IMG/VR virus record: IMGVR_UViG_3300008262_000025
Location: 25,558 to 89,557 of that record
Origin: a virus
DNA length: 64,000 nucleotides
Strand: one strand, 5' to 3'
Within the stretch, counting starts at the first letter, position 1. Each line of letters begins with the position of its first letter. The notes beneath the pieces were generated by a model, which was given only the letters and a program-made list of their open reading frames with translations, made no database searches and was not told where the DNA came from. Position numbers and translations under genes: made by a program. Of this stretch, positions 1 through 64,000 are shown one piece after another.

Positions 1-3000
1 TTCTCCACCTTCTCTATTTCCAGCAATGTTAATAGTTCCATGTGGTACTTTAGAAAGTAACTCTCTTAACTCTTCATCAGTATTAAAATCTTTTCCATAT
101 AAGAAGAAAGGTTTTCCATGTTTTTCTGCAAATTTTCTAGTAGATATTAAACCTGCTGAATCTTTAGCACCTTCTGAAAAATAAATAGTAACATCAGAAT
201 TAATTACATTTTGTTCTGTACGAGCATTATAATAACTAGATCCTTTTTTAGATTTAGGATTTTCAGCATCATATCTATTTTGCAATTCATCTGATATTGC
301 TACTACACCAAGTTCTTCAGCTAATTTTTTATTAGCGCCTTTACCTTTTTCATTACCAAAATCAGATGTAGTTGTACCACCTATTTCTAAACCTCCTATT
401 TCTTTAGCTAAAAGAAGACCAAGAGTATCAATACCAGTTTGTAAACCAGATATTACTTTATTAACACGAACTTTATACTTTTCTTTAATAGGTTTTTTTG
501 TTCTAGAATCTATTAATAAAGATGTTTTAAGTCTAATGTATTCTCTAAGTAATTCATTATTACGTGATAAAAAAACTAACATGTTATTATCAAATACTTC
601 ATCAGTAACTTTTTTATCATTAAGTTCATTTATAATTAAGTTAAATAAGTCAGAAGATACATCATCTTGAGTTATTAATTTATCACCTATTCTAAATCCT
701 TGTAATTGATCTGATTCACTCCATCTAAGTCTTCTAGTCTTATATTCTTTTTTAAGACTCCATTTACCTGTATCTTTATTTTTCTCATAATACTTTTCAG
801 GATTCTCATCAATAGATAATCTTGTAATTACATTATCATTTTGATCAACAATAACTTCATTACCATAATCAGATATTAATGATACTTTTCTACCTGGTAC
901 TACTTGTTGTAATACATTCTTAGAGAAATGTGCTAAAAATTGCTGTTCAAACTTTTCAGCAATAGCAGGAATATTAAAGTTATATTTACTTGATTTTCCA
1001 TCAACACTAAATTCTCTAAAGAAGTCAAGTAAGACTTCATCTGATCCACTATTTAATAGTACTTGTTTAATCTTCTTTTGAAAATTAACCATATCTCTTT
1101 GAAACTTACCATCTCCATCAAAGTAACCTAATACAGAAATAGCATGTTCAACAGAGTTTCTTACTCTATCTGTTAAAGCTTGACGATACTTTTTAACTAC
1201 ATCACTAATCTCATAAACTTCTCCTCTAATAGCAGCCAGTCTACTTTTATCTTGTTCATTATCAATGATCTGTAAAAGTTGTGACATAAATGTAATCTTA
1301 GTTTTACCAGAAGGAGTTTCTACTTGTAGTCTCCAAAATTCATTTTTACGTTTAGATGTATTATAAGAAAAATCATGATAGCCATTAACATCAGTAGCAA
1401 CAACAGGAGTAATAAGTTTAGATGCAGATTTAGGTAGTACTTCATCAATACTATTTAATTGCATATTTACTCTCATGTTATGTAATACTTTGTGATTATC
1501 TCTAGGTTCCCATAATGTTTCATATTCATCCCATAATCTTTTTACTTTATCTTTAACATCAGAATTATTTTTTCTAAATCCAACAGAAGCTTCTAATTCT
1601 TTAATCTTAGATTTAAGTTCATTAGCTTTAGCTTGATTTTCTTTTGGTAACCATGATGTTAGTTCTCTTATTAATATAGCATAAGAAAGTTTATGATATA
1701 TTTCTCCATCAAAATAAACACCCTTAACAGAATTAAATGTAGCATTTAAACTATCAAGTTTTTTTAATTCGTCCCAAGTTAGTTTTTCACCAAACCTAAT
1801 CTTATCAATTATAGGTTTAATGGAATCTCCTAGTTTACCATTTCTCTTTAAAATAAAAATAAATCTATCAGTACTCATATGAGCTTGACCATCATCTCTA
1901 TTTATCTTTTCTTTTTTACCTGTTACAATATCATATTCTTGTTCCTGTTCATCTCTATAAGCAACAGTAAATTCTCCTTGACCAGCATTAGGACCAAAAG
2001 CTAGAGAACCAGCATTACGCTTAACAGCATCTGTTTCGTTTTTACGGATACGAGGATCTTTATCAATTAGAAGATTATAAGATAATGAGTTAATAAAATC
2101 ATTAAAATAAAAATCACCAATAAAGTCTTCTACGTTCTTATATTTATTTTCATCAAATGGTACTAAAAGATTATCAATTTTACCATCAGTTGATTTACTA
2201 ATTATTTTATAACTAGATAATCTATTATGATAATTATTTAAATCTTTAGTAAACATTTCACGAATAGCATCCTTTATCTCTTTTTCTATTTGAGTAGGAC
2301 TATTTCTTTTAATTGTAGCTTCAAGTTTTGATTTTTTATTTAATTCATCTGGTGTTAAATCTTTTGTCTTTTCTAATAACATCATGTTTGCTAGTTCTTT
2401 ACGAGCTTTAACATAAGATTTTAAATTATTAGAATATTTCATAAGTTCTTTAAAATTCCATAAATCAAAACCTCTACCTACACCTTTAAGTGAGCCATCT
2501 TTATTTCTTTTTAAATTACCTTTACCATCAGTTTGTATATGAAAATCTTCATATAGAATAGGTCCAGTATAACCTTCAGATAGAATATTTTTTATTTCCT
2601 GTTTTCTTTTGATATCTTCACCTTGTTGATTTATAACATCAAAAGCTTCTTCAGTACTTAAATTTTCAGTATTATATTCTTTATTTTCTAATTTAGCTAA
2701 TTCTAATTGTAAGTTAAGTCTTTCTTCAGAATTATTTTGTCTGCTCATAAAATCTAATAAAGACTCTATACCTTCATTTAATTCATTCTCAACCCTATCA
2801 ATTAAACTTATCTCAGATAACAATAAATCAAATATTGTATCAACAGCAGAATCAGTCATACCACCATTTTCTAAATCAAAAAACTTATCGTTATTTCTTA
2901 CATTATTAACAGGTAATTGTATAGCTTCATCAGTTGATTTAGTTTCAAATATTTTAGGTATAAAATAAGAGGACTCAACTTCTGTAACTAGACCAGCTTC

Positions 3001-6000
3001 ATTTTTAATCTTTTTAACTTTTCTTTCTTTAAATAAAGTTAGTTGAAGAAGATTAAGAGATTTAAAGTCAATTGTTTTTGATGTAACACCTTTACCTTCT
3101 TTAGTAGTAGACCTACTAAAACCTTCAATAATTTTACCTTTTTCATCTCTAGGTTTAAGAGGCGTTTGTCTTAAATCACCTGTATTCTCAAATTTAAAAT
3201 CTTTAAAAATAGACTCAGTCATAGCTTGAGTACCAGAAAGTAAATAGTTATTTTTAACTGTTCCAGGATATTTAGCTGCTAATTTATCTCTTTTAGCTTT
3301 ATCTCTAAGTCTTCGTGTAGCAACACTCTGATAAGATTTTAATACGTGAGAGTATCTTTGATTTTGATTAGCATCTTGAAAACTTGATTCAGTAACAGTT
3401 TCATCAAATAAAGCATTAGCATTAGCTATCTTTTTAATAAAACCTAATACATCTTCTACTTTAGTTTCTGTTTTATTATTTTCATCTAGATATTCTCTAT
3501 CAGGAAATGGTATGTAAATATTACGATATTCATTAGGATTAATTTGAAACTTACTTGAATCTCTACCTTGTTCTCTTAATTTTTGAACTTTAAATTCATA
3601 ATAATTTTTAAGATCAGTAACTTGTTCGTCACTTTTAAACATTATTTTTTTAATCTGATCTAAACTATTTTTAGTTAAACCTTCTGCAATTTTATTTTCA
3701 TCTTGAGATTTAACTAATAATTCTTTAAAAGAAGTATAAAAGTTTTGATCTTTTTTTGGTATTAATACTTTAAATAAATCAACATTTTCATTGTAAAAAT
3801 TATCAAGAATACTAAAAATGATTAAACCTTCAGATAAAGTCATTCCTGTAAGTTTTTCAAAACTAGGTATATTTAATTCTGTATCTTTTTTCTGTACTTT
3901 AAATCCTTCATTAAACTTTGTAATTACATCTTTAAATATTTTTTTATATTCAACTGAATTACCATTTGCATTTTTAATTAAAATTAAAGAATCTTCAAAA
4001 ATTAAATCTTCTAAAGCTTTAAAATATCTGTCATACAACGCTCTTTGTTTAGGATCATTTAAAATATCACTTAATTTATTATTATCCCAATTTGCATACC
4101 AATCTTTTATCTGTACTTGATCTACATCTTCATTAAGAGCATTAATTACTATACTTTGTCTTGTATCTGAATCAATAAGTGTTTGTAAATAACTTAATTT
4201 TTCTTTATCAAAAGTAATTCTAAACAAATTAACTAATTGATGTTCGTTATCATATTCATCAGAATTATGTTTAGTAATTTCTTTAAGAGCTTGATAAACA
4301 GCTCTGGACATGTCATTTCCATATTCAACAAATTTTTCAAACTCATCCATAACATCAGTAAAGTCTTTTGATGCTAATGATTTTATCAAACCATTATATA
4401 CTACAGAACCATCTACAGATTTAAATATTTTTCTACCTGTATATTCATCTTCTACTTCATAAGTAACAAGACTCATAAATTCTCTTAGCTGATTAGGAAT
4501 CATATCAAATCCACCAATTTCAACATTAGTGATATCTAACATCTCTCTATTGTCAGCTTTATTCTCATCAAAGTAATCATCATCAAAAGGATTAAAATTA
4601 AATAACTTATATTTATCTTTTAATCCATCTAGTATTACATCAATGTTATGTTTATTTTCTTCATTATTAACATTGAATATTTCTTGTATTTTTATTAATT
4701 CATTATACTTTTTATCAGCAGCAGCATCACCTTTTTTCTCAGCTATAATATTTATTATTTCTGAATTCTCTTCACTATCAGGATTATAAAAATTAAACCT
4801 TTCTTCCATTACTTTATTAAAAACAGTAACTATATCAGGTTTAACATCAGATTGATCCTTACGTATTTCATGATAAACTAAAGCAGCAATATCACTAATT
4901 ATTTTGTCAGTCTCTTGCTCTTTTGCGTAAACAATGGAAAGTGCTCCATTTTTATCTAAACCTTGATTATCCAATATGATTAATTGGAATGCTGGAATTT
5001 GTCTCATTTGTCTAACGAATCTATTAGGTGTGATAGTTTTATTTTTAAACCTTTGATTGTTGATGTCATGAAATAAAGCGTCAACTTTACCTCTAACACC
5101 GATTAACTTAAGAAACGCGTTCATAAGTCTATTAAACAAATTAACAATTGATAAGTTACTAGTAGATGGTTTATTAGTTTTAGTAAAAGCTTGATATCTA
5201 TCAGCTAAATACTCTTCATAAACTAACTGTTCTAGTTCTTGTTTTGATAAAGATTCATAATTACTTACTGAATCTCTTAACTTATCAATCTTATCATTAA
5301 GCTGTTTTTCAGAAAGATTCATTTCTTTCCTAGCTTCATTAATATATAGATCTATTTCATTATCATTTAAGAACATTCTAAATACAGCATGAAATGCTTC
5401 ATGATATTCTGTACCTTGTTCTGCAGCTTTTTCATTTAGGTAAATTAGATTATTAAAAAATAAACCAAATGGAACACCAGATACTTTCATGTTATCCATA
5501 ACAGTTTCAATATCAGTAGATACTTCAACAGCATCTCCTAATATAGCTCTAATGTTTTCTTTTGCTTTATCTATTTTAATTCTAGATTCTTCAGGTGCAG
5601 CTTGTGGTTGTAAACTAAATGGTAACGCTTCATAATATGGATCAATTAATTTAATAAGAACATCTATTTCTCCATAAAAATCATTAATATCAAATTTAGT
5701 AATAAATTCTTCTAATGCTTCAGAATAAATATTACTATTTAATAATTGTAACATACCTAAGTATACATTAGTTTTATTACTACTTAATAATAAATCAGTT
5801 ACAGGTTTAATTAAATCATTATCAATTAAACCGTTAAGAATAGGATAAATTTTTTCTTTAAATCCATCTTTAGAAACAGAAAAATCACTTGATCTAATAT
5901 ATTGAAGTAAAGGAAGTAGTTTAGATCTTATTAAATTTTTATCTAAGTCATTAATAACAAGATTATATTCTTTATTTATTATAAAAGTAGTTGTTTTACC

Positions 6001-6624
6001 TTCTGTATTACGATAATTTCTTCTATTATAATTAATATTTTCAGGTAATTTATATAAATTATCAAGATTTTTTATTACTAATTCTTTAAAGTTATTATAT
6101 AAAGGTAAATTATCATTAATAAAAGATCGTAAATTTTTATCTTTTGTTACAGATGCAAGTTTATAAAAGAATTCATTAACAAAATAATCATCAATAAATG
6201 TATCTGGCGGACCATATAAGTTTAAATAAAGTTGACTTAAATCTTGTACATCTATTATATCATAACCTAAATTAATAAAATTATATTTTAGATTATCTAA
6301 ACTTTGTTGATAATCATCAGTAATATTAATCCATAATTTATTTAAAATTAATAATGATTCTTTATTATTAAGTTCTAAAAATTTATTAATTGTTTCTTCT
6401 AACATTGGAAAATCATCTGAATTAACTAAATTTTGTACCATACTCTCTGAATTATTAAAGTTTAAGTATAATTTAGCTGCTTCTTCTTTTAATATAATAG
6501 GATCATTAATTGTATCTGAAAAATGTTCTACATATTTATCAAAGACTTTTGATGGCCTACCGAATGGATCTAATACTTCTACTATTTCGTTAGTATTAGG
6601 ATCTCTTTTTATTTGACATATCAT
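1..6624 (-). CDS. Giant virion-associated RNA polymerase-type protein (crAss-like) with N-terminal zincin motif and an inserted SLOG-like domain; runs off the window edge
   Basis: ATG at 6624 (MICQIKRDPNTNE), read by hand as open for 2208 codons to base 1. HEAFH at 5389-5403 followed by EEYLAD; segments DAVKRNAG, DDGQAHMS and WRLQVETP resemble crAss-like RNAP subunits. The catalytic DxDxD motif is not inside the window. Confidence 0.75.
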   Translation of the reverse strand, partial: MICQIKRDPNTNEIVEVLDPFGRPSKVFDKYVEHFSDTINDPIILKEEAAKLYLNFNNSESMVQNLVNSDDFPMLEETINKFLELNNKESLLILNKLWINITDDYQQSLDNLKYNFINLGYDIIDVQDLSQLYLNLYGPPDTFIDDYFVNEFFYKLASVTKDKNLRSFINDNLPLYNNFKELVIKNLDNLYKLPENINYNRRNYRNTEGKTTTFIINKEYNLVINDLDKNLIRSKLLPLLQYIRSSDFSVSKDGFKEKIYPILNGLIDNDLIKPVTDLLLSSNKTNVYLGMLQLLNSNIYSEALEEFITKFDINDFYGEIDVLIKLIDPYYEALPFSLQPQAAPEESRIKIDKAKENIRAILGDAVEVSTDIETVMDNMKVSGVPFGLFFNNLIYLNEKAAEQGTEYHEAFHAVFRMFLNDNEIDLYINEARKEMNLSEKQLNDKIDKLRDSVSNYESLSKQELEQLVYEEYLADRYQAFTKTNKPSTSNLSIVNLFNRLMNAFLKLIGVRGKVDALFHDINNQRFKNKTITPNRFVRQMRQIPAFQLIILDNQGLDKNGALSIVYAKEQETDKIISDIAALVYHEIRKDQSDVKPDIVTVFNKVMEERFNFYNPDSEENSEIINIIAEKKGDAAADKKYNELIKIQEIFNVNNEENKHNIDVILDGLKDKYKLFNFNPFDDDYFDENKADNREMLDITNVEIGGFDMIPNQLREFMSLVTYEVEDEYTGRKIFKSVDGSVVYNGLIKSLASKDFTDVMDEFEKFVEYGNDMSRAVYQALKEITKHNSDEYDNEHQLVNLFRITFDKEKLSYLQTLIDSDTRQSIVINALNEDVDQVQIKDWYANWDNNKLSDILNDPKQRALYDRYFKALEDLIFEDSLILIKNANGNSVEYKKIFKDVITKFNEGFKVQKKDTELNIPSFEKLTGMTLSEGLIIFSILDNFYNENVDLFKVLIPKKDQNFYTSFKELLVKSQDENKIAEGLTKNSLDQIKKIMFKSDEQVTDLKNYYEFKVQKLREQGRDSSKFQINPNEYRNIYIPFPDREYLDENNKTETKVEDVLGFIKKIANANALFDETVTESSFQDANQNQRYSHVLKSYQSVATRRLRDKAKRDKLAAKYPGTVKNNYLLSGTQAMTESIFKDFKFENTGDLRQTPLKPRDEKGKIIEGFSRSTTKEGKGVTSKTIDFKSLNLLQLTLFKERKVKKIKNEAGLVTEVESSYFIPKIFETKSTDEAIQLPVNNVRNNDKFFDLENGGMTDSAVDTIFDLLLSEISLIDRVENELNEGIESLLDFMSRQNNSEERLNLQLELAKLENKEYNTENLSTEEAFDVINQQGEDIKRKQEIKNILSEGYTGPILYEDFHIQTDGKGNLKRNKDGSLKGVGRGFDLWNFKELMKYSNNLKSYVKARKELANMMLLEKTKDLTPDELNKKSKLEATIKRNSPTQIEKEIKDAIREMFTKDLNNYHNRLSSYKIISKSTDGKIDNLLVPFDENKYKNVEDFIGDFYFNDFINSLSYNLLIDKDPRIRKNETDAVKRNAGSLAFGPNAGQGEFTVAYRDEQEQEYDIVTGKKEKINRDDGQAHMSTDRFIFILKRNGKLGDSIKPIIDKIRFGEKLTWDELKKLDSLNATFNSVKGVYFDGEIYHKLSYAILIRELTSWLPKENQAKANELKSKIKELEASVGFRKNNSDVKDKVKRLWDEYETLWEPRDNHKVLHNMRVNMQLNSIDEVLPKSASKLITPVVATDVNGYHDFSYNTSKRKNEFWRLQVETPSGKTKITFMSQLLQIIDNEQDKSRLAAIRGEVYEISDVVKKYRQALTDRVRNSVEHAISVLGYFDGDGKFQRDMVNFQKKIKQVLLNSGSDEVLLDFFREFSVDGKSSKYNFNIPAIAEKFEQQFLAHFSKNVLQQVVPGRKVSLISDYGNEVIVDQNDNVITRLSIDENPEKYYEKNKDTGKWSLKKEYKTRRLRWSESDQLQGFRIGDKLITQDDVSSDLFNLIINELNDKKVTDEVFDNNMLVFLSRNNELLREYIRLKTSLLIDSRTKKPIKEKYKVRVNKVISGLQTGIDTLGLLLAKEIGGLEIGGTTTSDFGNEKGKGANKKLAEELGVVAISDELQNRYDAENPKSKKGSSYYNARTEQNVINSDVTIYFSEGAKDSAGLISTRKFAEKHGKPFFLYGKDFNTDEELRELLSKVPHGTINIAGNREGGE

Positions 6625-6650
6625 ATATTTTTATTATATCTTTTTTTATT

Positions 6651-6708
6651 AAAAAATAATACGCGTATTTCTTTATTATCGCAATGATAATAAATAGTAC
6701 GCGCATTA
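6651..6708 (-). terminator. Long hairpin / probable terminator between replication block and RNAP gene
   Basis: TAATACGCGTA..TTTATTATC-GCAAT-GATAATAAA..TACGCGCATTA, followed by a T-run on the minus strand. Confidence 0.5.
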
Positions 6709-6719
6709 ATCTCTTAATC

Positions 6720-7283
6720 TTACTTAGATACAATTAAATCTTTTGTCCTATAGACAAGAGCTCTTGCTATAATTATACTATCCTCTGTCCTCGAATCAGA
6801 CTTAAATTTATTATAATTGTTAAGCACAATTTGAGTATTATCCATAGTATAACCTTTATCAGAATCAATTCTATCAATAGATGGAGCATATGGACTTAGT
6901 TTATCCAGATGACCATTTTTTGAATATTGTTTTATTTCAAAAGGTAGTCCAGTAACTGAACAAATACCCTCTCGTAATCTTGATTCTATCCACTCTATGC
7001 TTAAATCAAAATCTAAATTCTTAGATTTAGATCTTGAATAAGCACTGTTCCACAGAGTTCTTGCTCTATATTTAATTGGATTATTTTTAGCATAGTTCTC
7101 AAGATATTTTCGACGCATCTCTTTACGTTCAAGTTCTCTATTTTTATCATCAATTTTCTTTTGAACAGATTTTGCCTTTCTCTTATAATGACCATGCTCC
7201 ACTAATAATTCGGATATTTGATTTGCATTTAAATCAAACATGAATTTATGGATTAAGTTAAGTTCTTTATTACTATATCTCAT
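6720..7283 (-). CDS. HNH-like (putative homing) endonuclease
   Basis: CSVTGLPF...PSIDRIDSDKGYTMDN motif; start MRYSNK chosen just after the dut stop. Confidence 0.7.
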   Translation of the reverse strand: MRYSNKELNLIHKFMFDLNANQISELLVEHGHYKRKAKSVQKKIDDKNRELERKEMRRKYLENYAKNNPIKYRARTLWNSAYSRSKSKNLDFDLSIEWIESRLREGICSVTGLPFEIKQYSKNGHLDKLSPYAPSIDRIDSDKGYTMDNTQIVLNNYNKFKSDSRTEDSIIIARALVYRTKDLIVSK

Positions 7284-7284
7284 A

Positions 7285-7755
7285 TTAGTTTCCAGTAGAA
7301 CCAAATCCTCCGCTACCTCTTTCTGTTTCCATTAGAGATTCAGATTCAATGAATTCTACATTAATTAATTTCTCAAAACTAATTTGTGCTATTTTATCAC
7401 CTACATCGTATAATTTTTCAGGCATTGTATCTGGATCAATATACTCTGAATCCATATAAATGAAGTTAGGAGCAGCAAGTTTAAACCTTACTTTCCATTC
7501 TCCACGATAATCTGAATCAATTACACCTACAGAATTGCACATAGTAAGATCATAATTACTGATGCTACTTCTTGGAAATATTTTACCAACATATCCTTCC
7601 GGAATTTCAGTAGAAAACCCAAGACCGTATTCAACGTATCTTTCATTATGATTTATTGATGTAGCAATTACATCATAACATGCTGCAGATTCAGTAGATT
7701 TAGTAGGTAATTTAGCTTTGTCATTTAACAATTTAATTTGTATTTGTTGCTTCAT
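7285..7755 (-). CDS. dut: dUTPase (trimeric)
   Basis: Motifs AACYD, PRSS, GVIDSDYRGE, KIAQ, RGSGGFGSTG. Confidence 0.97.
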   Translation of the reverse strand: MKQQIQIKLLNDKAKLPTKSTESAACYDVIATSINHNERYVEYGLGFSTEIPEGYVGKIFPRSSISNYDLTMCNSVGVIDSDYRGEWKVRFKLAAPNFIYMDSEYIDPDTMPEKLYDVGDKIAQISFEKLINVEFIESESLMETERGSGGFGSTGN

Positions 7756-8392
7756 AAGTTATAATTTTTACTAAGTTATTATTAAATTCTTTTTGAATAA
7801 TTTTGTTAATAATCTGCATGTTTAATTTTTCAGGAATAACAATGATAGTTTTAAGATTAGGATATTTGTTATAAAGCTTTCTACAGCACAAAGCAAATGA
7901 TATATAATCAACTTTATTGTTAATTATATAATGTGCACTAGAAATCTTAATATTAATATTCTTATTAGGTAAATTAAAATTGACTACATCGATATTACCT
8001 AAATCTTGAATAGTTGAATCTGTAGAATAATTTACAATTAATTCATACTCACCACTCGTTGTGTAATAAGAAATATCTTCTTTATAGTCATCATGTTTAA
8101 TATCATACAGTTCATTAAACTGTAGTTCTGATTCATTAACAAACTTTTGTCTAAAGTTATTTATTAACTCTTGAGTTGGTTTTTGAGAAGTTGTAACCTT
8201 GTTAGCTAATAAAGTTTTAATCTCATACGTCATTAACTTTACAGTTAATTTATCAGGATCAGAACTTAAATAAGCATGTAAAGTTTTAGGATCTATAAGA
8301 TCAGTAATTACAAACTCCTCATTCTTATGAGTTATAGCTTTAGATATGTACGGTTCAATTAGATACTCTGTTGAGTGAAATTTAAATTGCAT
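7733..8392 (-). CDS. hypothetical protein
   Basis: 219-aa ORF packed in operon. Confidence 0.7.
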   Translation of the reverse strand: MQFKFHSTEYLIEPYISKAITHKNEEFVITDLIDPKTLHAYLSSDPDKLTVKLMTYEIKTLLANKVTTSQKPTQELINNFRQKFVNESELQFNELYDIKHDDYKEDISYYTTSGEYELIVNYSTDSTIQDLGNIDVVNFNLPNKNINIKISSAHYIINNKVDYISFALCCRKLYNKYPNLKTIIVIPEKLNMQIINKIIQKEFNNNLVKIITYEATNTN

Positions 8393-8396
8393 TTGT

Positions 8397-8993
8397 TTAT
8401 TCTTTTAATTCTGTTTGATATAAAAAGTTAACATCAAATAATTCTTCTTCATTTTTTACTTTGCTATCAAACTCTTTATCCCAGAGTTCATTAGCTAAGT
8501 CTTCTTCTAACTCTAGTTCTTTAACTAAAGTTTGATAATATTCTTGAGAGTGTTTTAAAACATGATATTCTTTACTTAATCCTATTTTCTTACTGATTGT
8601 ATCATAAACAATAAATTTATCTTTATCAGAATCCAGTAAATGTTCTGAATACATTTCACTAAATTTAGAATTAATAAAGTTACTCAAGCTTTTACCACCC
8701 ATAGTTTTAAACATAATTATTGCTAAATTATCATCACGATTTCCTACATGATAAGAACCTAAATAATATTTAGTAATACTCTTTAACTTAGTTATTTTAT
8801 TTTCAAATTGATCATCTACTTTTACAAGTACATAAAATATACCATCTTCCATTTTAGAGTCATTTACAGACTTATCTCCTAAATAGACATTGAGTATATT
8901 AAAAGAAAATAAAATACTTTTTATTTCATTATTATAATATAAATTAACAGTCGGTTCAAATAGATACCGATATGTTTTTGTTTTCTTTAACAT
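8397..8993 (-). CDS. hypothetical protein
   Basis: 198-aa ORF packed in operon. Confidence 0.75.
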   Translation of the reverse strand: MLKKTKTYRYLFEPTVNLYYNNEIKSILFSFNILNVYLGDKSVNDSKMEDGIFYVLVKVDDQFENKITKLKSITKYYLGSYHVGNRDDNLAIIMFKTMGGKSLSNFINSKFSEMYSEHLLDSDKDKFIVYDTISKKIGLSKEYHVLKHSQEYYQTLVKELELEEDLANELWDKEFDSKVKNEEELFDVNFLYQTELKE

Positions 8994-9001
8994 TTAATAT
9001 T

Positions 9002-9787
9002 TTAATTACAATCATTAAACACTTTGATTTGAATATCATCAATGTTATTATGATTTCTTAATATGTAAACAAGTGAAAAATTTTCTTTAATTCGATCTTC
9101 ATAATCGAAAGGATAAACTTTTTTGTATTCTTCAATAACAACTTGTTTACATTCTTCTCTATTAGCACAATCTTTTAAGAGAGAATATGTTTTAACAGGA
9201 CCATATTTAGGTAGTCCTGGTATATTATCAGCGGTATCCCCCATTAACATTTGAGCGTATAAAGATTTATAACCTGTGGCATCAAGTTTCTTCTTATCAT
9301 CATTATAATATATATAACAGTTATCATCAGATACTATAGTTCTCTGATGTGTTTTTAAATTATAATGTATACCATTAACTTGAGGTAAATCTTTATCTAT
9401 ACTTGCAATAACAGCTTTATAAGAATATACATTCTCAACACTCTCATTACAAAAAGAATTAATTCTTTCAGATAATATAGCTGCTAAGTCATCAGCCTCT
9501 ATACCATCAATAACAATAAATTTATATTCTTTAATAAGAAGATCTCTTATTTCATAAAAATAAAGAGGCTTTTCAAATTTACGATTACCTTTATATTCTT
9601 TTGTTACAGCAACTTTCTTTCTGAAATTATTCTTACCGTCAAGTATACCGATATAAAGATTAGTATCACAATTTTTTAATACATCTTTTATATGAGCATG
9701 AATAGTTTCTTTATAATCTTCTTTGTTGCCATGTATGTAAAGAAGACAAGTTGCATCAAAAATTACAATTTGTTTATCTATTTCCAT
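9002..9787 (-). CDS. 5'-3' exonuclease / flap endonuclease (T5 exo, T4 RNase H family)
   Basis: EYKGNR, GIEADD, SIDKD, GDTADNIPGLPKYGPVK. Confidence 0.92.
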   Translation of the reverse strand: MEIDKQIVIFDATCLLYIHGNKEDYKETIHAHIKDVLKNCDTNLYIGILDGKNNFRKKVAVTKEYKGNRKFEKPLYFYEIRDLLIKEYKFIVIDGIEADDLAAILSERINSFCNESVENVYSYKAVIASIDKDLPQVNGIHYNLKTHQRTIVSDDNCYIYYNDDKKKLDATGYKSLYAQMLMGDTADNIPGLPKYGPVKTYSLLKDCANREECKQVVIEEYKKVYPFDYEDRIKENFSLVYILRNHNNIDDIQIKVFNDCN

Positions 9788-9790
9788 CTT

Positions 9791-10342
9791 TTAACTTTTG
9801 TTAGTAAACTCTGATAATGTTTTTATCTTCCATTTCAAAGTTCTCAATTTACCTTTTTTGGTATAAGAGAATTTATTTGGTGTAAATGTGCTAGCAAATA
9901 AACCGTTCTTTGAATGTAAAGGCATTATCTTATTTACATAAATTTTATACCTATAGTACATTTGTTTTTGTATTATAGGAAATTTTATAGTACTACTATT
10001 ACCTCTAGCTGCAAATGTACCCTTGACATCTACAACTGAATAATATTTGTTTGTTAGTTCATCTTTATGAGCAAAGTGTTTTGATCTTAGCTCGACTATA
10101 ATTGATTTAAATTTAGAGTCTTCAGTAAAATAAAATATATCTTTAGCTTTATCTTCCCATACGATAATGAAATCAGGTTTATAGATAGAAGCTCTAAGTA
10201 TTACTTTGTCTTTTATTTTTACTTCAGGAAAAAGTTCATATTCAGGTTCTCTTTTGATACTATGAATATACCCTTCTTCTCTTAATTCATTTAACCAATC
10301 ATAATAATATTCTTCTTCTGGTGAATCAAATGTCATAATCAT
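9791..10342 (-). CDS. PD-(D/E)xK endonuclease (DUF1064-like, possible resolvase)
   Basis: FDSPEE..YY, YKPDF, VVDVKG; likely start MIMTFDS. Confidence 0.7.
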   Translation of the reverse strand: MIMTFDSPEEEYYYDWLNELREEGYIHSIKREPEYELFPEVKIKDKVILRASIYKPDFIIVWEDKAKDIFYFTEDSKFKSIIVELRSKHFAHKDELTNKYYSVVDVKGTFAARGNSSTIKFPIIQKQMYYRYKIYVNKIMPLHSKNGLFASTFTPNKFSYTKKGKLRTLKWKIKTLSEFTNKS

Positions 10343-10343
10343 T

Positions 10344-10370
10344 AGAAAGGGTGCCAGTTTCCCAGCACCC
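10344..10370 (-). terminator. GC-rich GNRA hairpin, possible terminator/attenuator
   Basis: GGGTGCTGG-GAAA-CTGGCACCC-TTTCT. Confidence 0.45.
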
Positions 10371-10395
10371 GTGACCTTTAAAATACTTAATACTA

Positions 10396-11103
10396 CTACC
10401 AATTTATTGATAAAGATTCGTCAATAGTTTTTAATTCTTGATTAATCTTATCAAATAAACAGTATCGGTGAAAGATTTCTCTTTCTTCTCTTGTTTTACA
10501 GACCTCTTTGGGCGTATATATTACATTAGCTTTTTCAGGAAATGATAAATTAGATACATTACCAATACAAACAAATAAACAATTATTGTTGTATTCGTGA
10601 ATACTATTAATCAAAGATTGAGTAAATCTCAACCAATAACTAATATGATTATCTGGATTTACCATTTCTCTTGTCATAGAAGCGTTAATTAATAACACTC
10701 CTTGTTTCATCCATTCGTTTGCATTAAACGTAGTAAATATGTCATCTTTATACAGTTGATAAGTAGTTTCTACTACATCAAGAATATCAGTTCTAATTCT
10801 TGGAAACTTATCTTGTAATTCTAAAGGTATTCCTGTACATCCTACGTTCTCCATAGGTTGATCAAATATCATTACTACTTTTAGATCGTTTAGATTAACA
10901 GATCTAAAAGGTTGAAGTATATTTTGTATCTTAGGTAATAACTTAAAACCTAATTGTTTTGATACATTAAAACCATGATCATCTTTCTTAGGATGATCTG
11001 TAATTACATTTGTTAAAGTTTGAATATATAACTCACCTAATGGTGATTGAAATAAACTAAGCCATGAATCGTCAATCTTATTTTTAAAAATATCAGTTGT
11101 CAT
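10396..11103 (-). CDS. Uracil-DNA glycosylase family-1-like protein, degenerate active site
   Basis: LKVVMIFDQP (canonical KVVILGQDPY), WMKQGVLLINASMT; no HPSP motif. Confidence 0.75.
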   Translation of the reverse strand: MTTDIFKNKIDDSWLSLFQSPLGELYIQTLTNVITDHPKKDDHGFNVSKQLGFKLLPKIQNILQPFRSVNLNDLKVVMIFDQPMENVGCTGIPLELQDKFPRIRTDILDVVETTYQLYKDDIFTTFNANEWMKQGVLLINASMTREMVNPDNHISYWLRFTQSLINSIHEYNNNCLFVCIGNVSNLSFPEKANVIYTPKEVCKTREEREIFHRYCLFDKINQELKTIDESLSINW

Positions 11104-12112
11104 CTATAAGTTTTTGTATATAAATTTCAAAATCTTCTTCATTCATTAATGATCTTATTTCAGCTAAATCTTTTTTATGATTTACTTTTTCAAGTAATCT
11201 ATATTCACATTTAAAAGAATCAGCGTGTTTTATAGTATAATAATGACCTGTTTCATCAGCATCATAAAGGATTATTATTCTTTTATATTTCTTTTTTAAC
11301 TTATTAAAAATACTTTTAGGTATCTCAACAGTCTCAGATTGTGGTGCAATAGCATCATAACCTATAGAAATTAAAGTTAATAAATCTTTCATTGATGATG
11401 TAATAAATAATATGTCATCTTTTGATTTATAAGATAATTGTTCTAAACCTTGTACATCATTAGGATTAGTATTACTTCTCCATTTATTCTCAGAGTTTTT
11501 TGTTAATGGTCTATAAAGTTTCACATTAAAATCATTGTCTCCAATCTTGTAACAATAACAAGGGTCATCACGATCTTTATCATAATCATAACTTAATGAA
11601 AATCCTGATTTATTTAAACTCTTAGTATAGTATTTCTTTACAGGAGATATTTTATATCTTTTTAAAAGCTTTATATCTATACCAAATTGCAACCAATATT
11701 CTTGATCTTTTTTATTCCAGTTTCTTATATGAATCTGAAAATATGTTTTCTTAACTTTTGTTTCAAATTCTCTAGTATTGTTCTTTTTACGTAAAGGAGT
11801 TAAATCAGTTCTACTAGAAATATTTCTTGATGATAATCCTAAATTGAAATCATCATTTATCTTTTGCATAGCCTGACCAAAATTCATGTCATACTTAAGC
11901 ATTACTATTTTAATAGCATCACCACTGTAATTAGGTTTAGCTAAATCATAAAAAACAAATCTTCCTGATTTACTCCAACTAAAATAACAAGTTGGTTTAT
12001 TATCAATTCTAAAAGGATTTCTATATTTAAGATTAGTTTTGACCTCACTTGGAAAATATCTTTCCATTGCTACTTTAGGATCAACTAATTGAAATATCTC
12101 ATTAGGAGTCAT
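11093..12112 (-). CDS. DNA primase (DnaG/TOPRIM, crAss-like)
   Basis: NPFRIDNKPT N-terminus, ITSSMKD, APQSE, YDADETG, KDLAE. Confidence 0.88.
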   Translation of the reverse strand: MTPNEIFQLVDPKVAMERYFPSEVKTNLKYRNPFRIDNKPTCYFSWSKSGRFVFYDLAKPNYSGDAIKIVMLKYDMNFGQAMQKINDDFNLGLSSRNISSRTDLTPLRKKNNTREFETKVKKTYFQIHIRNWNKKDQEYWLQFGIDIKLLKRYKISPVKKYYTKSLNKSGFSLSYDYDKDRDDPCYCYKIGDNDFNVKLYRPLTKNSENKWRSNTNPNDVQGLEQLSYKSKDDILFITSSMKDLLTLISIGYDAIAPQSETVEIPKSIFNKLKKKYKRIIILYDADETGHYYTIKHADSFKCEYRLLEKVNHKKDLAEIRSLMNEEDFEIYIQKLIDDN

Positions 12113-12128
12113 TGAACAAAGTTAATTT

Positions 12129-12154
12129 AAAAAGGGAGGAGTTACCCTCCCTTT
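12129..12154 (-). terminator. Intrinsic terminator
   Basis: AAAGGGAGG-GTAACT-CCTCCCTTTTT after the SSB-like gene. Confidence 0.75.
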
Positions 12155-12157
12155 ATT

Positions 12158-13108
12158 CTAAAAATCGTCGTCAGTAAGAATATCGTAATTATTACTATCA
12201 GCAATCTCTTTAATTTCAGTATTAGATTCTACTGTTTTAGTAGGATCATAAACTTTAAATAAGAAAGAATCCTGGATAGTAGCATTAAATCTACCTTCTT
12301 CTACACTTTCTTTTGCACCTTTAGATATATCTCTACCTTCTTTAGCAAATGCATTTACACTTTTACTTGTAAATACTCTTTGGTTTAGATAGAAATTACC
12401 ATTTGCATCAGTATTGTCACTTACTTCAACACCCAATAATACGGCTACTTTTCTTGGTATACCGTCAGGATGAGAGAAGTTCTCATCACCAATTAACTCA
12501 TTCAATGCAGATACATCTCCACTAAACAATGTTTCCATTGTAGCTGTAGCATCATCACCTAGAATAAAATCTGTAATTGGTGTTTCTTTGTTACTGCTTT
12601 TGTTATACCAGGCATAAAGAAAATCGTAAAGTTGCACTTCACCTTCTTTTGCTTTTCTTGCATTCTCAGTTTTAAACCAAGACATACCTGCATTATCTTT
12701 AATTGCATCAATACTTGGTGCCCAAGTACTTTGCAATCTATCATTTATAAATCTAAAGTTACCACTAGCAGATACTTCGTCTCTATCAGAAACTAAAAAT
12801 CCTGTGTTAAAATAATGATCATTTGGATAATCTTCAATCAATTTACCATCAATTGTTTTCTTTCCAATTTCAACATTAGGATTGATGCGCATTAGAATTT
12901 CAATTCTACGATAAGTTTTATCTTGCATCGTTACTTTATATTCAGGATCTTTAATGTTATCACCATTTTCGATTCCTTTAATTTCCATTATTTCCTGTTT
13001 AGTAGGATTGAATTTTAAGATTTCAGCATCTGCTACACCAGTAAAATAATGTTTTACTTTAGGTTCAAGTGTTTTAACTTCAACCCCACCTTTAGCTTTA
13101 ATACCCAT
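12158..13108 (-). CDS. Putative single-stranded DNA-binding protein
   Basis: Lies between primase and Sak4/DnaB; FNPTKQEI motif; acidic aromatic-ending tail LTDDDF. Confidence 0.6.
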   Translation of the reverse strand: MGIKAKGGVEVKTLEPKVKHYFTGVADAEILKFNPTKQEIMEIKGIENGDNIKDPEYKVTMQDKTYRRIEILMRINPNVEIGKKTIDGKLIEDYPNDHYFNTGFLVSDRDEVSASGNFRFINDRLQSTWAPSIDAIKDNAGMSWFKTENARKAKEGEVQLYDFLYAWYNKSSNKETPITDFILGDDATATMETLFSGDVSALNELIGDENFSHPDGIPRKVAVLLGVEVSDNTDANGNFYLNQRVFTSKSVNAFAKEGRDISKGAKESVEEGRFNATIQDSFLFKVYDPTKTVESNTEIKEIADSNNYDILTDDDF

Positions 13109-13142
13109 ATAAATAAGTAAATTTAATTTAAAAAATGTTTAA

Positions 13143-13697
13143 TTAGTCTTGATGAATCTTTATCTCAGTATCTTTACCAGATGTTTGAAATACAGAATCA
13201 ATCTCTCTTTCTTTTACTTCTACCTTAGGTACACTTAAATTAACTTCTTCTAATTTAAAATAACCTTTTGTAGTTTCTGATTCTACTAAAGCAAAATAAC
13301 GATCTTCCAAAAAGTTATCATTTGAATGATAGCTTTCAATCTCATCATAAATCCAAGATGATTTACAACGGAGTGTAGAAAGATTTATTTTAGTAGTACT
13401 TTTTTTAACAACATTTCTTTTATTATTTACATATTCCACTGAATCAGTGTTAGTAACATAAAGAAATACTTTTTCTTCAGATGTAGTCTTTGTTTCGTAT
13501 CCACGAACAATAGCTAATCTATCTCTGTCATTGTTGACTTCTAATCCTAAAAGCTCTACAGCTTTGCGGTTAAGTCTTAACATTTTAGATCCTTCGTTAG
13601 GATTTGCCTGTAGCATAATTGTTGCTACGTTTGGATAAATGTCTAATTTCTCTTCGATTTGTTCTTTCTTAGAACCTTTTGCTTTTACTGGAATCAT
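13143..13697 (-). CDS. hypothetical protein (replication module)
   Basis: 184-aa ORF. Confidence 0.75.
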   Translation of the reverse strand: MIPVKAKGSKKEQIEEKLDIYPNVATIMLQANPNEGSKMLRLNRKAVELLGLEVNNDRDRLAIVRGYETKTTSEEKVFLYVTNTDSVEYVNNKRNVVKKSTTKINLSTLRCKSSWIYDEIESYHSNDNFLEDRYFALVESETTKGYFKLEEVNLSVPKVEVKEREIDSVFQTSGKDTEIKIHQD

Positions 13698-13702
13698 AAT
13701 AA

Positions 13703-14515
13703 TTAATCAATGTAAATTTCTTCCCAATGTGCTGTTGTACCATCCATGATTACAATTTCTTTACCTTGTAAGTGTACTGGTCTGGCACCGCACGTGTCAT
13801 CTTGAGAAGCAAAATTAATAATAGTCTTGTCTTTATTTCTATATATATAACCAATAGCATCTGATGATGCTGCTGTAATTTGTGAAATTTTACCCGTAAG
13901 ATCTAAATCTTTAGAGCTCAATTCCTTACCATCTTTATCAATCTTTTTGTCTTTTAAGTGACCAACAAGAATAATATCTGGAGCTAGTCCATCAATTACT
14001 TTTAGCCAATACTCAAATGCCAATCTCAACCATAAATAACCTGCGCCGTTAGGTAATGATAATACTGTTTCCCATTCATTCTTAGGAAGAAATGCACCAG
14101 CTTTATCTCTGTTAAACTTTTTACCTTGTACGCTATCCATATACATCTTAGTTGCATAGTCTTCACACCACATCTCTAATTGAGTAATAGTGTCAACAGC
14201 AATAATTTTATAAGGATATTCTCCGTTATTTTGTTTTCGATGTTTGTTTATTTCTACTGCAAACTCATTCAAATAATATTTGTATTCTGAATGTCGTTTT
14301 TGAATTTGTTCTGGTGTTTCCTGTTTATCAGAACGTAAACCAATAACTTTTACTTTAATTGCATCTACGTGGTCAGTGCCATCTTCTAAATCTAAAATAC
14401 AACAATCAGTTAGTTTGGATAAAATTGTAGTTTTACCAACTTTAGGTTTGCCATAGATAATAAGTCTTCTTGGATTTTGTCTTGTTGCTTTTAATACTTG
14501 CGTAGGTAACATCAT
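13703..14515 (-). CDS. Sak4-like / AAA_24 ATPase (recombination)
   Basis: GKPKVGKT, ILDLEDG, AVDTIT, GAGY, LVGH, DAIGY. Confidence 0.85.
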   Translation of the reverse strand: MMLPTQVLKATRQNPRRLIIYGKPKVGKTTILSKLTDCCILDLEDGTDHVDAIKVKVIGLRSDKQETPEQIQKRHSEYKYYLNEFAVEINKHRKQNNGEYPYKIIAVDTITQLEMWCEDYATKMYMDSVQGKKFNRDKAGAFLPKNEWETVLSLPNGAGYLWLRLAFEYWLKVIDGLAPDIILVGHLKDKKIDKDGKELSSKDLDLTGKISQITAASSDAIGYIYRNKDKTIINFASQDDTCGARPVHLQGKEIVIMDGTTAHWEEIYID

Positions 14516-15651
14516 TAATTGTTTAATTTTTTATCTTTATCTTCTTTTGATAACTGTGTAAAATGTTTAAAAGATGATACTTTATTATATTGTTCTGCTG
14601 TAATTTGTTTACCATTTGGTAGTTCTTGAAAGTAACCACACTCGCCAATATATAATAAACCAACTCTTTTATTATTTTCACCTTCTCTGTTTTTTAAAAT
14701 ACCTATAGCTCTAAATCTATTTTTAAATTTAAAGATGTCATAATCCATAAATTTATCAAGATTGTTATTAGGGTTTATATGATTCATAGGATCAAACAAA
14801 GCCATAACTAGATTAGCATCTTGTGCTAACATGTTAGTTTCTTTAATGTCTGATATTTTTGGAAATAGTTCACCGTATTTAACACGATTAATATCATCCA
14901 TAGATCTGTTACTGTGTGAAACATTTACACAACTAAAGCCTAGTTGATTTCTGTAAATATCTCTACAGTTAGAACTATGAAGGTCAATCGTAGTTTTAAC
15001 TGACGTATTACCATTATGACTTTCTACTTTTAAATTACCAACAGTATCTGTAATTATTATTACAGTTTGATTAGAATCGTTAGGAGTAAATTTAAATTTA
15101 CCATCATCATCTTCTTCTAATTTACCTACACTTGCTGCAAAATTTAATACATCCTGTCTAATTTGACTAGGACTCATAGGTCTATCAATAATAGTAATAT
15201 GTTGAAACATTTCATCAAAATAAGATGATAACTCTTTTATCTTTTTATAGAGAGCACTATCAAGTTTATTATCACCTTTAGAAAATATATATTTAGAGTC
15301 TACAATAATTCCATAATCTATAAATAGTTTAAGTGCAACTAATTTAGCAATTACTTCTTCTGCAGAAACCTCTAAACTATATAGTCTAATCTTCAATGAA
15401 TCTTTTATTTTACCTTTATTTTTGTAACAATATTCATAAGGGTACATTACATAAGCATACCATACAAATGAAGATTTACCAACACCAGACTCTGCAAAGA
15501 TAACATCGTATCTTGCTTTCTGAATACCAGCAATATAATCTTCAAGTTTAGGAAAACCCATAGGTAAACCTTTGTTGTATCCTTGAATACCTTTATCTAC
15601 TTTATTAAAAAATTTCTTATAAGTCGTCGAATAAGGAATATTTAGACTCAT
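14515..15651 (-). CDS. DnaB-like replicative helicase
   Basis: AESGVGKS, YSLE, ITDT, SHSNR, QDANLV, LKNREG. Confidence 0.88.
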   Translation of the reverse strand: MSLNIPYSTTYKKFFNKVDKGIQGYNKGLPMGFPKLEDYIAGIQKARYDVIFAESGVGKSSFVWYAYVMYPYEYCYKNKGKIKDSLKIRLYSLEVSAEEVIAKLVALKLFIDYGIIVDSKYIFSKGDNKLDSALYKKIKELSSYFDEMFQHITIIDRPMSPSQIRQDVLNFAASVGKLEEDDDGKFKFTPNDSNQTVIIITDTVGNLKVESHNGNTSVKTTIDLHSSNCRDIYRNQLGFSCVNVSHSNRSMDDINRVKYGELFPKISDIKETNMLAQDANLVMALFDPMNHINPNNNLDKFMDYDIFKFKNRFRAIGILKNREGENNKRVGLLYIGECGYFQELPNGKQITAEQYNKVSSFKHFTQLSKEDKDKKLNN

Positions 15652-16198
15652 TAGTTAAATTATTGTCTTTATTAATTTTAATTTGTTCGCAATAAACAAC
15701 AAGATCAGTAGATACTTCTCCTGTTACTTTATCTCTTTTCTTTATAAAATGATCGGCTTGTCTTAGGTATTGGTAATTACCGTATTGTGAAATGATATCT
15801 TTAAAATAAAAATCTCTTGCATCAAAGACATCATCTTTAGTGTAAGTAGGATTCTCTTTAAAGAATTCTTTCATTTTTTCAATGCAGTCTTGTTTAATAC
15901 CCATAGCTTTTACTCTCTTACCTGACCAACCTGCACGCCAATCATCTATCCATTCTTCAATATTAGAATGACCATTATTATAGTTAATTTTTAATTGAGA
16001 GTTACTTTTTGTAACAATCTCTACTTCTACTTCAATAAAAACTAAACTATTATCCATTTGAAAATCTTTATTTAGTCTAGCTTTATTTAGATGAACTAAA
16101 TTAACACTACAAAGTTTATACTTACCTTTGGATATAGGTTCAAGTAATTTATTACTTACTAAATAGTCAAATTCTTTTTCATTAACTTTAAGTAACAT
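15617..16198 (-). CDS. hypothetical replication protein adjacent to helicase
   Basis: 193-aa ORF overlapping the DnaB start; YLRQADHFIKK. Confidence 0.7.
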   Translation of the reverse strand: MLLKVNEKEFDYLVSNKLLEPISKGKYKLCSVNLVHLNKARLNKDFQMDNSLVFIEVEVEIVTKSNSQLKINYNNGHSNIEEWIDDWRAGWSGKRVKAMGIKQDCIEKMKEFFKENPTYTKDDVFDARDFYFKDIISQYGNYQYLRQADHFIKKRDKVTGEVSTDLVVYCEQIKINKDNNLTNESKYSLFDDL

Positions 16199-16901
16199 TT
16201 ATACGAGTGTCTTTAAAATATTTATTTAATACTTGAATAAGTGCATCAAGATCATCGCTTGATAAAACTTTTTTCTTTTTTAAGTTATCATAAGTTCTAT
16301 ACCATACATCATCATTTTTGTTATAGTACTTCTTATGATTTAAGTACGTTTTCTTTCTTTTTACACTAAGTTGATATACTTCCATTTCAACAAAAAGTGA
16401 ACCATCTAAATTACTATATGAATGACTTTTTATTTCTTCATGTAAATGTAAATGAGATAATTGTTGATTAATAGTTTTTATTTTACTATCATAACTCTTA
16501 ATCATTTCTAATATCTTATCACATCTTTTTGAATAATCATTATACTTTTCTTTAGCAGACTTAGGTTCATTTTTGATGTAGTTAATATCTCTTTTAACTA
16601 AAGACTTAAGTTCTAATTCTAAGGAGTAGCCTTCTACATCTAAACAGAAATCTTCTGAAGTTCCTCCACTTAAAAACCATTCTTTTTTTCTTTCGTTTAA
16701 ATCTCTATGGATTTTAAATAACTTATCTTTTTTTGAAACAGATTCTTTTAAAACTCTACTGTAATCATTTTTTAGTTTACTTTTTTCAGTTGTTAAAAGA
16801 TTAAAATAACGAGAGAGTTTATCACGCTCTCTCGTTAATTCACTTAAAGAATTAGATAATTCTTTTACTTGTTTCTCAAGATATTCCCAATCTATTTTCA
16901 T
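16188..16901 (-). CDS. coiled-coil hypothetical protein
   Basis: 237-aa heptad-rich ORF. Confidence 0.7.
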   Translation of the reverse strand: MKIDWEYLEKQVKELSNSLSELTRERDKLSRYFNLLTTEKSKLKNDYSRVLKESVSKKDKLFKIHRDLNERKKEWFLSGGTSEDFCLDVEGYSLELELKSLVKRDINYIKNEPKSAKEKYNDYSKRCDKILEMIKSYDSKIKTINQQLSHLHLHEEIKSHSYSNLDGSLFVEMEVYQLSVKRKKTYLNHKKYYNKNDDVWYRTYDNLKKKKVLSSDDLDALIQVLNKYFKDTRINVT

Positions 16902-18193
16902 TTAAGAAGATTTGATCTTTTTAATCTAGTTTCAAGAAATTCTTTTAACTGAGTTCTTTTTTCAGTTATAGATTTTAATTCCATACGTAAAGCATCACGA
17001 GTTTCCTCAAGAGGTTTCATCTTGTCTTCTAACTCTTTCTTTTCACGTTTGAGTTTAGCATCATTGTAAGAATCAGCTATATCTTCCCAGATTCCACCTT
17101 TCAATTTCTTTTCAAATTCAGCTAAAGGAGATGTTACTTTTTGTACATCTTTCTCTTTAATTGATAATTGACGAGTTAAATCTGTGTAACCTAATACACC
17201 AGAAGGATTATCACCAACTTGTCCAATAATTAGATTCTCCATTATACTCTTAATTTGGTCTTTTGTTTTACTACCATTAACAATATCTGGATGAATCATT
17301 GTTTTATCAGATAAATCTTCACCTAAAACTTTATTTAATCTGGATTTGATATCACTACCATTCCATTTAAATAAAGATTCAATCTGATCAATTGCTTCAT
17401 AAATTGTAAATTTTGTTGGATTTTCGGAATCCTTCTTAGAAGATTCCTGCTCAGGCTTTTTTTCAGCGCCTTCTTTATCTTTCGATTCTTCTTTACTTTT
17501 ATCATCCTTAGGTTTATCTTTATCTTTCTTTTCTTGCTTTACATAATTCTTATTACCTAACTCATTAGTATATTTTCTCCATAAGAAATATATTAACATA
17601 ACGTCAAAAATAGTTGTAGTATAAATAAGAAAAACTGATGCAAAAGAAATTGGTTGTCGCCAATCTGGATTGATAAGTTTATAGTTACTAGGATTAAATT
17701 CTAAAGTAAAACCTAAGATAGGTAACCACCAAAGCTGTGTATTATTTTGCTGTGCTTCTAAATGAAATATAGACTCTAAATAAAGCAAATAAATTATACC
17801 TGTTATTACAAATCCTACAAAGAATACAGGAATAGATTTAAATAAAACCTTAAGAAGTTCTAGAAAATTCAATTTATTTTTTTCAGCAGCTTTCCGCATA
17901 GAATTAGATATTACACTAATGAATATAAAAGAAGTTAGTATTTCTATTACACCAATAAGAGCATATCTTGAAAAAGCCTGGAATAAATCCATACCCATAC
18001 TGTCCATTGCAACTAATGATAAGTTCATTACCTCAATAAAAGTACCTACAGCACTTAAACTTTTAAATAAAAACTCAACATTCTCCTCTGCTAATGTATT
18101 AAAATTTATTGGGTTACTTGATTTAGTATTAAAATAATACCAGATACCAATAATAGCAATACATATAATTCCGATAACTGTTCCTAATGCCAT
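16898..18193 (-). CDS. Multi-pass membrane protein with C-terminal coiled coil
   Basis: About five hydrophobic segments, K/E/D-rich linker, coiled-coil end. Confidence 0.75.
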   Translation of the reverse strand: MALGTVIGIICIAIIGIWYYFNTKSSNPINFNTLAEENVEFLFKSLSAVGTFIEVMNLSLVAMDSMGMDLFQAFSRYALIGVIEILTSFIFISVISNSMRKAAEKNKLNFLELLKVLFKSIPVFFVGFVITGIIYLLYLESIFHLEAQQNNTQLWWLPILGFTLEFNPSNYKLINPDWRQPISFASVFLIYTTTIFDVMLIYFLWRKYTNELGNKNYVKQEKKDKDKPKDDKSKEESKDKEGAEKKPEQESSKKDSENPTKFTIYEAIDQIESLFKWNGSDIKSRLNKVLGEDLSDKTMIHPDIVNGSKTKDQIKSIMENLIIGQVGDNPSGVLGYTDLTRQLSIKEKDVQKVTSPLAEFEKKLKGGIWEDIADSYNDAKLKREKKELEDKMKPLEETRDALRMELKSITEKRTQLKEFLETRLKRSNLLK

Positions 18194-18194
18194 A

Positions 18195-18635
18195 TCACTT
18201 CTTAGTTTTAATTATAATATTAGCAATAGTATCATCAACGTTTTTAAAATCTACTCTATTTCTTTTTACTGTATAATCAATAAATTCTGATATAGCTTGA
18301 TCTAAAAATTTAACAATTCTTGGATCAGTGTTATAAATATTAAATAAATCATAGAATGATTCATTAAGATATTTACCAGGAATAGTACCACTTTTAAGTT
18401 CTTGAGTTAACATTTCTTTCAATATTATCTCAGAAATTTCAGGATACATAACTTTAGGTAAAGCTTTAACAGTATCTATTCTTGCAATTGAATCTTTAAG
18501 AATAGAATCCCTTTTTAACTTACTTGAGTCAACAAGTTCTTTGTTCTTACCAAACTTTCGCTTGGGTTTCTTTGTTTCTGTATTACCGCAAGATAATATA
18601 GATAAAATAAATAATAAAAGTAAAATTTTTCTCAT
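18195..18635 (-). CDS. Putative lipoprotein
   Basis: MRKILLLLFILSILSC lipobox. Confidence 0.7.
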   Translation of the reverse strand: MRKILLLLFILSILSCGNTETKKPKRKFGKNKELVDSSKLKRDSILKDSIARIDTVKALPKVMYPEISEIILKEMLTQELKSGTIPGKYLNESFYDLFNIYNTDPRIVKFLDQAISEFIDYTVKRNRVDFKNVDDTIANIIIKTKK

Positions 18636-18636
18636 A

Positions 18637-19588
18637 CTAAAAAAGAGTTAATTGGTTATTATTAGATATTACATTAATAATCTTATAAGCTTCTCTAACA
18701 TAATAGTTATAGTTGATGTCATAACAACTAAACTCTTCGCAATTATAATACCTGTTAAAAATAGTAGTATTAAAGTCTTTCTCGACATTAGATTCTCTAC
18801 TGTCGTTATGTACTTTCATTAACGTACCACCTTTATTTGTAATTAAATATCTGTTATTCTTTTGTAGTTTTGTTTCTACAAATTCTCTGTCTTCAATCTT
18901 ACGATGAATAGCTGTCCAACCTTTAGTAACTTTCATTGATAATGTAAAGTCATAAATGTCTGTAGAGTTCATTATTGTTTCTTCAATTGGTATATTATGA
19001 ACATAATAAGCTTCTAAAGCTTTAGGTACTATTTTCATAGAATGATCTTTATGCCAATCTTTATTTATCTCAAAGTCACCTTTAAGTTTTGTTTTATCAT
19101 TTTCATAAACTCCAATATAATTATTAACATCACGTATAATCATTTTTTTATAATTAACGTATTCAAGTTCAAGACCAGAAAGTGTTTCCCAATCTTTACA
19201 TATACTCATAAGTTTATCATAATGACTTTTATGAATCTTAACAGTAAGACCGTCAGTATTGATCTGTAACAAAGTAGAATCAGTATTTAATATTATTTCT
19301 TCAGCTAACATAGTTAATAGCAATTGGCCATTAACAGTAGTAGCTACAGTGTATGCTGGATCATAAAAGAATGATGTTTCTTCATTGGATTTACCATAAG
19401 AACCATTCAAAGCTAATTTTAATCCTTCATTAACAGCTTTAGCTGTCATGTCGTTTTTATCTATTTTAACTTTCTTTTTTGCAATAGATCTTTTATCATA
19501 TACACCTTCGTATATATCACAAAACTTTTCACCTAAATGTAAAGGATAAAATCTATTACGTATTGCTAAATTAGGATAAAAACTACTA
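18637..19588 (-). CDS. polB: DNA polymerase family B, exon 2
   Basis: SSFYPNLAI (rest of motif A), KLALNGSYG (motif B), QINTDGL (motif C), DVNNY; frame is open upstream of the track's 19449 start as far as the splice site. Confidence 0.92.
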
Positions 19589-19620
19589 CATTTGTTTCTG
19601 ACATTTCTATCAGGTTCGGA

Positions 19621-20298
19621 CTATATCTTAAATTCTTTTGTCCATATATAACCCATGTATGATTTTTTATAACCATTACATACTGAGTATATATTTTGCC
19701 ATTTAAAATCTGGATTATTTGAAATAATATCTTCAACAGAATCCCACTCTTTTAATAAATTTTTTTCTTTATCGTATTGTAAAAATTTGTATTTTTTCTT
19801 TTTTGTTTCTTTTAAAGTTTTAACCATCTTATTAACATTTTCTGGGTGTGACCAATGTTTTTTAGAATACTCAGAAAGTTTTAATTTATGTTCTGGATAT
19901 TTTATATATCTTCTTTTTTGAGATTCTGATAATACAATTCTAGTCTCATGTGAAACAATACATTTAGTTTCAGAATCAATTCTTAAATTATACCCTTTAT
20001 CTTTATTAGTAGATTCGTATTGATTAATCCAAAATAATTCTTTTTCTTTTAAAACTTTATCATCAATAATATCAAAATACTCTAATACCTCATATTCAAA
20101 AGAATCTCTTCCATATTTAAACCAAGAATGGATTAAATATCTATTTTCATTTTTTGATTTTTTATTTAATAAATTTATATGTTGTTTTATTCTAGAATAT
20201 ATATTCTTAGATTTTCCAATATACACTTTATTATTATTTTTATTTCTAATACAATAAATTCCACATTTATTAAGATCTCTTTTTCTGTTTAATTTCAT
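19621..20298 (-). CDS. Intron-encoded GIY-YIG homing endonuclease with NUMOD-type C-terminus
   Basis: CGIYCI..KVYIGKS..R..H, E..WI, GYN, ..VCNG..KSYMGYIW. Confidence 0.92.
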   Translation of the reverse strand: MKLNRKRDLNKCGIYCIRNKNNNKVYIGKSKNIYSRIKQHINLLNKKSKNENRYLIHSWFKYGRDSFEYEVLEYFDIIDDKVLKEKELFWINQYESTNKDKGYNLRIDSETKCIVSHETRIVLSESQKRRYIKYPEHKLKLSEYSKKHWSHPENVNKMVKTLKETKKKKYKFLQYDKEKNLLKEWDSVEDIISNNPDFKWQNIYSVCNGYKKSYMGYIWTKEFKI

Positions 20299-20326
20299 AA
20301 CTAATTATTTAATTGCTTACAATAAG

Positions 20327-20334
20327 CAAATATA
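20327..20334 (-). promoter_or_regulatory. Bacteroidota -7 promoter element upstream of the endonuclease
   Basis: TATATTTG matches TAnnTTTG, 28 nt before the ATG. Confidence 0.4.
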
Positions 20335-20552
20335 ATAAATAGTTATTTTTAGTTACCTCCTATTATCCAATAAAAGAATTTCCTTGCGCTTCGAATATCC
20401 CCTCGATATCCTACTCTACTCCTTTCCGTTTAGCAACGTAGTTTCGATAGTCTCTGCACGTTCCTTATTTTAACATAAAGCTTCGCTCAGGATTGCCATA
20501 TTTTATAAACTTAGGTTTCCCTGAATTCACAAGGTTAAGACGCTAGTAGTTA

Positions 20553-21580
20553 ACGTCTATATCGATAATTATATAATTATCACAAGACTCATATATACCA
20601 GGTGCAATACAACCGTGTATACCACCCACACCAAAATCATATTGAAATCCTTCAAATATAATATGTAAGTTATCTACTGTACCTTTCTTTTTATCAATGA
20701 GATTTCTATTGAAATAAGGAATAATTTTACTTACTTTATTTAAACTAATATCAGTAAAGAATCCTTTTAAAACAGAACCTTCTATTCTACAAGATTTTAA
20801 GAATTCAAGGAGATGTTGAAACTCTTTACTTTTAAAATTAATATATGGAAATATTAAATTAGAAAAAACAATTTCATCTCTTTTTGTTCTCATTTCTTTT
20901 AACTGAGAAACAGAAATATTCATTTCACTACTAATGATAGATGCAAATATTTCGGCACCAATCTTAGGAGCATTAGCATTTATAAGAGATAGATTATACT
21001 CTTTTGATAATGCTATTCTCATTGTAACTTGTTCTTTACTTTTTTTGTAGAACTCCCAAGTAGATAAAACATCATTAAGATTATACTTTAATATGTCTTC
21101 TACTTCGGAGTTTTCTACAATGTGGTAATGTGGTATTGGCATATCTTGAACATTAGACCAATTCATAGCAATTTGAATATGCTTCAATGAAGTTCTACGG
21201 TTCTTATTATCGAAATGCCAAATCCTGTACAAGTCTATTTGTTTGATTTTTACATTCTTTTCTGGTATACTTGAGTATTCACTCTCAATTATTCTTTGAC
21301 TTTGTTCGTATAATAATTGATTTATTTTATAAGAAGGATAGTATTTCCATTTCTTATAATTAGAAAGAATAAAATGTAGTAAAGGGTAGTCATAATTAAT
21401 ATTATTGTACCCTATCATTATATTACAATCATTTAAAAGAAACTTTACATACTCTTCTAATTGATTTACATCATTATGTATTACAAATGTTTTTATTGTT
21501 TCTGTGTATGGACAATAAGCAGTCATAGAATGAAAGTTTTTAAGCTGTTCTATGTCATATACCCATACATTATCCTTCAT
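20553..21580 (-). CDS. polB: DNA polymerase family B, exon 1 (3'-5' exonuclease and start of motif A)
   Basis: VYDIE, GYNNINYD, YNLNDV, GGIHG, IIDIDV; spliced product 659 aa with DIDVSSFYP. Confidence 0.92.
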
Positions 21581-22136
21581 ATAAAGATAAAAATTGTTTC
21601 TTATCTAATGTAAATGATTTAACGTTATTAGAAATTTCAATATAAACATCATTATTTAAACCTTTACAAAATCTTACTTTATAATCATCAATAGCATCAT
21701 AGCTAATAGATGAAAGATCATCGACATCTTCTAGATTAGAGTAATCCTCATCTTCATAATCTTCATCCTCATCTTCATCTTCGTCATAATCATCATCATC
21801 GTCATCTTTATTATTAAAACATTCGATAAACTGAACCTCATCATCATATTCAAAACCTTCAACATAATCTTGTAGATCGTAATCAGAATGAATATCATTC
21901 AATTCTTCAAAGAAAGAACTAGCATTTAACCCAATGTATTCATCATTATCAAAAGGTTTTAACATATCTTCAATTGAAATAATAATATTTTTTATATCAA
22001 TTTCTTTTAAATCATTAGGTTTTATATTAATATAAGCACCTTCTTGAGTACAATTATCAATACCTACATGTATACTACTTTTACTATAAGTGCAAACTCT
22101 AAGCATAATTAAAATATGTATCTTATAGAATTCCAA
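21570..22136 (-). CDS. Highly acidic hypothetical protein
   Basis: Long D/E tract DDDDDDYDEDEDEDEDYEDED. Confidence 0.7.
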   Translation of the reverse strand: MEFYKIHILIMLRVCTYSKSSIHVGIDNCTQEGAYINIKPNDLKEIDIKNIIISIEDMLKPFDNDEYIGLNASSFFEELNDIHSDYDLQDYVEGFEYDDEVQFIECFNNKDDDDDDYDEDEDEDEDYEDEDYSNLEDVDDLSSISYDAIDDYKVRFCKGLNNDVYIEISNNVKSFTLDKKQFLSLYEG

Positions 22137-22996
22137 GGAATAATCTCATCATGTAATTCTACAAATTGATTTATATAATCTTCTTTTAGATTGTATTTAT
22201 ATCTAATGTTTTTACCACCCATTTCACTAATTTTAAATTCTTGAATAGATGGATTCCATAATAAATACTCTCCTTCATTGTCTTTATTTTTCTGATGCAT
22301 TTCTTCATTATGAGTAAGAAATATACATTCAGCTTTTACGTGTTGTTTAATCTCATCTTTAATTAATTTATCGACAAGTTTAAATAACTCTTCATATTTG
22401 TCTAACCAACCATCATATACTATGATAGGACTAAAGTTAATATGAACATCATAACCCGCATCGTAAAAATCATTTATAGCTTGTATCCTCTCAACTATAT
22501 GACTTGTTTTAGGTTCAAGTAATTGAGAATATTCTATTGGCATTAAACTAAATCTAATTCTAATTTTTCTCTCAGGATTAAAGCTGAGAAATTTAGGATT
22601 AACTCGTTTAGTTGCAAAAGATGCTTTAGCTAAGTCATGATCTTTAAACCATTCAAACACATATTGCCAATTCCAATATTTAGAATCTAAACCTATATCA
22701 GCATTACAACCTATATCATAAGTTATATATTGATCATCAGTTTGATTTGGTTTAGCAATTTCAGCAAAATAAACATGACTATTTATAGTAGTCAATATTT
22801 CATTTATATTCGTTGATACATCAACTGACTTATCAGGATGATGTCTTTTTAAATAACAATAAGAACAATCATACTGACAACCTATTGTTATACTTGGAGC
22901 AATGAAATCTGTACTTCTACCTGAGTGGTAGATTTTCATGCTTTTTCTTTTGTTGAACTTTATTTTTCTTTTTGATGCGTTTAAGTTTTTTATCAT
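22109..22996 (-). CDS. Spore photoproduct lyase-like radical SAM protein
   Basis: GRSTDF, GCQYDCSYCY (CxxxCxxC), SFATK, RIRFSL, VHINFSP; start uncertain (22939, 22996 or 23059). Confidence 0.85.
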   Translation of the reverse strand: MIKNLNASKRKIKFNKRKSMKIYHSGRSTDFIAPSITIGCQYDCSYCYLKRHHPDKSVDVSTNINEILTTINSHVYFAEIAKPNQTDDQYITYDIGCNADIGLDSKYWNWQYVFEWFKDHDLAKASFATKRVNPKFLSFNPERKIRIRFSLMPIEYSQLLEPKTSHIVERIQAINDFYDAGYDVHINFSPIIVYDGWLDKYEELFKLVDKLIKDEIKQHVKAECIFLTHNEEMHQKNKDNEGEYLLWNPSIQEFKISEMGGKNIRYKYNLKEDYINQFVELHDEIIPWNSIRYIF

Positions 22997-23654
22997 AAGC
23001 AGATAAACCTTTAGAGTTTGTAGTATAATAAACCATTTCACAATTTTGAGTATCTTCATCAGGACAGATACATAATAAGACTTTTACTTTTCTTGTAGTT
23101 CTAAATGAATTATTAAACATAAATGATTTAGTTTCCATTGAATATTGATCACCAATAAATTCAACAATCCATTTTTGTTCTCTATATAAAGTATGAGTCC
23201 AGTTCTTAGTATACCTCTGATGAATAAATCTAATTATTTGGTCATTAGTGTATTGAAAAATATAACTTTTATGTAAATTAAGTTTACTCCATTTGAGTCT
23301 GTAATTAAAAATTAACAAATCCATCTTCTTGAGATGCTTTTCTGTCTTACCTATTAAATCTTTTAACTCTTCTCTGAAAATTTTAATTTCAGGATTTACT
23401 AAAGAACCTTTAGAACCTTCAAAGTATAAGATCATATTTGCATACACCTTATTATTCTGTTCTTGTTCTTTAGTTAATGGTAGATGAGAACCACTTTCAC
23501 CAATAGCTCTATCTTCTAATTTTGTAAATAATTTTTCATTGTAAAGAATAAAACTATGACCATCATCAACTAGTTCGATTAGTCTTGCTTGACCTTCGAA
23601 GTTTAATTCAAGTTGAGGACTATGGTATATATTAACAATGTCTCCAGGTTTCAT
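22917..23654 (-). CDS. hypothetical protein
   Basis: 245-aa ORF. Confidence 0.75.
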   Translation of the reverse strand: MKPGDIVNIYHSPQLELNFEGQARLIELVDDGHSFILYNEKLFTKLEDRAIGESGSHLPLTKEQEQNNKVYANMILYFEGSKGSLVNPEIKIFREELKDLIGKTEKHLKKMDLLIFNYRLKWSKLNLHKSYIFQYTNDQIIRFIHQRYTKNWTHTLYREQKWIVEFIGDQYSMETKSFMFNNSFRTTRKVKVLLCICPDEDTQNCEMVYYTTNSKGLSAYDKKLKRIKKKNKVQQKKKHENLPLR

Positions 23655-23655
23655 A

Positions 23656-24378
23656 TTAGCTAGATTTACTTTTCATAATATAATATTGTCGTATAATCTG
23701 ATGTTTATGATTCTTAGATAAATAAAAATCATAATTATCGTTAGTATTTAAAATCATAGGGTCATTGTTACCTATTTTAAATAAACCTGTTTTAGAATCT
23801 ATTAGTTTAAGTAATTCTATTTTATGACCATCAATTGTAATACCTATGAGTAGAGGTTTACTTAATTCAAAATCTTTAATTTTTATTAATTCTGAATAAA
23901 GAACTTTCTCATATTTAGATTCTGCTAAATCAATATCTGATTTAAAAGATTCTATCTTAGCAATTGGATGTTCAAAGTTTCTATAATAATCTTTTGTTTG
24001 ATCTAGTTCTTTCAATAAAACAAGATTATTATACTTACCCCATTTCTTATAAAATTGAGTGTTGATAATTGATAATCCTAAAGCTTTTGCAGATTTTAAA
24101 GAACAACTCTGCAAAACATCTTTATAATTTAATACAACACCCTCTTCATTATGCATTGGATATTTTACAATATACCCACCTGTTTCAATTATGTTTACAG
24201 CTTTTTCTGTAAGTTCATATTGATCTAAGTCATTATTAAAAGATATTAATTCTAATTCAAGTAAATTTATTTTTTCTAATTCGCTAAAAAATATTTCAGG
24301 TATTTCAGAAGAAATTATTTCTTTACTATAAAGTAGTCTTAAAACTATTATTTCACTATTGGATAATTTATTTTCCAT
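23656..24378 (-). CDS. hypothetical protein
   Basis: 240-aa ORF, possible N-terminal winged helix. Confidence 0.7.
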   Translation of the reverse strand: MENKLSNSEIIVLRLLYSKEIISSEIPEIFFSELEKINLLELELISFNNDLDQYELTEKAVNIIETGGYIVKYPMHNEEGVVLNYKDVLQSCSLKSAKALGLSIINTQFYKKWGKYNNLVLLKELDQTKDYYRNFEHPIAKIESFKSDIDLAESKYEKVLYSELIKIKDFELSKPLLIGITIDGHKIELLKLIDSKTGLFKIGNNDPMILNTNDNYDFYLSKNHKHQIIRQYYIMKSKSS

Positions 24379-24389
24379 TTTATTAAAAA

Positions 24390-24896
24390 TTATTTTTCAT
24401 TAAATTGTTCTCTCAACTTTTCAGATTGATTAGACAAATATGAATCCAATCTTTCTAGTAGAGTAACATCGTCGTTTATCGTTTCATTAGATAAATTGTT
24501 TTTTAATATTTGTTTACGAAGATCTTTATAAGCATAATATCTATTATCATTATATAAACTTAATAAAGCTTCATCATCTTTAAATAATCTATCAACTTTC
24601 TTAATTAAAGTCTTCTTAATAGATTTAGTCAAATCTAATTTCTCCTTAGTCGGAGCTTCAGATTCTTTATTAATTGACAAAAATACAACAAAATCTTTGT
24701 TATTTTTATCATTTAATTTCTTCCTGGTCTCAAATGGAATATTTTTATTATTCCATCTAATTATTTCAGGATTAACATTTAAGGTTTTTGCTAATTCTTC
24801 TTTACCAATATCTTGATTAAAAGCTTCTACATAAAACGTAGATGGACCTTTTTGATCAGGTAAAAGAACAGTGTATTTGAATAAAAGTAATTTCAT
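24390..24896 (-). CDS. hypothetical protein
   Basis: 168-aa ORF. Confidence 0.7.
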   Translation of the reverse strand: MKLLLFKYTVLLPDQKGPSTFYVEAFNQDIGKEELAKTLNVNPEIIRWNNKNIPFETRKKLNDKNNKDFVVFLSINKESEAPTKEKLDLTKSIKKTLIKKVDRLFKDDEALLSLYNDNRYYAYKDLRKQILKNNLSNETINDDVTLLERLDSYLSNQSEKLREQFNEK

Positions 24897-24900
24897 ATTT

Positions 24901-25758
24901 TTAATTTTTTAAAATATAATTACCATTATAATCATCAGAAAATTGACAAATGTTCTGAGAGTTTAATATTAAATTATATTCATTATAATTGGTATCATCA
25001 GTAAACAGTAATTGTGAATTAAAACTATTAATATCTTTATTTACAAATAAGTTAATAATATTAACCTTAGATTTTACATCTATATCAATATCAAAACCAT
25101 GTATAAACATTATACTATTAGAACCAATACAATCAATAACTAAAGGTAATAAAGAAAAAATTACTTTTATATTATAAGAACTATTAAAAATACTTTTACC
25201 ATTTATATAAATGTCATCACCAGTAGATCTTATATTGTCTTTATCTTGTATTAAATTAAAACTTAATAATAAATCTGTAACAACATTTACATATTCTACA
25301 TCTTGACTACATTTAGCTATGGATTCATCCATTAGTACATTTAACCAATTTTCTCTAGTTAAATCAATAACGATTAAACATTCAAAAAAAGTTCTGACTG
25401 GATCTGGTAAGAAAGGATTTAATTTAAAAGTATTATTCTGATAAATAATATTATTATTCTCATATAATTCTTCTAAGAATACTCCCTTTTTTGATATTTC
25501 TAAATAATAGTAATAATTTACTTCTTTATATACAAAATCTATTGAAACTGTAGTAATCTTATCATCTAATGTACTCTTAATGTAATCGTTTGAATTTGGA
25601 CTTGACAACATTAAAAAGAACATAAAGAAATCAGAGAATACTACTAGATCATTATCATATTTTTCACAAGTTATAAATAAAACATTAGTATTATCAAAAG
25701 TTAAATCTATCTTGTTAAAACCTGGATAATCTATTATTTTAATATTGCGAAAAAACAT
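24901..25758 (-). CDS. Degenerate ABC-ATPase (AAA_21/RloA-like), catalytic motifs lost
   Basis: MFFRNIKIIDYPGF start; MFIHGFDIDID and NSQLLFTDD at Walker B / H-loop positions; no Walker A. Confidence 0.55.
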   Translation of the reverse strand: MFFRNIKIIDYPGFNKIDLTFDNTNVLFITCEKYDNDLVVFSDFFMFFLMLSSPNSNDYIKSTLDDKITTVSIDFVYKEVNYYYYLEISKKGVFLEELYENNNIIYQNNTFKLNPFLPDPVRTFFECLIVIDLTRENWLNVLMDESIAKCSQDVEYVNVVTDLLLSFNLIQDKDNIRSTGDDIYINGKSIFNSSYNIKVIFSLLPLVIDCIGSNSIMFIHGFDIDIDVKSKVNIINLFVNKDINSFNSQLLFTDDTNYNEYNLILNSQNICQFSDDYNGNYILKN

Positions 25759-25760
25759 AA

Positions 25761-26348
25761 CTATGATTTAAAAGCTTCTTCCATTACAGAACTAATAGAA
25801 CTTTTTAGTTTCTTAGTCTGGTCTTCACTGAGAAGATTTGGGTTATCATTAATAGTTTTTGATATTTTATTTAAAAATATGCTGATAGGTAATGCATTAG
25901 AATTAACATCAATTTCTCCAATTGATAGTTTTAGATTACCATCAATCTTCAATCTTAAGTTTTTCCAAACATTTAACTTATCTTCTATAGATTTTAACTT
26001 TTCATTCATTTTCTTTATTTGAAAACTCATGAACTCATCCATTACACTATTTAACTTACCTTTAATAAAATCTAATTTCTCTTTAGCTTCTTCAGATGCA
26101 ATATCTTCTAAAGGATCTTCGATTTTATAATTAGGAGTTTCACTTGTAATTGTTGCAATATCTTGCTTAACTTCATCATAAGTTAAAGTTAAATTCTTGA
26201 TAATCTCATCAATTTCATTTAACTCTTCAGTAGTAAGTTCAATTTGATTTAATGGAACAGGTTGTTCTTCTACTATTACAGGTTGGTTTTTTTTCTTAAA
26301 CATATTAAACATAAATTGAAATTTAAATTGGTTAAATAGAGGTAACAA
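25761..26348 (-). CDS. hypothetical protein
   Basis: 195-aa helical ORF; true start probably a downstream Met. Confidence 0.7.
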   Translation of the reverse strand: MLPLFNQFKFQFMFNMFKKKNQPVIVEEQPVPLNQIELTTEELNEIDEIIKNLTLTYDEVKQDIATITSETPNYKIEDPLEDIASEEAKEKLDFIKGKLNSVMDEFMSFQIKKMNEKLKSIEDKLNVWKNLRLKIDGNLKLSIGEIDVNSNALPISIFLNKISKTINDNPNLLSEDQTKKLKSSISSVMEEAFKS

Positions 26349-26368
26349 AAATAGTATACATCAAAATA

Positions 26369-27823
26369 TTAGTAATTTTCTTTAATGTATTCTACATTAT
26401 CATAAACTGTTTTAACTTCTTCAGAATAGTCAAAAGCTGCAGTAATCATTTCTTTTACAGATAGACCAAGACGCTCATTGTTAGTAAGCATTTTCTTAGG
26501 TTTAGCAAGCTCTTGATGTTTTCTTGATGTCTCTGCAGCAGATACAATCATTTCAGGTTCAACAAAAGTTGCTTGTCTGTTAAGACGATACTCCTTAGCT
26601 TTCTGAATGATGTCATTAGCAAATGCTGGAACAATACCAGACAAAGCTTCAGCAGCAGAAATATAATCAGAATCAGAGTTTAACAAAGATACACCATCTT
26701 TAGTCTTACAGAACTGATTAATAAATCTTAGTGCTGTTTTTTCATTCAAAGGATCCATAATGATACAAGTATCAATACGACCCGCACGCATCATAGTAGC
26801 ATTAATATTCTCTAAGTGATTAGTAGTGAATACTGTGATAATTGCTTTATCTTTAGTATCAATACCATCAAGAGTATTAAGAATAGCGTTTACAGAGTCT
26901 TTAGAACGATCTGTTACTACGCGGTCAATATCCTCTGCGAATACAACTGCAGGAGCATAGATCTCAGCGAGACGGAGAGCCTCTTTAGTTTGAGAAGAAT
27001 CCTCAATGTAAATAAATGTCCAACCATTATCATTTGCAATTTTTGCTGTAAGTTTAGCAAGTAAAGTTTTACCAGTACCGTATTGTCCAGCAAGAACGCA
27101 ACCATGCTTTAATGAAATACCTTCACGAATACAAGCAGCGCTATCTCTCAAACGAAGGAATATACCAGAATACTCATTAAGATTTCTCTCACTAAGGATT
27201 ACAGTTTCTTCATCTATTTGTGATACATTCATGAATTCAGGATCAACAGGATTACCACCTTTGATAAGGAACTCAAGATTAACCTTGAAAGATTTAGCTT
27301 TGTAAATAGAATTCAATCTCAAAAATTCTTGAGTACGAAGACATACTAAGTTTACAAGCTTCTCATTCTTCTTCTTGATTTCACCACGAATGATAAAAGA
27401 AAGATCCTTAGCATTGTAAGAAGTCTCAAGATACTCATGCTCTTCAAATCCAGGGAATTGAATACGACCCCAAGGTACGTTTTTAATTTGACCATTTTGT
27501 AATTTAATACCGATCATTTGAGGTGGTTTAACTCCAGATGGACCTTTCTCACCAACAGTATCAGCATAGCCAAATACTTCAGTACACACCTCAAATAGTG
27601 CATTAGCACCATCAAAAGGAAAAGCTTTCATTTCATGAAATATAGAAATTATTCTTTCTTCTTCATTCTTTTTACGCTCTAACCATTTGATACCCTCTTC
27701 AATAGTCATACCCTCAGGTAATTGAATTTTACCTCCTTTGATTCTTTCAACTTCTACACTTGAGAATTTATCCTCTTGTTCAATAGCTTTTGTAAGTTTT
27801 TCGAGTAAAGATTTCTTAGCCAT
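26369..27823 (-). CDS. AAA+ ATPase
   Basis: GQYGTGKT, FAEDID, LNTLDG, TTN, MRAGRID. Confidence 0.92.
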   Translation of the reverse strand: MAKKSLLEKLTKAIEQEDKFSSVEVERIKGGKIQLPEGMTIEEGIKWLERKKNEEERIISIFHEMKAFPFDGANALFEVCTEVFGYADTVGEKGPSGVKPPQMIGIKLQNGQIKNVPWGRIQFPGFEEHEYLETSYNAKDLSFIIRGEIKKKNEKLVNLVCLRTQEFLRLNSIYKAKSFKVNLEFLIKGGNPVDPEFMNVSQIDEETVILSERNLNEYSGIFLRLRDSAACIREGISLKHGCVLAGQYGTGKTLLAKLTAKIANDNGWTFIYIEDSSQTKEALRLAEIYAPAVVFAEDIDRVVTDRSKDSVNAILNTLDGIDTKDKAIITVFTTNHLENINATMMRAGRIDTCIIMDPLNEKTALRFINQFCKTKDGVSLLNSDSDYISAAEALSGIVPAFANDIIQKAKEYRLNRQATFVEPEMIVSAAETSRKHQELAKPKKMLTNNERLGLSVKEMITAAFDYSEEVKTVYDNVEYIKENY

Positions 27824-27827
27824 AATT

Positions 27828-28208
27828 TTAATTTTGAAAATTGTTTTTAAATTGATTTGAATATTCTATAGCAGTTTCATAAGTTTCGAAACCAGGTATA
27901 GTTAATTGATTATTATGAAGAAGAGTTTCACATTTTTTAACTGCATCTTCAAGTTGAGTTCTTGTACCTTCTAAACAAGCAATGTTAACTTTATTAGAGT
28001 CTAAGATACTATCTTTAATTTCTGATCTTTGATCTAAGAAACCAAAATAATTGATTTCTCTGTGATTGTATCGATTAAGAAAAGCACGAGCTTGTTTATA
28101 AGAGCCAATAACTCCTTTACACGCTACAAGCATGTCATCATTTGAAACTGTACAAACAGCTTCTATTGGATACTCACCAAAAGTACCAACAACTAATTTT
28201 TCTTCCAT
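27828..28208 (-). CDS. hypothetical protein
   Basis: 126-aa ORF. Confidence 0.7.
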   Translation of the reverse strand: MEEKLVVGTFGEYPIEAVCTVSNDDMLVACKGVIGSYKQARAFLNRYNHREINYFGFLDQRSEIKDSILDSNKVNIACLEGTRTQLEDAVKKCETLLHNNQLTIPGFETYETAIEYSNQFKNNFQN

Positions 28209-29149
28209 TCTACAAAAGTTGATTTTAAAAATTCAGTTACTTTAAGTATTTGTACATCTTCAATTATAGGACTAAATAAAAATTGCGAATTTTCAAGAAA
28301 AGTATAAATCTCTGAGGATTCTTCTACTATAAATTGACAATTATTGTGCAACGTAAAAGAATCATTCATAGATATTAATTCAAACATTCTTACTAGAGAT
28401 TCATGTTCTAAAACTGATTGTAAATTAGATAAATACAACATTCCAGTTTTTATAAAAACAGTAAATACAATAGAACATAAAGATACTATAATTTTTAGTT
28501 CTTTATCTTCATCAATAGTAATAGATGTTGAAGTGTACGCAAATCTTACACTTAGTTCATTTTCATCATTAAAAAATATTTCATTAACATTATAACCTAA
28601 ATATTTAAAAAAGTCAATAAGAAAAAGTTTGTAGGTTTCAAAATCTTTTATCATATTGATACTTATATCAAAATATTTATCAACTTGTATTTGATTTAAA
28701 CAATCAAATGTAAAAATATTATTGAAATAATCAGATAGTTTTTCTGGTATTTCTGGTACAAATTTACCAGAATTTTTTGTTCTGATATTTATATCATTTA
28801 ATATTTCTTTTACTATTCCATTTTCATTAAAGATTAAATGGTAATTTACAAGTTCATAATTACTTTTTTCACTGTCATAATAATAAAACTCAATGTTAAT
28901 TTTTGAATTGTTATTAGGACAATGAACTGATTTACAAATATCTGGAAAATATTCCGTATTCATATAACTTAATAATACAAAAGAAAGTAATATACCAGTA
29001 GCTTTTAAATCGTTTTCTGAAGTTACTAGCATCATATTATAAAGATTTTCATTATTAAGCTTTGTTGTAGTTTTTTTATTGACTTTAGCGTCAAAATGCA
29101 TTTGAAAACTTAAATATGCTATGTTAGCAACTTTTATACTTTTTATCAT
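28193..29149 (-). CDS. Second degenerate ABC-ATPase-like protein
   Basis: MIKSIKVANIAYL start; GMLYLSNLQSVLEH and CQFIVEES at Walker B / H-loop positions; no Walker A. Confidence 0.5.
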   Translation of the reverse strand: MIKSIKVANIAYLSFQMHFDAKVNKKTTTKLNNENLYNMMLVTSENDLKATGILLSFVLLSYMNTEYFPDICKSVHCPNNNSKINIEFYYYDSEKSNYELVNYHLIFNENGIVKEILNDINIRTKNSGKFVPEIPEKLSDYFNNIFTFDCLNQIQVDKYFDISINMIKDFETYKLFLIDFFKYLGYNVNEIFFNDENELSVRFAYTSTSITIDEDKELKIIVSLCSIVFTVFIKTGMLYLSNLQSVLEHESLVRMFELISMNDSFTLHNNCQFIVEESSEIYTFLENSQFLFSPIIEDVQILKVTEFLKSTFVEWKKN

Positions 29150-30594
29150 ACTAATATACTTACATGAGTTTGAGCTCTAGTTACAGCAGTATATAAACTT
29201 TGTAATTTCTCTTTACGTGTTATTGGTTTTACATTAAGAATATCTCTAAAATTTACAAATACTTTATTATAAGTATCTCCTTGTACTACATAGGTATTAA
29301 CTACATAAGCAGGATCAAAAGGAATAAAGAAGTCATCTATTTGAAAATAGTCTTTCCAATCTTCTTTAACTTTTTGACATCTATTGTAGATTAAACCTTT
29401 AAAGTAATTAAATTTTTTATTAAAAGAATTATCAATTACTGGAATTTTAAATTCTAAAGGATTACCTTGAATATCAGCTAGTGATAAGTAGTAACCATCA
29501 ATAAAAACAACGGTTGAGTTTTTAAATTTTTCATTAATATATCTTTCAGAATCATTTTCAGACATTTCAAAACAAGTGATTAATTTACCTTCTTTTGTAC
29601 AAACAAATACGAATTTTGTGTATTCTTTTTTAAGAATGGTATATAAAGAGTTGTTTTGAATTATTAAAATATTATCTAAAAAATAAGAAGCTTTAGCTAC
29701 TATCTTTTCACCAATAGTGTAAGGCTTATCTGTATTTAATATTTGCTTTTTAAAATATAAATTATCATTGTAAGCTGTTTCGTTTTTATAACAAACAACT
29801 ACACAATTTTTAAGAGTATCTGATGATTTAAAACAATTAATTGCTTGTTCTTTAAAGTCATCTTCATTTCTATAAAATTTATAAGAATCAGATTCTTTGT
29901 TTACAAAGTTTAGAAGAAACTTAAAATCACACTCTCCAGTGTCATTAAATTTATCTATTTCTAAAGCAATTGCATTTGCTAGATCTTCTAATTCACCTTC
30001 ATATCTAAAAGGAATATTAAGATTAACATGTGGTATATCAAATGTCAAAGAATCTTTATTTGTATTCTTTTGATCATCTTCAATAGGTGGAGTTTGATGT
30101 GAATCTCCTAAGTAAATAATTATAGCATCAGTTTTCTTGTATAAATCAATTAAACTTTTAGTCTTTTTATTTATTTGACTACATTCATCTATAATTATTA
30201 TATCAGCATACTTAATAGGAGGTGTAACTTTCTTAGTTTTACCATTAATTATTTTATAAGAATCATCAGGTAAAAAATCAATATCTCCAGTTAAAGGGTC
30301 AATAACCTTCTTTAACTGTAACATTGAAGCCACAGTCATTACTTCTATTTCATTACCTAAAGTTTTCTTTAAAACATTTTTAGCAGAATGAGAAATAGCT
30401 GCACCTATAATTATTAAATTCTTTTTAGCTAAATCAGACTTAATAAGATCCGTTAGTTTCTTGGCTGAATAAGTTTTACCTACTCCAGCTTTACCAAAAA
30501 AACCTACTTCTTTATTACCTTCTTTATATAAATCAAATAATTGTTCTATTTTCTTTTGCTGATCTTCTTGAGCTTTTAGTTGTTGATCAGTCAT
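29146..30594 (-). CDS. Dda/RecD-like SF1 DNA helicase
   Basis: GKAGVGKT, IIDECSQ, GDSHQTPP, VQGDTY, YTAVTRA. Confidence 0.92.
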   Translation of the reverse strand: MTDQQLKAQEDQQKKIEQLFDLYKEGNKEVGFFGKAGVGKTYSAKKLTDLIKSDLAKKNLIIIGAAISHSAKNVLKKTLGNEIEVMTVASMLQLKKVIDPLTGDIDFLPDDSYKIINGKTKKVTPPIKYADIIIIDECSQINKKTKSLIDLYKKTDAIIIYLGDSHQTPPIEDDQKNTNKDSLTFDIPHVNLNIPFRYEGELEDLANAIALEIDKFNDTGECDFKFLLNFVNKESDSYKFYRNEDDFKEQAINCFKSSDTLKNCVVVCYKNETAYNDNLYFKKQILNTDKPYTIGEKIVAKASYFLDNILIIQNNSLYTILKKEYTKFVFVCTKEGKLITCFEMSENDSERYINEKFKNSTVVFIDGYYLSLADIQGNPLEFKIPVIDNSFNKKFNYFKGLIYNRCQKVKEDWKDYFQIDDFFIPFDPAYVVNTYVVQGDTYNKVFVNFRDILNVKPITRKEKLQSLYTAVTRAQTHVSILV

Positions 30595-30600
30595 AATAAA

Positions 30601-30864
30601 TTAATCTGATATTAATTTGCTATCATAAGTTTTAGCAATCTCGTAATCTTTATCTCCTGATAGAGGATGGACATTAATTACTCTTTTTTCTACAATAATA
30701 GTTTTACCGTCTAGATCTTTTCCTTCTTTTACTATTGTAATTCTTCTATTAATAGATGAACTAAAAATGTTACTTTCACCAGTTACCATTTTTCTATAAG
30801 TATAATCAAGATCATTAAATCTTTTTTGAGATTTCATCATATTTTTGTAACTATTTTTTGACAT
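30601..30864 (-). CDS. hypothetical protein
   Basis: 87-aa ORF. Confidence 0.65.
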   Translation of the reverse strand: MSKNSYKNMMKSQKRFNDLDYTYRKMVTGESNIFSSSINRRITIVKEGKDLDGKTIIVEKRVINVHPLSGDKDYEIAKTYDSKLISD

Positions 30865-30865
30865 A

Positions 30866-31678
30866 TTACATTGTTTTTAAAATTATATAATGATCTCCTT
30901 TCTTGTTTTTAAATTGAAGACCTTTACCTTTAATCCTTATTTTTTGATTATTTTTAATTTTATCAGGAAGTTTTACATCAACTTTCCCATCTACAGTTTC
31001 AACTCTCACTGTAGAGTTAGCATCAGTACTATATAATTTTAGTTCTGAGATTACTGCAGGTTGATCGTTTTCAACTTTTTCAATCCAAAACTCTTCTCCT
31101 TTTTTATAAATAGGTTTTATTATTAAATTACCCATTGGAAGATTTTTTATTAAATCTCCAAAAGTATAATAAACTAAATTACCATCTTCATTCATTACGT
31201 CTGCTGTAATATTAACCTCAATCATTACATCTTGATATAATACTCCAATATTACCACAATTAGAACATCCTTGGTTTTTACACTCTTCACAGGATATCCT
31301 TCTTGTATACATTACCATTGTTTTAAAAGTATCATTAATTTGTTGAACTGTCAGTTCCATATCTATTACAATATCAACTGAAGGTCTTCTTTTCATCCTT
31401 TTCTTTACGTTAAAAGTATTAATACTTTCTATAAATTCATCTGAATCGTAATAAGGACGTGGTGCATTTAAATACTTTACATACTCCTCTTGATGTTTTT
31501 TTATATAATCATGAGCAGAATTAATTTTTTTAAATGTCTCTTCATCTCCACCTTTCTTGTCTGGATGATGTTCAATTGCGAGTTGTTTAAAAGTAGATTT
31601 TAATTTTTCATCATTTAAAGAATCTACAAGACTTAGTTTAAGAATTTTACAAGATTCTTCATAGGTTTTAAGAAACAT
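30866..31678 (-). CDS. dnaJ: DnaJ-family co-chaperone
   Basis: J-domain HHPDK..F..IN.A, reduced Zn finger CEEC..CSNC, C-terminal KIRIKGKG..GD. Confidence 0.9.
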   Translation of the reverse strand: MFLKTYEESCKILKLSLVDSLNDEKLKSTFKQLAIEHHPDKKGGDEETFKKINSAHDYIKKHQEEYVKYLNAPRPYYDSDEFIESINTFNVKKRMKRRPSVDIVIDMELTVQQINDTFKTMVMYTRRISCEECKNQGCSNCGNIGVLYQDVMIEVNITADVMNEDGNLVYYTFGDLIKNLPMGNLIIKPIYKKGEEFWIEKVENDQPAVISELKLYSTDANSTVRVETVDGKVDVKLPDKIKNNQKIRIKGKGLQFKNKKGDHYIILKTM

Positions 31679-32066
31679 TTTTTTCTTTTTTAATTAATTT
31701 TATAATTATAGGATTCATTTCCAATCTAATAATAAAACCAACTATAGAAGCTATAGTGTTTGGAGTTTCTAAACTATCAGTAATTGGCATAAATCTATTT
31801 TCAAAACTTTCATAATAATTAGCTTTTTCACTTGTCGTAATATAACAATCAGGATCTACTTCAAACCTTCCTAAATTTGGAACAAATATCTCAGGATGAG
31901 TAGAATTCCAAAAAGAATTATTTTTTCGATAGTAATTATATACTCCTGATTTAGGAAATATTTCATTAGCAAACAATCTAATTAAACCTATAACATTATT
32001 ATAAGCATCTACTTTATAAGCAATACAATCTCTAATTATTTTTATATAACCGTGAGTATTATTCAT
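31668..32066 (-). CDS. hypothetical protein
   Basis: Track start 32108 lies inside a tRNA-like element, so ATG 32066 (MNNTHG) is preferred. Confidence 0.65.
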   Translation of the reverse strand: MNNTHGYIKIIRDCIAYKVDAYNNVIGLIRLFANEIFPKSGVYNYYRKNNSFWNSTHPEIFVPNLGRFEVDPDCYITTSEKANYYESFENRFMPITDSLETPNTIASIVGFIIRLEMNPIIIKLIKKEKNVS

Positions 32067-32080
32067 TATCTTATTGTTTT

Positions 32081-32127
32081 GAGCGATGGAGAGATTCGAA
32101 CTCTCCATACTCCCTATGAGTATCGCT
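32081..32127 (-). ncRNA. Mini-tRNA-like element (acceptor stem, one hairpin, T-arm)
   Basis: AGCGAT-ACTC ATAGG GAGT-AT-GGAGAG TTCGAAT CTCTCC-ATCGCT-C. Confidence 0.65.
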
Positions 32128-32971
32128 ATAGAAGATTACAGAGCTCCATAGCTCTAATTAATCTTGTAATTCCAACTCCAGCACCAACTCTTGGAAAGAA
32201 TTTGTTGCTAAGAAATTCATTTAATTCATTTATTACTCTTTCATATCCAAATAAGTCAAATAGCTTTTCAGCATATTTACCATCTTCAATATTAAAGAAT
32301 GTATCTCTCATTTGTTCAACATTACAAGAACGTTCAGCTGAACCAATAGTTTCTTGACCACAAAGAATAACATCTATTTTTTTAGAGTTACCGTTATTGT
32401 ATCTTTTCATATTCCAGAATGGATTAGTTCTTTCTGGGAAGTTCATTATAAATAAAGCATTTGAAATAGTTTCACCTAGCTCGTTTTCTAATTCAGAATT
32501 AATAATATCTACATCATAAGTTTGACATATATCTTCATAATTCATCATTTTATAATCATCAAATCCTAAGAAATCAAGTAATTCAGTTTCAACTAAATGA
32601 AGATCTGTCATATCACCTGGAAACTCAAATTCAAACATTGGAAAGATCATACAATGACGACCTTCTATTGGATTCTTTTCTGCTCTGTATGAGGTACTGA
32701 GACAATAAAAACCTGGTACTTCAGGATTGTTTAATAATTCGTGTTCAAGCCACATTTGACCAGTTTGAGGTAATGGCCATACCTTACCCGCATAATCGTA
32801 TGTACGAACATTAAACGGGTCTTCACAAGCTGCAAGAATAGATAATCTATTCTGAGTGTGTACTTCTAAAAATCCTTTTTCATCAAAGAATTGTCTTAAT
32901 TTTTTTACAACTTTTGTAAATTTATCAGCATCAATATGCGGATAAAAAGAAGAGTGTAATGAGTGCTTCAT
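32126..32971 (-). CDS. Class II aaRS catalytic-domain protein (AsnRS-like, no anticodon-binding domain)
   Basis: FFDEKGFLEV, LPQTGQMWLE, YRAE..GRH..FPMFEFE, ETIGSAER, GAGVGITRL; only 281 aa. Confidence 0.85.
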   Translation of the reverse strand: MKHSLHSSFYPHIDADKFTKVVKKLRQFFDEKGFLEVHTQNRLSILAACEDPFNVRTYDYAGKVWPLPQTGQMWLEHELLNNPEVPGFYCLSTSYRAEKNPIEGRHCMIFPMFEFEFPGDMTDLHLVETELLDFLGFDDYKMMNYEDICQTYDVDIINSELENELGETISNALFIMNFPERTNPFWNMKRYNNGNSKKIDVILCGQETIGSAERSCNVEQMRDTFFNIEDGKYAEKLFDLFGYERVINELNEFLSNKFFPRVGAGVGITRLIRAMELCNLL

Positions 32972-33029
32972 TCAAATAATTTTAATCATTAACAATTTTA
33001 AATCTCTTTAATTAATCTTTTCGATTATG

Positions 33030-33037
33030 CAAAGTTA
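33030..33037 (-). promoter_or_regulatory. Bacteroidota -7 promoter element
   Basis: TAACTTTG in the intergenic gap 58 nt upstream of the aaRS-like gene. Confidence 0.45.
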
Positions 33038-33053
33038 AGAAATTAATAAATAA

Positions 33054-33749
33054 TTATAGTAACAATTTATCAGTTTCCCAAGCTTTTAACGTGTGTTCGA
33101 AGGGGTTACCTTCTATTTCTGAAACTAATTTTAGCATCTCTTGTGCTATCTCTCTAATTTCAAGTTGAGCATGTTCTGAATTTCTAAGTTTAAGAAAGTT
33201 AGCAAAACTTCTCATATTAAACGATACATCAGATTGTATCTGAGAGTTATACGTTTTAAAATATCTTGCTGATTCTTTTGCTCTTTTTCTACCAAGTATA
33301 GGAGTTAATTGCTCAAGACATTGATGGTAAAGTTTATTACCTTGTTTTGTATATTTTTCCAAAATTAATTGCCAATCTTCACCTATCAAAGGATCTAATT
33401 CACTATCTCCAGCATTACTCCAATCTTGAGGAATATAAAACTTATCTTCTTTTAACTCTTTATATCTTGCACTTTCTGCATTAAGACTTGAGATTCTATG
33501 CTTTAATAAATGTATATGTGATGCAATATCACAATCAACAAGAAAATGAACTATACCTTTTTCAAAAGGTGTTTCATGTCCTTCTGACCAAAGCATATTT
33601 ATTAGTTTAGGAATTCTATCTTTTTTATCTTCTGTTAGTTCTCTTGATGTAGATGTCCAAGCTGAACATGCTATTATTTCATCAGAACCGTAATGTCCAA
33701 TTAATTCTACTTTATTTTTCATACTAAATAAATATTTTCTTTTTAACAA
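33054..33749 (-). CDS. thyX: Flavin-dependent thymidylate synthase
   Basis: GHETPFE, LLKHRISSLNAESARY, KESAR, NMRS..FL.LR..HAQLEIR. Confidence 0.93.
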   Translation of the reverse strand: MLKRKYLFSMKNKVELIGHYGSDEIIACSAWTSTSRELTEDKKDRIPKLINMLWSEGHETPFEKGIVHFLVDCDIASHIHLLKHRISSLNAESARYKELKEDKFYIPQDWSNAGDSELDPLIGEDWQLILEKYTKQGNKLYHQCLEQLTPILGRKRAKESARYFKTYNSQIQSDVSFNMRSFANFLKLRNSEHAQLEIREIAQEMLKLVSEIEGNPFEHTLKAWETDKLLL

Positions 33750-34032
33750 TAATGGGAAATACTTCTACCATTACCGTGTGATATTGAAGAGGATCCACTT
33801 TATGATTAACAAATAATTTATTAACTTTAAATATAATATTCTTTGGATCTATACCATGATTTATATATCTCATGTAAAACTTATTATCCTTTTTAAAGAT
33901 ACCTCCAGCACTAAACAAACCATCGTATTCACTTTGATCAATAATTTGTTCAAAGTTTTTTTGTTCGTTATTACATAAAAAAATGACTTCCCGAAGGAAG
34001 CCATTCTCATCTTTTTCTTGTTTGATTAACAT
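33724..34032 (-). CDS. hypothetical protein
   Basis: 102-aa ORF. Confidence 0.65.
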   Translation of the reverse strand: MLIKQEKDENGFLREVIFLCNNEQKNFEQIIDQSEYDGLFSAGGIFKKDNKFYMRYINHGIDPKNIIFKVNKLFVNHKVDPLQYHTVMVEVFPIIVKKKIFI

Positions 34033-34385
34033 TATATAAATATGTAATTTTCTATAAAAACTTTTTCGTTTTTTATTTCATTTAAATAATCATCAAAATG
34101 TTCTTTGTAATAATTCATTTTAGAATCTAATTCTGTTGAATTAATTACAATTTCTCTAGAGCTAAGAGCATCAGATCTATTTAAAATGATGATCATCATT
34201 TCTTTTTTTGAGTTTTCAAAATCAAATAAGAACTGATCTTTTATTGTATAATCTTCATCTTCTAATTCAAATTCGTCATCATCAACATTATACTTTCTTT
34301 TAATGTGTTCTGATAAGCATTTACTACATTCAGATTCAAAATCTTTATTAATATTAATTTCTTTATTAAGATGTTTACACCACAT
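34032..34385 (-). CDS. hypothetical protein, N-terminal CxH..CxxC
   Basis: 117-aa ORF. Confidence 0.65.
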   Translation of the reverse strand: MWCKHLNKEININKDFESECSKCLSEHIKRKYNVDDDEFELEDEDYTIKDQFLFDFENSKKEMMIIILNRSDALSSREIVINSTELDSKMNYYKEHFDDYLNEIKNEKVFIENYIFI

Positions 34386-34387
34386 AC

Positions 34388-34579
34388 TTAAATACGTTTG
34401 TTTTCATTATCATTATTATATTTGTCTTTAAGTTCATCTCTGCAGATATGGCAAACTATAGAATCAATGCACATAAAATTTACCACAAACCATCTTGCTA
34501 GATGAGAACAATATTTACCAATCTTGGTTTTATGTTGTCTAGTTTTCATTATAACTGTAAAATTCTTCTTCTTTATCAA
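34388..34579 (-). CDS. small hypothetical protein, CxH..CxxC
   Basis: 63-aa ORF. Confidence 0.55.
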   Translation of the reverse strand: MIKKKNFTVIMKTRQHKTKIGKYCSHLARWFVVNFMCIDSIVCHICRDELKDKYNNDNENKRI

Positions 34580-34826
34580 TAGCTGGATATATTTCTATAT
34601 TATCCAAATCTAGAATAGGCTTTTTAAAAGCTTTCTTTATTTCTTTAAATTCATCATCTAAAACTTCTTCAGAATAGATTTCTTTTAAAATACCTTCTTC
34701 TGACCAACCTACAATATTATTTTCATTGTCATAATAAACTTCTGCAATAAAATACTTTGTAGTTTCAATATCAAAATCATCAACTTCTTTTTGTTTACAT
34801 CTTCTGTAATTCCAATAACCTATCAT
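34539..34826 (-). CDS. hypothetical phage protein (WNYR..EVYY type)
   Basis: 95-aa ORF resembling the N-terminus of 49212..49706. Confidence 0.7.
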   Translation of the reverse strand: MIGYWNYRRCKQKEVDDFDIETTKYFIAEVYYDNENNIVGWSEEGILKEIYSEEVLDDEFKEIKKAFKKPILDLDNIEIYPAIDKEEEFYSYNEN

Positions 34827-34837
34827 AACTTATATTG

Positions 34838-35293
34838 TTATTTTAAAGAATACGGCTGTTTTTCTATAAAAGTTAAATGTTTGTATGGATCAAAAATATT
34901 GTAAAGTCTATAACCTTTATCGTCAGAATGAAAACCAGCAAAACCTAAATCATATAAGATTTCCATTACAAACTTTTCTTCAATAAGTATAGCATTATCT
35001 ACACCTTTTAACTGAGTTAAATAATCTTTTATATTATACTCACGATCATTTATATGAAAATACATAGGTAATCCAGTAGATAATATGAATTGATGCATAT
35101 TATTCCAAGGATTAAACATCTTTTTCTTATCAGTAAATATTGAGTATTTGCCTATATAAGGATCAGTTAAAGTTTCTTTTGGTGAAAAATCTATAAAATC
35201 TTCCATGTATCTTTTGTTTTTAGAAAGACTAACTAGTAGTAATTCACTTTCTATTGCTTCATTTCCATCAGGTAAAGCTAAATAACCTATCAT
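34838..35293 (-). CDS. hypothetical protein
   Basis: 151-aa ORF. Confidence 0.7.
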   Translation of the reverse strand: MIGYLALPDGNEAIESELLLVSLSKNKRYMEDFIDFSPKETLTDPYIGKYSIFTDKKKMFNPWNNMHQFILSTGLPMYFHINDREYNIKDYLTQLKGVDNAILIEEKFVMEILYDLGFAGFHSDDKGYRLYNIFDPYKHLTFIEKQPYSLK

Positions 35294-35355
35294 TTTTATT
35301 GTTTTAAATTGTTAAAAATCCAACAATTTAATAAAATAATTATTAATACTAACAG

Positions 35356-35643
35356 TTATATTTCAACTTTAGCATATATTTTTTTAGTCCAACCAATCAT
35401 AAAATTTTTACCATCGTTAATTTGTACTCCTCTTGCTGCATTCTTTTTTGATACAACCCCATATTTATAAGATTTATCAGACTTATATAGTACCATATCA
35501 CCTTCTGCTGCAGTTTCTAAACTACAAGGTACTAATTTAATCTTTTGATTAAGTCTTATTCTAGGTTCAAGAGTGTTATTCGTTATCTTTACAAAAACTT
35601 CGTTATTAGTTTGCAATTCTTTTATAATATCTTCTTTATTCAT
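35356..35643 (-). CDS. S24/S26 peptidase-like beta-barrel protein, catalytic Ser apparently absent
   Basis: NNTLEPRI (cf. GNSMEP), GDMVLY, IGWT..IYAKV. Confidence 0.55.
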   Translation of the reverse strand: MNKEDIIKELQTNNEVFVKITNNTLEPRIRLNQKIKLVPCSLETAAEGDMVLYKSDKSYKYGVVSKKNAARGVQINDGKNFMIGWTKKIYAKVEI

Positions 35644-35654
35644 ATCTATAAAAT

Positions 35655-35691
35655 AAAAAGCAGCTAAAGCTTTTACACTTTAACTGCTTTT
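35655..35691 (-). terminator. Intrinsic terminator
   Basis: AAAAGCAGTTAAAG..CTTTAGCTGCTTTTT. Confidence 0.65.
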
Positions 35692-35697
35692 AGTTAA

Positions 35698-36897
35698 TTA
35701 GAATGTATTTTTTTTACTTTTAAACTTATGTTCAAACACAAAGTTTACATCATTTCTACATGATACTTTAATTAAATCGTGATTGTTAAAATCAATGCTT
35801 TCAATAATCATATCACTATCCTCATGACTTTCATAATTAAGGATTAGTGAACAACTTGAATAATTATTGCTACTAGCATAATTGTAATCATCTAGTGTCA
35901 TCAATTGATTATCCATAACATAGGTTTTAACTTGTTCTCTATCTTCTCTGCTCAAATCACCAAAATATCCGTGCTTAAATATTTTTGCTGTTGCTAAATT
36001 TAAAACACGCATTAAAGAACTATGTTGAGTACGGAATATATCTATATATAATTGATCATCATGTAAATTAGTATAAACTTCATTACATTTATATAATGAA
36101 TCGCCAAATTTCTCATGCGTTACATAATGTGAAGCCTCAGAAGAAACGTTAAGATGTTTTACAACTGACTTAGCGTCTTCTTCAAATAAATTCATATCTT
36201 TAATAATAGTAATAAGTATATCAAATGTTACAATACCTAATTTTTTAAGTTGTTTAAGTAAATCATCCCTATTATCTTTATTGATGAGTAAATCATCAAT
36301 TACCTCATTAATAGTATTTAGTTCTAAATTCTCATAATGTTTTCTGTATTTAATTCTACCTGGTCTGTTAATCATAAAATCACTTACGAGATTAACATCG
36401 TTAACTGTAACTAGAAATACTAGCTTAGTAGTTAAATTACCATCGAATAATGATAAGAGATCAATAGGCATTTTATCCTTAGGATAAATCTTTTCGAACT
36501 CATCAATAAATACAATACATTCTTCAAATACAGGACTAGATAAAAATTCTATAAAGTTTGATCCGTAAAAAGCTTCTGTTAATATTAAAACAGGCTTCTT
36601 AGAGTCTACACAAAACTTTTGAGCAAGAATTGTTTTACCTGAACCCTTAAGACCACTTAAGAGTATACCTAAATTCTTATGTGAATTTTGTTCATAAGAT
36701 TTTAACCATCTTTCAGTTATAGACACATCACCATACACTTTGGACGGTAATTTAAAACCAGTTGTTTCTACAAGATAGAATTCATTATTTCTATCCTGTT
36801 TAATCAAATAATTTTTAGGTCCAACATTACTGAGTTTGTCACCTATACCTGATACGGAACCAATTCTTATTTGGCCATCACCTAATTTGTAAAGCAT
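35698..36897 (-). CDS. AAA ATPase
   Basis: GLKGSGKT, FIDEFEK, LFDG, NRPGRI. Confidence 0.9.
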   Translation of the reverse strand: MLYKLGDGQIRIGSVSGIGDKLSNVGPKNYLIKQDRNNEFYLVETTGFKLPSKVYGDVSITERWLKSYEQNSHKNLGILLSGLKGSGKTILAQKFCVDSKKPVLILTEAFYGSNFIEFLSSPVFEECIVFIDEFEKIYPKDKMPIDLLSLFDGNLTTKLVFLVTVNDVNLVSDFMINRPGRIKYRKHYENLELNTINEVIDDLLINKDNRDDLLKQLKKLGIVTFDILITIIKDMNLFEEDAKSVVKHLNVSSEASHYVTHEKFGDSLYKCNEVYTNLHDDQLYIDIFRTQHSSLMRVLNLATAKIFKHGYFGDLSREDREQVKTYVMDNQLMTLDDYNYASSNNYSSCSLILNYESHEDSDMIIESIDFNNHDLIKVSCRNDVNFVFEHKFKSKKNTF

Positions 36898-36899
36898 TT

Positions 36900-37184
36900 T
36901 TAATCTTGTTTGTCGGTTTGTAAATTTTGATTCATAGCTAAACTTTCGTTATAAGTTTTAAAGAAATCATTAAAAATAACGGATGCTAAAATAAATGATA
37001 AATCATCTCTTGTAACATCAGTATTAACTATAGTTTCTAATACTTGCGTAAAAGATAAACTTTCGTTACTTTTTATTAAAGTATCAATTGAAGACTCAAT
37101 TAATGCTCCTTTGACCTCAAGTTGATCAAAATCTTCTTCAGAAATACCTAAATTAGGTTCATCAAATTTAAAATTCGTTTCCAT
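36900..37184 (-). CDS. hypothetical protein (paralog of neighbour)
   Basis: NFK..LGISEE..LEVK. Confidence 0.65.
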   Translation of the reverse strand: METNFKFDEPNLGISEEDFDQLEVKGALIESSIDTLIKSNESLSFTQVLETIVNTDVTRDDLSFILASVIFNDFFKTYNESLAMNQNLQTDKQD

Positions 37185-37516
37185 TAGTTTTTATTTAAAT
37201 TGTTTAATAATTCTTCAGATAGTATAATTCTTATCATATCTATATTGTTTTGGTAAAAAGATATAATATCATCTTTTAATTGAATAGCTAATACAACGGC
37301 TAATTCTTCTTTAGTTAAATCAGTATTTAATTCTTCTACTATTTGAGATAAAGAATAAGTATCTTTTTGATTTTTGTTAACAAGTTGAGATGATATATTT
37401 AGAATAATCTTCTTTTTTAAATACTCAAATTTTACTTGTAACTCTATCAGTTCTTCTGGTGTAATACCTAAAGATTGTGATATGTCGTTTTCAGTGTGTT
37501 TAAAATTAAAAGTCAT
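37184..37516 (-). CDS. hypothetical protein (paralog of neighbour)
   Basis: NFK..LGITPEE..LQVK. Confidence 0.65.
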   Translation of the reverse strand: MTFNFKHTENDISQSLGITPEELIELQVKFEYLKKKIILNISSQLVNKNQKDTYSLSQIVEELNTDLTKEELAVVLAIQLKDDIISFYQNNIDMIRIILSEELLNNLNKN

Positions 37517-38529
37517 TTCTTTTTAATGTTTAATTGTATATTAATAAATAATAATTCTAGACTAAGTCTTTTATTATGAGATAAATGATACCTTACAGAA
37601 CACTCATCTATCAAACTTAAAACTTTAAATAAAGAGGCAGAACCTATTTTATCAAACTGGTTTTTCATTCTTTGTTTTTGTTCTTCAGGAATGTACACTA
37701 ATTCAGAAATTTTATCATTTTTTAACATGAATAATTTTCTAAAATAGACAGCACTGTTTGTCATTATATCTTTTATATCATTACCTTCCTTGATTAACCT
37801 ATCAAGTAGAAGCATCATGTCATCCATCTTACCATCAATCATAAAGTCTGTTAATTCTGTAAAAATAGAATCATCAATGTAATTTAACACAGATTCTAAT
37901 TCTTTTAAATTAAGAGAATCATTAGTAGAAAACATACATTTTTCTAATAATGTCAAAGCATCTCTCATAGATCCATTAGCTTTCTCAGCTATAATGTAAA
38001 GTAACTTTTCTTCATAATCTTTGTTATAATCTTTACATATTCCACTCATAGTATTAACTATTGAGTTCATGCTAATATTATTAAGATTAAAAACAGTACA
38101 CCTTGATTTTATAGTATCAGGTATTTTATTAACTTCTGTTGTGCAAAGAATAAATAAAACATGCTTATATGGTTCTTCTAAAGGTTTTAAAAGAACATCA
38201 AAAGCTGCTTTACTAAGCATATGTACCTCGTCAATAATATAAACTTTTCTCTTAGAATCATAAGGAGGTATCTTTAATTGTAAAACTAAACTCCTTACAT
38301 CATCTATGCTGTTATGAGATGCAGCATCTATTTCATGAATATCTATATTAGATGTTTGAAGTTCATTAGCAACAATTCTTGCTAAAGTTGTTTTACCTGT
38401 ACCGTGTTTACCAGTAAAAATGATATTAGATATTTCATCTTTTTCTATCATCGATTTTAAAACTTTGATAGTAAATGATTGATCTTTAACATCATCAAAA
38501 ACTTTAGGTCTATATTCATTATATAACAT
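37513..38529 (-). CDS. dnaX: Clamp loader subunit, DNA Pol III gamma/tau-like
   Basis: YRP..F, GKHGTGKT, EIDAAS, IIDEVHMLS, LLKPLEEP, TIKSRC, GSMRDA. Confidence 0.92.
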   Translation of the reverse strand: MLYNEYRPKVFDDVKDQSFTIKVLKSMIEKDEISNIIFTGKHGTGKTTLARIVANELQTSNIDIHEIDAASHNSIDDVRSLVLQLKIPPYDSKRKVYIIDEVHMLSKAAFDVLLKPLEEPYKHVLFILCTTEVNKIPDTIKSRCTVFNLNNISMNSIVNTMSGICKDYNKDYEEKLLYIIAEKANGSMRDALTLLEKCMFSTNDSLNLKELESVLNYIDDSIFTELTDFMIDGKMDDMMLLLDRLIKEGNDIKDIMTNSAVYFRKLFMLKNDKISELVYIPEEQKQRMKNQFDKIGSASLFKVLSLIDECSVRYHLSHNKRLSLELLFINIQLNIKKK

Positions 38530-38711
38530 TAAAGTTTATCTTGAATTTTAACCTTCTCAATATTATACTTTTTCATTTGAAAGTTAATATTTGAGAGTAT
38601 TTGAAATCTATCAAATCTGTGATAAGAAGTTTCAACTACTTCTAAAAGATTACTGTATGCGTGAGCGTCACGAACTTCATTTAAAGTTTTGTAGATTTGC
38701 TTTTTTGTCAT
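38529..38711 (-). CDS. small hypothetical protein
   Basis: 60-aa ORF coupled to both neighbours. Confidence 0.6.
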   Translation of the reverse strand: MTKKQIYKTLNEVRDAHAYSNLLEVVETSYHRFDRFQILSNINFQMKKYNIEKVKIQDKL

Positions 38712-39709
38712 CGATTAATTGTTAATAATTGTTTAATTTGATCATCAGTTATTTCTACACCTACTTTCTTTAAATTATGAACCATATTTATAACTTCTGA
38801 TATAAGATAAGGTTTATTATAATTATTTAAATTATTTTGATCTTTATATAAAACAGTATTACTTAATTTAGCATTTTTTATTTCTTTTAACATTTCATCT
38901 AAATTATAACTGACATTATTTTTATCTAATAAATCTGTTATATACTTAAGATCATATAATGATCTGAGTGATGCATTAGACGGTGTTGGTAAAGATTTTA
39001 AAAATGGTATTTTATCAAATAATACAGTTTTTATTCTTAACCTTGCTGAAATATTTCTTTGTAGATAATATATCAATATTATATTAAATAAAAAACATTC
39101 AATATTTTTATCTTTTAATATAGTAAGTCCTATTTCTACATTATTAATATCTGTGCTGGTTAACAGTTCTTTTACTGCATCGTAATTAAAGTCATTTACA
39201 TTATCTTTAGTTGGATTTTCTAAATGATAATGTAACTTAGCAAAATATAAATCAGACATAATTATTTTATCTTTAACTTTACTTAACATGTCAATACTGA
39301 CATTTTTAAATTTTTGATCAATTATAATACATCTTTTATACTTATCGCTACTATTTACATAATAGTAAATTTTGCCAGTTTCTTTATCTTTATATTGTTG
39401 TTGAATAAAATAATAAGAACTTGACCATTCACTCTTAAATGAAGCGTAAGAAGGAAATATTAATATATCTGCATCATCAGAATTATCTACTACATTAAAC
39501 TTATAATGTTTACTTATTTTCTTTAATTTAGTTTTACTTATATTATTACCTGACACAAGATAAACTTTAGAGTTTTCTTGTATCTGTATATTATTATAAT
39601 CTATATCAGTAAAACTTGTATTTTTAAGACCTAATTGTATCTTTTTATTTAGAGCTATAAGATCATCAAAAGAAACGTCTCCAGTATACTCTGTGCGTTT
39701 AAAACTCAT
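38708..39709 (-). CDS. hypothetical protein (frame open for 49 more codons upstream)
   Basis: 333-aa ORF; see frameshift finding. Confidence 0.75.
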   Translation of the reverse strand: MSFKRTEYTGDVSFDDLIALNKKIQLGLKNTSFTDIDYNNIQIQENSKVYLVSGNNISKTKLKKISKHYKFNVVDNSDDADILIFPSYASFKSEWSSSYYFIQQQYKDKETGKIYYYVNSSDKYKRCIIIDQKFKNVSIDMLSKVKDKIIMSDLYFAKLHYHLENPTKDNVNDFNYDAVKELLTSTDINNVEIGLTILKDKNIECFLFNIILIYYLQRNISARLRIKTVLFDKIPFLKSLPTPSNASLRSLYDLKYITDLLDKNNVSYNLDEMLKEIKNAKLSNTVLYKDQNNLNNYNKPYLISEVINMVHNLKKVGVEITDDQIKQLLTINR

Positions 39710-39843
39710 TTCAAAAGTTGTTGTGTAATGTTTTAAAAGATAAAAAACATATAGAAAAAATAATACATACTTTTGTACTGTTTCTTCCGCTATCGGTTTG
39801 TTTTCCGTACTTTCTTTCTTAATGGGTAGATCTCCGTAAAGAT

Positions 39844-40290
39844 CTATCCATTTTTTATTTTATTTATTTTCTTAGTTACGTCTTGAACTTGAGAACTTCT
39901 TTTACTGATTAAATACTTTGTAAGATCAGCAAGATTATGACCTATTACTTTTTTATCTTCAGAACTAAGAATCTTTGTACAAATACCGATTAAAATCCTT
40001 TCCTCAATTAATGATAATGGTTCATTATCTAAACGATTTTCACTTACATCAAATTTATTTGAAAGATTTTTATACAAAGAAGGATAATTTCCTTTTAATA
40101 TGTATATTAAATACTTTGTCCAATGATTTCCTGTATCATCATATCCACTAATAAAATGAAAATCAGGATAGTAAATATTTATAATATAAAGTCCTACCAA
40201 TTCATTAGATAAATAAGCTTTTAAATCAGAGTCAAATATCTCAGATTTATAAAAGATTAATAAATCTTCTAAAGTTTTCAAATCAGACAT
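39844..40290 (-). CDS. hypothetical protein
   Basis: 148-aa ORF ending in A AAA AAT GGA TAG. Confidence 0.7.
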   Translation of the reverse strand: MSDLKTLEDLLIFYKSEIFDSDLKAYLSNELVGLYIINIYYPDFHFISGYDDTGNHWTKYLIYILKGNYPSLYKNLSNKFDVSENRLDNEPLSLIEERILIGICTKILSSEDKKVIGHNLADLTKYLISKRSSQVQDVTKKINKIKNG

Positions 40291-40305
40291 GATTGTAAAA
40301 ATTCA

Positions 40306-40380
40306 TAACTACGAAAGGATTTGAACCTTCACCCACTAAACAAAGAACATTTAGTATTCTTTCTATTAAACTACGTAGTT
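40306..40380 (-). tRNA. Degenerate tRNA-like RNA (atypical anticodon arm, possibly UCU)
   Basis: AACTACG/CGTAGTT acceptor; GTTT AATAGAAA GAAT D-arm lacking GG; CTAAAT GTTCTTT GTTTAG; GAAGG TTCAAAT CCTTT. Confidence 0.65.
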
Positions 40381-40388
40381 TATATAAA

Positions 40389-48634: not shown

Positions 48635-49234
48635 TTAAAAATTAAATTTATCATATAACACTTGTATAAACTCAATAGGTAAATGAATATTCTTTATACC
48701 TACTGCTTTCTTAAAAAACGGAGCAATGTTTACAGGATAATAACCAGCTAAACCACAACCTATTTGAGTTACTAAAAACTCCTTATCAGGGTTTTCTTTA
48801 GCAAAATCAATAAAGTCATTTACATAAGATTCTATCTCATGTAAAGGTAAATTCTTAGTTATTAACTTATTCATTGTAGGTATAGCATAAGTTTGACCTT
48901 GTAAACCAACAGATTTACCATACTTAGCACCCCAATTCATTGCTGTTTTAGCAGCACCTAATCCATGTCTACCTGCAATATTAGAACCAAATACAAATAC
49001 TTCATTATCATTTAAAGAAGTAATATTATTAGGAGTTACTTTTATATTTTCATATAAATAGATAAGTTCCTTATATTCTTCAATTTCAGTTTCAAGTACA
49101 GTTAATTGATATTCTAATAATTCATTAAGAATTTTATCAGGATTGCGACGATAATACTCTAAATTATGTTCAGCATTTTCTAAACGTTTAAGAGTTATCT
49201 TATACTGTAGTTCATTCTCCAATACTTCCATCAT
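48635..49234 (-). CDS. A1S_2505-like / macro-like phage protein
   Basis: VFVFGSNIAGRHGLGAA, GQTYAIPT, VTQIGCGLAG. Confidence 0.75.
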   Translation of the reverse strand: MMEVLENELQYKITLKRLENAEHNLEYYRRNPDKILNELLEYQLTVLETEIEEYKELIYLYENIKVTPNNITSLNDNEVFVFGSNIAGRHGLGAAKTAMNWGAKYGKSVGLQGQTYAIPTMNKLITKNLPLHEIESYVNDFIDFAKENPDKEFLVTQIGCGLAGYYPVNIAPFFKKAVGIKNIHLPIEFIQVLYDKFNF

Positions 49235-49706
49235 TGTTTAACATAGAATTAATAGTATTCTCCATTTCTGAAGTATTAATTAAATTATAAGGTTCCATGT
49301 AAACTCTAGCTAAACCAAATTTAAGTTTAATTTGACTATAAGTAAAGTTTGGTACGGTTTCTTTAAGCTTAGTAAATTCTTTATCAAGATAATTAATAAC
49401 GTTTAAATCATGAATTGCAAGACCATAATGACCTTTTTCTAAATGATCTTTCCATTTATTTTGAAATGTTTGTGAATCTAATAATTCTTGAGGAAATCTA
49501 TCACCTTCCCAAAGGACAGGTTTTTCTAAACACTCAGTTATTTTTTCACAGAGCCATTCTAATCCATCTAAAGATTCTGCACTTATTGTAACAGGTTTTT
49601 CTATATAACCATCAGGTAATCCTTCTGAATTATAATAAACCTCACGAACTGAATAATAAAGTTCATTATCATGTTCGGTAACTAAAACTCTAAAATTAAA
49701 AGTCAT
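49212..49706 (-). CDS. hypothetical two-domain phage protein
   Basis: FNFRV..EVYY N-domain, QIKLKFGLARVY C-domain. Confidence 0.7.
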   Translation of the reverse strand: MTFNFRVLVTEHDNELYYSVREVYYNSEGLPDGYIEKPVTISAESLDGLEWLCEKITECLEKPVLWEGDRFPQELLDSQTFQNKWKDHLEKGHYGLAIHDLNVINYLDKEFTKLKETVPNFTYSQIKLKFGLARVYMEPYNLINTSEMENTINSMLNNDGSIGE

Positions 49707-49951
49707 TTTGAAATAGTTGGAATTGTTTGATCTGTTTTATGTTTATCATTACTTGTTGACATAACAGCTCCATTGCAGTTACAAAAGAATCTACGTTGTC
49801 CGTATGCCCAAAAAGTATAAACTTTACAACCTTCTGCTTCAAATAATAATTTTACATCAAAATTTGAATTAGTACTTTTTATATGACCAATTGAAGGATC
49901 ATCACAACTAATAAATAATATTAATACTAGTAAAAATGTAAAAATTTTCAT
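49703..49951 (-). CDS. Small lipoprotein
   Basis: Lipobox LFISC; LLFEAEGCKVY.F. Confidence 0.7.
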   Translation of the reverse strand: MKIFTFLLVLILFISCDDPSIGHIKSTNSNFDVKLLFEAEGCKVYTFWAYGQRRFFCNCNGAVMSTSNDKHKTDQTIPTISK

Positions 49952-50106
49952 ATTCTTCCTTTTGATATATCGTTTAACAATAATTTACCTAAAATAAAAC
50001 CAACAGTTGTTACTATAGCATTTTCAGTTCCAAATAGAACACAAGCTACCATAATAATTAACAAACCTAATAAAATAGCAAGAGCGTATATTAAAATATC
50101 ATTCAT
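49948..50106 (-). CDS. Small membrane protein (not in track)
   Basis: 52 aa MNDILIYALAILLGLLIIMVACVLFG; ATGA overlap with next gene. Confidence 0.55.
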   Translation of the reverse strand: MNDILIYALAILLGLLIIMVACVLFGTENAIVTTVGFILGKLLLNDISKGRI

Positions 50107-50118
50107 AGTTTTTATTTT

Positions 50119-50367
50119 TTAAGATTTAAAATATAATTCCCCTGGTTTCAAATAATCATTTGAATAATTATTTTCTACGATAGTAACCATATTACCATTT
50201 TTTAACCCATCGATATAATATTTTGCATATTGATCGTCAGATTTTTCTAATTCTTCTAATACTTTTGTATTATCTACTCTTGTACAACCATAAATTGGTG
50301 TATGAGTAAATGCAATTCTGATATTAGAATCAGATAATAAATTGCGATAGTAGCCTTTTGGTGCCAT
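50119..50367 (-). CDS. hypothetical protein
   Basis: 82-aa ORF. Confidence 0.65.
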   Translation of the reverse strand: MAPKGYYRNLLSDSNIRIAFTHTPIYGCTRVDNTKVLEELEKSDDQYAKYYIDGLKNGNMVTIVENNYSNDYLKPGELYFKS

Positions 50368-50371
50368 AAAA

Positions 50372-50566
50372 TTAAGATTTTCTGTTAAATGAAATGTTTT
50401 CTAATACTTTTACATCTTTAGGTTGCCACTCCCATATTTCACCGTTATCTTGAATAACAGTAAATAGTTTGGAAGTTTCAGTACCATATTCAGTAACTAA
50501 CCACATAAAACCTTTACCTTTTGGTGTAGTTACTTCTACTCTATTTTGTAATTCTAATATTATCAT
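50372..50566 (-). CDS. hypothetical protein
   Basis: 64-aa ORF. Confidence 0.65.
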   Translation of the reverse strand: MIILELQNRVEVTTPKGKGFMWLVTEYGTETSKLFTVIQDNGEIWEWQPKDVKVLENISFNRKS

Positions 50567-50567
50567 A

Positions 50568-50834
50568 TTAATCTACTACTCCATTACCATAGTAAAGTTC
50601 AAATGATTTCTTTTTATAATCATCTGACTTAAGCCAATCACTATATTTATTTTCCCAATCTTTATCTTGAAATTTATAGTACGAACCATTACAGTAACGT
50701 AAACTATTATTTAATTTATAAAACTGTTCAAATAAATCTATTTCATTATCAGCTTCTATTTCTTTCTGTTTTTTAATCTCTGAGTTAACACTAGTATAAC
50801 TTACTCTATCATAATAATCAAGTATTGCTTTCAT
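50568..50834 (-). CDS. hypothetical protein
   Basis: 88-aa ORF. Confidence 0.65.
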   Translation of the reverse strand: MKAILDYYDRVSYTSVNSEIKKQKEIEADNEIDLFEQFYKLNNSLRYCNGSYYKFQDKDWENKYSDWLKSDDYKKKSFELYYGNGVVD

Positions 50835-51228
50835 CTAATACTTTTTTTACAAGTGGAAAAATTTCTCTTGTCTCTTCTTCTGCCCATGTTATCATCTCTT
50901 CTTCTTTGTTTATATCCCAATCATAAAGCTCAAATGCTCTATGCATCATTTCATGATTTAATAATAACATAGTTTCAAAATCTGATGTACATCTACTTAG
51001 ATTTATAAATACAAAGAAATCATCTCCTGTTTTATAATCTTCATCTTCTTTAGGTACATAATTAGACCAACCTGCTATGTAAGCACTTTTTGTTGTGTTC
51101 TTATGTTTTATACAATCTTTATGTTTTAATCCGTGCATTTCTTCAACACCATAATGCCAAAATATACTACATGGATTTTTACTTAACAACAATGTGTAAG
51201 TTTTTCTCTTTATTTTCTTAATATTCAT
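50818..51228 (-). CDS. hypothetical protein with HExxH motif
   Basis: LNHEMMH..EEE. Confidence 0.65.
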   Translation of the reverse strand: MNIKKIKRKTYTLLLSKNPCSIFWHYGVEEMHGLKHKDCIKHKNTTKSAYIAGWSNYVPKEDEDYKTGDDFFVFINLSRCTSDFETMLLLNHEMMHRAFELYDWDINKEEEMITWAEEETREIFPLVKKVLDESNT

Positions 51229-51254
51229 TATTTAAGATATAAAATCTTATAAAT

Positions 51255-51497
51255 TTAACTGTCTTTAAACTTTTTATCATAGTATTGTTTACCTAATTCA
51301 GGAAGAAATTCAGTTCCAAAATGATCAGGCATCCACATTGCAGCATCTATTATTTGCTGTTTTTCCATTTCTTTAGCATCGTAACACAAATCATAAACCC
51401 AAGTAGGTATTTCACCCATATCTTTATTATCAATTTGCTGTATCAACCATTCTACTGCTGTCATAAGTTTGCGATTTCTGTTCGAACTTGTTGCCAA
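51255..51497 (-). CDS. hypothetical protein
   Basis: TAVEWL..AKEMEKQQIIDA. Confidence 0.65.
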   Translation of the reverse strand: MATSSNRNRKLMTAVEWLIQQIDNKDMGEIPTWVYDLCYDAKEMEKQQIIDAAMWMPDHFGTEFLPELGKQYYDKKFKDS

Positions 51498-51679
51498 TAT
51501 TCTTTTTCGTTTTCATCAAATAAATGAGCACTAAGGATTTCTTCTACTGTAATCAAAGCGCATTGCTTGGCATTTTCTTTTTCAATATCTAGTCTATATC
51601 TATGTGTTTCAGGATCCGTACCATCTGTAAATTTTCTAAATATATTAACTAACTCTATTGCCTTTTCTTTCGGTGTCAT
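51461..51679 (-). CDS. hypothetical protein
   Basis: MTPKEKA..AKQCALI.VEEI..YWQQV. Confidence 0.65.
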   Translation of the reverse strand: MTPKEKAIELVNIFRKFTDGTDPETHRYRLDIEKENAKQCALITVEEILSAHLFDENEKEYWQQVRTEIANL

Positions 51680-51885
51680 TGTTTAATATCTTTACATTTT
51701 TTACGTATAAATATTTTTAGTGTCTTACCGTCATCTTGTAATTGTAATTCAACTTGATTTGTTGAATCCCAATTTACATAACTTCTTCCATTTTCATCAA
51801 TAACTTCTACTCTATTTACAAATAAAGTATTAGTAATTTGAAATCTTTTTCTGATTTTATTAATAAGTTTAGTAATTTTTTTCAT
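51676..51885 (-). CDS. hypothetical protein
   Basis: RVEVIDENGR..QDDGKTLKIF. Confidence 0.65.
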   Translation of the reverse strand: MKKITKLINKIRKRFQITNTLFVNRVEVIDENGRSYVNWDSTNQVELQLQDDGKTLKIFIRKKCKDIKQ

Positions 51886-51897
51886 AATTTTTACTTT

Positions 51898-52137
51898 TTA
51901 TTTGTTATTTAACCACATTAGTTTTTTTATTAAAAACTTTATTTCATTCTTTTTATATCTTAATTTTTTCAATCTTCTTAAAAGTATTAGTTCTTGTATT
52001 TCTTTTTTACTTTTATAAGATTTTGGTTTAGGTTTATAATTAGTAATAAAATAAATTAAACAAAATAAACTAATAGGAAAACTAAATAAAATCAATAATA
52101 CTATAAATGGACCAAGAACACCAATTATTAAGTTCAT
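51898..52137 (-). CDS. small membrane-anchored protein
   Basis: Hydrophobic N-terminus, basic tail. Confidence 0.55.
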   Translation of the reverse strand: MNLIIGVLGPFIVLLILFSFPISLFCLIYFITNYKPKPKSYKSKKEIQELILLRRLKKLRYKKNEIKFLIKKLMWLNNK

Positions 52138-52418
52138 TAGAATCTATATAATTTCATTACCTCATCATCACAAGGTAAAAGTTTTTTAATGTCTGGTATA
52201 GAATATACTTTATCACCATAGTCTAGGACATATTCTTCACCTTTTTCCTCCCAGTGAATATAAATTGCCCAATCACCATAGTAACTTTTCTTAGCTATCC
52301 AGATGAGATTATCACCTTTGCGAGTTCTACTAGCAGTAATACCTTCGTGAGAATTAGGAACGATACCTTTAGCTATAATAGAATCATTAGGTATTTGATT
52401 GTATTCGTTTAAAGTCAT
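52137..52418 (-). CDS. hypothetical protein
   Basis: 93-aa ORF. Confidence 0.65.
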   Translation of the reverse strand: MTLNEYNQIPNDSIIAKGIVPNSHEGITASRTRKGDNLIWIAKKSYYGDWAIYIHWEEKGEEYVLDYGDKVYSIPDIKKLLPCDDEVMKLYRF

Positions 52419-53239
52419 TTTATTCTATTTTTATCGCCATTAGATGTTAAGTAAACATTTAAATCTTTTATTGACAAAGAAGCATCAATATTTTTTTTAT
52501 CATCATCAGAAAATCCAAATTTAGGTGCTAATCTATATTGATAGTTACCTCTTTTTATCATTTCTTTGTTTAATCGTTTAATTATTCCTTTTATTTTCTT
52601 TTGAAATAACTTTATTTGTTCTTTCTTTATTACTTCTGGTTCTTGACCATTTTCATTAAGATAACCAACAGGATAAAATAAACAATTATCTAAGTATTTA
52701 TTAATTTCTTCTTCATCATTAGTATAGATTTCATGTGCTTTATCTTTTCTTTTCTTTAAAGATTCTATTAGTGTATCTTTTGATATACCTTTATAGTTAT
52801 TATCAATAAATAATCTAACAGTTTCTCTAAATACTTTAGGATTATGACCACGTGCAGTTATAATACCAAAATAAGCACCACTGTTAAGAGCTTCAACAAA
52901 ATCATTCCATGATGGAGCTAATTTAGAATTCTGTACAGCTACTAAAAATGGTATAATACCACATCTAAAATCTCTAAATGGTTCAAATGTTGATAATCCA
53001 ACACCTACATGACCATTGTAATCAATAGATCCTTTTTTAAGCTTTTCTTTTATTTCAGCATACTCTGCTGTAGATATAGGAATCTCTTTACCAGTAACAT
53101 CCATTAAATATATTTGACAAGGCATATAAAGTAAATTATCATCCCAATCAAATAAATAGTATTTAAGATATACTACTGGTCGATCAAATAAAAAATAAGA
53201 AAATATTGTTATAATTATTAGTGTAATTGCTATTTCCAT
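52415..53239 (-). CDS. HAD-superfamily phosphatase-like protein
   Basis: FDWDDNL (DxD), IITARGH, KK, GFSDDD; hydrophobic N-terminus. Confidence 0.75.
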   Translation of the reverse strand: MEIAITLIIITIFSYFLFDRPVVYLKYYLFDWDDNLLYMPCQIYLMDVTGKEIPISTAEYAEIKEKLKKGSIDYNGHVGVGLSTFEPFRDFRCGIIPFLVAVQNSKLAPSWNDFVEALNSGAYFGIITARGHNPKVFRETVRLFIDNNYKGISKDTLIESLKKRKDKAHEIYTNDEEEINKYLDNCLFYPVGYLNENGQEPEVIKKEQIKLFQKKIKGIIKRLNKEMIKRGNYQYRLAPKFGFSDDDKKNIDASLSIKDLNVYLTSNGDKNRIK

Positions 53240-53517
53240 TCTTTTAGTATTTTATAATAAACAAATTCAGAATCGTTCTGTTCCCAAGCATTAAACCCTA
53301 TATTATAAGGTTCTGTTATTCTTATATGACCAAGAAAACCTTTTGCAGGTTTATTTTCTTCAGTATATTTATCAGGTAATGATGGATACCACAAACCTTT
53401 ATAGGTATGTTCACCATCTACATCATTACTAATAAATTCAATTGGATATACATTATCAACAGGTAATGGATTTAAATGTCTATTTAAATATCCTTCTCTT
53501 TTTTCTAAATTCTTCAT
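53230..53517 (-). CDS. hypothetical protein
   Basis: Likely start MKNLEK. Confidence 0.65.
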   Translation of the reverse strand: MKNLEKREGYLNRHLNPLPVDNVYPIEFISNDVDGEHTYKGLWYPSLPDKYTEENKPAKGFLGHIRITEPYNIGFNAWEQNDSEFVYYKILKEWK

Positions 53518-53559
53518 AACTAAATAATTAAATTGGATAAAAAAACTGGTAGGCAAGGT

Positions 53560-53594
53560 AAAAAAAGTAGCGACATAATAAATACATCGCTACT
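53560..53594 (-). terminator. Intrinsic terminator after the RNA cluster
   Basis: AGTAGCGATGT..ATGTCGCTACT-TTTTTT. Confidence 0.7.
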
Positions 53595-53627
53595 ACTAAA
53601 CCAAAATCTATGAAAACATTAAAACGT

Positions 53628-53687
53628 AAGTTAGTTCCTTTTTATTCACTTTCAATAATAATAAATTTGATAAATTGTAACTAACTT
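53628..53687 (-). ncRNA. TTACAA-stem element without tRNA domain
   Basis: AAGTTAGTT ACAA..AACTAACTT, same stem as 47245-47353. Confidence 0.7.
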
Positions 53688-53691
53688 GTTG

Positions 53692-53764
53692 AGGGGAATC
53701 TCGGAATCGAACCGAAATAAAAGAATTATAAGTAACTAAATAAGTTACTACCTGACATTCCCCT
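53692..53764 (-). ncRNA. tRNA-like RNA: acceptor and T-arm kept, D/anticodon arms replaced
   Basis: AGGGGAAT/ATTCCCCT; AGTAACT TATTT AGTTACT-TATAA; TTCGG TTCGATT CCGAG. Confidence 0.7.
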
Positions 53765-53769
53765 TGTAT

Positions 53770-53818
53770 AAATCACTATAATATTAAGCAGATATTGTTA
53801 AATCTTTGTAAGTGACTT
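53770..53818 (-). ncRNA. TTACAA-stem element without tRNA domain
   Basis: AAGTCACT TACAAA..AGTGATTT, same stem as 47428-47523. Confidence 0.7.
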
Positions 53819-53826
53819 TTTTAACT

Positions 53827-54006
53827 TTAAGTTGTCCAACCTTTCATTGGACTTCTAAATTTCTGTTGTTCTTCACCAGTTAATTTATAACGATAAAGAT
53901 ACTTTTTACCTTGAATTCTTTCAAGTTTTGACTTTTGTTTCTTTGCAAACTTCCTTGTTCCTTGTCCGTTACCAGGAAGATTGTCAATTTTTTCGTAACT
54001 GTTCAT
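53827..54006 (-). CDS. 59-aa basic peptide between two RNA triads (not in track)
   Basis: MNSYEKIDNLPGNGQGTRKFAKKQKSKLERIQGKKYLYRYKLTGEEQQKFRSPMKGWTT. Confidence 0.6.
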   Translation of the reverse strand: MNSYEKIDNLPGNGQGTRKFAKKQKSKLERIQGKKYLYRYKLTGEEQQKFRSPMKGWTT

Positions 54007-54026
54007 AACAAGATAATTTAAAATTT

Positions 54027-54119
54027 AAGACAGTTAATGTGGGAATTGAACCCACTACCGTTTGATTAAAATTCAAATGCTCTACCAAATGAGCTAAATT
54101 AAATTTTTGTAACTGTCTT
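54027..54119 (-). ncRNA. tRNA-Lys(UUU)-like body whose acceptor end is replaced by a TTACAA stem
   Basis: AAGACAGTTA/TAACTGTCTT closing GCTC ATTTGGTA GAGC, TTTGA ATTTTAA TCAAA, GTGGG TTCAATT CCCAC. Confidence 0.8.
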
Positions 54120-54124
54120 GTTTG

Positions 54125-54240
54125 TGGCGAGGGAAGGAATCGAACCTCCGTTAAAAATAATCCTCAATTTATTTGAATTTATGAAGTTATTGTAACTAGC
54201 TTTAAGAAGAACTAGTTTAAGCCAACATTTCAACCTCGCC
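54125..54240 (-). ncRNA. tRNA-like RNA with internal TTACAA stem in place of the anticodon arm
   Basis: GGCGAGG/CCTCGCC-A; AACTAGTT..AGCTAGTT-ACAATAACTTCATAAA; GGAGG TTCGATT CCTTC. Confidence 0.75.
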
Positions 54241-54247
54241 TTAAAAG

Positions 54248-54309
54248 AAGACACTTAATTTATTTATGAACATTGATATAATTAATTTATAAATGTTTGT
54301 AAGTGTCTT
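54248..54309 (-). ncRNA. TTACAA-stem element without tRNA domain
   Basis: AAGACACTTA CAAACATT..AATGTT..TAAGTGTCTT. Confidence 0.7.
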
Positions 54310-54316
54310 AAATTCT

Positions 54317-54715
54317 TTATTTCTTCCAGGTGCTTTTTATTTCATACTGGACCATATAATCTACTGTTTTCTGTTCATCATACATTATTCTAAGATTATT
54401 ACTAACCTTATCAATAACAATGACATATTCTGTACCGTGCATATCTACTGCTTCAAATCTCCAACCAGTATCTTTATCATCTAATGGTTCAAACTTATTA
54501 ATGAAGTAATTAAACTCAGCATCTGCACTTTTTTGATTTAAAGTAGTAAAATCTTTATTAAATTCAAATAGAAAAGGTTCATCAAACTCTTTTATAAGTT
54601 TATACTTTTCCTCTTCAAAATCATAATAAGTATAATATGATTTATCTGAACTAAAAAAGAACTGTGCATTAACATTAAGTGCACAAATCATAAGTAAAAA
54701 TAACACTTTTTTCAT
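54317..54715 (-). CDS. Secreted hypothetical protein
   Basis: Signal peptide MKKVLFLLMICALNVNA-Q. Confidence 0.7.
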   Translation of the reverse strand: MKKVLFLLMICALNVNAQFFFSSDKSYYTYYDFEEEKYKLIKEFDEPFLFEFNKDFTTLNQKSADAEFNYFINKFEPLDDKDTGWRFEAVDMHGTEYVIVIDKVSNNLRIMYDEQKTVDYMVQYEIKSTWKK

Positions 54716-54749
54716 AACATTACTGTTTAAAAGGTCAACAATTATATAA

Positions 54750-55190
54750 TTAATCTTCATACTCAGAATAAGAATCAAGCTGTTTTTTAAGAGCAGTAAT
54801 TCTTTCTTCTGGAGTCATTTTTTCCTGTTCAAGTCTATCAATCTCAGCAGATAAAGCTTTCTTAGCTTCAATAGCTTCTGCTTTTTGAGCTTGATGAATC
54901 TTATAACCTATCAATAAAGATAAAAAGTCTTTATGATCTTGTAGATCTTTTAACTTTCTTTCTTGATACTCAGTCATAGTCCATTCATCAGAATCTTCTA
55001 ATTTACGAACTTGATCTTTTAATTTAGCATGCATATCTTTTAACGTATTAATAGTTAAATCATGCATCATTTGTTGTACACTGTATTTACCAAGTGTACC
55101 TGTGAAATATGTATTAGAAAACAAAAGTTTTGCTGATACTTTTTCTAGTTGGTCTTTATGTTCTTTTGTAAACATTTTCTTTTCATTCAT
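54750..55190 (-). CDS. coiled-coil hypothetical protein
   Basis: 146-aa ORF. Confidence 0.7.
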   Translation of the reverse strand: MNEKKMFTKEHKDQLEKVSAKLLFSNTYFTGTLGKYSVQQMMHDLTINTLKDMHAKLKDQVRKLEDSDEWTMTEYQERKLKDLQDHKDFLSLLIGYKIHQAQKAEAIEAKKALSAEIDRLEQEKMTPEERITALKKQLDSYSEYED

Positions 55191-55422
55191 AATTTGAATC
55201 TTTTTTGAGTAAATAAAAATCTATTTCTTCTTCTTCATTCAGATAATTTTCAGTATCAATATCACCACAATTATATGTAGGGTATTGTATATCTCTATCA
55301 TTATCATGAATTGCTTCAAGTTGAGATGAATCTCTTGCAAATTTATCAGAAGCATTTATTCTAAAATAACATTCTTCTGATTCACACCAATACGTTTTAT
55401 ATCTGTAACCTAATTTCTTCAT
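55183..55422 (-). CDS. hypothetical protein
   Basis: 79-aa ORF. Confidence 0.6.
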   Translation of the reverse strand: MKKLGYRYKTYWCESEECYFRINASDKFARDSSQLEAIHDNDRDIQYPTYNCGDIDTENYLNEEEEIDFYLLKKDSNYE

Positions 55423-55433
55423 ACAATGTAATT

Positions 55434-55461
55434 AAAAAGGGTATAGTGTTACCTATACCCT
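55434..55461 (-). terminator. Intrinsic terminator
   Basis: AGGGTATAG-GTAACA-CTATACCCT-TTTT. Confidence 0.75.
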
Positions 55462-55490
55462 ACAAAACAAACTATTTACACACAAAATTT

Positions 55491-55922
55491 TTACTTTGAT
55501 TTAAATACTACTTTATCGTAATTATTTCTCATTTCAACAGCAATAACTTTATCTTCCTTTATATGGAATACAATGTTACTATTATTTTTAGCTGTAAATA
55601 AATAAGAATCACATACATCGCAATACTTGTTTCTTAGTTTAAACTCAAATAGTCCATACCATTCAAATTTATCATTCCCTTTATCAAAGTGACCTAATAG
55701 TGTGTCACCACGTAATTCATAATTTATGGTGTAACCGTTTACAGCAGTATCTAATACTTCCATAACGTCACCATTTTCATTTAATTGATGCATTACTGCA
55801 CAATCTACTACAATAGGTTTAGGTTTAAACCCAAATAAATTACTTTTAGTAGTACAAGATACAATAAATGTAAAACAAGCTACTGATAAGTAAAATGCTG
55901 TAATTGTAAAAACTTTTCTCAT
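55491..55922 (-). CDS. Putative lipoprotein
   Basis: MRKVFTITAFYLSVACFTFIVSC. Confidence 0.65.
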   Translation of the reverse strand: MRKVFTITAFYLSVACFTFIVSCTTKSNLFGFKPKPIVVDCAVMHQLNENGDVMEVLDTAVNGYTINYELRGDTLLGHFDKGNDKFEWYGLFEFKLRNKYCDVCDSYLFTAKNNSNIVFHIKEDKVIAVEMRNNYDKVVFKSK

Positions 55923-56185
55923 TTTTGTTTTTTTAATTGAGACCAATAAATTCTTTTGTATTCATTCAACTTTTGAAGTTGAGCATCATTTAATTCTATT
56001 GTTGAAATAGAACTAGCAGCCATATACCATTCAGGTATTGTAACTGAAATATTAAAAGAGTTAAATTCTTCTTTAAACAGTTCAGCATCTTGTTGGGACA
56101 AGCAGATCATATAATCATCTACTTTGGATCCCCATCCTCTTTCAGATTCAATAATTTCTACTTTAAACGCATTCATAATATTCAT
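55919..56185 (-). CDS. hypothetical protein
   Basis: IIESERGWGSKVD..PEWYM. Confidence 0.7.
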   Translation of the reverse strand: MNIMNAFKVEIIESERGWGSKVDDYMICLSQQDAELFKEEFNSFNISVTIPEWYMAASSISTIELNDAQLQKLNEYKRIYWSQLKKQK

Positions 56186-56535
56186 TTTTTTAGATGAAAT
56201 AAAAAGTTAATTAATTCGTTTACAATTTTTTGAAATTTTTCTTCTTGTGTTTTTAAATCAAAATAATCAGTAAGAACTATACCATAAAAATAATATACAC
56301 CATTGTATCCAAAATCTCTTGGTACAAATGTCATCATATAAATATATTTTTTATGACTATTATCAAACTCCATTTTAAAACTATTTAAATAGTCAAATGT
56401 TAATTTTTCACAAAGATTATACTTTAAAATAGTATCATCAATTGATTGAATAATAAGTTTAACAACATCTATATTCTCTGGTACTTTTGATTTTAATAAC
56501 TCAAGTAAATTTTGATACTCTGTTTGTGTTAACAT
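56182..56535 (-). CDS. hypothetical protein
   Basis: Start MLTQTEY chosen to avoid overlapping the tRNA. Confidence 0.65.
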   Translation of the reverse strand: MLTQTEYQNLLELLKSKVPENIDVVKLIIQSIDDTILKYNLCEKLTFDYLNSFKMEFDNSHKKYIYMMTFVPRDFGYNGVYYFYGIVLTDYFDLKTQEEKFQKIVNELINFLFHLKK

Positions 56536-56550
56536 AATTAAAATAATTAG

Positions 56551-56623
56551 TACACTCAACAGGTCTCGAACCTGTAACCTACAACTTAGAAGGTTGTTGC
56601 TCTTCCAATTGAGCTATGAGTGT
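56551..56623 (-). tRNA. tRNA-Arg(UCU)
   Basis: ACACTCA/TGAGTGT; GCTC..GAGC; ACAAC CTTCTAA GTTGT; ACAGG TTCGAGA CCTGT; no encoded CCA. Confidence 0.92.
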
Positions 56624-56628
56624 TTTAG

Positions 56629-56714
56629 TAGTCAGGACAGGATTCGAACCTGTAACCGCAAAGGGTATGCTGTTCTATTGGGAAGCACGCGTCTACCAAT
56701 TCCGCCACCTGACT
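56629..56714 (-). ncRNA. Leu-type tRNA-like RNA with 12-nt anticodon loop
   Basis: AGTCAGG/CCTGACT; GCGGAATTGGTAGACGC; GTGCT TCCCAATAGAAC AGCAT; variable arm; ACAGG TTCGAAT CCTGT. Confidence 0.75.
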
Positions 56715-56720
56715 ATTATA

Positions 56721-64000: not shown

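Follow-up and report, generated by a model that had tools for sequence, protein, structure and literature searches.

A class IIb synthetase-like virus gene and the 47-nucleotide tRNA-like element that overlaps its stop codon

Genes and features at the locus

We analyzed a 64,000-nt stretch of DNA (the window) from an AT-rich, 89.6-kb virus contig. Near-identical DNA occurs in runs from 15 studies; the labels of these runs include lake water, freshwater, and riverine metagenome. The RNA runs among those compared contained 0.10 or less of the sampled words. Within the window, 76 of the 77 open reading frames (ORFs) of at least 80 amino acids lie on the minus strand. The gene studied here, which we call the aaRS-like gene, belongs to a module for replication and nucleotide metabolism, with thyX, dUTPase, primase, helicases, and a clamp loader as its context. 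The window was found to contain no pyr genes, no integrase, and no CCA-adding enzyme. The features considered below are as follows.

33054 to 33749, minus strand: thyX (flavin-dependent thymidylate synthase; PF02511, E 1.1e-35), directly upstream of the aaRS-like gene and co-oriented
33030 to 33037, minus strand: TAACTTTG, the promoter element of the first-pass annotation
32126 to 32971, minus strand: aaRS-like gene, 281 amino acids, TAG stop at 32126-32128; phrog_29758, the cyanophage T4-GC194 "tRNA ligase"
32081 to 32127, minus strand: tRNA-like minihelix, 47 nt, with an acceptor-like stem, a side hairpin, and a T-arm-like hairpin; C32081 stands at the discriminator position
32108 to 32122, minus strand: side hairpin, UACUC AUAGG GAGUA, directly 5' of the T stem
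32087 to 32107, minus strand: T-arm-like hairpin, U GGAGAG [UUCGAAU] CUCUCC A
32082 to 32086, minus strand: 3' strand of the acceptor-like stem, UCGCU, pairing with AGCGA at 32123-32127
32114 to 32116, minus strand: second in-frame TAG, four codons past the stop of the aaRS-like gene
31668 to 32108, minus strand: downstream ORF, 146 amino acids from the ATG at 32106-32108 (inside the T stem), or 132 if it starts at the ATG at 32064-32066
47479 to 47497: isolated T arm; the 9-mer before it, AUACUCAUA, also precedes the element
47302 to 47318: isolated T arm

The spacer between thyX and the aaRS-like gene is 82 nt long and contains only a 5-codon upstream ORF (MIKII); no terminator was found in it. 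The element that had been taken for a promoter of the gene is present at the position listed, but its class, TANNTTTG, is not enriched in the window (100 observed versus 113 expected), and sigma-70-like sites between 31500 and 33300 are also at chance (8 versus 11.1 expected), so that part of the first-pass annotation did not hold up. The window clade, as defined here, comprises the 47 loci with an enzyme identity of at least 64% to the window protein. Besides the window, thyX was linked to the gene in only 4 of these 47 loci; thus, the two genes are not a fixed module.

Past the second TAG, the frame of the aaRS-like gene stays open to a TAA at 32066-32068, which overlaps the ATG at 32064-32066 as TAATG, and read-through of the gene's own stop would extend over 19 codons. 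The downstream ORF had no relatives in IMG/VR, Pfam, NCBIfam, or PHROGs, and its true start therefore could not be fixed. Genome-wide recoding of TAG by the phage's tRNA(CUA) was considered and rejected, as TAG ends 15 of 76 ORFs and the large ORF at 1-6624 stays open when read with table 11.

The aaRS-like gene encodes a class IIb aaRS catalytic core without an anticodon-binding domain. Residues 19 to 274 of the protein matched positions 26 to 291 of the 308-position profile of the class II D/K/N core (PF00152; E 3.6e-17). The protein begins at the catalytic core, and the only DNA between it and thyX is the 82-nt spacer; thus, no OB-fold is encoded, in agreement with the initial reading of a 281-residue class IIb core. 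The residues of motifs 2 and 3 that bind ATP do not vary in the family alignment: R96, E98, R105, and H106 of motif 2 and R270 of motif 3 were the same in all 62 family sequences. An AF2 model made from 62 homologues had a pLDDT of 90.7, and its top Foldseek matches were the catalytic cores of AsnRS, AspRS, and LysRS (E about 1e-17, about 20% identity). Fold and motifs are those of the AsnRS/AspRS catalytic domain (PDB codes 9SH8, 1X54, 2XGT, and 3NEL; query-normalised TM 0.71 to 0.75), and sequence matches in the PDB ranked AsnRS best (E about 1e-7), followed by AspRS. Where the aligned AsnRS has its LYLE motif, the enzyme carries an AsnRS-type Glu, in contrast to the Lys of AspRS. We infer that the enzyme is intact, ATP-using, and synthetase-like in the manner of class IIb.

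Judged by curated profiles, however, the enzyme is not a canonical AsnRS, an archaeal-type asparagine synthetase A, or EpmA. In addition to lacking the anticodon-binding domain of AsnRS and AspRS, it scored only 34.1 and 37.1 bits with the canonical AsnRS profiles (TIGR00457 and NF003037), against NCBIfam cut-offs of 342.6 and 414. Archaeal AsnRS2/AS-AR asparagine synthetase A and Escherichia coli EpmA (GenX/PoxA) are stand-alone class II cores that use ATP and do not charge tRNA. The gene had been likened to both at first, but it reached 11.7 bits with the profile of archaeal-type asparagine synthetase A (NF005052 of NCBIfam; cut-off, 368) and 20.7 and 21.9 bits with those of EpmA/GenX (TIGR00462 and NF006828; cut-offs, 286.9 and 264), which does not support kinship of that kind.

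The protein does belong to a large family. It matched phrog_29758 over its full length (residues 13 to 276 on profile positions 5 to 266 of 267; E 3.3e-104), and this family, which carries no functional assignment, is highly conserved, and has at least 8,000 relatives, includes the cyanophage T4-GC194 "tRNA ligase" of P-SSM2 (PSSM2_198), P-SSM5 (PRTG_00244), and P-SSM7 (PSSM7_129/130). The window protein is 57% identical to the P-SSM2 and P-SSM7 proteins at about 94% coverage. Its closest known relatives (P0002 to P0006) are 77 to 87% identical and were not among the IMG/VR or metagenome loci scanned, where the best match was 76% identical. Genomes of Bacteroidota, CPR, and DPANN, among others, contain homologues at 55 to 60% identity (412 matches, of which 80 loci were kept). 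A search of GenBank phage proteins gave 9 records, all below 60% identity, namely, P-SSM2, P-SSM5, and P-SSM7 and three huge uncultured phages, and a search of the ESM Atlas returned only the enzyme's own family. The family, which is biochemically uncharacterised, thus spans phages and Bacteroidota as well as CPR bacteria and DPANN archaea. In the available parts of Sullivan et al. 2010 (PMC3037559), the T4-GC194 "tRNA ligase" appears as a table row only, and the available parts of a jumbo-phage review (PMC7824862) do not treat it. Supplements aside, our literature search found no paper on the function of the enzyme or on the odd tRNA described below.

Fold and tRNA likeness of the 47-nt element

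On the minus strand, from 32127 to 32081, the element reads AGCGAU ACUCAUAGGGAGU AU GGAGAG UUCGAAU CUCUCC AUCGCU C. Its 5' end is the A of the TAG stop of the aaRS-like gene, and the 5' strand of the acceptor-like stem, AGCGA, takes in the A and the G of that stop codon. Both the overlap of a 47-nt RNA with the stop and its TTCGAAT loop are thus as originally described. The original description had also stacked a 6-bp acceptor-like stem on a 6-bp T stem beside a single side hairpin, and here the agreement is partial. When a 53-nt segment was folded in isolation with RNAfold, the three-way junction was the minimum free energy structure (-17.7 kcal/mol); its 12 pairs stacked without linker bases but were split 5 + 7 rather than 6 + 6. 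In a 61-nt frame, a near-isoenergetic extended hairpin won (-18.2 kcal/mol, 0.5 kcal/mol better; z -2.9). The T-like hairpin kept a pair probability of about 1.0 in all contexts from 53 to 311 nt, whereas the acceptor and side stems went from 0.8 to 0.9 alone to 0.05 to 0.4 in longer contexts. Four of the window's 7 real tRNAs also dropped to 0.12 or less when treated in the same way; thus, this test does not discriminate for the acceptor stem.

Several features of the element are those of a tRNA. It has a T arm of the G-UUCRANY-C type stacked on an acceptor stem, with 12 bp in total, and its side hairpin is in the position of the long variable arm of a type II tRNA. Acceptor-TΨC minihelices are substrates of synthetases, RNase P, and the CCA-adding enzyme, and mascRNA-type tRNA-like 3' elements are also known. 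The window element resembles such minihelices in its 12-bp coaxial acceptor/T-arm helix, its T loop, and its single-stranded 3' side; however, those minihelices are laboratory constructs or eukaryotic nuclear RNAs, whereas this one is known from sequence alone. It has no cloverleaf with D and anticodon arms, and neither ARAGORN at its default setting nor the Rfam tRNA model RF00005 (E up to 10) called it. Forcing ARAGORN to an 80% threshold produced an implausible 75-nt call with an 8-nt anticodon loop. A model of two adjacent hairpins, RF04351, matched the plus strand of the element with an E of 0.049.

This combination of parts exceeds what chance would provide. The 89.6 kb contain 5 places where a TTCGANN loop, a stem of at least 5 bp, and a 12-bp acceptor closure come together, namely, 4 tRNAs and the minihelix, whereas shuffled versions of the contig contained a mean of 0.13. 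The element is not a terminator, because no U run follows it; the sequence 3' of it is CAAAACAAUAAG, and no intrinsic terminator was called there on the minus strand. It is also retained between strains. A variant 68-kb contig from another study spans positions 31600 to 33100 with 31 differences in 1,501 nt and no gaps (2% divergence), and it keeps the minihelix with one change in the 47 nt, at 32121, where an A-U pair becomes G.U and pairing is preserved. The minihelix is therefore stable at the strain level while evolving at an average rate.

Partner tRNAs of the enzyme family

In cyanophages P-SSM7 and P-SSM5, the homologous gene, annotated "tRNA ligase," is followed 8 to 9 nt on by an annotated 85- to 86-nt tRNA-Asn, and ARAGORN found the same tRNA behind the gene of P-SSM2. 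We compared 80 IMG/VR, 80 metagenome, and 80 genome loci of the family and built a covariance model, R1, from 27 distinct copies of this partner tRNA. The marine partner tRNA is genuine, if odd: at 84 to 106 nt, it combines a Leu-like D arm with a long variable arm. All 27 distinct copies carry U1 (T1), A72, G73, and the anticodon GUU; its stems covary, CCA is encoded in 25 of the 27 copies, and real copies score 76 to 97 bits with the model. Such a tRNA lies behind the gene in 40 of the IMG/VR, 52 of the metagenome, and 2 of the genome loci. An independent nhmmer census of 246 loci counted 97 with the partner tRNA within a few bases of the gene, all of a marine phage clade, 144 without it, and 5 that were cut. 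Thus, in that clade, the enzyme family can travel with its own full-size tRNA, and to that extent the idea behind the first-pass annotation is borne out, although the mini-tRNA that it proposed for the window finds no comparative support.

Both the cyanophage loci and the window have an RNA with a tRNA-type T arm whose first base is no more than a few bases from the stop codon. In the cyanophages, this is the full tRNA, whereas in the window it is 47 nt long and has neither D and anticodon arms nor the identity bases: it shows A1-U72 and C73 where the partner tRNAs have U1-A72 and G73, and it has no GUU. No full partner tRNA was found within about 120 nt 3' of the window gene, and the same holds for its relatives, with none in the 45 window-clade loci that have enough 3' sequence. 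Model R1 gave only a local T-arm match to the minihelix (32089-32105, model positions 61 to 77; 9.1 bits, E 3.6). When the minihelix was aligned locally with 39 tRNA sequences, the best match joined its side hairpin and T arm to the corresponding variable arm and T arm of a single partner tRNA (L083), with a score of 29; 200 shuffles reached at most 28, and the independent part of the match is about 6 nt. Minihelices downstream of homologous genes, which the first-pass annotation had suggested looking for as a sign of a pair, are likewise missing. A T-arm-like hairpin was present within 150 nt 3' of the gene in 0 of 46 window-clade loci and 0 of 98 other tRNA-less loci, that is, in none of the 144 tRNA-less loci, and terminator-like hairpins stand there instead in 27 of the 46 and 60 of the 98, respectively. 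Among the loci compared, the element is thus unique to this phage line. It represents a third state, beside genes with a complete tRNA and genes with none, in which only the acceptor/T-arm half of a tRNA lies behind the gene.

We asked how these states are arranged on an unrooted maximum likelihood tree of 141 non-redundant proteins, on which the order of clades is provisional. The tRNA-bearing phages form one clade (SH-aLRT 97), which groups weakly (83 to 87) with rows from Bacteroidota and CPR. The window clade (20 rows; SH-aLRT 99) lies outside the group made up of tRNA-bearing phages and cellular rows, so that cellular lineages without the tRNA fall between the two phage clades. On this provisional order of clades, with its soft deep nodes, simple vertical descent of the minihelix from the marine partner tRNA would not be the most parsimonious history.

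Readings of the element and proposed role of the enzyme

The reading that we prefer, and to which we give roughly even chances, is that the enzyme is a tRNA-independent ligase and that the element behind it is a lineage-specific, tRNA-derived fragment, either debris or a processing mark. The enzyme family would then work without a dedicated tRNA in most lineages, the freshwater phage clade included. The minihelix would descend from a type II tRNA whose D and anticodon arms are gone, probably by deletion, but whose T arm, acceptor closure, and hairpin at the position of the variable arm were kept. That it is debris of a tRNA gene may be about as probable as not, and the genome offers parallels: besides the two isolated T arms listed above, the window contains a tRNA-like element of 126 nt that carries a 48-nt insert and a tRNA of 87 nt whose anticodon loop measures 12 nt, so tRNA decay seems common in this phage. 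If active at all, the minihelix may mark or stabilise the RNA end between two genes; its charging by the enzyme is not likely. Against debris, the T-loop consensus and the perfect 12-bp stack are unusually well kept, and the single change in the variant contig preserves its pair. The minihelix also occupies the exact place of the marine clade's tRNA, which would be a striking coincidence if the two were unrelated, and the nodes that separate the phage clades have only moderate support (83 to 87) on an unrooted tree, so that the element might instead, with lower probability, be a functional miniature or the relic of an ancient link between enzyme and tRNA. If the element is debris, it documents the decay of phage tRNA genes.

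A different possibility, which we regard as unlikely though worth weighing, is that the element has nothing to do with tRNA. It would be built on a chance TTCGAA, which is itself palindromic, and might act as a translational-coupling hairpin that hides the AUG at 32106-32108. This AUG forms the first three bases of an 8-bp stem, 18 nt past the stop, and the hairpin is the only part that stays stable in longer contexts. In addition, the exact 19-mer of the T arm occurs 3 times in IMG/VR, each time in an unrelated coding context. The full pattern, however, is expected only 0.13 times per genome and is found in 0 of 144 homologous loci; its flanks of the G53/C61 type and the adjacent variable-arm-like hairpin fit a tRNA; and the start of the downstream ORF is putative, with an alternative AUG at 32064-32066.

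We consider it rather doubtful that the fold is kept as punctuation, in which a cut by host RNase P or RNase Z or protection of a 3' end would set the enzyme message apart from the genes that follow it. RNase P is known to need no more of its substrate than an acceptor/T-arm helix. The T hairpin is very stable, and the element is not a terminator at a place where 27 of 46 clade relatives have one, which would suit such a role; however, its conservation is at the strain level only, and a cut at the 5' side would take off the stop codon.

In a functional reading that extends the pair of the first-pass annotation and strikes us as improbable, the minihelix would be excised by RNase P cleavage at its 5' end, trimming, and CCA addition at C32081, and it would serve the anticodon-blind enzyme as a minimal acceptor or cofactor. 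By analogy with the marine clade, the 47-nt acceptor/T-arm RNA would be the enzyme's dedicated acyl carrier, a miniature of the marine tRNA(GUU), and to this, too, we give little credence. The marine clade does make such a pair thinkable. Lacking an anticodon-binding domain, the enzyme could read nothing beyond an acceptor/T-arm helix, and the minihelix offers 12 stackable pairs, an intact T loop, a location matching that of the partner tRNA in 97 loci, and a pair-preserving substitution in the variant. The missing CCA is normal for this phage, where all 8 tRNA-type matches aligned in the window are without an encoded CCA. For the window itself, however, the dedicated pair is not supported. 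None of the 46 loci in the same enzyme clade has the minihelix, and, as the first-pass annotation had thought would tell against a pair, it is missing next to all tRNA-less homologues. The U1-A72 pair and G73 of the partner are replaced by A-U and C, and the match to the partner model is local only. Two stop-codon bases lie in the 5' strand, so excision would leave an mRNA without a stop, and the enzyme's cellular relatives have no dedicated tRNA apart from the 2 of 80 genome loci. If the pair were nonetheless real, the enzyme would need only the top half of a tRNA, which would sharpen the question of what the captive marine tRNA does, and nature would provide a case of aminoacylation, or of tRNA-assisted metabolism, in which nothing but the "operational" half of a tRNA is read.

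Least probable by far is that the element is what remains of an attP site and, as at such sites of temperate phages, copies the 3' half of a tRNA gene of the host, for although tRNA-targeting attP sites do carry a T arm and a 3' acceptor strand, a complementary 5' acceptor strand that attP does not need is also present, no integrase was found among the 76 window ORFs scanned against Pfam, and a 25-mer (up to 2 mismatches) was not found in 401 Bacteroidota genomes, a weak result, because the host may belong to another phylum.

Returning to the preferred reading of a tRNA-independent ligase, the cellular members of the family appear to be tied to pyrimidine synthesis, as judged from their genomes. 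Homologues of PyrD, PyrF, or PRTase lie within 3 kb of the gene in 21 of the 80 loci from genomes and in none of 165 loci from phages and metagenomes, whose flanks were shorter. We surveyed 5 carrier genomes, of unstated completeness, for metabolic genes. Aspartate carbamoyltransferase (ATCase) was over its cut-off in none of the 5, compared with 14 of 14 controls, and pyrC_multi was also over its cut-off in none, with 3 near it; CarB was over its cut-off in 3, AsnB in 4, and AsnRS in 2. With AsnB already in 4 of 5 carrier genomes, an asparagine-synthetase role is less needed, and a plain Asn synthetase, the other outcome that had been set against a pair, is not supported by these genomes or by the profile score of 11.7 bits against 368. 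Gene neighborhood and the absence of ATCase from these 5 genomes of unstated completeness suggest instead that the enzyme may be a tRNA-independent, Asp/Asn-type adenylate-forming ligase that feeds the supply of a pyrimidine precursor. Such a role would fit the place of the gene beside thyX in the nucleotide module of the phage.

TAG stops and a tRNA with anticodon CTA

TAG serves as an ordinary stop for 15 of the 76 ORFs in the window, in a phage that also has a tRNA with anticodon CTA. The synthetase-like gene, which encodes a 281-aa class IIb aminoacyl-tRNA synthetase-like core, is among these 15. A second in-frame TAG lies four codons past its stop, and beyond this second TAG the frame stays open up to a TAA that overlaps the ATG of the next gene (TAATG). 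The tRNA and its neighbors, all on the minus strand, are as follows.

47245-47345 (-), tRNA halves in swapped order
47357-47425 (-), amber-suppressor-type tRNA, anticodon CTA (Rfam tRNA, 51.9 bits)
47479-47497 (-), lone T arm, followed by an intrinsic terminator
47534-48067 (-), RNase T/Rv2179c-like 3'-5' exoribonuclease gene (PF16473, E = 4.6e-55)

The first half of the swapped element consists of a T arm and 3' acceptor strand (ATTAGAT); the matching 5' acceptor strand, D arm, and start of the anticodon stem begin 2 nt later. Because two tRNA halves stand in swapped order, this sequence suggests a rearranged or permuted tRNA. The T-arm fragments and the CTA tRNA are immediate neighbors of the exoribonuclease gene.

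tRNA-like sequences in the window and the Leu-like tRNA of marine phages

In a marine phage clade, a full-size "captive" tRNA stands just 3' of the homologous enzyme gene (loci L040-L085, L107-L168, and L001-L003). Its body is tRNA-Leu-like and carries the Asn identity marks U1-A72, G73, and GUU; position 37 is mostly a pyrimidine. Some copies have a short variable arm, whereas in others it reaches about 35 nt. The window also contains the following tRNA-like sequences, the first two being matches to a covariance model built on 27 distinct copies of the captive tRNA (type II tRNA model).

53689-53763 (-), tRNA-like match (E = 0.003)
54122-54240 (-), tRNA-like match with large insertions (E = 0.00025)
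56626-56714 (-), Leu-like type II tRNA-like gene
56998-57123 (-), paralogous Leu-like type II tRNA-like gene

Neither of the two model matches was called by ARAGORN or at Rfam gathering thresholds. The two paralogues have a 5' acceptor strand and D arm in common. The first (87 nt) has a 12-nt anticodon loop and is called Trp-CCA by ARAGORN. In the second (126 nt), the anticodon loop is interrupted by an insert of 48 nt, and pairing of the 3' acceptor strand is poor. An 85-aa ORF lies between them.

Gene surroundings of the enzyme and a large ORF

Upstream of the synthetase-like gene in the window, an Asn-rich leader with a terminator is absent; a uORF stands there, with its TGA stop abutting the ATG of the gene.

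32972-32989 (-), uORF of five codons (MIKII)

Among cellular homologues, pyrD, pyrF, or pyrE-type genes adjoin the enzyme gene in 21 of 80 loci (L169-L248), spanning several phyla, and aspartate carbamoyltransferase scored over the cutoff in none of the five carrier genomes searched. Elsewhere, one large reading frame continues past the window end.

1-6624 (-), ORF of at least 2208 aa
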